In this document: piece by piece, positions 1 to 64,000 of the stretch | How positions within the stretch are numbered: position 1 is the stretch's first letter | Layout of the letters: every line of letters starts with the position of its first letter | DNA from: Eledone cirrhosa | Taxonomy: Eukaryota | Direction of reading: 5' to 3' | DNA: 64,000 bases | NCBI GenBank assembly: GCA_964016885.1 | Contig: OZ024741.1 | Coordinates: forward strand, 46,996,001-47,060,000 | The notes under the pieces: model-generated | What the model was told of the DNA's origin: nothing | The model's input: the letters and a program-made list of their open reading frames with translations, nothing else | Database searches by the model: none | Made by a program: the position numbers and the translations under genes

Positions 1-13973: not shown

Positions 13974-14336
13974 CATATATACATATATATATATATACAT
14001 ATATATACATATATATATATACATATGTGTAGTAAGAGTTGCCTCCCCTGCCACGACAATCGAATCGCTGTGATTTTGGATGGCCATTGACTCTTAAGAG
14101 CTCCTTTGCCTTTTGACAGGTTTTGTTTTTAGTCCTGCAGGATGTCCAAAGTCACCCTCCTCACCAAGAAACCTTGGTCGGGTTGCCAGTTTAGTCGCCA
14201 ACGACCCGACCATGGGACAGGTTGTACTGGAATACATGTTACCAGTAGCACCAACTATATATATATATATACATATATATACATACATATACATATATAT
14301 ATATATACATATATACATATATACATATATATATAC

Positions 14337-14371
<35 letters not shown>

Positions 14372-14462
14372 CATATATATACATATATACATATATATAC
14401 ATATATATATATATACATATATACATATACATATATACATATATATATACATATATATATAC

Positions 14463-14493
<31 letters not shown>

Positions 14494-14590
14494 CATATAT
14501 ACATATATATATATATACATATATATACATATATATATATACATATGTGTAGTAAGAGTTGCCTCCCCTGCCACGACAATCGAATCGCTG
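13569..14590. repeat. Local tandem duplication, ~502/520-bp units
   Basis: 13569-14070 repeated at 14071-14590; each unit has part of the RTE-derived element, a (TA)n tract and the first 43 bp of the Gypsy LTR. Confidence 0.9.
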
Positions 14591-14974
14591 TTCTCTAGAC
14601 AGGAAGTAGGTGGAGTTGCTTCCCTTTGGGATTGACCAAACTCCCTAGTGGTCACTTCCGGTCAACAGAGATAAAAGGAGCGATTAACCGCGAAATCTCT
14701 CTCGCCTCCTGATTCCTGAAGTGGTAACATCTTCGACCATAGCTGGTGATTCTTTCTGGACGACCCTTTCGTTACCAGCACAATGCAGCTCACCAGCCTG
14801 AGATGAGAGCGCCAAGACATTTTCTACCAACTTCACAATGGTATTATTGCCATCGGGTAACAACCCTTTACCTTATACACCTTTGACTTCTATGAAGTAA
14901 AACTTTATCACACACACCAGTACTCTTTGTCTTTTATATTATGTTGCATGTGCACCGATATCTATTTCCTAAAG

Positions 14975-14992
14975 TGGTGACCCCGACGTGAT
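14975..14992 (+). promoter_or_regulatory. Primer-binding site for tRNA-Trp
   Basis: TGGTGACCCCGACGTGAT right after the LTR, the classic tRNA-Trp PBS. Confidence 0.88.
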
Positions 14993-15466
14993 ATTATTTT
15001 TTTTTTTTTTTTTTCAATGGGAAATGGTTATACGGTGTATCTGATATGATATAGGACACAAACAAAAAAAAAAAAAGAAAAAAGAGAAAAATATAACACC
15101 TACAATTATTGACACGCAGACAAACCACAATCCTATAAATGTTTTCACCATTCTCTTTTCTCTCCTTTTTCTGCCTTTCGCTTCTCTCGCAAAAAAAATA
15201 ATTTTTATGAGGATGACAAGATGGAGTCTCTCTTCTTTTTAAATAGTGTTTTGGCGCGAAATAGTCCGCCATGTTGGACTTTTTTTTGTTGAGTTTTTAG
15301 GCCCCCCGAAATTAACGTAGATAACAGCATTCAAGTAATCGCTGGTTCGCACACTGTCCCGGATGCATTAGTTTTCCGGTTCAGTGCTCTGACGAAAGAT
15401 TTTAGTTTCCATTTACTGTTACCTTAGAGACATTTTCCCCATAGGGTAGATCACTACGGCATACCA

Positions 15467-16261
15467 ATGGCTTCCCACTCTGTTCTGCCAACGTACACGG
15501 GCGACGTAAGGTTGTGGTTCTCGCAATTAGAAGCTTTCTTCAGGGCGAACAGAGTCGACGAGGAACTACAGCATTCTGTGGTCCTCAGTGCCATTCCGCC
15601 GGCAATTCTCCCAGCGGTCAAGGACCTCGTGTTGGAGGCAACGACAGAGTCGTCGTACGCGTCTCTGAAGGCTGAAATACTCAGCCGGACAGAACAGTCG
15701 TCAGAGAGGAGATTTAGGGCTCTGGTCCACCTGGAGCACATAGGGGATGGCACACCATCGAACCTCCTTAGGCGGATGAAGGACCTAACGGAGGGGTCTG
15801 CAGCGGAAACTGCCCTGCTGAAGCAGTTGTTCTTTTCGCGCCTGCCGACGAACGTACAGGCAATTTTGGCCCCCATGAGGGATTCGAGCTCGGTTGAGCA
15901 GCTTGCCTCATCGGCGGACAAGATATTCGAGGTGACGAATGCCGGAGACAGCGACCCCCTCGCCGCTGTTCAACACCCAGCTCGGGCCACACACGGCCAT
16001 GCGATCTACGCGGCAGCACCAACGGATAGCTTGGCGATCATTGCGATGCAAAGGTCCATTCAGGAGCTCACCATGGAGCTCCACAAGATGAAGGCCTTGT
16101 GTGGTGGCTGTTCGCGCTCCCGCAGTCGCGGGAGATCGCAAAGTTTCAGACGACGGTCCAAATCACCTGGTTCAGCCTTATGCTGGTACCACGAGCGGTT
16201 CGCGGAGAACGCGAAGCACTGCGTGCAACCTTGCTCCTATCATAAGCCGGGAAACGCTTAA
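15467..16261 (+). CDS. gag: Gypsy Gag
   Basis: [11 protein letters not shown]-terminus, [14 protein letters not shown]-rich tract and C-x2-H-x9-C-x3-C knuckle ([18 protein letters not shown]). Confidence 0.88.
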
Positions 16262-17230
16262 GAGGTCCTCTGATGGGGACAGATGGCCTCAACATAAAGC
16301 CACCAAACCGCCATTTCTTCATTAAGGACCTAATATCCGGAAGAGATTTCCTCGTGGATACAGGAGCCTCCTGTAGTATCTGGCCGGTCCATTGCCTGAA
16401 AGATACCCCCATAGAGTCATCTGTCACGCTGCAGGCAGTTAACCACTCGTCTATAAAGACGTACGGGCAAATCTCGCTCCCTCTTAAATTCCTAAATCTT
16501 CGAAGGGATTTTAAGTGGATTTTTACGGTTGCCGATTTGCCATATCCCATCTTAGGAGCGGATTTCCTCCACAACTTCTCTTTAACTGTGGACGTCCGTG
16601 GCCAACGCCTGGTGGATAACATCACCGGCTTTTCAATTCATGGCCAGGAAGCCAAGGCCCCAATAGTCAGCCCTGTGTTCTTTATTGCTGCCGCTGGTGA
16701 CGCTTACCATGCGTTACTGGGTTCTTTCCCGGAGCTCACGGATGGAAATTTTCGAGTCACTGACCCAACACACTCGACCGAACATTTTGTTTCCACCACC
16801 GGTGCCCCAGTGTTTTCGCGCCCACGCCGCTTACCGACGGAAAAATTAAAGGCAGCACGGTCCGAGTTCGACCATATGCTGCAGCTGGGCATTATTCGCC
16901 CATCTACGAGTCCTTGGGCTTCACCGTTACACATGGTGCCCAAGACTTCCGGCGACTGGAGACCCACAGGGGATTATAGGAGGTTAAATGCCATGACCGT
17001 CCCGGATAGGTATCCCATTCCCCATCTCCACGATTTTGCATCTTCACTGCAGGGGTGTAGGATTTTTTCTAAGCTAGATTTAGTGCGAGCCTACCACCAA
17101 ATTCCGGTCAGGAAGGAGGATATTCCGAAAACTGCAATTACAACCCCTTTCGGATCATTCGAATTTTTGACCATGCCTTTCGGACTCAGGAACGCCGCTA
17201 GCACTTTTCAGCGGTTCATAGACGAGGTCA
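16249..17230 (+). pseudogene. pol: Gypsy Pol (protease + N-terminal RT), truncated; entered by -1 frameshift
   Basis: FLVDTGAS protease, [50 protein letters not shown]; slippery G GGA AAC at 16249-16255. Confidence 0.88.
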
Positions 17231-17268
17231 CATATATATATATATACATATATATATACATATATATA

Positions 17269-17299
<31 letters not shown>

Positions 17300-20200
17300 G
17301 TCGGACAAATGAAAATAAAAATAAAAATAAAAGCAAAAACAAAAACCATAACCTACATAAAAATAACCACTACCACAGTCACCAACAGTCTCCTAAACAG
17401 GAAACATCTTCCTCTTTTTTAGCTATAATGAATCTGGCAAAAGAACTGGAAAAAAACATTCGAGCTATCACCCAGCACCACCCTCCACTATCACCCCACT
17501 GCACAAACTCCCATTGCTGCCATTAACAAACAAACAAATTACCAACACACCAAAGCAATTAAAACCATCCACTCTCGCCTCAACATTTTTGCTTAACGCC
17601 CAAGGCATCAGCCTTTCCACCAATACTAAAAAATGGAAGACCAAATTCCTGGAGGACTGGGTTGATGTCCATCCAAACCACATCCCTTTCTTCGTCCTCA
17701 CTGAAACCCATCTCAGTAACCTCCACTTGGAAGCCGAGCTGAAAGTGAAAAATTTCAAAGCCATCCGTGCTGATCGCGCTGGCAGAAGAAAGGGTGGGAC
17801 TGCCATTTATGTCCATAATTCTTTCTCAACAGAGGCTATGAACATATTTACTAATGGATACTGCGGAGCAGTCACTGTATTCAGTCAAACCAACAACCTA
17901 ATAGTAGTTGGGCTCTATAGGCCACCCCAAACGCCTCTACCATGCTTCAAGGAATGCCTCAACAGCATAAAGTGTTTCATCCAAGAGTGTCACCCTGACA
18001 ACATCTTAATGATGGGGGACTTCAACCTCCCCGGAGTTGACTGGTCCACAAATAGCCTGCCACCAGGTTCTTCTGCCTCAACCTCTGACAGGGAAGCAGT
18101 GGAATCGCTTCTTGACTTCATGGATGATTTCTTCCTGTCCCAACTGGTGCTCGAACCAACGAGGTGCCACAAAAACGTTCTAGACTTAAATTTCAGCAAT
18201 TATACTGACACTATCCACAATATTGCAGTGGAGAAAACTCTACTCTCTGATCATGACATGATTCTCTGTGATCTGAGATTCCACCGTCCAATATACAAAC
18301 CCAATGTCATCTCTCCTGTCCATCCGTTTGACGCTATGGATTTCCACAATGCAAACTGGGAAGCGATCAGTCATGGTCTTGCACATGTCGACTGGTCCTT
18401 CACGCACACTCACACACCCACTAACATCAAAAAGTCCTGGCAGACATTTGTGGACACTGTTACAAACATATGTGCAAAACACACCCCATTAAGAACTATA
18501 AACAAATCTAAGAGCAGAATCCCTACAAATAGAAAAACGCTCATCAGAAAAATTAAGAGAACTAACAAAAAAATCAACAAACTGAAATACTGTCAGCAGC
18601 AACACATCAACTTGACTGCCATTTCATCACTAGAGATTAAAAAACATAACCTCCAAAACAATATAATGTCTATCATCAACAATCAGAGAAGAGCTGAAGA
18701 GGCCTGGGCCATTGAGAAGATCAAACTCAATCCCAAAGTGTTCTTTTCATTTGCAAAAAAAACACAAAATCACTGGCTCTACTGTTGGCCCTCTAATTGA
18801 TGAAAATGGCACTCTTCAAGACTGCTAAAACCATGGGTGAGATACTGCAGGAACAATACTGCTCTGTTTTCAGCAATCCTGATATGGCCGATCTGGGCTG
18901 TATCGGCGATGTTACTTCCCATTACACCTTATCGAACATAACGTTTGGCGCCCCTGATGTCTTAGCGGCAATGAAGGAAATCAAGCATAATTCAGCAGTA
19001 GGTCCCGATAGGTTCCTTACTTGTGTCTTGAAGGTGTGTCAACACCAACTTGCATCTCCTCTTGCCAATCTGTGGCGGAACTCACTGGATGCTGGATATG
19101 TGCCAGAAAACCTTCTATCCCAGTTTTCAAAAAAGGAAACAAATCCCTTGCCGTGAATTACCGTCCAATCTCACTCACCTCTCATATCATTAAGGTATTT
19201 GAGAGAGTGGTGAGATCACGAATGACTCACTTCCTTGAGAGTAACAATATGCTGAACTCCAACCAGCATGGATTCCGTAATGGAAGGGATTGCCTGACAC
19301 AGCTACTGCATCACTTTGATGACATTTTGAGAGCCTTGGGAGAGGGTTCCAACACTGATGTTATCTACCTTGATTTCAGCAAGGCCTTTGACAGGGTTGA
19401 TCACAACATTCTACTGAGAAAGCTGTCCAATATTGGTGTCACTGGAAAGCTGCTGCAGTGGATCAAGTGCTTCCTGTCAAACAGAACCCAACGTGTTGTA
19501 GTCGAAGGAGTCAAATCCAGCCCAGCCAAAGTCAGTAGTGGGGTCCCACAAGGCACTGTGTTGGGCCCACTTCTCTTCATCATCTATATTAATGACATCA
19601 CTGACATCATCAAACACAGCAACATTAGAATTTTCGCTGATAATTCCAAGCTCCAAAAGGTCATCAATGGCGTGGATGACCGGATAAGCCTTCAGTCAGA
19701 CCTACTGGCTGTTACCCAATGGGCGGAAAAGAACAACATGTTACTGAACGAAGACAAATTCGAACTGATCCACTTTGGAAAAGAGGATGCTCTGAAACTC
19801 CCGTACTCCCTTCCTTCAGGTGAAACTCTCGTGGCATCTAACAACATCAGAGACTTGGGAGTAACCGTGGACAGCAACATAAGCTGGGCTACGCATATAA
19901 GCAGCAAAGTTGACATGGCCCGCAGAATGTGTTCCTGGATCCTCAGAACCTTCCAGTCGAGAGATTCCCACACCATTATCCTTCTCTTCTCCACTTTTGC
20001 CCGACCACACCTTGAATACTGTTGTCCACTGTGGTCTCCCCACACGAAACAAAGTATCATGAAACTTGAAGCTCCCCGAAGGGAAATCACGAAAAAGATA
20101 GATGGCATGTCAGACCTTGACTAATGGGGTCGACTAGAAAAGCTGAAACTTTACTCACTCCAACGTCGCCGTGAGCGTTATATTATCTGCATGATGTGGA

Positions 20201-20614
20201 AAATGTTTCATCAGCACTGCCCAAATGATGTTGGCATCACCTTCAAAATACACCCAAGGCTTGGGCCCCGTGCTATCCGTCCCAAACAAAAATCTAAATC
20301 GCAACTCATAACAACAATACGGCACAATTATTTCACCTCCATTGGCCCTGCTCTCTTCAACATCACACCAAGACACGTCAAAACAGAAACTGACCACACA
20401 AAATTCAAGAAGTCTTTGGACAAATTCCTCCAAGTAATCCCGGACAAACCACCCACACCAGGATATGACTCCGCAAACAGTAATTCTCTTCTCGAATGGG
20501 CCATGGTGCCAAAATCCTGAATTGAAAGACTTCGCCAGGTGGTGCTATTAAATGAGACATGGCCTGGGCCAATACTGGCCAAAACATTTCAAAGTTATTC
20601 AAAGTTATAAAGTT
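17300..20614 (+). mobile_element. CR1-group non-LTR retrotransposon ORF2 (APE + RT), disrupted
   Basis: APE motifs LTETHL, GLYRPP, MGDFN, LSDHDMI; RT NYRPISLTS, QHGFR, YLDFSKAFD, SGVPQGTVLGPLLF, FADN (mutated FADD), RPHLEYC; frameshifts near 18790 and 19130; tail of CAAAGTTAT-like repeats. Confidence 0.88.
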
Positions 20615-20645
20615 ATATATATATATATATACACATATACACATG

Positions 20646-20689
<44 letters not shown>

Positions 20690-20693
20690 TACA

Positions 20694-20742
<49 letters not shown>

Positions 20743-22700
20743 GGGGTAACAAATAATAGTTATATGCAGTCCACTTAGGTGTAGTCCAGTTATGGTATTC
20801 CGGGTAGTGGATGATGTCAACGCTTGGCTTGGTTCGACTCAACAAGGCGTTTTCATAGTGATGTTGCGAGTATGCTGTAATTCCTATGTTGTAAACACTT
20901 GGAGTTAGGCACGTAACACCTGGAGTAAACGGTCAAAACACTAATAACGTAAACCCAAGAAACAATAGAAGAAACAGACAAAGAAAATACCTATGGTTCA
21001 ACCCAATCTTCAACTCCTCTATAAAAACTAGACTGCCCTCGACATTCTTTAAACTAATAGATAAACACTTCCCTATCTCGCATAGATATCACAAAATACT
21101 CAATAGATTTACTATAAAACTCTCATACTCGACAGCAGCAAATATAGAATCACACATACGCAGGATCAACCACAGAAATATCTCTAGTAAATCAACCGCA
21201 CCTATGCATAACGTAGCACCAAATTATAAGCATAAACACATCAGAACATCACAACCTCAAGCGCATACAAACGCGCAGCAGCAAAACCCATTGGGCATAT
21301 ATCACAACCCACTTATAACAGGGTACTAAACAGGAGTGTAGAAGCTGCACAAAATAGCGCCTCAAACTGTAACTGTCACCTACCAGATAGGTGCCCATTG
21401 GCGAACAGATGTCTCGATTCGAGCCTAGTATACATGTGCAAGGTCAACTCGGATAACTCCACCTGGAATTACATAGGATCCACCGCGGGTTCTTTTAAAA
21501 AAAGATGGTATGTGCACAGGCACTCAATGAAAAACCGTGCACTTATGGGTTCCACAACCCTCGCCAAAAAAATATGGGAACTGAAGGACAGCAGCACTAA
21601 CTACAGTATTAACTGGTCAAAGTTGTTGGCTGCTAAAACCTATAGTACAGGTATGTCCCACTGCGGGCTATGTGATCTAGAACTAATGTATATCCTCAAA
21701 AATGTAAAAAGACTACTTAACAATAAGTTAGAAAGATCTATCTTCTGCAGACATAGAATTGCCACTAAATTCATAAGATTCAAACCTCCGTGAATCGAAC
21801 CAACACAACATAGCTTTAAACTAGGATACCCACTACCCTGCATAAATTACCACAGAAATATACTCATTAAGTACACTCTAGCCTTCACAGGTCTATACCA
21901 CACAAATGTCTGTAAGTACCTCATCAACCCATAAACTTATTCCTTCTCAGCTGCTGCCATCACTTGATCCTAAATCCAAGTATTTCTCAAATCACTACTA
22001 CAATGTAACTTTACCTTCCTTTTGCCATAATTACAATCAGTACGCTTATCTCTTTGCATGTATGTATATTTTTGTACGAGTGTATATTGATGTGTATGTA
22101 TGTGTCTATGTACACATGCATGTGTATATATATATATGTGTGTGTATAGGTGTATATATATATATGTATATATATATATATGTATTACCTCCTTAATCTC
22201 TGTATTAACTCGCCCACTATTTAGCTTTGACAGTGTTGTCCCATTCATGTATGTTATTGGAGATGAAAAGAAAGACTGTAAACACCTGCTTATCTTTAAA
22301 ATTGATACAATACACCCTACGACACTCCGTACATGCCAAACTTATACTTCATGTCAGCTTCACGCCAAAATCTTAGATACACTATACCCCCCACCTTATG
22401 TAATGTCAGGGTCTCCTCAAATAATTTATTAATAGCATTGTTGTAATTGTTGTTATTGTTCTAATTGAATGCCATTACTACTTCATATAGTAGCCTGTAT
22501 ATTCCTTTCATGCCTGTATATTCTCTTCATTCTCGCATGCTCCGAAGAACTGACTGGTTATAATTTTGTATTGGCGATCGAGTAACGTGAAAACAAGCGA
22601 ATAGCGATCTCTAGACCTACCAGTTCAGAGAAACAATTGTCAGCAATGAGATTAAAAACCTTTTTTGTATAGCAAACCATGTCAATCTTCTTTCCTGATT
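20743..22700 (+). mobile_element. 5'-truncated Naiad-type PLE (GIY-YIG + 3' region)
   Basis: WFNPIFN...HKILNRFTIKLSYS; CNC..CPL; VYMC...YIGSTAGSFKKRW; CGLC...CRH; HHR near the 3' end. Confidence 0.82.
22531..22651 (+). ncRNA. Type I hammerhead-like motif, CCGAAGA core, 81-nt stem II
   Basis: UCUCGCAUGCU-CCGAAGA-ACUGACUGGU...ACCAGUUCAGA-GAAA-CAAUUG-UC/AGCAAUGAGA. Confidence 0.72.
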
Positions 22701-23310
22701 TATATATATATATATATACATGTATATATATATATACGTAAACTTACCTATAGTAATAATTATCTAGATACATACGGCCTTAGCAACCTGTGCCCTACAA
22801 GACCAGCAAGAGGCAGACCACCTACCATTACCTGAATGGCCAAGAAAACCCACACAGATAGATGGAACGGGTGGACCAGAGTCATACGGACCCCCGAAAA
22901 CCACGATGAACTAAAGAAAATGATTGCTAACTCCATCCACCAGAGTATTAGAGTTACTATAGACTACCCAAGTAGACACCCCAACCATCAATTACCTGTA
23001 CTAGACACAGAGCTCTGGTTAGATACCATTAATAACAAAAAACAAATCCTCCATTCCCATTATGCCAAACCCATGACTTCCAAACATCTGATCCACCGAA
23101 ACTCAGCTGTTTCGGACCATACCAAAATCAACATACTGATTGCGGATTTGGTACGGGTGATGAGAAATGTGTCCCGCATGTGCAACGCCAAAAAAACTAG
23201 AGAGACACATACAACACTTCATCCACCGTATGCAGTTCTCTGGTTACAACCAGAGAGATAAAATCAGAGTATATAGAGGAGCCAGAACCAAATGGGCAAA
23301 AATGGTTAAT

Positions 23311-23490
23311 AATTGTTTCTACTTTTGCCACAAGGCCAGCAATTACCCAGTACATGACTGGTACTTTATTTTATCGACCCCGTAAGGATGAAAGCAAAGT
23401 TAACCTCGGCGAGATTTGAACTCAGAATGAAAAGGGCCGTAACTCTATGCATCAAAGCATGGCGTCCGACCCTCTACCGATACTGCCAAT
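23311..23490 (-). mobile_element. tRNA-derived SINE inserted in Neptune copy A
   Basis: Reverse complement matches the SINE at 57489-57673. Confidence 0.8.
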
Positions 23491-24420
23491 AAAGTATATT
23501 TATTAAAATAACAGATTAAAGTTTAAGCAAAGAATCGCTGCTTTCACCCTTAACGGGATCTTCTGAAACTAACAAAGTATGGGACCTGCCCCTTGTATAG
23601 GAGCAAATTTTGGAATAGAATAGAAAGAACTAGGAATAAGGCTAATAGATTAAACTCATGGTATGATAGCAATAAATACCAGAGTGTAATGTTCATCGAT
23701 ACAACCCCTAGAGGTGAATTAGCTTACAAATTTAGAAGGGCCCTAGATAAACAAACTCAATATTAAGATAGTAGAAAGACCAGGTACCTCCATAAAAACA
23801 CTTATTAGCAATACATACCCTTTTCAAAGACCTCCCTGTATAGATAAGAAATGTATAATCTGTAAATTAAGCCCCCATATTAACTGTAAAACTAGAAATG
23901 TAGTATATAGCATAAGATGTACTGAAGGACAATGTAGAGATAAAAATATAGTGTACATAGGTGAGACAGCTCGTAGTATAGAGGAACGGATAAATGAACA
24001 CTGGCGAGACCTTCAAGATAGTATAGAATCATCTGTACTCTACCAACATGCTAAAATAGAACATAAGGGTAAATTAGAGAAAATAGAAATAAAAATAGAA
24101 TCTACACACAGAAAAGATGCAATGTTTAGACAAATCACAGAGGCAATAAACATAAATGAACTCCAACCAAAATTAAATAGAAAACATGAAAGGAGCAGCA
24201 CACATCAAAACTTACAATTAAGGACAAAATGAAAACACACACACACATAGAACAAACAACCAACCAGCAACATGTAAATAAACAAATAAATAAAGAATAT
24301 AAACACACACAGATACCCGGATGTAACACATGCGCAAACTAAGCACACAACACACACACAAAAACAAGATGGCGTAGGACAGAACAAAGGAGAGGCACAA
24401 AAACAGAGAAAAGAATCCCC

Positions 24421-24465
24421 TGTCATTGAAGAGGTCACAGAATGTGTGACGAAAGAACTTTGACA
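24421..24465 (+). ncRNA. Minimal hammerhead motif with C3U change
   Basis: UGUCA-UUGAAGA-GGUCACA GAAUG UGUGAC-GAAA-GAAC-UU/UGACA; the sister copy at ~27156-27188 has CUGAA but a stem II deletion. Confidence 0.68.
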
Positions 24466-24592
24466 ATATATAAACAATCACCTGGTTGTGGAACCAACCA
24501 ACCAACCGGAAATTTATAAATTCCTAAATTTATAAACTTATTATAATAAATTGAAGTGAAAACAACTGGTGCGTGTGTTTCTTATTGGCAAC

Positions 24593-26967
24593 ATGACCCT
24601 CCCAAAGTATAACAATATCGGTTTCAACACACGTTTTCAGATAAAGAATCTTGCTAAACAAATTCAGAAACGAAATATCGTAAGCCTTAGCCAGGCTAAC
24701 AAGATACTGAAAACCACCATGTTCTGTTGTCTACAAAAAACAATAACATCTCGACAACTACACTTCATAAAAGAATGTGCCTCGTCCCGAGTTTACACCA
24801 ACACCATCAACACCAATTTGTAAGAAGATTACAGCTGACCAAAACGCAACCAGATAGGCTAAAAAGAAAACTAATTCTAAACATAAAAAAGAAGATTTAT
24901 AGAGAATTAACTCAAGAAAAACATAAGCGTAACCTAATACAAGAAATAACTAAGATCACCACACCAAGAGAAAAATTAATATTTATAAACCTTATATGTC
25001 CTGAAGAAAAGTACATTGTTCAAGAATGTGACAAGCACTTTAACAAGAAACTAAAGTGGCTCAAACAGATAAAACTAAATCAAGATACTTTAGAGAATAT
25101 CAATAGATATCCCCAAAAAATTGACGGTATAAATATGGTCGACATCTCATTAACAGATGAATTCAACAACGACAACACAAATATATATGGCAACACTACG
25201 GTCGACTCTGATGAACTATCCATATTACAACTACCACCTAAGTATGCCACATTTAATAAGGTAAATATGATCTAGAGACCTAACAAACTGCATAATAGGT
25301 AGTATGGATGTTGTGTCCCTGTATCCATCTATTAACGTGGATTTTGCTGTGGAGAAATGCGTAGAAATGATCAGTGAGAGCAATGTTGAATTCCGTGGGA
25401 TTGATACCAGTGAGCTGGGACTCCTACTTAAAGTTACCTATAGTAATAATTACCTAGATACATATGACCTTAGCAACCTGTGCCCTACAAGACCAGCAAG
25501 CGGCAGACCACCTACCATTACCTGAATGGCCAAGAAAACCCACACAGATAGATGGAACGGATGGACCAGAGCCATACGGACACCCGAAAACCAGGATGAA
25601 CTGAAGAAAATGATTGCACATGCGGTGGGGCCCAGCATAAAATTAACCCATAAGGAACATATGTTCAAATTTAATGGAAAAACATATGCCCAAGAGGAGG
25701 GAGCAGCCATTGGTGTTAGCATTGCAGGCGACATAGCTAACCTATTTATGGTATGGTGGGACAGTAGACTTAAACTTAAACTTAAAGAACAATTAGAAGA
25801 CACCTCAACCCTGATAATGTACTCCCGCTACGTTGATGATATAAACATCGTAGTAAAAACACCCCCACTAGAGAAAAGTCAGGAATTAGAGAAAAACACA
25901 ATGGAAAGCATCCAGCAAATAGCTAACTCCATCCACCAGAGTATTAGAGTTACTATAGACTACCCAAGCAAACACCCCAACCATCGATTACCTGTACTAG
26001 ACACAGAGCCCTGGTTAGATACCTTTAATAACAAAAAACAAATCCTCCATTCCCATTATGCCAAACCCATGACTTCCAAATACCTGATCCATCGAAACTC
26101 AGCTGTTTCGGACCATACCAAAATCAACATACTGATTGCGGATTTGGTACGGGTGATGAGAAACGTGTCCCGCATGTGCAACCCCAAAGAACTAGAGAGA
26201 CACATACAACACTTCATCCACCGTATGCAGTTCTCTGGTTACAATCAGAGAGATAAAATCAGAGTATATAGAGGAGCCAGAACCAAATGGGAAAAAATGG
26301 TAAATAATGACACAAATGGGACCTGCCCCTTGAATAGGAGCAAATTTTGGAATAGAATAAAAAGAACTAGGAATAAGGCTAATAGAATAAACTCATGGTA
26401 TGATAGAAATAAATACCAGAGTGTAATGTTCATCGATACAACCCCTAGAGGTGAATTAGCTTACAAATTTAGAAGGGCCCTAGATAAACAAACTCAATAT
26501 TAAGATAGTAGAAAGACCAGGTACCTCCATAAAAACACTTATTAGCAATACATACCCTTTTCAAAGACCTCCCTGTATAGATAAGAAATGTATAATCTGT
26601 AAATTAAGCCCCCATATTAACTGTAAAACTAGAAATGTAGTATATAGCATAAGATGTACTGAAGGACAATGTAGAGATAAAAATATAGTGTACATAGATG
26701 AGACAGCTCGTAGTATAGGGGAACGGATAAATGAACACTGGCGAGACCTTCAAGATAGTAAAGAATCATCTGTACTCTACCAACATGCTAAAATAGAACA
26801 TAAGGGTAAATTAGAGAACATAGAAATAAAAATAGAATCTACACACAGAAAAGATGCAATGTTTAGACAAATCAGAGGCAATAAACATAAATGAACTCCA
26901 ACCAAAATTAAATAGAAAACATGAATGGAGCAGCACACATCAAAACTTACAATTAAGGACAAAATGA
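24593..26967 (+). pseudogene. Neptune-type PLE RT/GIY-YIG ORF, disrupted
   Basis: ORF pieces 24569-24823, 24727-25275, 25304-25525, 25526-26503 and 26688-26894 carry RT and GIY-YIG motifs. Confidence 0.8.
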
Positions 26968-27539
26968 AAACACACACGCACATAGAACAAACAACCAACC
27001 AGCAACATGTAAATAAACAAATAAATAAAGAATATAAGCACACACAGACACCCGGATGTAACACATGCGCAAACTAAGCACACAACACACACACAAAACC
27101 AAGATGGCGTAGGACAGAACAAAGGAGAGGCACAAAAACAAAGAAAAGAATCCCCAGTCACTGAATGTGTGACGAAAGAACTTTGACAATATATAAAGAA
27201 TCATCTGGTTGTGGAACCAACCAACCAACTGGAAATTTATAAATTGACCCTCCCAAAGTATAACAATATCAGTTTCAACACACGTTTTCAGATAAAGAAT
27301 CTTGCTAAACAAATTCAGAAACGAAACATGTATATATATATACATGTATATATGGATTAAAGAACAACATGCTGTAATAATCTAACCTAATACATCAAGC
27401 TTCCAATACTGAATCATCGTGAATTATGTGAAGGACATATCTATATATATAAAAATGAATGTATGTTTGTTTGTTTGTTTGTATGTCCAGGAAGGAAGGG
27501 GAATAACTCTTTATTTACTACGTGTATATATATATATAT

Positions 27540-28100
27540 ATAAGACATTGAAAAACAATGAAAAATTAAACAAATAACATGTTCTTCATATTAATCTATT
27601 GTACTTAAATTTGCTGTCCATTGGTCTGACCTAATTATCTTTTACATTTGCTGTCCATTGGTCTGACCTAATTATCTTTCTCTACTGTAACCACCATACC
27701 ATCTTTTTCCACAAGTGTTTTACTGTTTTCTCATTCTACACTGATGATAGAGGACTGAAAGAGGTAGGTTTGCATTTATCTCAGTATAATTTGTAAAATA
27801 TAGTATATATGTATGTGTATGTATATATGTGTATATGTATATATATATATATGTATATGTGTATATATGTATATGTAGATATATTTTTTTTTATGAAGAT
27901 GCATAATCAATATTAATATGAATAACATGTTCTTTGTTTAATTTTTCATTGTTTTTCAATGTCTTATTTTGACTCTGTTTTCCTATTGTTTTGCATCATT
28001 AATTAACTACATGAATTGTTTATGATCTCTCCACACTTGGATTGCATTGAGTTCTCTATACGGATCCGACACTACCGTTTACTCCGGTAGATTAATCTGT
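27540..28100 (+). mobile_element. PLE terminal fragment with inverted segment, nested in the Helitron 5' region
   Basis: 27540-27595 is the reverse complement of ~27911-27967; 28045-28098 resembles the Naiad leader (reverse complement of ~12180-12235). Confidence 0.55.
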
Positions 28101-28364
28101 GTATATATATATATAAATGAATGTATATTTGTTTGTTTGTATGTTTGTCCTTTATCTACGTTCATCTGAAACAGACGAGCAACGTGAAGCAAGGTTGGAA
28201 ATGAATCGACTACGCAATGCTGTCACCAGAAGAATACTGCACGGTGATTTAAATCTTGGTGCATTTCATTACGATTCAAATTATGATTACAGTCTTCATC
28301 CAAGTGTGATTATTGGAAAAATGGATAAATTATGCGGGTATTGTGGTGCCCTCAAATTTATATA

Positions 28365-28625
28365 GGCACGTGGCTGAGTGGTTAGAGAGTTGTATTCACA
28401 ATCATGAGGTTGTCAGTTCGATTCCCAGACCGGGCGATGTGTTGTGTCCTTGGGCAAGACACTTTATTTTTTCACGTTGCTCCAGTCCACACTGTAATGT
28501 GGTTGGTGTTAGGAAGGGCATCCAGCCGTAGAAAGCCTGCCAGAAACAGTTCCCAAGTGGGACAAAACCCGTCTGACCCATGCTACCATGGAAAAATGAC
28601 GTTAAATGATGATGATGATGATGAT
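28365..28625 (+). mobile_element. tRNA-head SINE with RTE-type 3' tail
   Basis: A box TGGCTGAGTGG, B box GTTCGATTCC; tail GGTTGGTGTTAGGAAGGGCATCCAG...(GAT)n shared with the RTE 3' ends at 35.4 and 60.0 kb. Confidence 0.85.
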
Positions 28626-28709
28626 AAATGAATGTATGTTTGTTTGTCCTTTATCTATAGTTTTAAAAAATATATATATTTCAGAAATCAACCCATTTTC
28701 TATTCAATT

Positions 28710-31700
28710 ATGCCTCCCAAACGACGAGCGATTGGTCAATCTACACCTCAAGCAAGGAAAAAAATGCATTACGAGCTTCAGAAACAGACGAGCAACGGAA
28801 AGCAAGATTGGAAACGAATCGACTACGCAATGCTGAAGCCCATTCATCTGAAACAGACAAGCAACTGGAAGCAAGATTGGAAACCGTTCGAGTAAGAACT
28901 GCTCGAGCCCGTTCATCTGAAACAGACAAGCAACGGGAAGCAAGATTGGAAACCGTTCGAGTAAGAACTGCTCAAGCCCGTTCATCTGAAACAGACGAGC
29001 AACGGGAAGCAAGATGGCAAACCGTTCGAGTAAGAACTGCTCAAGCCTGTTCATCTGAAACAGACGAGCAACGGGAAGCAAGAGTGGAAACGAATCGACT
29101 ACGCAATGCTCTCACCAGAAGAATACTGCACGCTGATTTAAATCTTGGTGCATTTCATTACGATTCAAATTGTGATTACAGTCTTCATCCAAGTGTGATT
29201 ATTGGAAAAATGGATAAATTATGCGGGTATTGTGATGCCCTCAAATTTAAAAATGAAACACCAGGAATGTGCTGCTCGGGTGGAAAAGTGAAATTGCCAG
29301 AATTACATCCACCACCTGAACCATTATCAACGTTAGTATCAGGTGACACAAGCGAATCTAAACATTTCTTGGCAAACATACGCAAGTACAATTCATGTTT
29401 CCAAATGACATCGTTTGGTGCAACAAATATCGTGCGCGAGAATTACATGCCAACATTCAAAGTGCAAGGGCAAATTTATCATCGTGCTGAATCACTACTA
29501 CCACTGCCGGACGCAGATCACAAATTTCTTCAAATTTATTTCATGGGAAACACTGATGACCAAATAGATCAACGTTGCAAATTCAATAGGGGAACTAAAC
29601 GAGAAATTGTTACTGCATTACACACTTTATTCAATCAACACAACAAATTAATTCGATTGTTCAGAGCTGCCCTTGAACAAATGCCAAGTGATGACTACAC
29701 AATTGTAGTTAGAGCAGACAAAACACCTGTTGGCCAACATCAAAGACAGTACAATGCACCAACAATTGATGAAGTGGCGATCGTTATTGTAGGTGAAGAA
29801 TTTAACTCTCGCGATATAATTCTTCACCGCAGAAATGGTGATGTTCAGCGAGTCTCAGAAACGCATCGGTCATACAATGGTTTGCAATATCCAATTTTAT
29901 TTTGGCAAGGAGAAGATGGATATCATTTCAACATCAAACTGAGAAATCCTAAACAGATGAGGAAACGAATAAGAAAGTCAGTGTCATGAATTATTATTCA
30001 TATAGATTAATGATTCGTGAAAACGGTGAAAATCATATTTTGAAATGTCGACAATTGTTCCATCAATACATTGTCGATATGTATGCAAAAATCGAAACTG
30101 AACGACTCCTCTACATTCGATTGAATCAAACCAAGCTACGTTCAGAAGAGTACATTCATTTACGTGATGCCATTGTTAATGATGGCAATATGAATCCTAA
30201 TGAATTGGGGAAAATGGTCATACTGCCGGCTACATTTACAGGGAGCCCACGGCACATGCATGAATACGCACAAGATGCAATGACATATGTTCGCGCATAT
30301 GGCCGTCCAGATTTTTTTATTACATTCACATGCAATCCTACGTGGGATGAAATTAAAGAACTTTTGTTACCTGGTCAATTGTCTTCGGATCGTCATGATA
30401 TTACAGCGCGTGTGTTCAAACAAAAATTGAAATCTTCAACGGATTTAATTGTCAAGCATCATGTTTTTGGAGAGACACGCTGTTGGATGTTTTCCATTGA
30501 ATGGCAAAAAAGAGGATTGCCACATGCCCACATTTTGATTTGGTTAATTGAAAAAGTCACACCAGATCAAATTGATCAAATCATCTCAGCAGAAATACCA
30601 GATGTCGACGTTGATCCAGACTTATTTGAAGTCGTCACTAAAACATGATTCATGGTCCATGTGGCTTACTCAACAACAATTCACCATGCATGTCTGATGG
30701 GAAATGCACGAAACAATACTCAAGAGACTTAGTTGCCGAGACTATCACTGGCAATGACGGATATCCACTCTATCGTCGACGAGCAACTGAAGATGGCGGC
30801 AAATCCATCACTTTAAAAGTACAAAACAATTATGTTGAAGTCGATAATCGTTGGGTTGTACCATATTCACCGTTACTCTCAAAGACGTTCAAAGCACACA
30901 TCAATGTCGAGTATTGCAATTCGGTGAAAGCGATCAAGTACATTTGCAAATATATCAACAAAGGAAGCGATGTGGCAGTTTTTGGAGTGTGCAATGCAAA
31001 TGCATCTATCGATGAAATCGACCAATACCAACTGGGACGCTACATTAGTAGTAATGAAGCAGTATGGCGCATTTTATCATTTCCAATCCATTATCGACAT
31101 CCAACAGTTGTTCATTTGGCAGTGCACCTTGAAAATGGACAGCGCGTATACTTCACAACTGAAAATATACGTGCAAGGGCCATTGACACCACCGCCAACA
31201 ACGTTAACTGCGTTTTTCTCATTGTGCAGTGAAGATGTGTTTGCAAAGACACTACTTTATTATGAAGTGCTAACATATTACACATGGAATACATCAACGA
31301 AAAAGTTTAAACGTCGCAAACGGGGTAAAGTAGTTGAAGGACATCCCAATTTATATTCGACCGACGCGTTAGGCCGTTTGTACACTGTTCACCCAAATAA
31401 TGCAGAATGCTTTTACTTGCGATTATTGTTAATCAACGTACGTGGACCGACATCATTCCAAGAATTGAGAACAGTAAACGGTCAAGTATGTGCCACTTAT
31501 CGTGAAGCTTGCCAAAAATTAAATCTTCTTGAAAATGATGGACATTGAGACACTTCACTCGCTGATGCATCGAATACTGCTCGACCACAGCAAATACGCA
31601 CGTTATTCGCAATAACATTGACAACGTGCTTCCCATCAAATCCAAAAGATCTTTGGGAAAAATACAAAGACTACATGAGTGAAGACATCCTACATCGTTT

Positions 31701-33297
31701 GCGTGCAACAAATCAAAATCTGAATATTCAATTCACACCAATCGTGTATAATGAAGCATTGGTTTTGATTGAGGTCATATGTTTAGCAATCGCTAACAAA
31801 ATACTGGTACAATTGGGAATGCCTGCACCGAATCGATCTGTAAACGACATTTTCGATCGTGATTTGCAACGAGAAACAAACTTTGATGTCGCTGAATTGG
31901 GTACATTTGTTCAAACGAATCTTCTGAAATTGGTACCAGAACAACGCATAGTATATGACAAAATTATGCAGGCAATTACAAATCAAAGCGGCGGATTGTA
32001 TTTTATAGATGCGCCCGGTGGTACAGGCAAAACTTTTCTCATTTCACTTATTTTGGCAACTATACGATCACAAAATAATATTGCACTGGCAATCGCATCA
32101 TCTGGAATTGCGGTAACTCTTTTGGATGGTTGCCGAACTGCACATTCAGCACTGAAATTGCCATTGAATATGCAGATCACTGAGACACCAACATGCAATA
32201 TCACCAAAAATTCTGGTATAGGTAAAGTACTCCAATCATGTCAAATCATTATATGGGACGAATGTACTATGGCGCACAAAAAATCATTGGAAGCACTTAA
32301 TAACACACTAAAAGATTTGAAAGGAAATGAACAGCTCTTCGGTGGCACACTCATTTTATTGTCTGGTGATTTTCGACAAACTCTACCAGTTATAACGCGA
32401 TCAACACCCGCTGATGAGCTTAATGCATGTCTCAAATCATCAGTTTTATGGCGACACGTACAGAAATTAACTTTAAAAACCAATATGCGTGTACAACTAC
32501 AAAATGATGCATCCGCTGAACGTTTCACAAAACAATTGCTGGATATTGGGAATGGGAAAATGGTAATCGATGAATCCACAAAATGTATGACATTGCCAAC
32601 AAACTTCTGTAGAATCACGGCAACCAGAGACGAACTGATTCACAAAGTTTTCCCAAATATCGCGCAGCATTACAAAAATCATCAGTGGCTCAATGCACGT
32701 GCTATATTAGCAGCCAAAAACAACGATGTCAATGCCATTAATTTCAGCATTCAAAACAAAATACCAGGCGAAGCGACAACGTATAAGTCCATCGATACTG
32801 CAATGAATCAAGACGAAATTATCAATTATCCAACTGAATTCTTGAATTCACTTGATTTGCCAGGCATGCCACCGCACATTTTAACATTGAAAATTGGCGT
32901 GCCTATCATCCTTCTTCGAAACATCAATCCACCACAACTTTGCAACGGTACCAGGCTTTCAGTGAAAAAGATGATGAACAATATCATCGAAGCTACAATT
33001 TTAAATGGAAAATTAAAAGGAGAAGATGTACTGTTGCCACGCATCCCAATGATTCCGACAGATACGCCATTCGAATTCAAACGTTTGCAGTTTCCGGTGC
33101 GACTTGCCTTTGCAATGACTATCAACAAAGCACAAGGACAATTGCTACAAGTGTGTGGACTAAATTTAGAAAATCCATGCTTCTCACATGGACAGCTGTA
33201 TGTGGCTTGCTCACGCGTCGGTAAACCTTCTGATTTATTCGTGTACGCACCAGAAAGAAAAACAAAAAACATTGTGTATCCAAAAGCACTTCAGTAA
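28710..33297 (+). pseudogene. Helitron Rep/PIF1-type helicase, frameshifted
   Basis: CC-x2-GKV Zn region, FITFTCNP, EWQKRGLPHAHIL (HUH), KYICKY, DAPGGTGKT, IIWDE, GDFRQ, FAMTINKAQG, HGQLYVACSR. Confidence 0.92.
28840..29095 (+). repeat. 60-bp coding tandem repeat in the RepHel N-terminus
   Basis: About four units encoding SSETDEQREARLETVRVRTA-like peptides. Confidence 0.88.
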
Positions 33298-33960
33298 AAT
33301 AAATTAAATGTTCTTATAACGAGTTTTCTTTAAATTCATCAGTCATTCAGTCATTTAAAGATAAATGTTAAGATCTAAAAAATAGAAACTAAATTAGAGA
33401 AGTTTTTAAATAACGATTAAAATTTTAATATTATTGTTTTCTAAATAAGCTTTTTAACACCGAGCGAAGCCGGGTAGCTCCGTTAGTAATCTATATATTA
33501 CATTTCCTGGATTGTGAAAATGGTGGTGTATACGAAAACCATAACATTATTTTGCTTCTCATTTTTAATATTTCTCTGCACACAAGCTTCTTTATCATAC
33601 ATAAAAAATACTTTACCAGTACAACCCCCATAATACTCTTGTTTACCCGCTTAAAGTGCTTGTATTGCATATAACACCTTGCCGCACATTAATCTTATAT
33701 AAATAAGACACACGTGTAACTATTTCATACACTAACTACTTCAAACTATCCTCTTGCATTATCTTCGTAAACTGCCGATGTTGTATTTTAACTTTAATTT
33801 TGTTTTAATTTTCTTTTAATATGATTTTAATTTTTGAATGTAAATTGCCATGCTAAAGTATTATAATGGATGTCACCTCACTGTGCATCGATATATACAT
33901 ATGTTTCTGGATGTCTCTTGTGTTGGAAAGGAGGTCATGTATGTAAACAATCATTGAAAA

Positions 33961-34012
33961 ATTGCTCCGAAGACTCCAAACCTCGGTTTGGACGAAACAA
34001 TTGTAAGCTAAT
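33961..34012 (+). ncRNA. Type I hammerhead-like motif, CCGAAGA core
   Basis: AUUGCU-CCGAAGA-C UCCAAAC CUCG GUUUGGA C-GAAA-CAAUUG-UA/AGCUAAU; in an orphan PLE-like terminal fragment. Confidence 0.75.
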
Positions 34013-34183
34013 AAATGGTTTGAACAGAACTTTGATTCATCTGATTTCTATATAGAGTATATATAAGAATTAAAATACTAGAGTTAAACACCCTTATTAT
34101 ATTATACTGTAAACAATATATATATATATATTTAAATACTTAATAAGTGTTAGTTTGTATTTGTACTAATGTGTATATGTATT

Positions 34184-34223
<40 letters not shown>

Positions 34224-34512
34224 TTAAGCTTTTTAATATCACCATCTATTATATTATATTATATTCTATATCGTACTGTAATTCTCGCATTATATTACCA
34301 TTTGTGTTTCAAATTTTTGCATTATATAATATTTGCAATGTGGGTTCAACATGTTAATCACTTCCTTGCTATTTGGTCCATATCTATGTTTGTAACTGCT
34401 CACTCTTAATCTTAGCCAACTTTTCCTTAATATCTTTCCTAAGCTTTAATAGATGTATACTCCATATTCTTCTGAGTTTTTGGCTTGTATTGGCCGATAG
34501 TGCTTCTTGTAG

Positions 34513-34566
34513 CTTTACTTGCCCTGATGAGTCCTTAATAGGACGAAACGTTTTTGGCTAATAAAG
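34513..34566 (+). ncRNA. Canonical minimal type I hammerhead ribozyme
   Basis: CUUUACUUGCC-CUGAUGA-GUCC UUAAUA GGAC-GAAA-CGUUU-UU/GGCUAAUAAAG; palindrome AAACGUUU. Confidence 0.88.
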
Positions 34567-34681
34567 ACTTTTGATGTATTGAAGGCTTCTTTGGTTTATT
34601 TTTTTATAATTTTATAATACATGTATATATAGATAGATGTGTATATATATATATATATATATACACATGTATATATATATA

Positions 34682-35518
34682 TAAGTACAATAACTAGGGT
34701 AAGAACGGGATGGAAGAAGTTTAGGGAACTACTACCACTGCTAGCTGTAAAAGGCTTCTCCCTCAAAATGAAAGGCAGACTGTATGATGCGTGTATCCGA
34801 ACAGCGATGTTGCATGGTAGTGAGACCTGGGCGCTGAAGGTGGAAGACTTACGTAGATTAGAGAGAAACGAAGCCTGCATGCTCCGATGGATGTGTAATA
34901 GTAATATACGCGAACGACAAAGCATAAATGAATTGAGAGAGAGACTGAGCATAAGAGGAATCAAATGCTGCGTGCAGGAGAGGCGGTTACGCTGGTATGG
35001 ACATGTGATGCGTATGAAGGATGACAGCTGCATAAAAAGGTGCAAAGCACTAGAAGTCGATGGAAACCGCGGAATGGGGAGACCCAAGATGACCTGGGAT
35101 GAGGTGATAAAAGCCGACCTTACCCAATTACACCTCTCAAAGGCAATGACACACGACCGTGACCTCTGGCGTCACGCAGTAATACAGAGTACCCGACCTC
35201 CCATGGGTGCAAGCTGAAGCATATAGACAATATGCCCCCACACCCCCCACCGCAAGGTGGTCGTGGAGGTACCATGACAAAAAAGCACCCAGCCTACACT
35301 GTAAAGTGGACGTGTAGGCGCCACGAAAAAGCACCCAGCACTCACTGTAAATGAGGTTGGTGTTAGGAAGGGCACCCAGCTGTAGAAATCAATCCAAATC
35401 AGTTCCTGTATGAGTAAGGCATGGTCAGCCGACCAGACACTGCCCACAACAGGACAACCCATCTAACCCATGCTAGCATGGAAGAACGGACGTAAAACGG
35501 TGATGATGATGAAGATGA
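34682..35518 (+). mobile_element. RTE-clade LINE, 3' fragment
   Basis: GWKKFREL, MLHGSETW, RLRWYGHVMR, GRPKMTW; 3' UTR ending (GAT)n. Confidence 0.9.
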
Positions 35519-35843
35519 TATATATATACATACGTGTGTATATATATTTTCTTTTCCTTTTACCAATATATTATAACTCGTGTGTTACACCTCTATTCTT
35601 GTAAATATCATGTCCTCACACGAGATACAGAAAATGCCAACAAAAACAGATACAACTCTTATCAACACAAAAGAAAATTAACAACAACCTATCTGTGCTG
35701 GTCGACAAACTTGACTCCACAAATGAGGAAACCGTCACCGGATACAAACCCTCCGAAATCGGCGATAAACTTCAAAACCTTTGCGATAATTAAACTATTT
35801 TTAACTGGGAACAATTTGTCAGCATTTTCTTTTCCTTTTACCA

Positions 35844-35874
<31 letters not shown>

Positions 35875-35877
35875 CAT

Positions 35878-35911
<34 letters not shown>

Positions 35912-35914
35912 ATG

Positions 35915-36232
35915 CGTGTGTTTAATGGTAGCTATGGTGCTTCCATAGGCGGTATGCCATTTGAGCACTGTATATTCTTACAGAGCAGAGTGTGATATAA
36001 TATAAAAAAACGAAAAATCACATGAATTCATGTACCTTCTCCTTTCTCTCCCCCCTTTTTTTTATATATCTCTATGTGAAGTTATATGCATATTTTAATG
36101 TATTTTGATATATCGTAAATTTATTTTATTGTTTTTATGTGTGTAGATGCGTAGACCTGTGCGTATGTATATGTGTGTGTGTGTGTGTATGTAAATATAT
36201 GTGTGTGTGTATGTGTGTGCGTATGTATATGT
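35915..36232 (+). mobile_element. Short PLE insertion with inversion, related to the 41-kb element
   Basis: 35915-36015 is the reverse complement of ~40835-40933; 36017-36230 matches ~44130-44300. Confidence 0.72.
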
Positions 36233-36272
36233 GATTCATCATCATCATCGTTTAATGTCCATATTCCACGCT

Positions 36273-36326
<54 letters not shown>

Positions 36327-36331
<5 letters not shown>

Positions 36332-37915
36332 CACTTCGAAAAGCCGGACACCTAGATAATATAGAGTATATAGTCGAAGATCACCAAAACACCCAAAATA
36401 AATCCCATAGGAGTAGAAATAGCACAGAATCACCACCATACATACACTACCGCAATAGACACAATAATAGTCGCACACCACCAAACAGAAGGCGATGTAA
36501 AGAGTATATTTGGTACAACCCGGTCTATAACAACTCTATTAAAACCAATCTACCCTCACAATTCTTTCGATTAGTTAAAAAACACTTTCCAACATCACAT
36601 AAATATAATAAAATCTTAAACCCTAACACTATTCGACTTTCATATTCAACCGCCCCTAATATTGAACAACATATAAAAAAGCTTAACGCAAAACGGTTGT
36701 ATAAACGCCTAACAACACATAACAATACACGTAAAACATCGGCTATAACATCACAAAACAACAAACAACATCCTGTCATACCTAAGCAACCTCATCAACC
36801 CATCCATGACAATACAACAACGCAAAATTATAATTGCAACTGTGTCCATCCAGCAATGTGTCCGTTGAACAATCAGTGTCTTGAACGCAACATCGTATAC
36901 AAATGTACTATCGAATCGGATAGACAGAAGTGGTACTATGTGGGATCTACAGCCACCTCCTTCAAATCACGCCTTTATAGACATCGTTACTCGATAAAAC
37001 ATGAAAACCAGCGTTATGTAACAACACTCGCAGACAAGGCTTGGCAGCTGCGTGAAAATAACCAACAATTTCACCTTAAATGGGATATAATAACGGCTGC
37101 CCCCCATATTCCCACGGACAGGAATTTTGTAAATTATGTAATGTAGAATTATTTTGTATTATGAAATCCAAAAACATTTTATTAAATAACAGAATAGAGC
37201 GATCGTTATACTGTAACCATCGCTTAAAATCTACATTTTCATATTATAAATACCACCAGGATTGAACGCCCGTCTCTATCTCCGTTTGGTTGTCAAAATA
37301 GATATTAACATTCTCTATTAGTCTTAATTCTATCAACTCTTCTATTATTTACCATTTAATATAAACTGCTATAGATAAAATGAGATTTCTGATTTCTTAA
37401 TTCAATTCCCTAATGCACATACCAGCTGGCTACTAGCATTGATGTTATTCAGTAGCAATCGAAATCTCCCCCTTCCCCAATTGACACTTTATAATTAATA
37501 CTACTACACCAAATGACCAGCCCTGTCCACTGTCCAATTGGTCAAGTAGAGATTAAAATTGGCACTCCCAAAAATTCTTATTTAGATAAAATGAACCATT
37601 TACTCATGGTATTCTCATTAGAAACCCTTTATATACTTGTTTAGCAGTAAATTGAATTACCATCTGTCCTATACTATCCCCTCTCTTCTTCCTCTATTAC
37701 TAATATAAATACTTCAATTTTTCTGATTTTATCCAATTTATCCAAAATCTCTGAAGAAGTGACAACTGATTATACATTTGCTATCGAATACTTGCTAACA
37801 TTATATAATTACGCAAGCAGCGATACATAGGTATTCCGTCTGTTACAGAAACATATGTCAATACCTAATAAATTCCTTTTTAAAAAAAGCACTTTCATTT
37901 TATATTCATCTTTTC
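36327..37915 (+). mobile_element. 5'-truncated Naiad-type PLE (GIY-YIG + 3' region)
   Basis: WYNPVYN...KILNPNTIRLSYST; CNCVHPAMCPLNNQC; VYKC...YVGSTATSFKSR; CKLC...CNH. Confidence 0.82.
37745..37865 (+). ncRNA. Degenerate hammerhead, 90-nt stem II
   Basis: CUGAAGA-AGUGACA...UGUUACA-GAAA-CAUAUG-UC; stem I poorly paired. Confidence 0.55.
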
Positions 37916-38091
37916 TATATATATATATATATATATAGATGTGTATGTGCATGTGTGTATGTGTGTGTATATATATGTACATGTTACGGGAATGTGTATG
38001 GGTGGATTGTATATTTATTTTACTGTTTTTATAGGTGTATATGTGTAAGCATATGTGTGTATGTACATATACATATGTGCAAATGATGATG

Positions 38092-38203
<112 letters not shown>

Positions 38204-38249
38204 ATGTATATATATGTATGTGTATATATGTGTGTATATGTATGTATAA

Positions 38250-38301
<52 letters not shown>

Positions 38302-38560
38302 ACACATATATATATATATATGGTACGTGAATGTGTATGGATGCATGTATATGATTATAATGTTTATATCCGTGCATGTGTAATACAAGTTACTTCTTTT
38401 AAGGTACAACATTAAATGCATATTTAGTATATTGTAGGTTTGTTTTATAGATGTGTATGTATGTGTGTATGTACAGTTATATGTGGGTGTGTATGTGTGT
38501 ATGTATGTGTGTATGTATGTGTGTATATATATATACATACATACACACATACATACACAC

Positions 38561-38974
38561 TCACCGGGAGAGATGACCCCTTAGCCTTTGTCAAGGCAGA
38601 ATTCTAGGAGAAGGAAAACTCTGATATAACACCTGCAACCCTGATGGTATCCAATGATGTTGACTTGTTCTTCTTTTTGGTAAATATCATCTTGGTTAAG
38701 AGAGTGGGACTGGCTTTGTGCAGTGCCTTTGCTCACTATAAAAGCTTCACGGCACAGGCATTGCTTTATATCTGGAGATCTCTCTGCACTTGTCGTCACA
38801 TGGTAGCATGGGCCCAGCACTATGTGTCAATAATTGTCACAAGTGCAGTGTTTGTACCAGAGTTTTCAAGTCGCTGGCTGGACTAAAAAGTCACACTTGT
38901 TCAGCGCATCAGTAGGGGTTCTCCTACATGGATATGAAGTAGTGGCCGTACTCGAAAACGAGTTGGCAGCCACC
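38561..38974 (+). mobile_element. Second, 5'-truncated copy of the RTE-derived non-autonomous element
   Basis: Near-identical reverse complement of 13158-13571. Confidence 0.8.
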
Positions 38975-39661
38975 ATATATATATATAATAATTCTATTGA
39001 CAGATTAATTGCATAAGTTTATTTTTAAAACTACCTGGTTGAGTGCTTATTCGATTTGTGCTATCTATGCAATTTTTTGTATGATATACACCTACTGAAT
39101 TCATTTGCCAAAGTCTGGGGAATTTCCCCTTGTGACTTACGCATCTGCTTTTACAAAGTTCTGCGTCACTCGCAAAGTTGGTTACAGAGCAAAATTACCT
39201 GTTGATAATGTGATATTCCTTGTTCGATATTTATGCTGAAAGCTTATAGTTTTAAGCCGACAGTATTATTGACTTAGGTGTCATAGAAACCCTGCATTTG
39301 GATTTTGCCATCAATTCCATTTGGGTCCAGGTCTGTTTTTATCATTTATTTTGTTTCACCTATTTAGCTTGATTTGTTTTTTGGCTTAGGTGGTTAATGC
39401 CTTCTTAACCACTTTTTCAGTTTGTATGGCGTTTTAACATATTGTTTAGCTCTAGTTTTCTTAACTATTGGAGCGCTTGCCAGCATTTCTACGATTTTGC
39501 GTTTCGTTTCGCTTTTTCTATCAGCTGAAATATGATTCTCGCTGAATTTATATATATATGTGTGTGTGTATATATGTATGTGTATGTATGTTATGGGTAT
39601 ATGTGTGTGTGAACCTAATAAACCTTTATTTGTCTGCCTGTTTTGTTCCCCTATAAATTTG

Positions 39662-39699
<38 letters not shown>

Positions 39700-40710
39700 T
39701 TATTTTTTTATTTTTCTATTTTTCTATTTGCTTACTTATTTATTTATATGTGTGTATGTGTGCTTGCATGTATGTGTATGGACGTGTATGGTTACATGGT
39801 TTATATTTGTGCATGTATAACAGGAGGCATCCTTCCATGGATGACCCTGTATGACCTTTTGTGCAGATTTATATGACTGAGTATATCACATTGGGGTAAG
39901 GACAGAGATATATACATGCGTGTGCGTGTGTCTTCTTTGTGGATGTACGTGGACACGGAGGTAATTGGGCGCGTATTTGTTGGAATGTATATGAGCCAGT
40001 GAGTGTGTGTGTGTGTCTGGAGATGTGTGTGTATGTGCACCTACATAAAGGCAGGGTTTGTTTGTATGTTTATGTGCGTGTACATATACATATGTGTAGA
40101 TATATATACATGTCTGTATGTGTGTATGCGTTTGTGTCTTTGGAAGTGTGTCTGTCCTTGTGCCTATCAATAAGGACAGGCGTGTATGTGTGTGTCTATG
40201 TATATGTCTGTGCGTGTTTGTGTATATGTGCAGATGTACCCGAATGCTGATATGTGTCCTATGTGTGTACGTGTGTGTGTGCGCGTGTGCGTGCATGTGA
40301 GACCGGATGTATGGGGTTATATAGGCAGGCGCCAGTGGACGTGTGTGTTGGTCTGTTGTGGGTGTGTGTGGGTATGTGTAAGAGAGGGAGTGTGTGTGTA
40401 TATGTATATGGGTGTATATGTCTACACGTGTGCATACATATGTGTATGCATATATATGTGTGTGTATGTGTATTTATATGTGTGTGTGTATGTGTGGGTA
40501 CATATTTGTGAGTGTGAGCGGGCTTGTGAGATACCAAACCCAGCATGAGTCCATTGAAGTGTGTCGGACGGGGAGTAACTGATGACCAGTGTGGCAGCAA
40601 ATATTGACCAGAATTTATGATGACGTAGAAAAACAACAGCCAATGGCAAGACAAGAGTGGAAGATGTTTTTTGAAGGTAACACCCCAGTGAGAAAATTTG
40701 CTCCAAAAGC

Positions 40711-40810
40711 ATTGCATGTGTCCGAAGAACTCGCAGTTATAGAATCAGGCAGATCCATACAATGATCGTGTCTCGAGCTATCTGCTGGTGAAACACTTGT
40801 AACACGCAAT
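40711..40810 (+). ncRNA. Type I hammerhead-like motif, CCGAAGA core, 61-nt stem II
   Basis: AUUGCAUGUGU-CCGAAGA-ACUCGCAG...CUGCUGGU-GAAA-CACUUG-UA/ACACGCAAU; 170 bp upstream of a PLE ORF. Confidence 0.75.
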
Positions 40811-40980
40811 AAACAGTCTAGATGCATCACTGATTTTTTGTTTTGTTATATTATATCACACTCTGCTCTGTAAGAACATAGTGCTCAACCGGCATACCGC
40901 CTATGGAAGCAGCATAGCTTCCATTAAACACACATATATACTACGCTCCTCCACAAGTAGAGCGCTTACAGCAATTCGCC

Positions 40981-43735
40981 ATGGAATAATTCAATTACTC
41001 TTCCTCCCTAAAAGACATCCCGATCCTGTCTGACAGCACGTACATGGGCTTACGGATACACCACACCAACTCGTTCGTTAGACGCATGAAATGGCGCGCA
41101 TTTCACCACGACAGAAGGACACAACAACACGCGCCCTATGCCCCCCAGGACCGCCTAAAGCAGATATTTAGATCTAGACAACACCCACCACATAACGCAC
41201 AGCTGGAAGAATTTGAAAATCGTATCATCAACATCGTCCGTAACATCAAGTCCCGTAGGAATAGTACATGGCGTACGAAATACCTCACAAGTGTCAGCTC
41301 CACAATCAAAAGCATGGAAGAATGCCAGGATTACTTGTGCCCTCGGACAAAACTGGTAATCTATACATGCTTGACCGTTTTACATACGACTGCCTCGGGA
41401 AAGAGATTGTGAAAAATTATAGGACCACAGGACAGACAAACTTAGATAATATTAACGCCATGACCAAAAAATTACTGACGGGGCTAGGATTAGATGATAA
41501 GACCGAAGTATATATACCTAGAAAACCTCGGATATCTATTAAGGACCATAAATTAGACTCTAGAACTAACCTACCGGTTAGGTTAATAGCACCCTCAAAA
41601 TCTGACATAGGTAGGACCAGCAAAAATATCATAGACCGGATACTACCGGTACTTAGTAACAAAACTAGGCTTAGCTTATGGACCTCCCCTAAGGAGGTAA
41701 TTGACTTGTTCTCGTTAGTAGGTAACAAGCAGCAGGTAAATTTTATTCAATTAGACATAGATAATTACTACGCATCAGTATCTCCTGTATTAGTCAACAA
41801 GGCCCTCATGTGCGCCATGGCCAGGTCCAGCCTCACTAGGGAGGAGACTATCCGCATAGTAGCAACCAGAAAGACGCTAATTAGATTCGAAGACAAGTAA
41901 TGGGAGAGGAGGGACAGACCCGACAGTTTCAATATCACCATGGGGTCGAGCGACTTGGCACAGGTGACCGATCTTCTGGCGGGGATATATCTCCTCCATA
42001 GGTTAGCGGAGGAGATCCCGGGGATCGGAGGTGGAATATACAGAGATGACGCACTTTTCACCTTCCGTTCCCTAAACTCCAGCCAGATGGAGCGTATGAG
42101 GAAGCGCATATCACATTTTTTTAAACAGCACAGCTTATCCGTGACGATAGATCCTAACACTAAGACGGTGAATTTCGTGGACGTTACCCTGGAAATGAAT
42201 ACGGGCATCCACCGACCTTATCACAAGCCCAACGAGTACCTGCAATATGTGAACAGGCAATCGAATCACCCTAAGTCAGTCATAGAAGCCATAGTTAAAG
42301 GGGTATACAAACGCGTATCCACCCTGTCGGCCAACACAGACGTGTTTAAACAGCACGCCGAATAGGCACTGCGCAGGGCCGGTGACCATAGTGTATACCC
42401 CAGACAGGGAAGAGTCATGTGCCGAGGCGTGTGGATACGGCAATAGCGAGGGCGCTTCCATAGGTAGAAGAAATGACCCGGTAGCAGTCTCTAATAACAC
42501 GAATAGCAACACAGCTCACATTAATGACACAGGACCGACTGTAGGAAGGACAAAGGCACCCATGGGAGCTAGACCACCTAGTACACGGAGACATGGGCCT
42601 GGCATGCACACTGCATGCTTCACGGGAACTGGGACTAGAGACAGGGCAACGACACGTACGGCCGTGGTTCCCGCTAGAGAGAACACCCGGCCTGGTAGTA
42701 GTAGTATAGCACAGACAGCAGCATCACATAGATTTAAAGGGACTAGCTGTAGAGCCGACAACGTAGAACGAAATACCTTAGTAACTGAAGGGCATAACCT
42801 TGGCTCCCACAGCAGGCACACAGATAGAGACAACACAGGAGACGTAATTATGGGCGGGCGAAACCCGAGACGGATATCAGGTCCAGGGCACACTCACACG
42901 ACTACACACACACGAAAGAACAGGACTAGATCTAAGGCTATTACACGGTTTAATGCGCCATACTCCAAGCATGTACACAGCAACGTGCCAGGTCTTTTTT
43001 TCCAAGCGTCAGACAGTGCTTCCCGCCGTCGAACAAATTTCCTTCACCACAGCACCTAGCATGGCCGACTACATGGCTAAAACTAACGCGGTAAAGATGG
43101 GGAACATCGACCATCAACCGCGGCGGCAGAATGACAGTCTATCGGAGCACGGAGGACCAGTCGGGGACCGGCCTTCAAATAACCCGGCCCCCGTAGCGGC
43201 CGACACGATCCAACGCCAGGAGGGAACGAGTGGCGTGGGGGAGATCACCGTGCCGGCGGAACAACACCCTGAGAATCCTGAGAGGGCCCTAGCAGATCGA
43301 GGGCCAGGCGTCAGAAGCCGACGAAGTAACAACAGAACTTGTAACTGCAGAGCGGGCACCCAGTGACTCTACAGGGAAAATGCCTGACGAAGGACCTGAT
43401 ATACAAATGTGTGGTTAGAACCCAAAATGTAAATCGCACCTATATCGGCGCAACATCCACGACCTTTAAATCGCGGATGTAATAACCACACAAATTCCTT
43501 CAAGGACTGTAGCAAGAGGCACTCCACTAGGTTAGCAGACCTGGTGTGGAACCTGAAAGACCAAGGCCTTGAATGGAGTATCGTTCGGCATGCGAAGGCA
43601 TACTAGGCTGGAAGTAGAAAGTGCCGATTATGCTTATACGAGGCCATGGGGATAGTCAGACTGAAGGATTACGCGGTCAACCTGAAGTCTGAAATTATCT
43701 TGACCTGCAGACACCAGAGAAGGTGCACAGGCTAA
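40981..43735 (+). pseudogene. Full-length degenerate Naiad-type PLE ORF (GC-richer family)
   Basis: SLKDIP, FVRRMKWRAFH, SDKTGNLY, RLIAPSKSDIG, QLDIDNYY, MGSSDLAQVTD, GIYRDD, CNCR, YIGATSTTFK; many stops and frameshifts. Confidence 0.87.
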
Positions 43736-44531
43736 GAGCATGAGACAGAGCGCGGACAGACCTGAGCGACGAAACGGGTTTAAGGGACCTGACACCATAC
43801 CCTTATGACATTATATGCCCCGTGGGGTAAACCAAAATAACCCAAGATGCACACCTGACTACGCACGTCACCTTAGGCAGGTACATCGCCTACGCCGGGA
43901 CAGACTGACCCGGACTCCACGGTCGTTCAGTCAAATACCCTACACATATAGGACAACAAACCCCACCCACAGTGACATACCCCAATATGACCGGGCTACG
44001 TGCCCCCGTGAATGTGTACCTCTTCAATCGTGAATACATACTCTCCACGTGTTCCACTTTGGAACACTTATTATTGTTTGTTCCGTACACAGACCTAAGT
44101 GTGCATCTCCTACTCCCCATGTGTGGTATATCACACGAATACATGTACCTACTCCTTTCTCCCCTCTTTTTTATATATCTCTATGTGAAGTTATATGCAT
44201 ATTTTAATGTATTTTAATATATCGTAAATTTATTTTATTGTTTTTATGTGTAGATGCATAGGCCTGTGCGTATGTATATGTATGTGTGTGCGCATGTATA
44301 TATGTGTGTGTGTGTGTGTGCGTATGTATATGTGTGAGTATATATATATACATATGTGTAGATATGTGTGTGTATATATATATATATAGATGTGTATGTG
44401 TATGTGTGTGTATATATATTTTCTATCACCCTCAATAAATGTAATATCTCCACTATCCAGGAAGCTCCAACAGTTAAGGTTGTCTTTTTTCAGAGTATGT
44501 CAATATTTATTTATAAAACAAATCTGTATTG

Positions 44532-44597
44532 TATTTTATCTGATGAAAGCGCACCATAATTTGCCTTGGTGGCCCTTGAAATATGTATAATAAAATA
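44532..44597 (+). ncRNA. Type I hammerhead ribozyme
   Basis: UAUUUUAU-CUGAUGA-AAGCGCACCA...UGGUGGCCCUU-GAAA-UAUGUA-UA/AUAAAAUA; 185 bp upstream of a PLE ORF. Confidence 0.8.
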
Positions 44598-46130
44598 AAT
44601 ATGGTTTTATAAATATAGTTTCCATTTGTTAATATATTGTATATTTACTCCACTAGCTGTTGAGTGCTTTATATCAGTTATAAAAATGTTTAAGCTTGTT
44701 GAATCCCAACAAATTAAATATAACCTCTGCATATATTTTGCTCCTCTATTGTTGAGCGCTTTAAATTATAACTAATTAAAAATGGAATTCTTTAAGATCT
44801 CTTCTCTAAAAGACATACCTTTACCTAGGAATAAGGACTTTCTAAAACAACTCAGAAAAATCGGATGGCATGCTTTTCATTTCGATAAATCTGATGCGAA
44901 AGAAAATATTTCCAATCTTGATAGAATCTTCAAATCCAAAAAGAATCCACCTTCCAACAAACTATTAATGGAATTTGAAAATGAGATTATCTCTATCATA
45001 CAAAGCATTAAATTTAAGAAAAGCTACTTTGAAGGCCAGGATTACCTAAAGAGTCTCAAAAATAATATAGAAAGCTTTGAAAAAACGGAAAAAATTCTAG
45101 TTAAATCAGATAAAACCAACAATCTTTATGGAATGGAAAAGGATAATTACAATGATCTTATAGGAATTAAGGAAGAATTACAAAAGAGCAACCAGTGATG
45201 ACCTTGAAAAACTAAATACGGAAGCTTCGTATATAATGCAGGAATTAGGCATCGAAAATAGGACTCAACTCTTCATACCTAGGAAACCAAAAATTAATAT
45301 GAAGGACCATAAAAGACATTTTGAAATTGAATTACCAGTTAGATTGATTGCACCATCTAAATCGGACCTTGGCATACTTAGCAAGAATATTTTAGAAAGA
45401 ATCATACCACAGCTTAAGGAAATATCTTATTTAAAATTATGGAATGGGACTAATGAAGTTATTGACTGGTTTAAGGACATTAAATATAAGCATAACAATA
45501 AATTTATTCAATTGGATATTAATAATTATTACTCATCTATCACTCCTAATCTACTTAATAAAGCCCTTACATATGCATTTAAATATACAGATTTAACTAG
45601 TAATGAAATGCACATTATCTTAACTGCACGTAAAACATTAATTAAATTTAACAACCACCTCTGGACTAGAGCAGATAGAGATAATAATTTTGATATTACT
45701 ATGGGATCATCTGACTTGGCACAAATAACGGATCTTGTGGGGCTTTTTATTAACAATATTTTACATAGGAAAATACCGGAGATGACCGGTGGTTTATATC
45801 GTGACGATATGCTTTTACTTATAGAAAATAATAATAATTGTGAAATAAATAGGAAAAGAAAAGAAATTATACAATTTTTTAATTGCCTTAACCCTTTAGC
45901 ATTCAAACCGACAAAAACCAACAAGATTATGTCCCCTTTCATTTATTCAAACCAACAAAAACCGACATTTAATACCACATGGAGATCTCCTTCTAAAAGT
46001 AAAAATTGACATCATCAAAATCTCGTCAATTCGAGATTACTGCGAGATAAAGCCCTTACGCGCGAAAATTAACTCTTAGTATAGTTAAAGAACTTGCGAT
46101 AACACGCGTTTTTAACGTTCAAAGTGTAAC

Positions 46131-47830
46131 ATGGCTTCCGAAAGTAGCAACAACGAATTTGAAGGTTTTACATCCGACAGCATTCGAGATCAAAAAGAAA
46201 CAGAAGATAATATTAGTGATTTATCTTCAAACGAATCAGATATATTTATTTCTGATATATCTGATGATGATGATGATAGTTACTTTCAAAGTGAAAGAGA
46301 AGATATAACTGACACCATTGAAAAAACAGCAATGTGGTTGAAAGAAACAACACCAATACATGTTTCGGATTTTACTGAAAATATTGGACCACCACACATT
46401 ACCACCCGATGCTAAAGCACTGAATTATTATTTTTATTTTTACCACAAACTTTCTTCGAAGTGGTGGCAGAAGAGACAAATCGCTATGCCCAACAACGAA
46501 TTTCTAACCGAGGAAAACCCGATCTGTTATGGCGTCCGACAAATTCTGCTGAAATGAAAGCGTTTTTTACCATAAATATTATGTTTGGTATTAAAGAATT
46601 TCCAAGACTGTGGAATTATTGGAGTACTGATATAAGGTTTGGTGACCCTTATATATCTAGTATGATGGCAAAAACGAGATTCATCAAATTAAACCAGTAT
46701 TTGCACCTGGTTGATACTTCAAATACCCCTGGTAGAAATGAATCAAATTACGACCCACTGTACAAAGTACGACCATTAATTGAAATGTTGTCGGAAAAAT
46801 TTAAAAGTGTGTATATACCTGGAAAAAATCTTAGTATTGATGAAGCTATGATTGGGTATAAGGGTAGGGTTCATTTCAGACAGTATATGCCAGCTAAACC
46901 CACCAAATGGGGCATCAAAGTGTGGGAACTGTGTGTGAATCGGACACAGGATACTGTGTAAACTTTGATGTTTACACAGAAAAAAAACATAACGGAGAGA
47001 GAAAACACAGGTTGGGTTACGATGTTGTGTGGTCGCTGACCCAACCCTTCCACTCTCAACACAAACATAGAAAAAAAAACGGTCAAAATATATATTTTGA
47101 CCGTTTTTTTTCTTCAGTGCTTTTAGCAGAGGATCTTGCGCTTGTAAATTCGTACACCTGCGGCACAATAATGAGCAATCGGAAAGGGCTACCCCAAGAA
47201 ATAAAAGATGCGAAACTGAAAAACAGAGGGGACATTCTCCAAATGCAAAAAGGGAACATGTTAGCCACAGTGTTCAAAGACAAACGGCAAATTTTGTTCC
47301 TGAGTTCTAACCAACAACCAGGTGTTGGGGCTGAGGGTAAACCTTTAGTTAACCTCTCCTACAATAAATATATGGGTGGGGTTGACAAATCTGACCAGTA
47401 TTGTGCACATTACCCAGTTGGACGCCCTGGAAAGAAATGGTGGAGGTACATCTTATGGTTTTTAGTGAATTTAACCATTGTGAATTCTTTTATTGTATTT
47501 ACTAAAAGCCACAAGGATCCGCCACCACCAAAGGACTACTGTCATATGAAGTTTCGCGTGGACATTGCATCCCAGCTACGTGGAGGATATACTTCTCGCA
47601 AACACAAATCTGGGAAAAAATCAAAATTAGCAGTGGTCCACAAAGAAAATATTGATTTTCACAAAGTGGAGAGAATTGATGGTAGGAGGAAGGTTTGCCG
47701 ATTGTGCTCTTTGCAAAAGAGAAAAACTGTTAAGGGTTACGCAATCCAAACCCTATTTATGTGTTCCTTTTGCAAAGTGCCATTATGTAAAGGGTCTTTT
47801 GGGCAGTATCACGATAGAAATATTGTCTGA
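46131..47830 (+). pseudogene. piggyBac transposase, frameshifted
   Basis: SIDEAMI, YMPAKPTKWGIK, YFDRFFSS, YNKYMGGVDKSDQ, C-terminal Cys-rich domain. Confidence 0.9.
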
Positions 47831-48469
47831 CAATATTGAAAACAATCTTGAAAACAATATTTAAAAAATATATTAGAACATATATACAAAAACACCTGCA
47901 TTCACCTGTCACACCTGTTAATGAACTTATATATTGGGAACATTCTGTTACGTAAATTTACACCGTACATTGTGTAAGAGTACATTGCCAATATTATTTT
48001 GACTGGTGAAAAGGTTTTATACATTTTTTTCAATGAGAATATTTGCCTGGAATGTAGAGAAAGACTAAAACCTTGTACTGATTACACCTGCATTTATAAT
48101 TAATTCACCTGTTCGGAAAACTGCTAGAATTGATGGAAATCAGCATCTAAGTCATTATTGGATTTTTTTTTGCAACAAATCTAACAGGTAAGGCAGATAA
48201 AGTTTAAATTTTTGTGTTTATCCATAAAGTTATTACTTTTACACCTGTTAATTAATTTCACCTGCCCATAAAAGTCAAATTTAACAAAAAAAAAAACAGG
48301 TAAAAATATATAATTGTAAATTATAATTATTTAAACATCTACTGACAAAATTTCAAGTCTGCACATAGAAAATTAAAGTAATTACAAACAAATAAAATTG
48401 ATAACCCTCTTGAGTATAATTAAGTGAAAATAATGCGAATAGATGAACATGACATTTGACAATTCAATC

Positions 48470-48713
48470 ATCATCATCAGCGTTTAACGTCCATATTCCA
48501 CGCTTGCATGGGTTTGGATGGGAGTTTTCCCACTTGAGGCAAGAGTGGTTGTCTTGCTCGCATAGGACTGTCTGGCGGGTTTTCTATGGCTGGATGCCCT
48601 TCCTAACACCAACCACATTTACAGTGTGGAACTGGGAGGTTTTTACCGTGTTACCTACACGGCCACATTACAGCGTGGACTGTGTTTTTTTGTCGTGACA
48701 CCTACACGACCTC
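48470..48713 (-). mobile_element. RTE 3'-end fragment inserted just inside the piggyBac right end
   Basis: Reverse complement of the RTE 3' UTR at ~59892-60150; absent from the second piggyBac copy. Confidence 0.85.
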
Positions 48714-49930
48714 GTGAATGCTAAAGGGTTAATCTTAAAGTAGAAGTAGAGAATAATTATAAAATAGTTAATTTTTTAGATGTAACTTTAAACCTTAACA
48801 CTGGTCTTTATTATCCATTTCATAAAATAAATGAAAATCTAAACTATGTTAACTTTAATTCCAATCACCCCAGATCCGTTAAAAACACTATTGTAAATTC
48901 TGTGCAGCAACGTATTTCTAGAATTTCAGCTAATAAAAATATATTTGAAGATAAGGCACAATATTATAATGAAGCGTTAGGTAGAGCAGGCTATAGTAAT
49001 AAAATTAAATACATTGATAATAAGGATATGCCAACTAACCATAACTATAAATATTATAATAGAAAACCTTACACTAACTCGAAAACCAAAAGAAAAAATA
49101 AAACTAGAAATATATTATGGTTCGCTCCCCCTTTCTCATTAAGTATTAAAACTCCTATTGCTAAATTATTCTTTAAAGCTCTAGATAAATGCTTTCCTAG
49201 AACACAGATATTACTCAATATTTAATAGACATACTATTAAACTCTCATATTCCACAACTATGAATCTAGCGCAGAATATTTATAGAATTAATAATAGAAA
49301 CTTAAAACGTAACCAGAATAGCATTAATACCCCTAGCAATATCCAATATAATGTTACGGCTCCCAGTAATCTAAATTTAGATAAATGTAATTGTAGAAAT
49401 AAATCTGTCCTCTAAATAATAATTGTTTAGTTAAAAATATAGTATACAATTGTAATGTTGAAACAAATGTAAACTCCTTTAATTATGTAGGCTCTACCTC
49501 CACAGACTTCAAATCCCATTTTAATAACCACAAATGTTCTTTTACGAATATAGGTAAAAAATCTTCAACTTCTCTATCTAACTTACCATGGGACCTGAAA
49601 TCAAAGAGCATTAACTATTCTTTACTTTGGAATATTATCTCCAAAGCTCCTTCATACACTACTTTATCCAAAAATTGTTCTCTTTGTGTCGAAGAAATAT
49701 TCTTTATACTAAAAAGTAAGAACTCTATTAATTTGAGGAACAATTTATTTAGTTCTTGCAAATATCGTTTAAATTCAACTTTTAAATATATATATATAAA
49801 ATGTAATATACGACTTATCTCTTTTACATAATGTCTTCTATATCCATATATGATTCATATACTTAATTTATTATTAGACCTATCGATAGATTATAAAATT
49901 CCTTTATATGATTGCTTGAAACTCCTTTAA

Positions 49931-51402
49931 CCCTTTAGCATTCACATTGAATTGTCAAATGTCATGTTCATCTATTCGCATTATTTTCACTTAATTATAC
50001 TCAAGAGGGTTATCAATTTTATTTGTTTGTAATTACTTTAATTTTCTATGTGCAGACTTGAAATTTTGTCAGTAGATGTTTAAATAACTATAATTTACAA
50101 TTATATATTTTTACCTGATTTTTTTTGTTAAATTTGACTTTTATGGGCAGGTGAAATTAATTAACAGGTGTAAAAGTAATAACTTTATGGATAAACACAA
50201 AAATTTAAACTTTATCTGCCTTATCTGTTAGATTTGTTGCAAAAAAATCCAATAATGACCTAGATGCTGATTTCCATCAATTCTAGCAGTTTTCTGAACA
50301 GGTGAATTAATTAAAAATGCAGGTGTAATCAGTACACGGTTTTAGTCTTTCTCTACATTCCAGGCAAATATTTTCATTGAAAAAAATATATAAAACCTTT
50401 TCACCGGTCAAAATAATATTGGCAATGTACTCTGTAAATGTACGGTGTAACATTACGTAATAGAAAGTTCCCAATATATAAGTTTATACACACTTTAAAA
50501 TTTTTCTGACAATATTTCAATTAATGGTCGTACTTTGTACAGTGGGTCGTAATTTGATTCATTTCTACCAGGGGCATTTGAAGTATCAACCAGATGCAAA
50601 TACTGGTTTAATTTAATGAATCTCGTTTTTGCCATAATACTAGATATATAAGGGTCACCAAACCTTATATCAGTACTCCAATAATTCCACAGTCGTGGAA
50701 ATTGTTTAATACCAAACATAATATTTATGGTAAAAAACGCTTTCATTTCGGCAGAATCTGTCGGACAACATAACAGATCGGGTTTTCCGATATTAGAAAT
50801 TTGTTGTTGTGCATAGCGATTTGGCACAACTTCGAAGAAAGATTATGGTAAAAATAAAAAATAATAATCCAGTGCTTTAGCATCGGGTGGTAATGTGTGT
50901 TGTGGTCCAATATTTTCAGTAAAATCCGAAACATGTATCGATGTTGTTTCTTTCAACCACATTGCTGTTTTTTCAATGGTGTCAGTTATATCTTCTCTTT
51001 CACTTTCAAAGTAACTATCATCATCATCATCAGATATATCAGAAATAAATATATCTGATTCGTTTGAAGATAAATCACTAATATTATCTTCTGTTTCTTT
51101 TTGATCTCGAATGCCGTCGGATGTAAAACCTTCAAATTCGTTGTTGCTACTTTCGGAAGCCATGTTACACTTTGAACGTTAAAAACGCGTGTTATCGCAA
51201 GTTCTTTAACTATACTAAGAGTTAATTTTCGCGCGTAAGGGCTTTATCTCGCAGTAATCTCGAATTGACGAGATTTCGATGATGTCAATGTTTATTTTTA
51301 GAAGGAAATCTCCGTGTGGTATTAAACGTCGGTTTTTGTCGGTTTGAATAAATGAAAGGGGACATAATCTTGTCGGTTTTTGTCGCTTTGAATGCTAAAG
51401 GG
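49931..51402 (-). mobile_element. Internally deleted piggyBac, same family
   Basis: TTAA TSDs (49927-49930, 51403-51406), same TIRs; transposase stops after LSEKF. Confidence 0.93.
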
Positions 51403-52111
51403 TTAAGGAAATTTTTTTCTTGAAAACTTACTGAAGGGTCTAAGAAAATCTTTTGAAAATTCCTTTGAAAAATATAGAAAAACTATACTTTTATATTATA
51501 TTTTCAAACGTTTTTAATATATATATATATCCAAATATTTAAATATGTGGAAAACATGATTTTTTATATATATATATGTGGTGTAACCTATGGTTTATGC
51601 TTTAAATATATTCTTAAGAAGATTTTTTAAATGTTTTAACTTTATAGCAAGTAAATTTTGTGACTTAGTATAAAATAACATAAGGTTCATGTTCTAATTA
51701 TATTCTTAAGATTGAAAATTTAACTTCTTAACTTTATAGCATTTAATCCCTAGAGTTCTTAAAAAATCACTTATAACTTCCTTTACACTTCCTTACTGTT
51801 TTTATAATATAACTAAGTGGTTATTCTTTTGTAAACTCTCGAAAATTTTCCATAAATTTAGAATTATTTGGATGTTTTAAATTTTTGACTTACAACTTTA
51901 AATAAAATAAACTATAATAGATTTGCTCTAATGTAAAATAATATATATTTTTTAATAACTTATAATCCTTAACATACACATTTAAACTAATTATTAATTT
52001 ATCAAATTAAATCTTTAATCTAATTTTTCAACCTATCATTATAAATATTATAATCAAAACATAACGAATCCTGCATTATAAATATTATTCCTCCACGCTA
52101 TTCTATTCTTA

Positions 52112-53161
52112 TCTTCATCAAAATCTCGTCAATTCAAGACTACTGCGAGATTAAGCCCTTACCACGAAAATTAACACTTAATATAGTGAAACAAGTTAAA
52201 ACAACATGTGTTTTTTTAACTTTGAAAGTAGAACAGATTTTTTTTTTGTATCAACATGGTTTCTGAAAGTAGCGATACCGACTTTGAAGGTTTACACACG
52301 ACATTCAGAATGAACAAGAAACAAAAGATAATATTAGTGATATATCATCAAATAAATCTGATGTTTATATTTCTGAAATTTCGTCCGACGAAGATTGTTA
52401 TTTTGAAAGTGAAAGCGAAGCAGATCTCCAGGGCGCCATTGAAGATATTTCAGCAACATGGTCGAAAAATACCATACCAATACATGTTCCTGATTTTGTT
52501 GAAAATACTGGTCTACAGCATATATTACCTCCCGATGCTAAGCACTGGATTATTTCTTTTTGTTTTTGCCACAAACTTTCTTCGAAGTTGTGGCAAAAGA
52601 GACGAATCAATATGCCCAACAGCAGATATATATCAAAGAAAACCTGATCAGTTATGGCGACCGACAGATGCTGCGGGGATGCAAGCGTTTTTTACCATAA
52701 ACATTATGTTTGGTATAAAACAATTTCCAAGACTGTGGAATTACTGGAGCACTGATATAATGTTTAGCGACCCTTATATATTGAGTATTATGCCCAAAAC
52801 AAGGTATTTGAAATTAAACCAATATTTGCATCTGGTTGATACTTCAAATGCCCCTGCTAGAAATGATTTCAATTATGACCCTCTGTATAAAATTCGACCA
52901 GTAATTTAAATGCTCTCGGAAAAATTTAAAACAGTGTATATACCTGGAAAAAATCTTAGTGTTGATGAAGCTATGATTGGGTATAAGGGTAGGATTCATT
53001 TTAGACAATACATGCCAGCTAAACCCACTAAATGGGGCATCAAGGTGTGGGAACTGTGTGAATCGGACACAGGCTACTGTGTAAACTTTGATGTTTACAC
53101 AGGAAAGAAACACAACGGAGAGAGAAAATATGGCTTGGGGTACAATGTTGTGTGGTCTCTG
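52112..53161 (+). mobile_element. Diverged piggyBac fragment without termini
   Basis: Homologous to ~46010-47040; interrupted at ~53162. Confidence 0.85.
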
Positions 53162-53900
53162 AGTAAAAATAAAAATAAAAAAATATATAAAAAATATTGA
53201 GAAAGGGAAAATCACATATATTCTCTATATATTTTTTATATACTTTTTTTATATATTTTTTTTTATATATTTTTACTTTTATTTTCATTTTTATCCTCCT
53301 TATATTTTATTTTATTCTTACTTTTATATCTTATTATAGTGTAATCTTCCCTATGCCTTATTATACATTATTAACGATAAATTATTCTTATTCCATTTCT
53401 AATTACCTCATGTACTTTCTCCTCCGTTATATATATATTATATGCCCTTTGTGTGTGTGTAGCCTCTGCACACCCTCTGCACCCTACTATCAATGCCACC
53501 CCATCTATGGCTCCACTAACCACTCGACTCCCGGGAATGAATATGACCCACACCCCACCCTCCCGCACCTAAATTAGAATTATTGTCTCCTGCTTTTGCT
53601 CTTTACTCTTTGTTCTTGAATGTTTGGTTGGTAGAGTCCATAACACCAATCAAAACCCTTTTATAGCTCTGAAGAATCCTACAGTTACGTAAGGAAGAAA
53701 CATTGTAAGCCAATAAAAAATGTTTGATGTTGTAGACGCTCTTGTGTTCTTTATCATATATACGGCTCTGCTCCAAAGCATTGAGTTAATTATTATACTG
53801 CCAATACTTTAATGGGACATGGGTATACAATGCCTAACCTAAGTATATATATATATATACTATATACATATATATATATACTATATACATATATATAGAG

Positions 53901-53949
<49 letters not shown>

Positions 53950-53957
53950 TATATACA
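53162..53957 (+). repeat. HHR-bearing PLE pseudo-LTR-like repeat, copy 1, with a 5' inverted segment (53162-53216)
   Basis: 53217-53957 matches 57792-58537 including the patterned (TA)n end; 53162-53216 is an inverted version of sequence starting at 57754. Confidence 0.85.
53659..53718 (+). ncRNA. Type I hammerhead ribozyme
   Basis: UUUUAUAGCU-CUGAAGA-AUCCUAC AGUUAC GUAAGGAA-GAAA-CAUUG-UA/AGCCAAUAAAA. Confidence 0.8.
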
Positions 53958-54057
53958 GGGGAACATCCACTCATGTAATAACACACTATATATTATATAT
54001 TATGTATTTCGCTATGTGTCGCCGAAAGGTTATTTGGAGGGAACTCTCAGAGAGAGA

Positions 54058-54161
54058 ATTTTTTTCTGTAGAAGTCTTCTCTATATGTGGTGTTTAGCAT
54101 GAATTCCTCCTGTAATACTCTTCTTTGAGAGGAGCACGATATGTGAAGTAACATATATGTA
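54058..54161. repeat. ~104-bp direct repeat, second copy at 56354-56456
   Basis: Identical apart from one substitution and T-run length. Confidence 0.95.
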
Positions 54162-54452
54162 AAGAGGGGGTTCATTAGTCTCCTCATGTTGGGATTCATA
54201 GCCTATTTCCATTTTTGTAGGTATCAAGCTGGAGTCAGGTAATTCGCCACTATACTCGTAGCTTGGTGTATTTTGAGGGTCATCTCCTCTTCCCATTCTG
54301 GATGTTTCTAGAAGTTCAGACACACGATTGCCCTCTGGAAGGGTAGTTGCACCAATGGCTCCACAGATTTCCTTAACGGAGCCTAAGGCTACTTTGTTTC
54401 CCTTGGCATAGTTGTATGATTTCCTGCACTGTCTCTGTCTATCTTGCGGCAT
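54162..54452 (-). pseudogene. Truncated second viral gene (P-like, 97 codons)
   Basis: ATG ~40 nt after the gene-start signal that follows N; S/E/P/D-rich; cut off by the 104-bp repeat; identity inferred from position only. Confidence 0.6.
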
Positions 54453-54481
54453 TTTGGGCAGTGGTTTTGTTAGTTAAGTAT

Positions 54482-54508
54482 GAAATCGAGTTAGTTTTTT
54501 TTTCTGAT
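54482..54508 (-). promoter_or_regulatory. Rhabdovirus-type gene junction (gene end / intergenic CT / gene start)
   Basis: mRNA sense ATCAGAAAAAAAAA-CT-AACTCGATTTC, compared with vesiculovirus TATGAAAAAAA-CT-AACAGNNATC; 72 nt after the N stop. Confidence 0.78.
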
Positions 54509-54580
54509 GCTGTACAATGTTATAAAAGTATGAAAAGTGATTGTATAAAAATAAAAAGTTAAGACCGTCTATAAAGTCCT

Positions 54581-55630
54581 TCAATGATACCCCCCAGATT
54601 TCTGTGCTTCTGTAACAGAATCATTAAAAGCCTGCCCCAATGTTCCGGGTCTAACTTTGCTAATCGCGCTTTTATTGAATGTTGAGATAAAACTTGTCGG
54701 ATTTGGAAACCTGTTCACCATCTCTACCATACTTTCCGAAATTCCAAAGCCTATCTGATTGAGATCTATATCTGGATCCTCATCAACTTGTCCTTCCTCA
54801 GCATAAAAGAAGACTTTGTGCGGTTTGGATCTATGAGCCACTCTGAATGCGAGCGCGTCAACCAGACCAGATTCAACATGTCCTGGCTCTATATTTCGGG
54901 AATGAACAAATCTTTTATCCTTGCTGAGGCAACCTATCATTCCGAAGAATGTGTGTAGATAGGGATTGGAGCCTGCTGAGAAAACACATTTTTTTATCAA
55001 GCCGAGAGATTTTTGATAAGGGAAGATTTCAGTATTAGCTGCCCCTGTATTCAGGGCTTTCAATACTCTCAACATTTCTGTAGCACCAGCCTCATTGATT
55101 ACGATACAGATCATATCTTCAAGCCTCAATTGGAGTGTTTTTCTGAAATGGTCGAGGACTTCTACTATGTGCATGCCCTCAAATCTGGTAAGAATTGTCC
55201 CTCTTCTCAAAAGGGATAGTTCATGATCCTCATGTTGAAATAGGAAATAATCCACGGAAGCCATAATCTGAAAGATTTGGTCATTTTTGACTATATGAGC
55301 TAGTGGTCCATTTATTAACATGTCGTGCATATACCGATATGGGTGCGTCATTCTATAATTGTTGAAATCCTTGACTAGATGTTGTTTGTAGTCACCCACT
55401 TCCAGGCTGGTGCCTGCATTTTCAACTTTGTACATGGTGACAATGTAAAGAAGAAGACCATGGTGATTACTGGGTGTTGAATCGGCCGCAGTTGGGGTCA
55501 GGAAGCTAGAGTCTTCATTAATTACAAAAAAATCGGCAGGACCCACTGACTGTCTTGTCTTCAAGAAATCGTATTGGAGCAAATCCTTATTAATATCAAA
55601 CATTAAGTACTTCTGGCAATATCGGACCAT
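54581..55630 (-). CDS. Endogenous rhabdovirus-like nucleoprotein (N), N-terminally incomplete
   Basis: By-eye match to VSV N as recalled: IMASVDYFLFQHEDHELSLLRRGTILTRF vs IVAAVDMFFHMFKKHECASFRYGTIVSRF; FPYQKSLGLIKKCVFSAGSNPYLH vs MPYLIDFGLSSKSPYSSVKNPAFH; VRPGTLG vs LREKTIG. Confidence 0.87.
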   Translation of the reverse strand: MVRYCQKYLMFDINKDLLQYDFLKTRQSVGPADFFVINEDSSFLTPTAADSTPSNHHGLLLYIVTMYKVENAGTSLEVGDYKQHLVKDFNNYRMTHPYRYMHDMLINGPLAHIVKNDQIFQIMASVDYFLFQHEDHELSLLRRGTILTRFEGMHIVEVLDHFRKTLQLRLEDMICIVINEAGATEMLRVLKALNTGAANTEIFPYQKSLGLIKKCVFSAGSNPYLHTFFGMIGCLSKDKRFVHSRNIEPGHVESGLVDALAFRVAHRSKPHKVFFYAEEGQVDEDPDIDLNQIGFGISESMVEMVNRFPNPTSFISTFNKSAISKVRPGTLGQAFNDSVTEAQKSGGYH

Positions 55631-55909
55631 AAAATGTAGGATATGCTTTGGAAGAATCTCCTGTGTATTGGATTTTGCAGCACCGTCTATATTTAGACTA
55701 TGTTAGCTGCACCCTTCTTTTTTTTTTTGCCTCTGTGTTTCTGCTTTTTCTTTGCCTTGTTTTTTATGCATGCATGTTTTTTTTTTTTAACATTTTTCAA
55801 ATCCTTATTCTGGATTCAACGTTTGGTAGAGCGAATAGCTCCCCCTTGTTGCATTGTTCACCATCTTACTCCACATGTGAGTAATGACATCGATTTTCGA
55901 TGATTTGAA

Positions 55910-57400
55910 AATCTGGCAGGCAGTACTGTAGTAAGACGCCTCACGCCAGGATAATAGAACAACCCTAGTTATCTCCCGCTGGTTGAAAACACGAGAAGTA
56001 AACAGACAGCCACGAGAAAGCAGACTGATCACACGCCAGAAAACAGCCTCTGTACCACGCCACAGAAAGGGAACAGCAAACAATAAACCCCACAATACTT
56101 TTGTAATGGTAATACGTTCCTTTCACCACAACTGACCATGTCAACATTTGGTACGTTCCATTTGTAGTATAAATAAATCACCATTATTTACAATTGTTGA
56201 CTTTAACTCTCGTTGTGGTTATTGTCTTGTTTGCGCACACACTCACTCACTTTGTTATAATTCTCACAAACACAAAATGGTAAATAGACGAGGGACCTTC
56301 CCTCACGTCTATGTCAATAAACTATCCAACTAGGATACATTACATTTTACCACATTTTTTCTGTAGAAGTCTTCTCTATATGTGGTGTTTAGCATGAATT
56401 CCTCCTGTAATACTCTTCTTTGAGAGGAGCACGATATGTAAAGTAACATATATGTATTGTCGCAGTGGAAACTGAGAACCACCTCCTCTCCTGCTGACCC
56501 AAATGTATACTGAAGACCAGAACACCACTTTCCACAATATAAGAGAAGAATGCGGTTGCCGGAATATTGATGACCAAAACATCACAATCCAAGGTCATGG
56601 CAAAACACAGTGACTGGTAAACACGACCTAAACATCACAACATGGACATCGGAACAACAGAGATCTAGGAATATCAGATATAATATCAATAAGAGCATCA
56701 ATTGAATTTTTATCGCGTTGAAATACATTTAAATATGTGTCTGTGTGTATCAGACACACGTACACACGAAGAAACTGGTGACCTAAATGTACTTGTCATG
56801 CCTGACCGAATTCCCAGGAGAATTTTCGGTCAGTTGCTATCTTGACTGCTTGCCCTCACAGTTACTACGTAGCAGTTCTTGCACGTGACTGCTAGACCCG
56901 GATGAAACGAAGACGAAGAATTTCCTTGCGTACCGTTATTTACCACAGATGCGATTTCACTCTGCCTCATTAATGTTCAATCAACACCAAAGTTCTATGT
57001 TCTGGGCAATAGATTTGAATCCAATCACCGATAACATAGTTGGATGACCGATAATCAAACCGAACCGGAGTACTGTGATCCTTGTGATTTTGAGAAATAC
57101 AACCATTGATAGTGTATCGAAGACCAGAAAACCATACTCCATAATATAGAACCAAGTGACTGATTTATGCGACCATAATAACACTACACACATATTGGGT
57201 CAGCAACGAACTAGGAATATTGGATGCTCCGTCAATGACCGGGTAAGCACAAATAGAATTCTATTTGCATTGAAATATACGAACTTGCGAATCTGTTGTG
57301 AGGTCGAACGCAAACACACACGACCGCACAGATAAGCGATGGACTATGCTCTATGGGTTGGACTTGCAAGTGCATTGAAAGATGTGTAACTCGAGTATAC
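55910..57400 (+). mobile_element. Two ancient, decayed RTE-like RT remnants (~55910-56940 and ~56940-57400)
   Basis: Segments are homologous (GAAGACCAGAA.ACCA at ~56512 and ~57119; CTAGGAATAT in both); relic motifs LFAHT (FADD position), FYVLG, MPDRIPRRIFGQL, MLYGL. Confidence 0.45.
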
Positions 57401-57488
57401 ATATTATTTATTATTAAGATGTATAAACTTGACACACTTATTATCATCTTATATTCTCTCAACTAATCACATTATGATTATATTTCTC

Positions 57489-57673
57489 GGGTGGTGGATT
57501 GGCAGTATCGGTAGAGGGTCGGACGTCATGCTTTCCAGCATAGTTACGTCCCTTTACGATCTGAGTTCAAATCCCGCCGAGGTTGACTTTGCCTTTCATC
57601 CTTACGGGGTCGATAAAATAAAGTACCAATAATGCACTGTGTAATTGCTGGCCTTGTGCCTAAAGTAGAAACA
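57489..57673 (+). mobile_element. tRNA-derived SINE with 18-bp TSD
   Basis: TSD ATTATGATTATATTTCTC at 57471-57488 and 57674-57691; A box TGGCAGTATCGG, B box GTTCAAATCC. Confidence 0.9.
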
Positions 57674-57753
57674 ATTATGATTATATTTCTCTCTCCCGTT
57701 TTCTCCTCCCATATTTATAATATTTTTATTTAACAAAATCTGTTTTTTTACAT

Positions 57754-58492
57754 TGTGTTTTTCCCTTTCTGATACTTGCTTATATTTTTTATATATTCTC
57801 TATATATTTTTTATATATTTTTTTATTTTTACTTTTATTCTCATTTTTATCCTCCCTATATTTTATTTTATTCTTACTTTTATATCTTATTATAGTGTAA
57901 TCTTCCCTATGCCTTATTATACATTATTAACGATAAATTATTATTATTATTATTCCATTTCTAATTACCTCATGTACTTTCTCCTCCGTTATATATATAT
58001 TATATGCCCTTTGTGTGTGGTGTGTAGCCTCTGCACACCCTCTGCACCCTACTATCAATGCCACCCCATCTATGGCTCCACTAACCACTCGACTCCCGGG
58101 AATGAATATGACCACAGCTAGTAAACAAGGACCCACACCCCACTCTTCCACACCTAAATTAGAATTATTGTCTCCTGCTTTTGCTCTTTACTCTCTTTAC
58201 TCTTTGTTCTTGAATGTTTGGTTGGTAGAGTCCATAACACCAATCAAAACCCTTTTATAGCTCTGAAGAATCCTACGGTTACGTAAGGAAGAAACATTGT
58301 AAGCCAATAAAAAATGTTTGATGTTGTAGACGCTCTTGTGTTCTTTATCATATATACGGCTCTGCTCCAAAGCATTGAGCTTATTATTATACTGCCAATA
58401 CTTTAATGGGACATGGGTATACAATGCCTAACCTAAGTATATATATATATATACTATATACATATATATATACTATATACATATATATAGAG

Positions 58493-58531
<39 letters not shown>

Positions 58532-58537
58532 TATATA
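57754..58537 (+). repeat. HHR-bearing PLE pseudo-LTR-like repeat, copy 2
   Basis: Direct repeat of 53217-53957 with a few indels, e.g. a 20-bp segment missing from copy 1. Confidence 0.85.
58253..58312 (+). ncRNA. Type I hammerhead ribozyme
   Basis: As 53659-53718 with one loop II change (GGUUAC). Confidence 0.8.
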
Positions 58538-58577
58538 CATATATATATATATACAGTATATACATATATATATACAG

Positions 58578-58642
<65 letters not shown>

Positions 58643-58659
58643 ATATATATATATATACA

Positions 58660-60151
58660 ACGAATATAGTGAAGAGTTTAGCGTAAAAGTTGGCGTCCAT
58701 CAGGGCTCTGTTCTCAGCCCCCTACTATTTATTATTGCCCTTCAGGCTATAACAGAGGAGTTCAAGACCGGCTGCCCATGGGAACTCCTATACGCAGACG
58801 ACCTGACACTCATAGCGGAATCAATGGTTGAGCTAGAGAAGAAATTCCAAACATGGAAGCACGGCCTAGAATCAAAAGGCCTTAAAATTAACCTGGCTAA
58901 GACTAAAGTTCTAGTTTGTAGGAAAGAAAATAAGGCGGCGGTCCCTTCTGGGAAATGGTCGTGCTCGGTGTGTAGGAAAGGCGTAGGTAGAAACTCCATT
59001 TTATGTCCTAAATGCAAAGTATGGGTGCATAAAAGATGTAGTGGGATCACAGGTAAGCTAACTAAGAACATAGATTTTACATGTGGCCGGTGCTCTGGTG
59101 CAATAAGTAGCAGCAAGTGCCCACAAAATACTAGCTCTTTCAATTGCGCAGAGGGTTCTATAGAAATAGTGGACAGTTTCCGTTACCTGGGTGATAAAAT
59201 CAGCAGTGGGGGGAGGGTGCTCTGAAAGTACAGTAGCTAGAGTCAGAACTGGTTGGAAAAAGTTCAGAGAGCTTATACCACTATTAGCTGCTAAAGGGTT
59301 CTCCATAAAAATGAAAGGCAGGTTGTACGATGCCTGCATACGAACAGCAATGTTGCATGGCAGTGAGACCTGGGCATTGTGTGCAGAGGATATACGCAGT
59401 CTAGAGAGGAACGAAGCTTGCATGCTCCGCTGGATGTGTAACAGTAATATACGTGAACGGCAAAGCATAAACGAACTAAGGAAAAAATTAGAAATAAGAG
59501 GGATCAGATGTTGTTTACTCGAGAGAAGGCTACGTTGGTATGGACACGTGATGCGCATGAAAGTCGATAGCTGTATAACAAAGTGCAGGGCAATAAAGAT
59601 AGACGGTAGCCACGGAATAGGCAGACCTAGAAAAACCTGGGAGGAGCTGATAAACTCCGACCTCACACACTTACACCTCTCCAAGACAATGTCACTGGAC
59701 CGAGACCTTTGGCGGTACTCAGTAACAGAGAAGACCTGCCTTACCTAAATACATAGTAAAAACTACTACAGCCAGTAGGCATCTCTAACAAAATACCCCC
59801 CCCCCCCCGTCCCACCACCCCCATCCCATCCACGCCACCCCGTTCTATGTAAAGTTGTGTTGGTGCCACACCATCCAGGCCGAAACAAATGAGATCGTGT
59901 AGGTGTCACGACAAAAAAACACACAGTCCACGCTGTAATGTGGCCGTGTAGGCAACACGGTAAAAACCTCCCAGACCCACACTGTAAATGTGGTTGGTGT
60001 TAGGAAGGGCATCCAACTGTAGAAAACCTGCCAGACAGTCCTATGCGAGCAAGACAATCACTCTTGCCTCAAGTGGGACTACCCCCGTCCAAACCCAAGC
60101 AAGCGTGGAACACGGACGTTAAACGTTGATGATGATGATGATGATGATGAT
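58660..60151 (+). mobile_element. RTE-clade LINE, 5'-truncated
   Basis: GVHQGSVLSPLLF, LLYADD, KINLAKTK, Cys/His insert, FRYLGD, HGSETW, RLRWYGHV; (GAT)n tail; 3' end partly repeated at 60309-60507. Confidence 0.92.
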
Positions 60152-60229
60152 ATACATGTATATATATATATATATATACATGTATATATATATATATACA
60201 CATGCATATATATATATATACACATGCAT

Positions 60230-60261
<32 letters not shown>

Positions 60262-60509
60262 GTATATATATACATATACACACATGTATATATATATATA
60301 CATATACAAATGTGGCCGTGTAGGCAACACGGTAAAAACCTCCCAGACCCACACTGTAAATGTGGTTGGTGTTAGGAAGGGCATCCAACTGTAGAAAACC
60401 TGCCAGACAGTCCTATGTGAGCAAGACAATCACGCTTGCCTCAAGTGGGAATACCCCCGTCCAAACCCATGCAAGCGTGGAACACGGACGTTAAATGTTG
60501 ATGATGACA

Positions 60510-61483
<974 letters not shown>

Positions 61484-62389
61484 AGGAGATCTAAATGCGG
61501 TATTTTTTCACATTTTCCTTTTTCGAAACTTATTTGGATTTTAAGGTTTAAACCTGTCTACGGAACAGGTTTGATTTTGAAATTTCAATTTGTCCAAGCA
61601 CCACGGCCATTTGCCAATATGCTTTGTTTTTATTGATTTATTATTTTAAATCGAGACAGGCAAACTGTATTATTATAATTTGTATTTTTCAATCTAGCTA
61701 ACTTAGTCATTTACAATACAAACACGGATATGTTGGTATTTGTGTTTATCAAATATATTAATTTATATTAACTTGTATTACACGGCTCAGAAATACTTCT
61801 TTCTTTGAACTATTTCATTGTAAAGGACTGCCTGAGTTTTGAACTCATTATTAATAGTATCACTGCTCCTTATGTAGAGCTAACTTTAGCCCCATATAAA
61901 CGGCTGTTATTTCTAGCAGCACGAGTATGCGGCAGCTAGACACTGGATAACCATGTGTGAAAAACCATGTGCGTTAAACAATCTTTTTAAATATTTTGAA
62001 GTGAAACATACCAATTTTTCTGGTGCTTGCTGAGGAGATCTCAATGCGGTATTTTTTCACTTTTTCATTTTTCGAAACTTATTTGGATTTTAAGGTTTAA
62101 ACCTGTCTACAGAACAGGTTTGATTTTGAAATTTAAATTTGCCAATATGCTTTGTTTTTATTGATTTATTATTTTAAATTGAGACAAGCAAACTGTATTA
62201 TTATAATTAGTATTTTTCAATCTAGCTAACTTGGTCATTTACAATATAAACACGGATATGTTGGTATTCGTGTTTATCAAATATATTAATTTATATTAAC
62301 TTGTATTACACAGCTCAGAAATACTTCTTTCTTTGAGCTATTTCATTGTAAAGGACTGCCTGAGTTTTGAACTCATTATTAATAGTATA
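61484..62389. repeat. Unclassified ~360-380-bp direct repeat pair (61484-61860, 62033-62389)
   Basis: Both start AGGAGATCT.AATGCGGTATTTTTTCAC and end CTCATTATTAATAGTAT. Confidence 0.85.
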
Positions 62390-62412
62390 TATACAGTATA
62401 TACATATATACA

Positions 62413-62452
<40 letters not shown>

Positions 62453-62484
62453 TATATACATATATACAGTATATACATATATAC

Positions 62485-62522
<38 letters not shown>

Positions 62523-62524
62523 TA

Positions 62525-63796
62525 CAGGGTGGGGCATAATTCCTGTTACAAAGTTTTAAGTCAATTTCAAAATACATTATGCTGCTAATATAACTAATAT
62601 ATTTGTATCAAATTCATGCACTATAAACATATTAACTATTTTTCAGAACATTACTCCATTAACAATTTGCAATGTCCATAGAATTGAAAAGAAAGTTTAT
62701 AATAGCGAAGCATGAAAAAGGCCTGACTCCACCCGAGATATTTAAACTGGGGAAAATTCTTAAGATCAATAGAATGTTGATCAAAAGGACAATCGATCGA
62801 TTTAAGGAAACTTCCTCGACCAAAGACAGACCTCAATCCGAACGCCCTCGCACCTCAAGAAAATCAAAACTCATTAAAAGTGTGAGGGAAAAAATAAGGC
62901 AAAATCCAAGAAGGTCCATGAGAAAAATGGCAGAAGAAGCCGAAACATCGCCGAGAACTATGCGGAGGATATGTGGATGTCACCCTATAAGTTCCAAAAG
63001 AAGCAGCTTCTTTCTGCAGCCTCAATTGAAAAGAGGCTCTCCAGAAGTAAACTGTTATTGAACCGTATCAAGGATGGCACGCTGCAAAACATCATCTTTA
63101 TAGATGAGAAGTTATTCACTGTGCACCAATCTCACAATCATCAAAATGATGGAGTACTTGCAAAAAGTCTCAAATCAATTCCTTCAAGTGTAGAAAAAGT
63201 GTTCAGAACAAAGAAACCAGCATCAGTGATGCTTTAGGCAGCCATTTCTGAAAGAGGGAAGTCTCCTCTGATTTTTGTGCCTCAATGAGTTAAAATTAAC
63301 AAATAACTTTACATGAAGGATATTTTGGAGGGAGCACTGATGCCATGTTTATGGCGATGACATTTGGACTCTCCAACAAGATGGAGCAATGAGCCACACT
63401 GCTCGCGTAACACAATAGTGGTGTAGAGATCATTGTCCTGCATGGATCAGTAAGAAGAGTGGCCTCCCACATCACCAGATCTCAACCCTCTCAATTTTTC
63501 TTTATGGTCAATTCTTGAGAGTGAAGCCTGCTTTACTCCTAGCCAAAATATTGAAACTCTAAAATCAAAACTGAATGGGAGAAAATACCCATGGAAACTG
63601 TTTGTGCAGCCATCGAAGACTTTCCTAGAAGACTTCGAGCGGTAGTGAGAGCTAGAGGAAAGCATTTCGAATACATTTTTGGGCAGTTGTTTAATAGTAT
63701 ATTACTTATTATTTGTTGAAGTCAGATCTTGAAATAAATGTTTTTTTCAAGAACTATTTACATTTTATTTTGTAACAGTTTTTATGCCCCGCCCTG
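62525..63796 (+). mobile_element. Tc1/mariner-superfamily transposon (DD37D/maT-like), decayed transposase from 62672
   Basis: TA TSDs; TIRs CAGGGTGGGGCATAA...TGTTACAAA / TTTGTAACA...TTATGCCCCGCCCTG; FIDEKLFTV, QQDGA, WPPTSPDLNPL. Confidence 0.9.
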
Positions 63797-64000
63797 TATA
63801 TATATATATATATATATATACAGTATATACATATATACAGTATATACATATATACAGTATATACATATCTCCCCACCCTTATTCCTTTTGCCTTTGACCG
63901 CCCCCTTACCCCCACACTTTTCCCCCACTAACACCACTAACACACCCCTCCTTTTCACCGCCCACCCCACAACTAACAATACTAACACTTCCACTCCACC

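What the first reader, a model, noticed from the sequence alone, without database searches (positions are those of the whole stretch)
54440..54580. Intact viral gene-end/CT/gene-start junction implies a genome-type RNA template
Seen: after the N stop come 72 nt of UTR, CAG-A9, CT, AACTCGATTTC, then an ATG ORF. Known: rhabdovirus mRNAs are monocistronic and end at the A-run, and the intergenic dinucleotide is skipped. Inference: the insert came from genomic, antigenomic or read-through RNA, not ordinary mRNA. The genomic strand is co-oriented with the flanking PLE repeats, which fits an RT template switch. The junction also gives the virus's transcription signals as a search handle.
Basis: partly seen in the sequence, partly recalled or inferred. 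Interest (0 to 1): 0.7.

Follow-up and report, generated by a model that had tools for sequence, protein, structure and literature searches.

The report
Two-gene rhabdovirus fossil inside Gypsy retrotransposon
This is a real stop-and-restart signal between two genes of a rhabdovirus, preserved in what is probably an octopus genome; the viral piece is joined to a Gypsy jumping gene, was likely copied from a rare two-gene viral message rather than from the viral genome, and was likely moved a second time into a Penelope element.

Summary
The junction is real: rhabdovirus N stop, 74 nt, CAG-A9, CT, AACTCGATTT, then a second ORF with no host match. Independent N copies elsewhere in this genome end at CATTAG-A9 or begin at AACACGGATTT, confirming both signals. 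So the template was not an ordinary one-gene mRNA. The window copy is a later, truncated insertion into a Penelope element with a 102-bp duplication. Orientation does not show a genomic template: an L-gene copy with the same orientation inside a Gypsy element starts at AACA with a fold-back, the mark of an mRNA template. Best reading: N-ORF2(P) read-through mRNA copied by Gypsy reverse transcriptase (about 0.6; genomic RNA about 0.25). Read-through-derived viral fossils and LTR capture both have precedent; the combination, in a mollusc, I did not find in print.

The parts
53949..54161 (+). Penelope-like element, 3' region, left part; 54060-54161 is the first copy of the 102-bp duplication
   Evidence: 93-95% to other copies, which run on without the insert in 13 of 13; RT + GIY-YIG-like ORF upstream in other copies
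54159..54161 (.). 3-nt overlap (GTA on +) shared by virus and Penelope sequence at the left breakpoint
   Evidence: junction bridged by a short-read contig, 54115-55701, 1 difference
54162..54452 (-). First 97 codons of viral ORF2 (likely phosphoprotein P), cut by the Penelope breakpoint; the frame runs on into Penelope sequence to 54081
   Evidence: complete but broken ORF2 of about 410 codons in C219
54453..54492 (-). ORF2 5' UTR beginning with the gene start AACTCGATTT (54492-54483)
   Evidence: N copy at C5:61.19M starts AACACGGATTT
54493..54494 (-). Intergenic dinucleotide CT
   Evidence: sequence; same as Chandipura N-P junction (3'-GA-5', PMC3260278)
54495..54509 (-). N gene end CATCAG-A9
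   Evidence: independent N copy at C2:55.89M ends CATTAG-A9 at the aligned place
54510..54580 (-). N 3' UTR
   Evidence: aligns with the UTR of other N copies
54581..55677 (-). Rhabdovirus N, lacking about the first 210 nt of the gene; open frame without stops
   Evidence: PF00945 E 2e-21; start offset projected on L056
55672..55728 (+). Gypsy pol end, hairpin and T-run; duplicated on both sides of the virus in C219, single in empty elements; 4-6 nt overlap with N at 55672-55677
   Evidence: 24 of 24 empty copies have the flanks adjacent
55729..55926 (+). Gypsy 3' UTR ending in a purine-rich tract
   Evidence: integrase ORF upstream on the same strand in intact copies
55927..56354 (+). Gypsy 3' LTR, TGTAG...ACCACA; its exact end forms the right breakpoint
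   Evidence: end: 11 other held copies have 11 different flanks, 2 of them C-TGG (primer-binding site); start inferred from TG after the purine tract
56355..57488 (+). Penelope-like element resumes; 56355-56456 is the second copy of the 102-bp duplication (1 difference)

Best explanation
The stretch is the N/ORF2 gene junction of an alpharhabdovirus-like virus, kept because a Gypsy retrotransposon's reverse transcriptase likely copied a two-gene (N-P read-through) viral message, and the resulting chimera likely inserted at least twice. Steps: (1) shown: junction signals are viral; virus is joined on both sides to Gypsy sequence in C219, ending at the A-run 14 nt after the ORF2 stop; (2) inferred: the growing Gypsy plus strand, ending in the T-run after the hairpin, paired with the A-tail at the ORF2 gene end, ran back through ORF2, CT and most of N, and returned to Gypsy by 4-6 nt of overlap, re-copying the hairpin; (3) shown: the same chimera lies at two sites with different flanks ((TA)n in C219, Penelope here); (4) inferred: the window copy entered the Penelope element by its exact LTR end, the other end being broken in ORF2 and healed by 3-nt overlap with a 102-bp duplication (one-ended integration about 0.45, repair copying about 0.3, Penelope RT jump onto host chimeric nucleic acid about 0.25). 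It is likely an inert fossil or a source of antisense RNA; no protein role is indicated.
For: Two-gene insert bounded at a gene-end-like A-run (join confirmed by a contig with 0 differences). Target-like duplication of the hairpin/T-run, single in 24 of 24 empty elements. Other copies end at mRNA termini: L054 and L056 end at the N gene end; L056 and L057 begin at the N gene start; none of the 9 N loci showed a leader or a third gene. The C3 L copy, antisense inside a Gypsy element like this one, begins at AACA 127 nt before the YNLNSP motif (residue 30-46 in 7 of 7 homologues checked) and is preceded by a 15-nt inverted copy of its own sequence, which needs a plus-sense template copied to its end. 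L054 switches exactly at the LTR end plus 2 nt, where plus-strand strong-stop DNA ends. 8 of 9 N loci adjoin LTR-element sequence. Precedent for read-through-derived fossils: PMC10288550; for LTR copy-choice capture: PMC6797480, PMC5177903.
Against: No untemplated tail is shown: the A-run is 13 nt, within the 7-13 nt range of the element's own run. The ORF2 end reads AAACAGG-A13, not CATYAG-A9. The three antisense N events with mapped 5' ends start 144, 201 and 212 nt into N, not at the gene start, as entry near the 3' end of genomic RNA could also give. A reference title in PMC6797480 states that most retroviral recombination occurs in minus-strand synthesis (title only seen), which here would mean a genomic template. 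The fold-back evidence comes from another locus and gene. L057's start overlaps similar element sequence, so it is not independent. ORF2 is called P by position, composition and a weak fold match only.
Confidence: 0.6

Rival explanations
1. Gypsy reverse transcriptase switched during minus-strand synthesis onto the viral genomic (negative-sense) RNA near its 3' end, copied N, the junction and ORF2, and left at the U-tract of the second gene end by pairing with the element's own U-run.
For: Genome sense is co-oriented with the element in 5 of 7 LTR-linked events (window/C219, C4/C5, C2:55.9M, C28, C3 L); all N copies begin within about 210 nt of the gene start while their 3' ends scatter; the C219 left end joins a second LTR family about 20 nt after its AATAAA, like a first-strand transfer; A9 recurs at three N gene ends as if templated.
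Against: No leader seen in any copy; the co-oriented L copy has a fold-back at AACA that only a plus-sense template explains; copies stop at gene ends and starts, which are termini only in mRNA; genomic RNA is coated by N (established knowledge).
Confidence: 0.25
2. A LINE-type enzyme inserted a polyadenylated N-ORF2 read-through RNA into the T-run of a chromosomal Gypsy copy by target-primed reverse transcription; the 54-nt repeat is a long target duplication and Gypsy later carried the passenger.
For: Geometry of A-run plus duplication and 5' truncation is that of LINE insertions (PMC2912400, PMC10288550 passages).
Against: 54 nt is long for a LINE duplication (recalled); the other Gypsy-linked copies show no target duplication but LTR-cycle junctions. 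Same template conclusion as the best explanation.
Confidence: 0.1
3. One reading: Penelope reverse transcriptase jumped from its own RNA to viral genomic RNA and back.
For: Orientation fits; 102-bp duplication and 3-nt overlap at the left join; earlier unchecked notes describe Penelope enzymes copying other RNAs in this genome.
Against: 680 bp of Gypsy UTR and LTR lie inside the duplication; the same virus/Gypsy join exists in C219 without Penelope flanks. At most Penelope copied an already chimeric host sequence.
Confidence: 0.04

Closest known systems
miEBLN/X/P-1, bornavirus N/X/P read-through-derived element of bats (PMC10288550, passages seen)
   Same: A non-retroviral fossil spanning a gene junction, ending at the second gene end plus A-run, exposing a fast-evolving second gene
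   Different: Bornavirus, LINE-1 insertion with 8-nt duplication, full length; here rhabdovirus, 5'-truncated, inside a Gypsy element and re-inserted
LTR-retrotransposon/virus chimeras of Aedes (PMC6797480, PMC5497376) and nodavirus element in a Bel/Pao LTR element of Bursaphelenchus (PMC5177903); passages seen
   Same: Viral RNA copied by copy-choice into an LTR element and integrated; Gypsy association
   Different: The passages seen give no two-gene negative-strand insert, no strand-of-synthesis evidence and no repeat insertion of one chimera; host here is probably a cephalopod
Alpharhabdovirus gene junction (vesiculovirus 3'AUAC U7 NN UUGUC, PMC3260278; core G[U]7 and UUGU with variant UUGA, PMC4334499; passages seen)
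   Same: A-run, CT dinucleotide, AAC start; AACT equals the listed UUGA variant
   Different: CATYAG in place of TATG, and A9 in place of A7; no close living relative found (L fragment 45-52% to the 120 listed rhabdovirus L proteins)
Single-transcript viral fossils (PMC2987831, PMC2912400; passages seen)
   Same: mRNA-type templates, as in most other copies in this genome
   Different: That survey found different genes never contiguous; this insert is contiguous across two

Membership tests
Rhabdovirus-derived endogenous viral element | Homology to a rhabdovirus protein | tested here: met
   PF00945 E 2e-21 over cut-off; VSV N E 8e-11
Rhabdovirus-derived endogenous viral element | Integrated in host DNA, not contamination | tested here: met
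   Contigs bridge virus/Penelope and virus/Gypsy joins; RAD reads of 3 other samples cross the N/Gypsy join
Alpharhabdovirus gene junction | Gene end with G[U]7, dinucleotide, gene start UUGU or variant | tested here: met
   CAG-A9-CT-AACT; run is 9 rather than 7; signals recur at ends of independent copies
Rhabdovirus phosphoprotein (ORF2) | Second gene after N | tested here: met
Rhabdovirus phosphoprotein (ORF2) | Sequence or fold homology to a known P | tested here: inconclusive
   A 72-aa central domain folds as hairpin-helix-hairpin (pLDDT 82.6); carp-virus P central domain 7c5z ranks 37 of 48,161 (Z 3.7, rmsd 3.9, 59 aligned), Xiburema virus P rank 21 at E 0.45; neither stands above unrelated rows
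Gypsy LTR element (flank of N) | pol with RT-RNase H-integrase order, LTR with TG...CA ends, primer-binding site, purine tract | tested here: met
   Integrase in this family (L066) and RT-RH-INT in a related one (L049); LTR end and C-TGG; LTR start inferred
Penelope-like element (outer flank) | RT followed by GIY-YIG endonuclease | tested here: met
   RT motif YRDD and C-terminal GIY-YIG-like part in L099/L100; Pfam GIY-YIG E 0.002-0.01, below cut-off, in 3 of 3
LINE-type processed viral pseudogene | Untemplated poly(A) tail and short target duplication | tested here: inconclusive
   A13 not longer than the element's run; duplication 54 nt
Genome-templated insertion | Leader, trailer or more than one junction in the insert | tested here: not met
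   One junction only; no leader seen in 9 N loci
Antiviral piRNA source | Antisense small RNAs from the locus | not testable with these tools
   no small-RNA data reachable

The most novel reading that the evidence does not exclude
Gypsy elements of this cephalopod repeatedly captured mRNAs of an undescribed rhabdovirus lineage during plus-strand DNA synthesis, priming on viral A-tails, and the chimeras stayed mobile (two chimeras each inserted at two sites; one is amplified in a tandem array), building a heritable, mostly antisense archive of the virus like the mosquito piRNA system; the window preserves the one capture of a read-through message.
Probability: 0.35. Interest if true: 0.75.

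Novelty: new variant of a known kind. Interest (0 to 1): 0.52.

Why it matters
The junction alone is a modest find, but it documents read-through transcription and the transcription signals and second gene of a rhabdovirus lineage with no close known relative, in a host group for which my searches found no rhabdovirus fossil paper. The set of young copies shows base-level junctions that bear on an open question: which enzyme, which strand and which viral RNA make non-retroviral viral DNA in invertebrates. It also warns that orientation relative to a flanking retroelement does not reveal the template strand.

Tried and rejected
Pattern search was mistyped (missed the window itself) and was replaced. 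Glycoprotein family search found nothing, but its control rang nowhere, so it is uninformative; no M search was made. No RNA holder listed. ORF2: no Pfam family, no solved-structure hit, no homologue, atlas top score 0.84, a lead only and unrelated; 274-aa model mostly unreliable, pLDDT 39, its fold searches gave nothing clear. Rfam scan of 52000-60000 gave only microsatellite noise, no hammerhead. The representative-protein search never ran (queue full, 5 tries), so the nearest N relatives beyond one Octopus bimaculoides protein (41%) are unknown. I first read 13-24 nt before the gene start in L056/L057 as viral leader; in L057 it is element sequence and in L056 a 9-nt inverted copy of N sequence. 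I first noted L056 as antisense to its element; one search showed it is sense, and I corrected this. C219 as a mere mis-assembly or haplotype of the window was rejected: different flanks, and reads support both forms. Literature searches listed no paper on octopus or cephalopod rhabdovirus fossils; four papers asked for were not held, most subscription papers are outside the library, and no supplements were read, so prior description in tables cannot be excluded. PMC3229293 passages were not informative.

Full report
Observation. On the minus strand the window holds a 373-codon open frame (55702-54581) that matches the rhabdovirus nucleocapsid family (E 2e-21) and VSV N best among solved structures. 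After its stop come 74 nt, CAG, nine A, CT, AACTCGATTTC and, 40 nt on, an ATG. The motif arose in 0 of 20,000 resamples and a genome-wide pattern found only this place and G000:C219. It has the form of an alpharhabdovirus junction: 3'AUAC U7 NN UUGUC with GA at N-P in Chandipura virus (PMC3260278, passages); core G[U]7 and UUGU with variant UUGA (PMC4334499, passages). The host is probably an octopus: 3.0 Gb genome and the only protein hit is from Octopus bimaculoides.

The signals are confirmed by independent copies. A search with N gave 19 matches at 9 loci, which I group into 7 events. One ends at CATTAG-A9 at the aligned place, one at CACT-A9; one begins AACACGGATTT. ORF2 occurs only in the two copies of this insert and has no family or homologue. 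It is likely P: second position, acidic and Ser/Thr/Pro-rich start, and in C219 a central domain predicted as hairpin-helix-hairpin, with the carp-virus P central domain at rank 37 of 48,161, Z 3.7, which is inconclusive.

Anatomy. The insert 54162-56354 lies between two copies of a 102-bp stretch differing at one base. That stretch is single, and followed directly by the sequence at 56457, in 13 of 13 other copies; they are the 3' region of a Penelope-like element whose ORF lies on the window + strand. But 55672-56354 is another high-copy repeat: the pol end, 3' UTR and LTR of a Gypsy-type element, also on +. The LTR ends exactly at 56354. So the virus is joined to Gypsy on the N side and to Penelope only where ORF2 is cut.

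The sister copy decides the order of events. G000:C219 (L045) has the same Gypsy/N join, 1.3% substitutions in the viral part, no Penelope flanks, and continues through about 410 codons of ORF2, broken by a frame change and stops, to AAACAGG-A13, 14 nt after the stop. There the 54-nt Gypsy T-run/hairpin found at the N end recurs, followed by the Gypsy pol end and part of a second LTR; both outer ends sit in (TA)n. In 24 of 24 empty elements the two flanks are adjacent with one hairpin. Short-read contigs bridge both the window's Penelope join and the C219 ORF2/Gypsy join, and RAD reads of other samples carry both variants. The viral RNA was therefore first copied into a Gypsy element, and the window is a later truncated insertion of that chimera.

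Which RNA? A one-gene mRNA is excluded. The genome's other copies argue against that inference. Two N copies lie in the opposite orientation. The L copy at C3 lies inside a Gypsy element in the same orientation as here, begins at AACA 127 nt before a motif found at residue 30-46 of 7 homologues, and is preceded by a 15-nt inverted copy of its own downstream sequence: the product expected when the enzyme runs off the 5' end of a plus-sense message and folds back. L056 shows a 9-nt fold-back at its gene start. L054 switches at the LTR end plus 2 nt into the gene-end A-run, where plus-strand strong-stop DNA ends (established LTR cycle). No copy showed leader or a third gene. I therefore favour a polyadenylated N-ORF2 read-through message primed by the Gypsy T-run (0.6).

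Against this: the A13 is no longer than the element's own run (7-13); the ORF2 end differs from the N gene end; three antisense N events begin 144-212 nt into N, close to the genome's 3' end; and minus-strand switching, which would need genomic RNA here, is said to be the commoner route (title in the reference list of PMC6797480). Genomic RNA keeps about 0.25, LINE-type insertion of the same read-through RNA 0.1, the primary Penelope switch 0.04.

Second step. The exact LTR end at the right join, a 3-nt overlap at the left and a 102-bp duplication resemble one-ended retroviral integration (recalled, not checked); repair copying from a C219-like locus, or a Penelope enzyme jumping onto host chimeric nucleic acid, remain possible. 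Earlier unchecked notes describe active Penelope copying in this genome, which keeps the last option open; none concerned this virus.

Comparison and novelty. Early surveys found viral fossils confined to single transcripts (PMC2987831, PMC2912400, passages). A read-through-derived two-unit fossil is known for bornaviruses (PMC10288550, passages), and LTR capture of viral RNA for mosquitoes and a nematode (PMC6797480, PMC5497376, PMC5177903, passages). The combination seen here, a rhabdovirus junction within a re-inserted Gypsy chimera in a cephalopod, did not appear in ten searches, with the limits given. The L fragment is 45-52% identical to the 120 listed rhabdovirus polymerases with no close relative; that it belongs to the same virus as N is not shown. 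Verdict: real, a new variant of a known kind, interest 0.52.

Noticed in passing
G000:C3:130159709-130173870 (L048, L049, L093): About 4.9 kb of rhabdovirus L (PF00946 E 5e-146), with internal repeats, lies antisense inside a Gypsy element between two LTRs 99.2% alike over 245 nt; it starts at AACA with a 15-nt fold-back.
   Followed up: yes
G000:C4:337.14M (L053) and C5:74.85M (L055): One N/LTR chimera with identical virus joins at two sites with different outer flanks, 2.7% apart: partial LTR, antisense N, 3' UTR, purine tract, LTR. A second mobilised chimera.
   Followed up: partly
G000:C2:55.887M (L054): N copy whose gene end A9 abuts the end of a full LTR plus 2 nt; 5' end joined to the pol end of the same kind of element.
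   Followed up: yes
G000:C28:117.477-117.485M (L050, L051): Five tandem 1.8-kb units, each with the 5' part of N (77% to the window's N) and LTR-element pieces, beside a Gypsy pol.
   Followed up: partly
G000:C5:61.19M (L056) and C2:336.02M (L057): N copies in the same sense as the adjoining LTR element; both begin at the gene start; L056 also ends at the gene end, followed by a purine-rich run.
   Followed up: yes
G000:C2:46933856-46934563 (L052), about 62 kb before the window: Another N fragment (63%) with no LTR sequence seen beside it; its 3' flank resembles window 29354-29551.
   Followed up: partly
G000:C23:16.22M, C3:37.50M, C27:16.995M (L096-L098): Short, much older L-like fragments; C27 has inverted pieces; no Gypsy pol near them.
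   Followed up: partly
window 54581-55702: The N frame is open for 373 codons although 5'-truncated; its first ~9 codons are Gypsy sequence. N copies fall in groups 62-78% alike in protein, suggesting several related viruses or strains.
   Followed up: partly
window 55381 and 55545: Contigs read T at 55381 against the assembly; RAD reads of two other samples show both window and C219 letters at 55545 about 50:50, so both copies are likely shared among animals.
   Followed up: partly
window 45881-53162: Nested, partly inverted piggyBac-like (PF13843) and Penelope-like fragments; 53217-53955 repeats 57781-58547.
   Followed up: no
window 1-12300: A near-identical tandem duplication of about 6.4 kb.
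   Followed up: no

What the first reader, a model, noticed from the sequence alone, without database searches (positions are those of the whole stretch)
54581..55702. Endogenous nucleoprotein of a divergent rhabdovirus in a probable cephalopod genome
Seen: a 349-aa ORF, open for 24 more codons upstream to a TAA, with no internal lesion while most neighbouring elements are frameshifted. Known: its blocks align by eye with vesiculovirus N, but the usual GLSxKSPYSS motif reads GLIKKCVFSA, which points to a distant lineage. Inference: recent germline integration or selection for the protein. If the host is a cephalopod, this may record a little-known mollusc-infecting rhabdovirus.
Basis: partly seen in the sequence, partly recalled or inferred. 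Interest (0 to 1): 0.85.

Follow-up and report, generated by a model that had tools for sequence, protein, structure and literature searches.

The report
Rhabdovirus fossil in an octopus genome
A clipped piece of an undescribed rabies-family virus sits in this octopus-type genome, joined to a jumping gene that likely copied it into the germline; it records a virus lineage that probably infected octopods repeatedly, and it is likely a fossil rather than a working protein.

Summary
The ORF is real and encodes a rhabdovirus nucleoprotein (Pfam E 2e-21; modelled fold matches VSV, SVCV and rabies N). It is not an intact gene. Its first ~10 codons are the antisense end of a Ty3/Gypsy pol gene, about 61 viral codons including the start are missing, and it stops slightly early. 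The insert runs Gypsy 3' LTR, N, an N-P gene junction, then part of P. It lies inside a host repeat with a 102-bp target duplication, which fits template-switch capture and one-ended integration. The host is an octopod (haemocyanin). Three further individuals carry the Gypsy-N junction. The genome holds this N family at 9 loci, plus an L gene with the same Gypsy/long-duplication build. Related N sequences occur in Octopus bimaculoides and Argonauta hians; together they form one well-supported clade only ~23% identical to other rhabdovirus N proteins. Youth explains the open frame; selection on the protein is not shown (6 synonymous, 9 non-synonymous changes against its sister copy). The locus lies in a strand-biased transposon cluster, so a piRNA role is possible but untested. 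Verdict: a known kind of element recording an apparently undescribed octopod rhabdovirus lineage.

The parts
54581..55702 (-). Chimeric open frame, 373 codons: about 10 Gypsy-derived codons plus truncated rhabdovirus N; first Met at 55630
54581..55677 (-). Viral N part (about residues 62 onward of the natural protein); 55672-55677 overlaps the Gypsy sequence (about 6-nt shared stretch, inferred from paralogues)
54482..54509 (-). Rhabdovirus-type gene junction: gene end with A9, CT spacer, AAC gene start
   Evidence: sequence; VSV pattern recalled
54159..54452 (-). 5' part of the next viral gene, P by position (no Pfam match); continues to a poly(A) tract in the C219 copy
55672..55925 (+). Last codons of Ty3/Gypsy pol, 3' UTR and probable polypurine tract
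55926..56354 (+). Gypsy 3' LTR, ending exactly at the insertion boundary in CA
54060..54161 (+). Left copy of the 102-bp target duplication (1 mismatch)
56355..56456 (+). Right copy of the 102-bp target duplication
53949..58600 (+). High-copy host repeat that received the insert; 5 of 5 other copies examined are uninterrupted at this site

Best explanation
This is a truncated rhabdovirus N gene with part of the next gene, joined antisense to the 3' end of a Ty3/Gypsy LTR retrotransposon in an octopod genome; it was likely captured by template switching during Gypsy reverse transcription, likely integrated one-ended in the germline, and is likely a non-coding fossil. Shown: viral identity, Gypsy junction, precise LTR end, 102-bp target duplication, sister copy on C219, presence in further individuals. 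Inferred steps: (1) Gypsy RT left its own template at the end of pol and copied a viral RNA spanning N and P (genome, antigenome or read-through transcript, because the N-P junction is kept). In the C219 copy it returned to the Gypsy 3' UTR at an A/T tract, repeating 54 nt. (2) The chimeric cDNA integrated at two sites. Here integrase would have joined the LTR end and host repair the viral end, giving the long duplication. (3) The frame is open because the insertion is young (roughly 1-7 Myr on an assumed rate of 2-5e-9 per site per year). Any present role would most likely be as a piRNA source.
For: Pfam and PDB matches. AlphaFold2 model with 126-row alignment, pLDDT 91, hits only rhabdovirus N at E<=0.001 among the rows listed. 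55672-56354 matches the pol end and 3' LTR of two full Gypsy elements. Empty-site copies of the target repeat. C219 re-entry into the Gypsy UTR. 7 of 9 N loci and the L locus lie against Gypsy LTRs. The L locus has the same build with a 245-bp duplication. One-ended integration with long duplications is documented for retroviruses (PMC5041404 passages); Gypsy-rhabdovirus EVE association and template switching are described in Aedes (10.1101/127498 passages). Missing start and first ~61 codons. Amino-acid differences to the frameshifted sister split 4/4/1.
Against: dN to the sister copy (9 of 801 sites) is below pooled LTR+UTR+synonymous divergence (26 of 895), Fisher p 0.01, though the LTR can be exchanged with other family members. 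Two other sister pairs show synonymous excess (13 S/10 N, p<=0.006; 7 S/4 N, p<=0.02). RT versus repair steps and RNA polarity are not directly observable. No LTR from my three-family library was found at 2 of 9 N loci.
Confidence: 0.82

Rival explanations
1. The locus is kept as an antiviral small-RNA template: it lies in a one-directional piRNA cluster and yields piRNAs against the cognate virus. Compatible with the best explanation for origin, different in present function.
For: 34 of 43 transposon fragments in 264 kb around it lie on the + strand (p 1.7e-4; flanks alone 21 of 26), against 16 of 35 in 400 kb of controls; density is also higher. A second N copy lies 62 kb upstream of the window. 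Molluscs have somatic and germline piRNA clusters rich in Gypsy (PMC6128900 passages). Both copies appear in 3 of 3 further individuals.
Against: No small-RNA data. The two N copies in the cluster lie on opposite strands. Two other EVE neighbourhoods show no strand bias (8/7 and 10/8). The transposon library came from this window, which inflates its density. A long intron could also give strand bias.
Confidence: 0.25
2. The truncated N is a co-opted protein, for example a dominant-negative restriction factor, kept by selection.
For: Open frame; confident fold; conserved R142, T145, R149, Y205, S218, R240; omega 0.39 to the sister copy.
Against: No viral start; first Met in weak context, T at -3. 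The LTR faces away from N. Omega not significant. Changes split evenly with a frameshifted sister. Only 2 of 9 loci have a near-full open frame.
Confidence: 0.08
3. The virus infected a parasite or symbiont of the octopus rather than octopod cells, and its RNA reached the germline incidentally.
For: No live virus of this clade was identified; parasites carry rhabdoviruses (listing).
Against: Capture needs viral RNA beside host Gypsy RT in germline cells. It happened repeatedly with several variants (60-78% amino-acid identity), and relatives occur in two other octopod genera.
Confidence: 0.07
4. Assembly artefact or contamination by viral sequence.
For: The sister copy lies on a 92-kb unplaced contig with several frameshifts.
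Against: The window lies on a 416-Mb contig. A short-read contig bridges the left junction (X1; possibly the assembly's own sample). Raw DNA reads of three other samples cross the Gypsy-N junction.
Confidence: 0.01

Closest known systems
Non-retroviral EVEs of Aedes aegypti (Rhabdoviridae N/G with Ty3/gypsy, in piRNA clusters; 10.1101/127498, passages)
   Same: Rhabdovirus N cargo, Ty3/Gypsy partner, proposed template switching, location in a strand-biased transposon cluster.
   Different: Cephalopod host. Here cargo is antisense to the Gypsy in 5 of 6 independent captures with an identified LTR (not significant), whereas same orientation is enriched in Aedes. No piRNA data here.
Rhabdoviridae nucleoprotein (PF00945; VSV, SVCV, rabies N)
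   Same: Profile, fold (TM 0.62-0.69 to solved N) and conserved basic residues.
   Different: About 20% identity; S-P-Y-S replaced by C/S/R-V/I-F-S in all octopod copies covering the motif; N-terminal part absent in this copy.
Database relatives in Octopus bimaculoides (UniRef A0A0L8FVJ3) and Argonauta hians (GAB1603531.1, GAB1610042.1)
   Same: Same clade, 41-53% identity, SH-aLRT 99.
   Different: Automatic annotations only; their genomic context was not examined.
Bivalve rhabdoviruses killamcar virus 1 (Uniorhavirus) and chemarfal virus 1 (Margarhavirus) (PMC12282299 passages)
   Same: Mollusc-associated rhabdoviruses.
   Different: The L EVE is 48% identical to killamcar L in the core, no closer than to others (45-52%). 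It does not group with it in the best tree, but that grouping is not rejected (p-AU 0.138). Chemarfal virus was not among the listed hits.
One-ended (aberrant) retroviral integration (PMC5041404 passages)
   Same: One normal LTR end, one truncated end, long duplication of host DNA.
   Different: Described for ASLV/HIV under mutation or drug; here inferred for natural Gypsy-virus chimeras at two loci.

Membership tests
Rhabdoviridae nucleoprotein | PF00945 above gathering threshold | tested here: met
   76.8 bits vs cut-off 26
Rhabdoviridae nucleoprotein | Two-lobed helical N fold closest to rhabdovirus N | tested here: met
   pLDDT 91; top PDB and BFVD hits are rhabdovirus N, other Mononegavirales only at E>0.009. 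The alignment used held rhabdovirus N, so this is not fully independent.
Rhabdoviridae nucleoprotein | G(L/I)SxKSPYSS-type motif (recalled) | tested here: inconclusive
   G, L, K, S and the N-P after it kept; SPY replaced; only 57 of 115 other N rows hold SPYS
Rhabdoviridae nucleoprotein | Complete gene with own start and N-terminal arm | tested here: not met
   About 61 codons missing. Derived from N, not a complete N gene.
Rhabdoviridae (source virus) | Gene order N-P-M-G-L with conserved junctions | tested here: inconclusive
   N then a second gene with a junction; L elsewhere; no G match (control also blank); M not searched
Any named genus of Alpharhabdovirinae | Supported clade with genus members in L or N trees | tested here: not met
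   L EVE on a 1.6 branch in no starred set, median 38% identity vs 44-50% among references; N clade separate. No outgroup; linking L to N is assumed.
Non-retroviral endogenous viral element | Chromosomal, host-flanked, inherited | tested here: met
Gypsy-mediated EVE | Direct junction with LTR-element sequence and an LTR terminus at the insertion site | tested here: met
Gypsy-mediated EVE | 4-6 bp target duplication | tested here: not met
   102 bp instead, as in one-ended integration
piRNA-cluster EVE | piRNA production from the locus | not testable with these tools
   No RNA run listed; only strand bias tested
Domesticated viral gene | Purifying selection after integration | tested here: inconclusive
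   6 S/9 N, p 0.08-0.27; 4/4/1 split
Domesticated viral gene | Expression as protein | not testable with these tools
   no RNA or proteomic data

The most novel reading that the evidence does not exclude
Octopods carry their own deep-branching rhabdovirus lineage, a new genus or higher, that has reached the germline repeatedly up to the last few million years. Gypsy elements capture its genes, re-mobilise them as non-autonomous chimeras, and deposit them in a one-directional piRNA cluster, giving a cephalopod heritable antiviral memory like that of mosquitoes.
Probability: 0.2. Interest if true: 0.75.

Novelty: new member of a known kind. Interest (0 to 1): 0.5.

Why it matters
I found no paper describing a cephalopod rhabdovirus or cephalopod rhabdovirus EVEs (searches; library limited, supplements not read). 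These fossils show that such a lineage existed across at least three octopod genomes and give probes to look for a living virus, relevant to octopus health and aquaculture. The junctions are unusually readable: capture at the end of pol, re-entry into the Gypsy UTR, and two one-ended integrations with 102- and 245-bp duplications. They extend the Gypsy route of EVE formation from insects to molluscs and make the piRNA-memory question testable in a cephalopod.

Tried and rejected
Word-indexed protein search with the window N found nothing (1741 candidates; shorter lengths 567 candidates); the full HMMER search then did. ESM Atlas gave no hit at 0.9 or above. Single-sequence AlphaFold failed, pLDDT 33. 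No relative in JGI metagenomes (47 stretches) or IMG/VR (17 stretches). No G-protein match in the genome, control also blank. No RNA holder listed. Earlier scan notes: none. The L tree could not be rooted; the third AU test did not finish. The bacterial promoter scan is irrelevant to this host. A recurrent capture site at 55672 was considered from mixed loose read ends: of 6 exact pattern matches, the 4 outside the window and C219 had Gypsy pol sequence directly upstream, so not supported. C219 as a haplotig of this locus was rejected: its flanks share only repeats with the 264-kb region. ADAR hyper-editing as the cause of copy differences was rejected: no A/G or T/C dominance. LINE-type insertion was considered for the long duplication but rejected because the boundary is the exact LTR end. 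Goldberg et al. 2023 was not held; only its citation was seen.

Full report
Observation. The frame 54581-55702 (-) is open for 373 codons, far beyond chance. It matches Pfam Rhabdo_ncap at E 2e-21 and VSV, SVCV and lyssavirus N in the PDB. An AlphaFold2 model built on a 126-row alignment has mean pLDDT 91. Foldseek ranks VSV, SVCV and rabies N first (TM 0.62-0.69); among the listed rows other Mononegavirales appear only above E 0.009.

The ORF is a chimera. Bases 55672-56354 match the end of pol, the 3' UTR and the 3' LTR of two full-length Ty3/Gypsy elements fetched from other contigs. The first ~10 codons of the frame are therefore Gypsy read antisense. Viral similarity to paralogues reaches 55677, so the partners overlap by about 6 nt. 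Counted on a paralogue that keeps its own start, the viral part begins near residue 62 and the first Met near residue 77. Near the stop the window differs from its sister copy by small gaps and ends about 9 codons earlier than two paralogues. Downstream of N lie a gene-end/CT/gene-start junction (54482-54509; VSV pattern recalled) and the first ~97 codons of a second gene, P by position, with no Pfam match.

Insertion site. The insert sits in a high-copy host repeat. All 5 other copies examined are uninterrupted there. One boundary is the exact LTR end at 56354; the other lies in viral P sequence; 102 bp of target are duplicated with one mismatch. An L-gene EVE on C3 shows the same build: LTR terminus at one side, viral sequence at the other, and a 245-bp duplication with 2 mismatches. 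Passages of PMC5041404 describe this pattern when integrase joins one end and host repair the other.

Sister copy. Contig C219 holds the same LTR-N-P junctions at 96% overall identity but with unrelated flanks. There P continues to a poly(A) tract that coincides with the T-tract of the Gypsy UTR, and the sequence re-enters Gypsy, repeating 54 nt. That is the signature expected from a template switch out and back. Because the N-P junction is retained, the template was genome, antigenome or a read-through transcript; polarity cannot be told.

It is real and inherited. Three contig sets of one sample (possibly the assembly's own) hold it, one bridging the left junction. RAD reads of three other samples cross the Gypsy-N junction. 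All three show both the window and the C219 base at 55545 (102 of 206, 96 of 239, 107 of 266 reads; few distinct starts).

Host. The genome (3.0 Gb) has molluscan haemocyanin genes with seven functional-unit matches each (seven units as the octopod pattern is recalled). Among single-unit PDB chains, one unit scores 855 bits against 1JS8 (octopus, recalled), 738 against 4YD9_C (squid, recalled) and 488 against a gastropod unit; a second gene scores about equally against the first two.

Family. A protein search gave 19 matches that group into 9 loci, one a five-unit tandem array, at 60-78% identity apart from the sister copy. A more distant, decayed N lies on C1. Seven of the 9 loci and the L locus abut Gypsy LTRs of three families. 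Cargo is antisense in 5 of 6 independent captures. C4 and C5 copies share both junctions but have different flanks, so chimeras were integrated more than once. HMMER over 1.84 billion representatives gave 241 hits, 5 of them far closer than the rest: one from O. bimaculoides, two from Argonauta hians, two unnamed, 41-53% identical against 23-26% for the next. In a quick tree of 104 rows (7 own copies plus 97 of the 150 listed hits, filtered by length and rank), the 11 rows of this group form one side of a branch, SH-aLRT 99, stem 0.67. The altered motif is shared by all of them that cover it, so it is a viral-lineage trait. The L EVE is 45-52% identical to the 120 listed L proteins and sits on a long unplaced branch among 40 references. 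Grouping with the mussel virus killamcar is neither found nor rejected. That L and N come from the same lineage is assumed.

Selection. Window versus C219 N: 15 substitutions in 1076 nt, 6 synonymous and 9 non-synonymous, omega 0.39, p 0.08-0.27. Amino-acid differences split 4/4/1. Simulation leaves the frame open in 15-85% of runs at 5.5-7.5 substitutions, and 2-61% at 16. Two of 9 loci have a near-full open frame. Against this, dN is lower than pooled non-coding and synonymous divergence (p 0.01), and two other sister pairs show synonymous excess. In the C4/C5 pair dN (1.7%) equals non-coding divergence (11 of 552) while dS is 7.5%; this fits recombination with a different viral variant better than host selection, and remains unexplained. 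Cross-lineage pairs have omega 0.04-0.08, as expected for evolution as a virus.

Neighbourhood. In 264 kb around the locus, 34 of 43 transposon fragments lie on the + strand, against 16 of 35 in four control blocks; two other EVE regions are unbiased. This resembles a one-directional piRNA cluster. Molluscs have such clusters, but no RNA data were available.

Literature seen: passages of PMC12282299, 10.1101/127498, PMC5041404 and PMC6128900; term look-ups in PMC13469297 and PMC11662614 (no 'rhabdovir') and in PMC12548735 and PMC10101049 (no 'octopus' or 'cephalopod'); otherwise search listings only. Supplementary tables of large virome screens were not read and could list octopus sequences.

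Verdict. A young, truncated, Gypsy-captured rhabdovirus EVE: a known kind of element, probably not a protein-coding gene, but good evidence for an apparently undescribed octopod rhabdovirus clade. Interest 0.5.

Noticed in passing
G000:C3:130159731-130173709 (L034, L047-L049): A near-full rhabdovirus L gene with few breaks lies antisense in the 3' region of a Gypsy element, with a 245-bp target duplication.
   Followed up: partly
G000:C28:117475300-117485400 (L060, L029): Five-unit tandem array, period about 1.8 kb, of a half N gene plus Gypsy 3' region; the edge unit differs from inner units mostly at synonymous sites.
   Followed up: partly
G000:C4:337138188-337140512 and C5:74852433-74854195: Same LTR-N-LTR chimera at two sites with different flanks; dS exceeds non-coding divergence about fourfold.
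   Followed up: partly
G000:C2:336020813-336024293: N in sense orientation replaces most of pol between two LTRs, after gag and protease.
   Followed up: partly
G000:C2:46.90-47.16 Mb: Transposon-dense region with about 80% of fragments on one strand and two N EVEs; candidate piRNA cluster.
   Followed up: partly
G000:C1:314565714-314566028; C23:16221471-16222608; C3:37502164; C27:16995901: Further decayed N and L fragments, some from more distant Mononegavirales lineages.
   Followed up: no
P0182 (RUS81813.1): A rhabdovirus N-like protein annotated in the sea slug Elysia chlorotica on a 504-kb contig, outside the octopod clade; probably another mollusc EVE.
   Followed up: no
window:48000-50410 and 50482-52943: Large inverted duplications of piggyBac-like and other repeat sequence (arms 146-306 nt, 84-99% complementary).
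   Followed up: no
window:9583-12072 (-): 830-codon open frame of a Penelope-like element (by eye; no Pfam match at E 0.001).
   Followed up: no
G000:C1:173.74-173.91 Mb and C26:21.93-22.02 Mb: Several tandem or inverted haemocyanin gene copies; three copies show a stop in the same unit match.
   Followed up: no
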